A stretch of 13,750 bases of DNA, taken from positions 1 through 13,750 of the forward strand of contig JAHQWW010000100.1 in the NCBI GenBank assembly GCA_029856365.1, read 5' to 3'. Source of the stretch: Candidatus Hodarchaeota archaeon (GTDB taxonomy: Archaea; Asgardarchaeota; Heimdallarchaeia; Hodarchaeales; Hodarchaeaceae). Numbering within the stretch: position 1 is the first letter of the stretch; each line of letters starts with the position of its first letter. The notes under the pieces were generated by a model. The model was not told the DNA's origin. It did no database searches and saw nothing but the letters and a program-made list of their open reading frames with translations. This document shows, piece by piece, positions 1 through 13,750 of the stretch. The position numbers were made by a program, and so were the translations under genes.

Positions 1-150
1 AATTAGCACTGATAATCAATAATCTATTATAAGATTCCTTTGTTGTAAATGCTTAGATATCATAGGAAAAGCAAATAAAAATCTAAATTTTTCTAAAGAA
101 CAAAGGATGATTTAATCTGGCAATGAAGTGTAAATCAGTCGTAATAGTAC

Positions 151-168
151 ACCAAAAGCTTTATGAAT
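151..168 (+). promoter_or_regulatory. Possible archaeal BRE/TATA promoter for the 82-aa gene
   Basis: Purine-rich CAAAAG followed by TTTATGAA (160-167), about 50 bp upstream of ATG 219. Weak, because the region is AT-rich. Confidence 0.3.
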
Positions 169-203
169 AGCTTTTTTGAATTAATCTGTATGTCTAGATA
201 ACA

Positions 204-209
204 AGGAGG
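204..209 (+). promoter_or_regulatory. Shine-Dalgarno site
   Basis: AGGAGG at 204-209, 9 nt before ATG 219. Confidence 0.75.
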
Positions 210-218
210 ATTTACAAT

Positions 219-467
219 ATGTCAGAGAAAATTGGGAATATTGAAAATTTCTATTCCAAAATAAGTGTTGCTGTACTGGATATTACATCTGGATCTATAT
301 CCAAGGGTGACAAGATTACTATTAAAGGAAGTACTACTGATTTTGAAATGACAGTCGAATCAATGCAAATTGATCGTGTAGATATTGACTCAGCGTCTGC
401 AGGCCAAAAAATCGGTCTTAAAGTTCCAGAGCGTGTTAGACCTGGTGATGAGGCCTTCAAGATCTAG
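219..467 (+). CDS. Small translation elongation factor-like protein (stand-alone EF-Tu/SelB domain II-type beta-barrel, also resembling the U32 peptidase C-terminal domain)
   Basis: 82 aa with strong SD. Pattern IG.I.NFYSKISVA...I.KGD.I.IKG.TTDF...VESMQID...I..A.AGQ.IGLKV..RVR.GD matches this small family. Confidence 0.8.
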   Translation: MSEKIGNIENFYSKISVAVLDITSGSISKGDKITIKGSTTDFEMTVESMQIDRVDIDSASAGQKIGLKVPERVRPGDEAFKI

Positions 468-492
468 AGTTTTTTCATTTTTTACAATTTTG
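468..492 (+). terminator. Archaeal-type oligo-T terminator candidate between convergent genes
   Basis: AGTTTTTTCATTTTTACAATTTTG immediately follows the TAG stop at 467. Confidence 0.45.
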
Positions 493-518
493 TTGACAAT
501 CAGGAATTAGATTATCAG

Positions 519-2015
519 TCAAGAGAAATCCATGATATTACTACAAAAATCTAATATTTCATCTTTTATTTTATCTGAAATTTTGTATAGGTCAAAAATT
601 ATCTCATCAACTTTTTCAGCTTTACTAGAAAAGTCATAATTTTGATGTTTCATAAGATATAACACTATTTCTTTCACAATTGTAACTATTTCCGTTTTTT
701 GGTCCATAGAAGGGTAGATAAAGGGAATTTCTTTAAGAAAACTAGTAGCGATAATATTTGAGCGGTGGATCACTTTTCGAGTTAGATACTGGACAAGTTT
801 ACTATTCAAAAACCCTAAAGAATAGAATATATCTTCGTCATTATCAAAAAAGAAGTTCGCATTTACTCCGAATAAATTTCCTGGGGGCATATATGCAGCT
901 GAAAACTTTCTTCCAACGCTGCTACAAGTGATCCCTTCTCTGAAATAGAATTGTTCATTCCTAACAAGAAAATTCTTAGGGTCGTTTTTAGCGTTCTTCT
1001 GATAATCTTTTTCTATGAAAAATGGTGTTTTATAGAAATAAGGAGTTCGTTGTCCAGATTTGTAAAACCCTACCCATGCGGAATCGTTTTGAACTTCTTC
1101 CGCTAGTCGTAGGTATTTTCCATCGTTACCAGTTGAGATACCCGTACCACCTTTTGTAATATCTCCAAATCTAGCAGGTGGGTTTTGGATCAAGCGAATA
1201 ATCGATTTTGGAACCCCTACAAAGAATTTAAGGTCTGGCATTTTACGATATTCGATTTGTGGTACAAGTTGAATTTTTGGAGGATTTTTGTATTCTTTTT
1301 CATTGCTTAAACGATCAATAAGACGCATCTGATGTTTTCTGTCCTCTATAAGTTGTTTACTCTCCCAAAAGCTACTGGTGTGTTTTTTTTCCAACAGAAT
1401 TATAGCAGTTCTGACATCAGCATCACTACGATGAAATAATCGCCAAGGAGCTAGCTTTATTTCCACAATTTTACAGCTGTTTAGAAGGAATTCTCTAAAA
1501 CGATAATAATATCTATTTGTAAAAAAAGTATCTTGGATAATGAAACAAAGAATCCCCCTATTCTTCAAATGTTGTATTGCATTTACCACGAAAAGAGAAT
1601 AGAGATTGTATAAACCAATAAACCCATATTTCTTTTCAAGTTCTTTCCTATGTTTTTTCATATAATAGCTTTCTCTACGACTTTTATATGGTGGATTACC
1701 AAGAATGATATCTTTTAATGGATAATCATTAAGTAATGTGTCAGTACATTTTGCATGAACACCCATTAAGTGTAATTTCTGAATCTTTTCTACATCAATA
1801 TCGTGAGCGGTAATTTGAGAGGGGTTTACTCCTCTATCAATGAGTGCTTGGATAAATACAGCATCTCCTACACTTGGATCGAGGATTTTTGATTTTTCTG
1901 TTATAAAAGGATGAACTAACTCTGCCATATGGCACGCTGTTGCATAAGGAGTTTTATAAACTCCTTTTTGTCTCTTTAAAGAGAATTTTCTACTTTGTTT
2001 AGATATTCTTGGCAT
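519..2015 (-). CDS. N6-adenine DNA methyltransferase, gamma class (Eco57I/TaqI-like), with a PglX-like C-terminal target recognition region
   Basis: Motif X GVYKTP, motif I-like ILDPSVGDAVF, motif II DID, motif IV ILGNPPY, NLYSLF, LKNRGILCFI. C-terminal GISTGND..YLR / RNEQFYFREGITCS / LGFLNS pattern. Confidence 0.88.
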   Translation of the reverse strand: MPRISKQSRKFSLKRQKGVYKTPYATACHMAELVHPFITEKSKILDPSVGDAVFIQALIDRGVNPSQITAHDIDVEKIQKLHLMGVHAKCTDTLLNDYPLKDIILGNPPYKSRRESYYMKKHRKELEKKYGFIGLYNLYSLFVVNAIQHLKNRGILCFIIQDTFFTNRYYYRFREFLLNSCKIVEIKLAPWRLFHRSDADVRTAIILLEKKHTSSFWESKQLIEDRKHQMRLIDRLSNEKEYKNPPKIQLVPQIEYRKMPDLKFFVGVPKSIIRLIQNPPARFGDITKGGTGISTGNDGKYLRLAEEVQNDSAWVGFYKSGQRTPYFYKTPFFIEKDYQKNAKNDPKNFLVRNEQFYFREGITCSSVGRKFSAAYMPPGNLFGVNANFFFDNDEDIFYSLGFLNSKLVQYLTRKVIHRSNIIATSFLKEIPFIYPSMDQKTEIVTIVKEIVLYLMKHQNYDFSSKAEKVDEIIFDLYKISDKIKDEILDFCSNIMDFS

Positions 2016-4533
2016 CCCCTAAATTTTCAATGTAAGGGTGAGTAAATTCGTTCTTTAGTGTTTCTATCTGGTCGTCTAAACCATATAATTGATAGACATA
2101 CATATCAATGGTTTTTATAATTCCCTGAATATTATCATTAATCTTGAAAAATCCCCTTCTACCATATTTCAATAATTGTTGGTGTTGTTTAGGAGTGAAT
2201 TTACTTGATTCTAGCAGATTACATATATTCTTTGTGTGTTCTGTAATTTTTTTGACAAGAAAATTTTCTTCCTTAGTTGTAGGTACTTTTATTGGTATGT
2301 TTGAAATTGTTTTAGGATAAAGCTCAATCTTTTGAGCATCTATTTTCTTGGCAACTATATATAAATAGAATTCTATCAATTCTGAGTTTAAGACTCCTAA
2401 AATATAGTATATATTCAATGATTTTTTCATGGCGATTGATGTACAATCGATCGAACTATATCTTTGCCTCTTATCAATAGCAAATCTTGGAACACGAGCA
2501 CGATAAGGACACATTATTTTCAGCTTAGCTTTAAAAAGATGTAGATTTCGCACCTGAGCAATTTCATACCATTTTGCTAAATTTTTTCTAACCTCATATC
2601 GACTCGTTAGAATTTCTTTAAAATGCTCTAAATATTGTTTTGTGAATGGAAATTCATCAATATTTATGCCTCGTTTAGTTAGTATAACATATTTTCTATC
2701 CCCAATGATAATATAAGGTAGGATATTAGGAGTTTTCACAATTTCTTCTACTATCTCTGTTTCTAAGGGAAATCGATCAATAATCCCTTTGTTTTCAATT
2801 AAAGCGTTGATTTCTCCATTCTGCTTAATTATACTTGGAGAGAAAACCTTGTCTTTCCCCGAATGATAACCTGTTCCAATATTACAAACTTGCTCTAAAG
2901 GAACACATTGACTTTCTATCCTTTTTATCAAGTTTCTTAATGTTTTAGAGGCGAAAAGAAATTTACTATTGAGGGTTTCAGTCCGACTAATTGTGAAATG
3001 TTGGAAGATACGACTTGATTTAAGAGAAAGATTCTTTATACTTGCCTGTAATTCTTGTAGAAGCGTTCGTGGAGATAAGTTATGATTTTTCAATACCAAA
3101 ATTTGACTTTGATGATTATAAGCTGAATTTTTAGTCAGAAAGAGAACTGCAGTATTGATTCCCTTTGAAAATATCTTAAAATCGCGAAAATCGATAATAG
3201 CATCAACATATCCAGATCCAATGAGCTCAGATCTTAATTTTTCTGCATAACGTGCTTCTAAAAAATATCTGGTAACAACTAAGACACTGCTGCCATTTGG
3301 AGCTAGCAATTGTTTAGCTCTCCAGATAAAGTAATAATAATAATCATTTAATCCTGTATAGATCTTAGAGTAAAGGTGTTTTAGAGTACGCTTTACTGTT
3401 TTATCAATGAATCGATATCCGATGTAAGGAGGATTTCCGAAGATTATGTCAAATCCAGACGTCTTGGATTTATTAAAGATTTTAGGAAATTCTAAAAACC
3501 AATGGAAAATGTTCTGATTGTTTAAAAATATTGGATTATTAATTTCATTGTCGTTTATACCATATATTAAGAGTTGATTGTAATCAACCATTCTATGAAT
3601 CCTTGGATCTGCAATGAATCCTATTAAAAAATTCCCAGTTTTCAAGTTAACGTTGTCTATGAGTTCTAGTAAATCCTCAACCTGTATGGAGGGGGCCTTC
3701 TCAAAAATTTGCAGGATTAGTCGAACTTTACACATAACAAGGGCATTTTCATCAATATCCACCCCATATAAATTATATAAACATATTCTCTTCAAAACTA
3801 AATATGAATTCCCATCCAATAACCCAAGTCGATTATTTAATGTTAATAAATAATTGAAAGCTGCTAAATACAAAGTTCCACACCCAACAGAGATATCTAA
3901 TGCCCGTATTTTTAAAATAATATTATTGAGTCTCCTTTTTTTGTCTCGTTTTAGGAGATCAAGATCATTCATTGAGAAATTTGGTGAATTAAGAAATCTT
4001 GCCAAGTGTCGTTGAAAACAAGATTGTACCATCCAATATGCAAAAGGATAAGGGGTGAAAACAACCCCATGTTTTTTTGGATTTTCTGAATGATAAATTA
4101 ATTCGAAAATTTCTGGTGTTACAGAGTTCTTCTTACTTTTATTGTTTAGATTTTGGCTTAATTCCCATGAAAAGGATTCGATGAATTTTTTTAATACATT
4201 ATTAATAATTTCCTCTTCTTTTTTTTCCAAAGATTCAATTATCTTCAATTCTAAAGGGAAATAAATATCAGCAATTCTCTTAAAAGGCGCCAAGTCATTT
4301 AATGAGAATAAAGGATTCATTATACTAGTTACTTCCCTCTCTATTGTTCTTGAAGGAGATCTTTGGGATACAATGGTGAGATAAAAAGCCAAAAAAACCG
4401 TTCTTTTCATTAAATCTTGACAGAATAAAAAATCCTTTTGATCATTCTCATTTTTCCCTTTAAACAGCATCTGTAACTTCTTAAACGTAATTTTATACTG
4501 ATTAATGAAGGAATTCAATGAGTAGTTCCTCAA
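1999..4533 (-). CDS. Eco57I/type IIG-like N6-adenine DNA methyltransferase with TaqI-like C-terminal specificity domain; no recognisable endonuclease domain
   Basis: TTG start, with an in-frame TGA at 4552-4554 just upstream. HGVVFTP (X), ALDISVGCGT (I), NLYGVDID (II), FHWFLEFPKIF...GFDIIFGNPPY (IV), IIDFRDFKIF, and YILGVLNS in the TRD. Overlaps the next gene by 17 bp. Confidence 0.88.
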   Translation of the reverse strand: MRNYSLNSFINQYKITFKKLQMLFKGKNENDQKDFLFCQDLMKRTVFLAFYLTIVSQRSPSRTIEREVTSIMNPLFSLNDLAPFKRIADIYFPLELKIIESLEKKEEEIINNVLKKFIESFSWELSQNLNNKSKKNSVTPEIFELIYHSENPKKHGVVFTPYPFAYWMVQSCFQRHLARFLNSPNFSMNDLDLLKRDKKRRLNNIILKIRALDISVGCGTLYLAAFNYLLTLNNRLGLLDGNSYLVLKRICLYNLYGVDIDENALVMCKVRLILQIFEKAPSIQVEDLLELIDNVNLKTGNFLIGFIADPRIHRMVDYNQLLIYGINDNEINNPIFLNNQNIFHWFLEFPKIFNKSKTSGFDIIFGNPPYIGYRFIDKTVKRTLKHLYSKIYTGLNDYYYYFIWRAKQLLAPNGSSVLVVTRYFLEARYAEKLRSELIGSGYVDAIIDFRDFKIFSKGINTAVLFLTKNSAYNHQSQILVLKNHNLSPRTLLQELQASIKNLSLKSSRIFQHFTISRTETLNSKFLFASKTLRNLIKRIESQCVPLEQVCNIGTGYHSGKDKVFSPSIIKQNGEINALIENKGIIDRFPLETEIVEEIVKTPNILPYIIIGDRKYVILTKRGINIDEFPFTKQYLEHFKEILTSRYEVRKNLAKWYEIAQVRNLHLFKAKLKIMCPYRARVPRFAIDKRQRYSSIDCTSIAMKKSLNIYYILGVLNSELIEFYLYIVAKKIDAQKIELYPKTISNIPIKVPTTKEENFLVKKITEHTKNICNLLESSKFTPKQHQQLLKYGRRGFFKINDNIQGIIKTIDMYVYQLYGLDDQIETLKNEFTHPYIENLGDAKNI

Positions 4534-4900
4534 ATTACTAGATAAATTGATTCATAAACACTGAATGGTTTTATAAAAAGAGTACTCAACAGTTTCAATT
4601 CTGCCATTAATCGAATTTGTTTATAATAACTTCAATAAATCTATAACACATTATAAGTTGATCGGATAAATTTTTAATTGGAATCTTCTTTGTTTACTTT
4701 AAAAGGAAATAAAAGGAATCTGCTAAATATATAATTAGTCTTTAAACAAAGAAAACAAAAGAACCAAATATTTCCTTTTAACGTTCATAATAAAGCTATT
4801 TACAAACAATAAAGAACTAGGCTTTCTTTACTTTGTGAAATAATACAAAAAGTTCTGGTGTGTACTTTCTCAATAAACAATTGAATGATGGTAATGACTC
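4534..4900. promoter_or_regulatory. Divergent promoter region between the MTase pair and the REC-PAS gene
   Basis: 367-bp very AT-rich non-coding gap between head-to-head genes, with TATA-like boxes (TTTTATAAAA near 4569-4578, TATATAA 4728-4734) and inverted repeats. Confidence 0.5.
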
Positions 4901-7315
4901 ATGGCAACAGGACCACATGTCTCGAAACCCTTGCGAAAAGCTAAAATTCTAGCTATTGATGATGATGAATGGTTCATTCGACTTATTATTAAAAAATTCC
5001 AAGATGTAGATCCAGGGTTTAAGATCATTCCAGCATACTCAGCAAATGAGGCAATAGAAAAATTAGGGGATGAAAAGTTTGATTGCATCCTATGTGACCA
5101 TAAATTGCCAGGAACTATCCAAGTTAGTGGGAAGGTTTTCCCTTCTGATGGAATTAATTTGATGAGAAAGTTTACAGCCATGGATATTGATACTCCAGTT
5201 ATCTTTGTAACTGGACAAGGATCCGAAGAAATTGCATCTGAGGCATTACAGTTAGGTGCGAGTGGATATTTCATTAAAAGAGTTCAGCCTGGTTATTTCA
5301 GCCTTATGGCGACATCTATCCGCCAAACGATTGATAGATATTGGCTTCAGAAAGAACTACAAAAATCAGAATCGCGTTATCGTGATTTGTTTGAGAATTC
5401 TGCAGGATTAATCTTTATCTTTGACTCTGAAGGAAAATTGCTAGAAACAAACAGAAATTTCCTCTCCATTTATGGATATTCATTTGATGAAAGCCAAGTC
5501 CTTAATATAGAGAAAATGGCTTATCAGGAAGATCTTGGAAAATGGCAGGAAATGCTTAATTCTATTTGTAAAGGTAATACAGAAAGTCGTATGCTGCGAT
5601 CGGTGACGAAGTATGAACAAATTCTGCATCTAGATATTACAGCTAGACCAATCTATGGAAAGAAAACTCAAACAGTCACTGGGATACAAGCAATCGCTCG
5701 AGATATAACACAACAGGTAAAAACTCAACAAGCTCTTATCGACTCTGAAGAGAAACATCGAAAGATTGTTGAGGGATCCATTGAAGGTATCATCATAATG
5801 GATCAGGAGGGAACGATTCTTGATTGGAATCCTGCTGCTACAATAATCACAGGATTTTCCGCAGAGGATACCTTGGGTCAGTCAATTTGGATGATTATTA
5901 AACAACTAGAACCGTTAGAGATTAGTACAGTCTCTGAGGAGGAGGATAGTTATTCAAAAATACTTGAAGAGTTCAAGAGTTTTATGATTCCAGATAAAAT
6001 TCTAAAAACTCCAAAATTTCTTGAATATAGCATTAAAAATGTAAAGGACAGTTCAAAACGTATTCTAGAAGTCACTTTATTCATCATCGAGCACTCAAAG
6101 GGTTATCGTATCGCTAAAGTAATGCGTGATGTTACTGCAAAAAAGATGGCAGAAGAAGAAACCAAATCTTATGTACAGCGTTTTCAGACTCTCATTGAAC
6201 AAGCAGCTCTCGGTGTCTGGATTACAGAAATTGAGGATGAAAAAACAATCTATGTGAATGATAGTGTTGCTCAAATGTTGGGTTACAGTCCCCATGAAAT
6301 GATAGGAGTTTCAGTATTAGACTTTGTTACACCTAGTAGTGCCGAACTATTGACAAATATAACCAAACAACGCCTTAAAGGGGAATTAATTGATGATGTT
6401 TACGAATTAACATTTTATCATCGATCTGGGAAAAAAATTTCGACTCGTGTGAATGCAGCTGCGATTAGAGACGAGAAAGGTAACATTCTAGAAACATATG
6501 GCTTTATTCGAGATATTACTCAAGAAAGGCAACGTGAGAAGGAGTTACAGACCACAAAGGAGTTTCTCGAATCAATTATTGATTCTATGTCTGATGGTTT
6601 ATACACTTATGACCGAAATTATAAAATAACATCAGCTAATCCCAGATTAAAGGAAATACTTGGCTACAAGAAACACCCACTTATTGGAAAAAGCATTTTG
6701 GATATTTTTCCATCGTATGAACATTCTCGTGTGAAAGAACTGACTCAAGAAAGGATGATTGGAAAGAAAAGTGATAGATATCTTTTATTAACCTATATAA
6801 CAGCCCAAGGTGATGAAATAAAAGCTTCAGTCTCTTCTGTTCCCCTTATAGCAGATGATAAAGTTGTGGGAGCCGTAGTTACTGTCTCAGATATCACAGA
6901 ACAAAGACGAATTGAAAAATACCTCAGAGAAGTAACTAAAGAATATGAAACTTTAGTTGTTAATCTACCTCTTGGATGGCTAAAGATTGATAATATGGGC
7001 CGTGTAATTGCTTATAATAAAAGTGCTCAAAAATTATTGGAGTTTACTGAAATTTTGGATTTAGAAACAGTGAATATTCTTGATTTCTATCCTTTTCAAA
7101 AAGCAGGATTAGCAACTCAATTTCGAGATTTAATCTATCAAAAAGAAGTTGAAAAAAAATCTTTTGATGCAATTTTAGAAGATAATCAGGGAGTACATCA
7201 TCATCTTAGATTTTATTCTTTCCCAATTTACCATGAAGTAGAGCCTAGGATTTCCGCTTGGTTTTTAATTGTTGAGAGGATTAAAAAAGAATATCCTTCA
7301 GATTTAAATTTGTAG
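4901..7315 (+). CDS. Response-regulator receiver domain followed by five PAS/PAC domains; no kinase or output domain
   Basis: REC: ILAIDDD, phosphoacceptor D66 (ILCDHKLPG), T104 (FVTGQG), K126. PAS domains start at YRDLFENS, HRKIVEGS, FQTLIEQA, LESIIDSM and YETLVVNL. The first four end in RDIT/RDVT/RDIT/SDIT. The protein stops right after the fifth PAS. Confidence 0.9.
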   Translation: MATGPHVSKPLRKAKILAIDDDEWFIRLIIKKFQDVDPGFKIIPAYSANEAIEKLGDEKFDCILCDHKLPGTIQVSGKVFPSDGINLMRKFTAMDIDTPVIFVTGQGSEEIASEALQLGASGYFIKRVQPGYFSLMATSIRQTIDRYWLQKELQKSESRYRDLFENSAGLIFIFDSEGKLLETNRNFLSIYGYSFDESQVLNIEKMAYQEDLGKWQEMLNSICKGNTESRMLRSVTKYEQILHLDITARPIYGKKTQTVTGIQAIARDITQQVKTQQALIDSEEKHRKIVEGSIEGIIIMDQEGTILDWNPAATIITGFSAEDTLGQSIWMIIKQLEPLEISTVSEEEDSYSKILEEFKSFMIPDKILKTPKFLEYSIKNVKDSSKRILEVTLFIIEHSKGYRIAKVMRDVTAKKMAEEETKSYVQRFQTLIEQAALGVWITEIEDEKTIYVNDSVAQMLGYSPHEMIGVSVLDFVTPSSAELLTNITKQRLKGELIDDVYELTFYHRSGKKISTRVNAAAIRDEKGNILETYGFIRDITQERQREKELQTTKEFLESIIDSMSDGLYTYDRNYKITSANPRLKEILGYKKHPLIGKSILDIFPSYEHSRVKELTQERMIGKKSDRYLLLTYITAQGDEIKASVSSVPLIADDKVVGAVVTVSDITEQRRIEKYLREVTKEYETLVVNLPLGWLKIDNMGRVIAYNKSAQKLLEFTEILDLETVNILDFYPFQKAGLATQFRDLIYQKEVEKKSFDAILEDNQGVHHHLRFYSFPIYHEVEPRISAWFLIVERIKKEYPSDLNL

Positions 7316-8314
7316 ATGAATGACACAACCTTTTTCGATACTTCTCCGTGCAGCTTCCACAATCTTTAATACATTTATCCCATCATCGATAGATACGGTG
7401 GGATTTGCTTTTTCTCGGATGCAGTCCACAAAATTCCATATCTCTTGAAGAAGGGGTTCACCATAGACTTTTATCTGCTCCCCATTTGAAAAAGGAATAC
7501 TAATTGCAGAAACATCTTTTTCTCCCCGTGCAATCTCAAGACTTCGTAATTCTAAGATTTGGGTCAGTAAATTCGCACAGAGGGTGGCTTCTGTCCCTTC
7601 AATATCGATAGTTCGTAATTTCCCTGCATATTCGCGGCTCATGAGGAATGTAGCATTAAATTCTTTCTCTTCGGAAGAAATGACAATGACACTTGAATTA
7701 GCAACACCATTCAGTGTGTTTGCAGTGGAGAAAAGTTTTATTTTCCCCTTAAAAAATAGCCTTAAGGCAATATCAAAATCATGAACCCCTATATCTTCAT
7801 AAACATCTCCAATTGACTCAATCCTAGTCTCCGCTACAGCTCCACGTCTTTGAAAGAGAACCGAACGTGGATTTCCGATTAGATTCCTCCTATTGACAAT
7901 TTCACTTATCCTTGTAACAACAGGATTATAAACCTCGATATGACCTACAATAACTTTGACATTGCAATTAAGTAGTATAGATTTCAAATCAAGTGCTTCG
8001 TTTACGGATTGTGCAATAGGTTTTTCTATTAGTAAAGCTTTTAGATCCGAAATTCGCCTAATCACTTCAGTTGCAACACTAGGATGAGTTTCAGTTGGAA
8101 CCGCAATAATTACACCATTTGGTGATTGTTCTTTTACCATATCCTTTATACTTGAATACCAAGGTCTTTCAAACTGTTGTCCAACTGCTTTAGCGATTTC
8201 AGGATTAGAATCAACAACGGAGTCTAAATAACCAAGACGTGATAGTAAACGGGCGTGAAAGAATCCCATTTTACCAGTACCAAGCACTGATATTCTTATT
8301 TGATCTTCTGACAT
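7304..8314 (-). CDS. Gfo/Idh/MocA family NAD(P)-dependent oxidoreductase (resembles nucleotide-sugar 3-dehydrogenases)
   Basis: Rossmann motif VLGTGKMG, IAVPTETH, EKP, GHIEVYNP (cf. GHIERFNP), DIGVHDFD. 3' end overlaps the convergent REC-PAS gene by 12 bp. Confidence 0.9.
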   Translation of the reverse strand: MSEDQIRISVLGTGKMGFFHARLLSRLGYLDSVVDSNPEIAKAVGQQFERPWYSSIKDMVKEQSPNGVIIAVPTETHPSVATEVIRRISDLKALLIEKPIAQSVNEALDLKSILLNCNVKVIVGHIEVYNPVVTRISEIVNRRNLIGNPRSVLFQRRGAVAETRIESIGDVYEDIGVHDFDIALRLFFKGKIKLFSTANTLNGVANSSVIVISSEEKEFNATFLMSREYAGKLRTIDIEGTEATLCANLLTQILELRSLEIARGEKDVSAISIPFSNGEQIKVYGEPLLQEIWNFVDCIREKANPTVSIDDGINVLKIVEAARRSIEKGCVIHLQI

Positions 8315-8370
8315 TTTACTAAACCTTTGTCATGATGCTTATTCAAGATTCATCGTTATCGCTTAATAGG

Positions 8371-9732
8371 CTAAGCCCGATACACGTTTTGTGTCAATAA
8401 TCCAATTAAATTAAAAGAATGTATCAATAAAAGCAAACCAATAGCAAGTAACGCAAAATAGCCAAATTGATTCCAGCGTTTGATAACTTTGTCAAAATAA
8501 TCTCCAAATGGTAAAAGAATAATTAATGAGATCCAAGTAGCACCAAAGTAAGCGGCGAATAGATGACTTCTAATTGGATGGTTTTGAAAAATAAAACCAG
8601 CAAACATACCTGGGATTCCAATAATAGCAAAACTCAAAAGCGCTAAAATAAGCGTACAACTGACAGAGAAAACAGCTCCCCATGCAATACCCCGAATGAA
8701 AGATCTTTGTACAATAATATGATCTTTAGTATCTTTAAAGTCACCCAATTGTAATATGATGGGACCAAATCCTATAAAAGCCCAAATTAAATTAAAAATT
8801 ATTGTTATAAAGACACGTGAAGAATCTAATCTATAGTTCATTTTATACCCTGAATTACGATATAACAAAAACGTCGACAACCAAATAGGAGTCATCAGCA
8901 GAGATGTCAAAAAAGCTCCCCCAAAAATAAATATCATTATTCCTTCTGTGATAGGATCAATTTGTTGACCAAGATCAGCATAACGACTGGAATACCAAAA
9001 GATATAAATTAAGAGTATTAAAATAAAGGTTCCTAAATAATGTAATAAATTATTTCCATCAAAACCACCAAAATTTTGATAAAATAATGAGGCTTTTCTT
9101 GATCTTATTACTCCAAAATAACTGGAATGTGATATAGTACCCTTTACTGGGAAATCTTTGGATGAAGTTAGACTTGCTCTTAGGGTAGATAAAGGAAAGG
9201 AAACAGGCTGGAAAAAATGTGAGAGATCTAGTTGATAACCCTGGAAGGGTTCCTCAAGAAGTTTTGATCGTTGTTTTATTTGACGTTTCAACCCACAATG
9301 TATGCAGTATTCTGTGTCAGGAGGATTAGGCTTCCAACAACGATTACATAATTCACTTTGTACTTGATCATTTGTAGTTATCTTCTTCAGCTTACCTCCA
9401 CATAGATGACAGAAATTGTGAGTAGCAGGAACTGCTTGACGACATAGAGGGCACTTAAATATTTCAGTAGCTTGACTTTGTTCTGCTGAGGATGTCACAT
9501 TCTTCCCGCAAAAAATGCACCAATCGGTTTCTGGAATTTTCATCCCACAATGAGGACAGATCGTTAATGGGGATTGATCAAGGATTCTAGATGAATCAGT
9601 ATCCAGTTTTTTCCCACATTTAATGCAAAATTGTGTTGCAGGGACTATTTTTCCACAGTGTGGGCATTTTATATCTTGCATTTGCCACTTTTGTCCTAAA
9701 GACTTTTCTAATAATTCAGATATGCTTTCCAT
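8371..9732 (-). CDS. Membrane protein with four N-terminal zinc ribbons and a multi-TM C-terminal domain resembling a degenerate M50 (site-2 protease) fold
   Basis: Eight CxxC motifs in four CxxC-x9/10-CxxCG units (aa 23-147). About 6 hydrophobic segments in aa 229-445. LLPFG...VIKRWN motif near the C-terminus. Confidence 0.8.
   Translation of the reverse strand: MESISELLEKSLGQKWQMQDIKCPHCGKIVPATQFCIKCGKKLDTDSSRILDQSPLTICPHCGMKIPETDWCIFCGKNVTSSAEQSQATEIFKCPLCRQAVPATHNFCHLCGGKLKKITTNDQVQSELCNRCWKPNPPDTEYCIHCGLKRQIKQRSKLLEEPFQGYQLDLSHFFQPVSFPLSTLRASLTSSKDFPVKGTISHSSYFGVIRSRKASLFYQNFGGFDGNNLLHYLGTFILILLIYIFWYSSRYADLGQQIDPITEGIMIFIFGGAFLTSLLMTPIWLSTFLLYRNSGYKMNYRLDSSRVFITIIFNLIWAFIGFGPIILQLGDFKDTKDHIIVQRSFIRGIAWGAVFSVSCTLILALLSFAIIGIPGMFAGFIFQNHPIRSHLFAAYFGATWISLIILLPFGDYFDKVIKRWNQFGYFALLAIGLLLLIHSFNLIGLLTQNVYRA
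9295..9666 (-). repeat. Four tandem zinc-ribbon repeats (protein level, about 35-aa period)
   Basis: CPHCGKIVPATQFCIKCG, CPHCGMKIPETDWCIFCG, CPLCRQAVPATHNFCHLCG and CNRCWKPNPPDTEYCIHCG, starting at aa 23, 59, 94 and 129. Confidence 0.9.
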
Positions 9733-9790
9733 TATTTAACTAAAAATAAGTTCTTATCAGTTATTAATAATTTTGAGATTGACTATCAAT

Positions 9791-10258
9791 CTATAAAATC
9801 ATAGACCAGATCCAAACCGTTATCGTTAATATTTCTAAGAAAATAATTTTCCGATTTCTATAATAAGATCTAAGAAAACTGACAAAAGATTCTTGTTTTG
9901 ACATTTTCTCATAATCAAGATTAAGTAATGAAATTGGTTTATTAGAGAAAGGTGCAAATAGATTAATTTCCCAATCGATGATATCCACAAAGATATGAAA
10001 AATAGCTCCAAGAAAAAATAAGAATTGAGATAATAAACCGAAAATTCCAAGAAAGAGACCCCCTAGCAAGTACAATAAAAGGAAATGTGTGGGTAGTTGT
10101 CTATGACTCTTTTTTTTTATTACTAAGTTTAAAATATAGTCAATATCGGGAAAGATAGAACCAAGAGCAAACCATATCAAATTAGAGGGATTATAGCCCC
10201 AATGAGCTAAGATATTTACGCTAGCAATTCCTAACAAGAGATGAACATGCGGCATCAT
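9791..10258 (-). CDS. YdjM-like (DUF457) membrane-bound metal-dependent hydrolase
   Basis: Family signature: N-terminal H, GS.FPDID, HRxxTH (HRQLPTH), H...D (FHIFVD), FAPFS, and hydrophobic segments. Confidence 0.85.
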   Translation of the reverse strand: MMPHVHLLLGIASVNILAHWGYNPSNLIWFALGSIFPDIDYILNLVIKKKSHRQLPTHFLLLYLLGGLFLGIFGLLSQFLFFLGAIFHIFVDIIDWEINLFAPFSNKPISLLNLDYEKMSKQESFVSFLRSYYRNRKIIFLEILTITVWIWSMIL

Positions 10259-10326
10259 TAATAGTTAAATGTCGCGCTAACATTTTTTAAATTCTTTAGT
10301 AATTTCATTGCCTTTGAGTTGAAGTT
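10259..10326. promoter_or_regulatory. Compact divergent promoter region (hydrolase / profilin)
   Basis: 68-bp gap between head-to-head genes with a central TTTTTTAAA TATA-like box (10283-10291). Neither gene has a clear SD. Confidence 0.45.
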
Positions 10327-10701
10327 ATGCCATATCGTATATTATTAAAGAGACTTATGGACCAACACATTGTTACTGGCTGTATTATTCTTGATCCTTA
10401 CGGAAATATCTTCTATCATGCAGGTGCCTTTCCTCAAGCTGGTGAGAAGAATCTGGTTGATGGATACTACTTACTTTCAGAATGGGTCACGTTTCCTTCG
10501 TCCATTAGTCTTGCTGGAGTAAGATATAACTCTTTGATGAATGCTTATCCGAATTATTGGTGTTTGACAAATCCAAAGGGTTATGGATCACTCATTATAC
10601 AGATTTGTAAGAATAAATATTATTTTCTTTGTTACTTAAAAGATGAAGATCCAATAGAAATCCAGAAAGAGATTGCTAAAATGGGGGAGCTCTTTGGTTA
10701 A
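10327..10701 (+). CDS. Profilin-like protein (Asgard-type eukaryotic signature protein)
   Basis: 124 aa, the typical profilin size. N-terminal helix, then VTGCIILDPYGNIFY (cf. V..AAI.G.DG.VW), SISLAGVRY (cf. G/S.SI.G.KY), TNPKGYGSLII (cf. the Asgard TN..GKGH.LI pattern as I recall it), YFLCY strand, and an amphipathic C-terminal helix. Confidence 0.8.
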   Translation: MPYRILLKRLMDQHIVTGCIILDPYGNIFYHAGAFPQAGEKNLVDGYYLLSEWVTFPSSISLAGVRYNSLMNAYPNYWCLTNPKGYGSLIIQICKNKYYFLCYLKDEDPIEIQKEIAKMGELFG

Positions 10702-10707
10702 CAAAAA

Positions 10708-10712
10708 AGGTG
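10708..10712 (+). promoter_or_regulatory. Shine-Dalgarno site for the phosphomannomutase
   Basis: AGGTG (archaeal-type SD) 6 nt before TTG 10719. Confidence 0.6.
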
Positions 10713-10718
10713 TAATTA

Positions 10719-12125
10719 TTGGCCACTATTAATTATAACGATTTGAAAAATATATTTAGAGCTTACGACATCAGGGGTATTTTCAATGAGGAAATCACCC
10801 CACAAGTCCATTTTCGGATTGGTCTCGCATTTGGAACGTTTTTACAGCTAGAACAGGGATTAAAAGAGGAACATGTTTTCATAGCCTATGATATTCGACA
10901 GACCAGTTCTTTACTGGCTCAAGCTTTTGCTGCGGGGGTTATGGCTACTGGAATCAACATTGAATATTCAGGGGAAGCACTTCAGTTTGGTGCATGCATG
11001 TTTACAGCATGGCAGGGTAAAGCTTTTGCCACAGCCTTTATTACGGCTTCTCATTTACCACCAGAGTGGAATGGTGTGAAGTTCTATTATGGTAATGGTG
11101 TTGGTTTCTCAGAAGAAGACAATATGAGAATTCGTGATATCTTTGTTGAAGGTGAATTCGTAACCCCGAAGTGGAACCAAGTTGGCCAAATGACGGTTAC
11201 GAATCTTAAAGAGAAATATCATGAATTTTTAATTTCTAGGTTCTCATTAAAGCAAGAATTGAAAATTGTTGTAGATTGCGGGAATGGCTCTTCGTGTTTA
11301 TCCGCCCCCACTATTCTCCATGGAATTGGATTAGATATTATTCCTTTATTTTGTGAAGTAGATCCCACTTTCCCGAATCGGAGTTCAGAACCAAATGAAG
11401 AATCATTGAGATTTCTTTCAGAGAAAGTAAGATCTGAAAGTGCTGATTTTGGTGTTGGTTTCGATGGAGATGGCGATCGTGCTGTTATTGTTGATGATAA
11501 GGGACGAGTTCTTCTTGCGGATATTACTGGATTAATTCTAGCTAAATTTATGATTAAAGAATCACCAAATCTAAACCGTATACTTGTAAATGTTGAATGC
11601 TCACTAGCTTTAGAAAAAGTATTATCATCTTATAGCATCATTGATCGTATTAAGGTCGGACATACGTTTCTTACTGCTGATGCTCAGAAAAAACCTGATA
11701 CATTAATTGGAATAGAATCAAGTGGCCATATGGTTTTCCCAACAGTATATCTTTTTGATGATGCAATGATAATCCCTCTAAAATTGGCAGAGATTCTTTC
11801 AAAACAGGATCAACCTTTATCAGAACTAGTCGATGAACTACCTACTTTACATAAACGAAAAATTGCTGTATCTTGTCCCGATAAAATAAAGTTCAAAGTT
11901 ATTTCTGAGTTATTAAACAGTCTTCAATCACAATTCAATAATATTAATCCTATTGATGGTGTTGGTATTCCCATTGGGAAAGAATCCTGGGTATTAATTC
12001 GTGCTAGTAATACGGGCCCGAAAATACGTATCACTGTCGAAGCGGAAACAGAAATAGAAGCCAATGATTTGTTATCAGAATTCCAAGGTCATTTAGAAGC
12101 CAAGATAAACGAATTGTTAGATTAG
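10719..12125 (+). CDS. Phosphomannomutase/phosphoglucomutase (alpha-D-phosphohexomutase)
   Basis: IFRAYDIRG, phosphoserine loop ITASHLP..WNG.K, VDCGNG, metal loop FDGDGDR, sugar loop GIESSGH, and RASNT in domain 4. TTG start with SD. Confidence 0.95.
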   Translation: MATINYNDLKNIFRAYDIRGIFNEEITPQVHFRIGLAFGTFLQLEQGLKEEHVFIAYDIRQTSSLLAQAFAAGVMATGINIEYSGEALQFGACMFTAWQGKAFATAFITASHLPPEWNGVKFYYGNGVGFSEEDNMRIRDIFVEGEFVTPKWNQVGQMTVTNLKEKYHEFLISRFSLKQELKIVVDCGNGSSCLSAPTILHGIGLDIIPLFCEVDPTFPNRSSEPNEESLRFLSEKVRSESADFGVGFDGDGDRAVIVDDKGRVLLADITGLILAKFMIKESPNLNRILVNVECSLALEKVLSSYSIIDRIKVGHTFLTADAQKKPDTLIGIESSGHMVFPTVYLFDDAMIIPLKLAEILSKQDQPLSELVDELPTLHKRKIAVSCPDKIKFKVISELLNSLQSQFNNINPIDGVGIPIGKESWVLIRASNTGPKIRITVEAETEIEANDLLSEFQGHLEAKINELLD

Positions 12126-12230
12126 TATGTAGATTGTAAATTTTAATAATATCATCTAAAAAAGTTTATCTGTACAAACATTCTTTCTATTGTGAACAAA
12201 ATAAAATCAATCTACCAGGAATGACATATT

Positions 12231-12929
12231 ATGACAAAAATAATTGGAATGATTGGCGGAACAGGCCCACAAGGTCAGGGGTTGGCATTACGATGGGGTC
12301 TGGCTGGAGAACCAGTGATTATGGGATCACGACAACAAGAAAAAGCTGACAGAATTTCAGCACAGGTGAATGAAAAATTGGGGGAGGATATAGTGATTCC
12401 ACGAACTAATGAAGCCTGCGTCAAAGAATCAGATATTATATTGTGCACCACACCTTTTGATTATATAGTGAGAACAATAACCCCTTTCGTAAAATACTTC
12501 ACTGCTGATCACATTATTGTTGACGTGACTGTACCGTTGAAACCTTTCGAAAAAGGAAAAATGGTAGACTTATTACCAGAACTGGAACAAGGAGCAAAAA
12601 GTGCAACAGAATTGTTACGTAAAGTAATTCCAAGAGAGGTACCTCTTGTCGGTGCATTTAAAACTCTATCAAACGCAACACTACAAGATATTGACCGATT
12701 ACCAATTCTTAACCAAGATGTATTTATTTTAGGTCGCGAAAAACAAGCAAAACATGTTGTGAAAGTAAAAACTAAGTTAATAAAAAACCTACGGCCTATA
12801 GATGCAGGTGGAACTTTATCTGCTAGACATGTTGAACATTTTACAGCTTTTCTCATTGGTTTGAATAGTAGATATAAGACTCATGACTGTGGTTTCGGTG
12901 TAACGGGGCTTACTGAACGAGACTGGTAA
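12231..12929 (+). CDS. npdG: NADPH-dependent F420 reductase (F420H2:NADP+ oxidoreductase)
   Basis: IGGTGPQGQGLALRW, GSR...KA, N..C....DI....P, IVDVTVPL, VGAFKTLS, IDAG...AR.VE..TA.LI.LN.RYK. AGGA SD at 12217-12220. Confidence 0.9.
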   Translation: MTKIIGMIGGTGPQGQGLALRWGLAGEPVIMGSRQQEKADRISAQVNEKLGEDIVIPRTNEACVKESDIILCTTPFDYIVRTITPFVKYFTADHIIVDVTVPLKPFEKGKMVDLLPELEQGAKSATELLRKVIPREVPLVGAFKTLSNATLQDIDRLPILNQDVFILGREKQAKHVVKVKTKLIKNLRPIDAGGTLSARHVEHFTAFLIGLNSRYKTHDCGFGVTGLTERDW

Positions 12930-12941
12930 TTTTCTTTTTTA
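12930..12941 (+). terminator. Oligo-T terminator candidate after npdG
   Basis: TTTTCTTTTTT directly after the TAA stop, in a 41-bp convergent gap. Confidence 0.5.
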
Positions 12942-12970
12942 ATATTAGTTAGAACATTAATTCTGCTAAT

Positions 12971-13750
12971 TCAATCCTTTTTTTCAAAATTATGGAACGT
13001 TTTAGTAATAATATTTTTTTCATAATTGTCTAGAGCGTAGATTTTGAATATTTCCTGATTTAAATCTTTTAATTGCTTCAATTGGTGAGATTTTGCTTGT
13101 TGGATGTCCCAGGGTAATTGATGCAGGTCGTTTACTAATTCTTGAATCTTAATTAGATTTGAAGGCTTCTTAATTGGTAGATCTTTCAAAAAAGCGATAG
13201 CAATCTTCGGAAATATTTGTTTTACAGATGTATAGCGCTGCATAAGGTAAAAAGACATTAATCTTGAATTTAATAATGCTTCAAGATAAATTAATTCAAT
13301 AGTGGGGCGATTGGGCTGTAGAATAATCATGTACACATCACAAACGCAAAAGTGTTGATTAGGATCATAAACCGAAATTAATTCATGACCTATTCGTCGA
13401 AGTAGAAGTTTTGGCTGCAGATACAAGTTAAAATCTTTGAAAATGGATTTGTTATTTTTATCAAATCGAATATAACGAAGTTCCTTTTTTAAACGAAATT
13501 TTCTTATTGATCGACCAGCAATCAATGGCATAAATTCTAAATCTAGCCTCTGATCACTTGTTTTAGAAGAATGAAACCCTAGCTCAATCCCTCGTGAGAT
13601 TGATACCATTTCACCTAAAGGAGTACTATTTCTTTGAATCTTTTTTAAAATTGAACTGATTGTAGCACTATATTTTGGTAGCAATATTTTGTATGTATTC
13701 TCCTGGATTTCTTTTTGAATGATCCTTTGTTTATCAAATACTCGGAAGGG
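12971..13750 (-). CDS. 3' part of a third Eco57I/TaqI-like DNA methyltransferase or type IIG enzyme (TaqI-like C-terminal specificity domain); partial, start lies beyond the window
   Basis: The frame stays open from 13684 to the window edge (PFRVFDKQRIIQKEIQENTYKIL...). PLGE...ISRGIELG, PLIAGRSIRKF, PKLLLRRI, YLEALLNSRL..FY, LKDLPI and LNQEIFKIYAL are TaqI_C-like. Catalytic motifs are not in the window. Confidence 0.8.
   Translation of the reverse strand, partial: PFRVFDKQRIIQKEIQENTYKILLPKYSATISSILKKIQRNSTPLGEMVSISRGIELGFHSSKTSDQRLDLEFMPLIAGRSIRKFRLKKELRYIRFDKNNKSIFKDFNLYLQPKLLLRRIGHELISVYDPNQHFCVCDVYMIILQPNRPTIELIYLEALLNSRLMSFYLMQRYTSVKQIFPKIAIAFLKDLPIKKPSNLIKIQELVNDLHQLPWDIQQAKSHQLKQLKDLNQEIFKIYALDNYEKNIITKTFHNFEKKD

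Follow-up and report, generated by a model that had tools for sequence, protein, structure and literature searches.

A candidate site-2 pseudoprotease carrying a zinc-ribbon array in a Heimdall-class Asgard archaeon

The question raised by this locus is whether a gene for a zinc-ribbon protein also encodes a membrane domain of the site-2 protease (S2P, M50) fold that no longer cuts and is nevertheless maintained. The window, i.e., the whole 13,750-nt stretch of contig JAHQWW010000100.1 that was analyzed (Candidatus Hodarchaeota archaeon, assembly GCA_029856365.1), contains an open reading frame at positions 8371..9732 on the minus strand, with the stop codon at 8371-8373. According to the ORF list and translation, its 453-AA product is made of a zinc-ribbon array, a linker and a putative pseudo-M50 membrane domain. 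We assign a probability of about 0.65 to the reading of this protein as a maintained intramembrane pseudoprotease, in which the three modules serve together as a membrane scaffold or client binder.

Zinc-ribbon array and linker

The original prediction of four zinc ribbons, a linker (approximately 75-80 AA) and a multi-TM domain was borne out. Eight CxxC pairs (at AA 23, 36, 59, 72, 94, 108, 129, and 143) form the four ribbons, and four zinc-ribbon stretches were matched by Pfam, with scores above cut-off for DZR (PF12773; 48.7 bits, cut-off 27.3), Zn_Ribbon_1 (PF13240; 40.9 bits, cut-off 25) and DZR_2 (PF18912; 28.7 bits, cut-off 27). All parts of the gene given here and below lie on the minus strand. 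Ribbon 1 (AA 23-39, CPHC...CIKC, 9616..9666; Pfam Zn_Ribbon_1 at AA 22-43) is variable in the family alignment and missing from several homologues; ribbon 2 (AA 59-75, CPHC...CIFC, 9508..9558) was recognized from its CxxC positions, Pfam and the family alignment. Ribbon 3 (AA 94-111, CPLCR...FCHLCGG, 9400..9453; Pfam DZR at AA 94-147) is nearly invariant, with C94, P95, L96, C97, R98, H105, C108, H109, C111, and G112 present in at least 90% of the sequences. Ribbon 4 (AA 129-146, CNRCWKPNP...CIHCG, 9295..9348) is nearly invariant throughout the family as well, and is a generic zinc ribbon by Pfam and alignment. Its by-eye spacing C-x2-C-x3-N-x6-C-x2-C had been considered RanBP2/NZF-like; this assignment was dropped, as a zf-RanBP match was absent.

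The linker (AA 147-225, 9058..9294) carries the motifs PF.GYQ, FP.KST, and RNFGGF..N, conserved in the family alignment; searched alone against Pfam, it matched no family. Its final part aligns with the N-terminal helix of small M50s, and hhalign pairs N228 with an invariant M50 Glu. The full-length AlphaFold2 model (pLDDT 66) gave no confident position of the ribbons or the linker on the membrane domain, and most of the linker was of low confidence (pLDDT below 50 over AA 152-210).

Probable relationship of the membrane domain to M50 peptidases

The membrane domain (AA 226-453, 8374..9057) has a probable, catalytically dead M50/S2P fold. AlphaFold2 modeling of AA 205-453 on the 25-sequence family alignment resulted in a model with a pLDDT of 83 and a pTM of 0.82, consisting of five long helices and, directly after helix 2, a short helix placed between two beta strands. 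Lysines and arginines bunch in the predicted cytoplasmic loops and none are found in the two predicted outer loops; the positive-inside rule would put the ribbons and the linker on the cytoplasmic side, together with the face that once held the active site.

We consider it very likely that this domain shares common descent with M50, a view supported by independent, individually modest lines of evidence. Among the 30 nearest models of the ESM Atlas shape search, M50 clusters took the first two places: an archaeal Peptidase_M50 cluster (TM 0.66/0.73, 209 residues aligned, rmsd 3.7) and an M50+zf-AN1 cluster (TM 0.63/0.61, 201 residues), with non-M50 clusters close behind (TM 0.56-0.62). Comparison of the family profile with a small-M50 profile by hhalign gave a score of 34.9 (P 2.8e-4) over 217 collinear columns, and two more M50 profiles were also collinear (P 5e-4 and 7e-3; 207-217 columns across all three), at modest hhalign probabilities of 20-41%. 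Reversed profiles scored 18-19 and an unrelated membrane family 12.6. Among 180 block-shuffled nulls (mean 19.1, SD 3.9) one reached the observed score, thus the sequence evidence alone corresponds to P of about 1e-3 to 1e-2.

With the family HMM, three of 121 M50 proteins scored 21.2, 19.1, and 15.6 bits in HMMER, vs. at most 3.0 bits for reversed M50 decoys and 14.4 bits for the best chance match when 6,372 other ORFs from this genome were scored. Conversely, the M50 HMM recognized distant family members at 14.3 bits (P0038) and 11.7 bits (P0037). In the language-model feature search, used as a lead only, M50 was the first named family (score 0.87). The segment pairings proposed by eye, of YRNSGYKMNYRL with YGARAEFR and of LLPFGDYFDKVIKRWN with NLLPIGxLDGxKVLAWN, were reproduced by both the hhalign and HMMER alignments.

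The direct searches gave a different picture. Neither Pfam nor NCBIfam hmmscan of the protein, its membrane half or all 25 aligned members returned an M50 match. DUF2070 and SPC12, the sole weak matches in these scans, were at noise level. PF02163 matched neither the protein nor any of the 25 members at E up to 10, and a PF02163 scan of the genome did not pick up the 453-AA protein; genuine small archaeal M50s themselves receive just 21-45 bits against PF02163. When PDB sequences were searched with the family profile, none matched at E up to 10. At the level of structure, S2P chains were absent from the results of Foldseek (PDB), VIA-align (48,161 representatives) and a second look with VIA, in which no match rose above the noise usual for helical bundles. 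The proposed S2P fold is backed by ESM Atlas, hhalign and reciprocal HMMER, but not by direct Pfam scans and solved-structure searches.

The lack of a Pfam, NCBIfam or PDB-sequence match to M50 fits an alternative in which the membrane half is an unrelated domain of five to six helices, e.g., a transporter or a plain anchor, whose likeness to M50 comes from chance and membrane composition, so that the protein would be a membrane-anchored zinc-ribbon protein. Consistent with it are also the hhalign probability of less than 50%, the one shuffled null equal to the observed score, chance HMMER matches in the proteome of up to 14 bits, and the fact that a TM near 0.6 is common among helical bundles. 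We regard this alternative as unlikely, as three independent M50 profiles are each collinear end to end, and the two M50 clusters head the ESM Atlas ranking. High HMMER scores are enriched for M50 (3/121 vs. 1/6,372), and the best-conserved structural residues coincide with those of M50 (the Pro of APG, the Pro of NLLP and the KV..WN block). Moreover, the distant member P0038 retains LSHK at the HExxH site (TLSHK, where M50 has HELSHK).

Compared with small archaeal M50/S2P proteins (PF02163; e.g., the 231-AA and 204-AA copies of the same genome), the membrane domain is of the same length and element order. In both, an N-terminal helix precedes helix 1, and helix 2 is followed by a Gly-rich beta element (YGARAEFR in M50 vs. 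SGYKMNYR in the family). Also shared are the APG-like Pro, the LLP.G...KV..WN block and the predicted N-in topology. The likeness is visible only by profile-profile and shape comparison and not in Pfam. The family differs in having approximately 225 extra N-terminal residues, which bear the four ribbons, and in lacking the HExxH, NxxP Asn and LDG Asp of these enzymes. Small archaeal M50/S2Ps with no extra domains form Kinch groups II/IV and are uncharacterized (PMC10202637). When longer (fused) relatives were sought for the small M50 of this genome, the search came back empty.

Loss of catalytic residues in a conserved family

The absence of HExxH and of the NxxPxxxxDG Asp, noted at the outset, was confirmed, and the loss extends to the whole family: HExxH is present in none of 38 family proteins vs. 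115 of 120 small M50s. Its place is taken by PIWLSTFLLYR (AA 282-292, 8857..8889) at the cytoplasmic end of helix 2, a stretch identified by translation and alignments, with a register uncertain by one residue, that contains no His, Glu or Asp. At the NxxPxxxxDG place, occupied by ILLPFGDYFDKVIKRWN (AA 405-421, 8470..8520), translation, the HMMER alignment to M50 and the family motif variants show that P408 is kept and invariant, the Asn is replaced by I or L, and the Asp position is F/Y413 (F413 here). In the ungapped alignment, D414, invariant in the core family, stands one residue after the M50 Asp and replaces the Gly of LDG, while distant members have Gly.

A decaying, functionless copy of an active M50 gene would account for the loss of every catalytic residue. 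Yet 17 genomes of the genus, as well as distant relatives, carry an uninterrupted reading frame, motifs are strongly conserved in all three modules, and dN/dS in the closest, least saturated pair is 0.14 for the ribbons, 0.19 for the linker and 0.11 for the membrane domain; we give this explanation practically no weight. Loss of the zinc motif in 38 of 38 proteins, together with purifying selection in all three modules, indicates a maintained pseudoprotease of the S2P kind exemplified by plant EGY3, a homologue conserved by selection although the zinc motif is gone.

The 25 aligned core members share H390, D/E411, D414, N314, and R292, several of them near the former active-site face. Such an invariant polar set at the cytoplasmic face might mean that enzymatic activity persists, be it hydrolysis or some other reaction. 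However, neither the distant P0036-P0038 nor the copy of genome G285 share H390, D411, and D414, and no His pair or His-Glu combination for a metalloprotease mechanism is available, making continued catalysis highly improbable. Family-wide, only W246, P282, N314, P324, G330, and P408 are invariant.

The homologues found, 32 close and 5 distant ones, invariably combine zinc ribbons with the same membrane domain. The family is narrow, covering one Heimdall-class genus, in which it is single-copy in 16-17 of 21 genomes, and a few distant relatives; a restriction to Asgard archaea holds within what was searched. Its proteins are currently annotated merely as 'zinc ribbon domain-containing protein'. 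Metagenomes from marine sediment, seawater and mangrove contain the DNA, and no RNA run is among the sequencing runs listed.

Putative function and comparison with known systems

In the arrangement that we favor, a cytoplasmic N-terminal array of four ribbons, of which ribbons 3 and 4 are nearly invariant, would be joined by a conserved linker, predicted to be flexible, to a membrane domain derived from the small archaeal M50/S2P fold. Of this fold, the domain appears to have retained its structural prolines and glycines, as well as the beta-helix-beta element that follows the 'HExxH helix'; the catalytic Glu, the two zinc-binding His and the Asp of LDG are missing. As the former active-site face, linker and ribbons would all face the cytoplasm, the domain most likely continues to bind a client protein at a transmembrane or juxtamembrane segment, leaving it uncut, and the ribbons and linker would couple the bound client to cytosolic partners. 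The protein may thus act as a membrane scaffold or sensor, with a logic comparable to that of plant EGY3, iRhoms and Derlins. The adaptor role, the client and the partners are what we infer from this arrangement.

Gene neighborhoods were compared across the family. Upstream on the same strand, after a 58-bp gap, lies a gene for a YdjM-family membrane protein (9791..10258, minus strand; Pfam PF04307). This adjacency is conserved: 9 of the 11 loci from the genus have it, and so does the distant locus L019. Invariant in this neighbor are H4, H6, D38, D40, H52, H58, H88, D92, and D95, and it is a possible partner. A PGM/PMM-family sugar-phosphate mutase gene, identified by Pfam and the neighborhoods (10719..12125, plus strand), also adjoins the family gene in the distant loci L019-L022. 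The recurrent neighbors (PGM/PMM mutase, YdjM-type membrane hydrolase, GFO/IDH/MocA oxidoreductase, PIG-L, epimerase, and DedA/VTT) are a weak hint of a link to the metabolism of envelope sugars or lipid-linked glycans. Gene order inside the one genus reflects recent common ancestry.

These neighborhoods bear on a further alternative, a membrane-tethered regulator. Its ribbons would have nucleic acid, or a component of transcription or translation, as their binding target, and the protein would control the divergently transcribed PGM/PMM gene, with the pseudo-M50 domain either sensing a membrane or lipid-linked signal or holding the ribbons at the membrane until release. The PGM/PMM gene adjoins the family gene even in relatives with 24-32% identity, just 68 bp lie between the divergent gene pairs, and both the ribbon array (pI 8.3) and the linker (pI 9.8) are basic. 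On the other hand, no DNA-binding family was matched, DZR-type zinc ribbons carry no assigned function, and in G285 no PGM was found within approximately 1.3 kb on either side of the family gene. We consider such a regulator improbable.

The pseudoprotease reading can be compared with a second dead M50 lineage, which is unambiguous: a zf-AN1-fused sister family (L032, L035-L044), to be seen beside active archaeal zf-AN1+M50 fusions with the AN1 finger N-terminal (P0139, P0141, L045-L053). The order is the same, with a cytoplasmic N-terminal zinc finger, a linker and a small M50-type membrane domain, and where dead zf-AN1 forms read LLPFRNTLGRRIMDWN, distant members of the four-ribbon family read a similar LLPFGNVLGKMVQEWN. 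The zf-AN1 proteins, however, have a single AN1 finger in place of the four DZR-type ribbons and are clear M50 homologues (57 bits, hhalign 98.8%), whereas the four-ribbon family is far more diverged (P approximately 5e-4 to them). No neighbors are shared between the AN1-(pseudo)M50 loci and the four-ribbon locus.

Intramembrane pseudoproteases such as iRhoms, Derlins and EGY3 are important regulators in eukaryotes. To our knowledge, those of the S2P type have been described only from plant chloroplasts. EGY3 is a conserved chloroplast S2P pseudoprotease with no HExxH, reported from plants only and thought to stabilize or bind membrane proteins rather than cut them (PMC9355673, PMC10978774). 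The archaeal protein is likewise a conserved S2P homologue devoid of HExxH, but EGY3 has no zinc-ribbon array; orthology of the two is unlikely, and catalysis is lost independently. iRhoms and Derlins are eukaryotic rhomboid-family pseudoproteases (PMC3149277) and follow the same logic, in which an intramembrane protease fold, dead in catalysis and extended into the cytoplasm, is used as an adaptor that binds clients. They belong to another fold and class (serine rhomboid vs. zinc M50), and the comparison is one of analogy only.

The literature search found no paper pairing Asgard archaea with a site-2 protease, and the titles and abstracts on intramembrane pseudoproteases and metalloproteases in archaea do not appear to describe an archaeal pseudoprotease. 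S2P pseudoproteases as such were already known from plants (EGY3; PMC9355673).

Probably, the protein serves as a membrane adaptor that does not cut, a type reported until now from plants alone. The result is also of relevance for annotation, where the family is labeled just by its zinc ribbons. In eukaryotes, AN1 fingers serve Cdc48/proteasome-type or ubiquitin-like systems. As a speculative extension, which we consider a long shot, Heimdall-class Asgard archaea may have turned zinc-finger-tethered small S2Ps into non-catalytic membrane adaptors at least twice (the four-ribbon and the zf-AN1 forms), passing membrane clients to cytosolic machinery, possibly of the Cdc48/proteasome type or ubiquitin-like. 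The family would place an S2P homologue that is dead, yet conserved and under selection, and that bears zinc ribbons on its cytoplasmic side, in the class of archaea closest to eukaryotes. If the speculation holds true, such adaptors would be a prokaryotic forerunner of the iRhom/Derlin pseudoprotease-adaptor principle. As the second dead lineage, the zf-AN1 one, still has active orthologues next door, the two lineages together would offer a tractable natural experiment in the passage from intramembrane protease to adaptor.

Architecture, distribution and conservation of the 453-aa protein

The gene at 8371-9732 (reverse strand) is an uninterrupted frame of 453 codons in an AT-rich window (31-37% GC). 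Its product has the organization given in the original prediction, with four zinc ribbons, a linker and a multi-TM domain: eight CxxC pairs form ribbons at aa 23-39, 59-75, 94-111 and 129-146, the Pfam models DZR, Zn_Ribbon_1 and DZR_2 each score above cut-off, and a linker of about 80 residues leads into a hydrophobic domain that extends to the C-terminus. The AF2 model of the membrane domain (aa 205-453) is confident (pLDDT 83, pTM 0.82). Linker pLDDT is below 50 in the full-length model, suggesting a segment that is flexible though conserved in sequence.

A word-indexed search recovered 32 relatives with 46-100% identity across the membrane half; 31 of them measure 387-463 aa and have zinc-ribbon Pfam matches, the exception being a short sequence on a 2-kb contig. 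Searched exhaustively, 1.84 billion cluster representatives yielded only five clusters, three of them distant (24-32% identity), yet possessing zinc ribbons and the same membrane domain. The core profile found a single copy in 16 of the 20 other genomes of the window's GTDB genus and none in the remaining sampled genomes of the phylum. With a broader profile, run on all 83 genomes of the class, copies were detected in 16 of the genus's 21 other genomes, and one diverged copy (458 aa, three ribbons) in G285, a genome from a sister family of the same order; nothing credible appeared elsewhere in the class. One further weak match in the genus contained internal stops and was treated as noise. The family is thus very narrow, and the suspected restriction to Asgard archaea holds among the genomes searched and the named relatives, all labeled Heimdall-, Hod-, Hermod- or Promethearchaeota. 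Upstream of the G285 member lies a gene (L033:29-1204, forward strand) for a 391-aa protein that combines a large N-terminal domain and a single transmembrane helix with a zinc ribbon (CPQCG...CKNCG) at its C-terminus.

Conservation in the family alignment is near-complete for ribbons 3 and 4 and for much of the linker; ribbon 1 is dispensable. Near-invariant membrane-domain residues include N220, N228, W246, P282, R292, N314, P324, G330, H390, P408, D414 and K418, of which only W246, P282, N314, P324, G330 and P408 stay invariant after distant members are added. Between the window copy and L009, the least saturated pair (dS 0.6-0.9), dN/dS was lowest in the membrane domain (0.11), followed by the ribbons (0.14) and the linker (0.19). 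Values this low in all three modules show that the gene is maintained, and make decay a reading of negligible probability.

Catalytic motifs and the relationship to M50 peptidases

The original prediction saw in the membrane domain a site-2 protease (S2P, M50) fold devoid of its catalytic motifs. Their absence was confirmed: there is no HExxH anywhere in the 453-aa protein, and at its place the core family has PIWLSTFLLYR, a stretch free of His, Glu and Asp (register uncertain by one residue). The NxxPxxxxDG place is occupied by ILLPFGDYFDK, and by LLPFGNVLGK in distant members; when LLP and WN anchor an ungapped alignment, I/L stands at the Asn, F/Y413 at the Asp position and D414 at the Gly. 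In addition, hhalign pairs invariant N228 with the Glu that is invariant in the N-terminal helix of M50s. HExxH occurs in 0 of 38 family proteins vs. 115 of 120 small M50s, the other five being four fragments and one sequence reading HELLGH. Retention of HExxH in orthologues, named beforehand as grounds against the prediction, is therefore not seen, and the prediction is not refuted on this count. Among orthologues the lack of metal ligands is consistent (38 proteins), and the architecture extends to distant clusters; ribbon 1 is absent from several homologues. Lacking both motifs that define the enzymes, the protein does not count as an M50 in the enzymatic sense. A new enzyme built on H390 and D414 is highly improbable, as neither residue is conserved family-wide.

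Direct evidence tying the family to M50 is absent: PF02163 matched neither the 453-aa protein nor any of the 25 aligned members, NCBIfam gave no M50 match, and the family profile matched no PDB sequence. An unrelated membrane anchor would accord with these negative results; we consider it unlikely beside the shape, profile and HMM comparisons that follow. PF02163 scores even true small archaeal M50s close to its cut-off, at 21-45 bits, and two out of six lie under it. A fifth small M50 of the window's genome (contig C118:3850-4356, forward strand; 204 aa, HELAH and LDG) was missed by the PF02163 genome scan and scored 127 bits with a custom small-M50 HMM. Small archaeal S2Ps are under-detected by Pfam's M50 model.

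The M50-like part of the claim was supported by more sensitive comparisons. An ESM Atlas shape search ranked first an archaeal 'site-2 protease family' cluster, 87% PF02163 (209 residues aligned at rmsd 3.7; TM 0.66 by query, 0.73 by target), and second an M50+zf-AN1 cluster (TM 0.63/0.61); the clusters after these were unannotated or repeat-bearing (TM 0.56-0.62). Against a profile built from 26 small archaeal M50s related to the 231-aa M50 of the window's genome, hhalign gave P 1.1e-3 over 134 columns for the core family and, with distant members added, a score of 34.9 (P 2.8e-4), collinear over 217 of ~250 columns. Reversed-profile controls scored 18-19 and YdjM, an unrelated membrane family, 12.6. 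Of 180 block-shuffled nulls (mean 19.1, SD 3.9, max 37.3) one reached the observed score; such a null errs on the conservative side, since true motifs survive within the blocks. Two later M50 profiles aligned end to end (P 5e-4 and 7e-3).

On 121 M50 proteins the family HMM gave three scores of 21.2, 19.1 and 15.6 bits, with reversed decoys at or below 3.0; its top non-self match among 6,372 ORFs of the window's genome was an ABC permease at 14.4 bits, a chance match. Conversely, the M50 HMM scored distant members P0038 and P0037 at 14.3 and 11.7 bits (decoys ≤ -0.9), and P0038 retains ITLSHK at the M50 HELSHK position. M50 was also the first named family in a language-model feature search (0.87, under the tool's trust level and a lead only). 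Structural residues coincide at the APG Pro, the NLLP Pro and the KV..WN block, the Gly-rich beta segment past the HExxH helix is matched (YGARAEFR in M50, SGYKMNYR in the family), and the AF2 model places a strand-short helix-strand element right after helix 2, as expected for M50. Several independent lines thus converge on an M50 relationship, and we put common descent of the membrane domain with M50 at about 85%.

A second non-catalytic lineage and membrane topology

The family HMM also weakly matched an ORF of 345 aa from a different family of the class, with a zf-AN1 finger (43 bits) and a membrane domain that, judged by sequence scores, is unambiguously M50 (57 bits with the small-M50 HMM; 98.8% for its family in hhalign). 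This zf-AN1, linker and M50-type arrangement (L032:36-1070, forward strand) represents a second pseudo-S2P lineage, with further copies at L035-L044 and active counterparts at L045-L053. In the dead form HELxHK is replaced by LILPQK and xLDGxK by NTLGRR; it is present in 11 of 11 genomes of one genus, with HExxH in none of the recovered copies, and its orthologues in a third, neighboring family are active-type (HELAH or HEMAH). Its occurrence beside the four-ribbon family indicates that loss of catalysis recurs in zinc-finger-tethered small S2Ps of the class. Its motif LLPFRNTLGRRIMDWN resembles LLPFGNVLGKMVQEWN of distant four-ribbon members; by profile comparison the two dead families are no closer to each other (P 5e-4) than to M50 at large.

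Lys/Arg clusters lie before helix 1, in the stretch past helix 2 and in the GDYFDKVIKRWN segment, and loops aa 255-259 and 371-385 have none. This distribution suggests an N-in orientation, in which the former active-site face, linker and ribbons would all be cytoplasmic. Since small M50s that are active and carry a zf-AN1 finger at the N-terminus are known (P0139, P0141), a cytoplasmic zinc finger before a small M50 is an established layout.

Genomic neighborhood and proposed role

Most genomes of the genus keep the order 124-aa ORF gene | YdjM > studied gene > GFO/IDH/MocA oxidoreductase | REC-PAS protein, mainly reflecting relatedness. The neighbors of distant copies are more telling: PGM | YdjM > family gene > PIG-L > GFO at L019, and at L020 to L022 PGM adjoining the family gene, then a DedA/VTT protein and an NAD-dependent epimerase. 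The G285 copy has no such neighbor within ~1.3 kb on either side. Together the neighbors hint weakly at the metabolism of envelope sugars or lipid-linked glycans. A regulatory role, in which the protein is tethered to the membrane and controls the adjoining sugar genes, is unlikely, about as much so as an unrelated anchor. The YdjM-family (PF04307) membrane protein directly upstream (9791-10258, reverse strand as well) has H4, H6, D38, D40, H52, H58, H88, D92 and D95 invariant across nine orthologues, and its adjacency is retained at L019, a relative at 32% identity, making it a candidate membrane partner.

Elsewhere in the window, the 124-aa ORF (10327-10701, forward) has no Pfam match; most genomes of the genus keep it beside the locus. 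An 804-aa protein (4901-7315, forward; gene convergent with the oxidoreductase gene) has a receiver domain then four PAS domains and no recognizable output domain; a shorter version also adjoins the locus in L019. Near the REC-PAS gene in both places is a small ORF of 82-83 aa with a weak EF-Tu domain-2 match (window 219-467, forward; L019:6939-7190, reverse). Two overlapping Eco57I/TaqI_C-type N6-adenine methyltransferase genes (519-4533, reverse; 498 and 844 aa) and a third ORF, which carries a TaqI_C specificity domain and runs past the window end (12971-13750, reverse), were also seen; the Pfam scan showed no nuclease domain.

S2Ps are classified into four groups, of which II and IV have no extra domains and are uncharacterised (PMC10202637). 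EGY3 is a known S2P pseudoprotease, described as confined to plants (PMC9355673, PMC10978774), and rhomboid pseudoproteases offer a conceptual analogue (PMC3149277). Our literature search found no paper joining Asgard with site-2 protease, and the titles and abstracts on intramembrane metalloprotease pseudoproteases pointed to no archaeal one.

The 453-aa protein is a conserved, selected, three-module membrane protein without any M50 catalytic residue. With M50 ancestry of its membrane domain probable, the protein most likely belongs to the M50 fold as a diverged member without catalysis. The membrane domain may keep the client-binding scaffold of S2Ps and work without cutting, while the ribbons and the conserved flexible linker would contact cytosolic partners.
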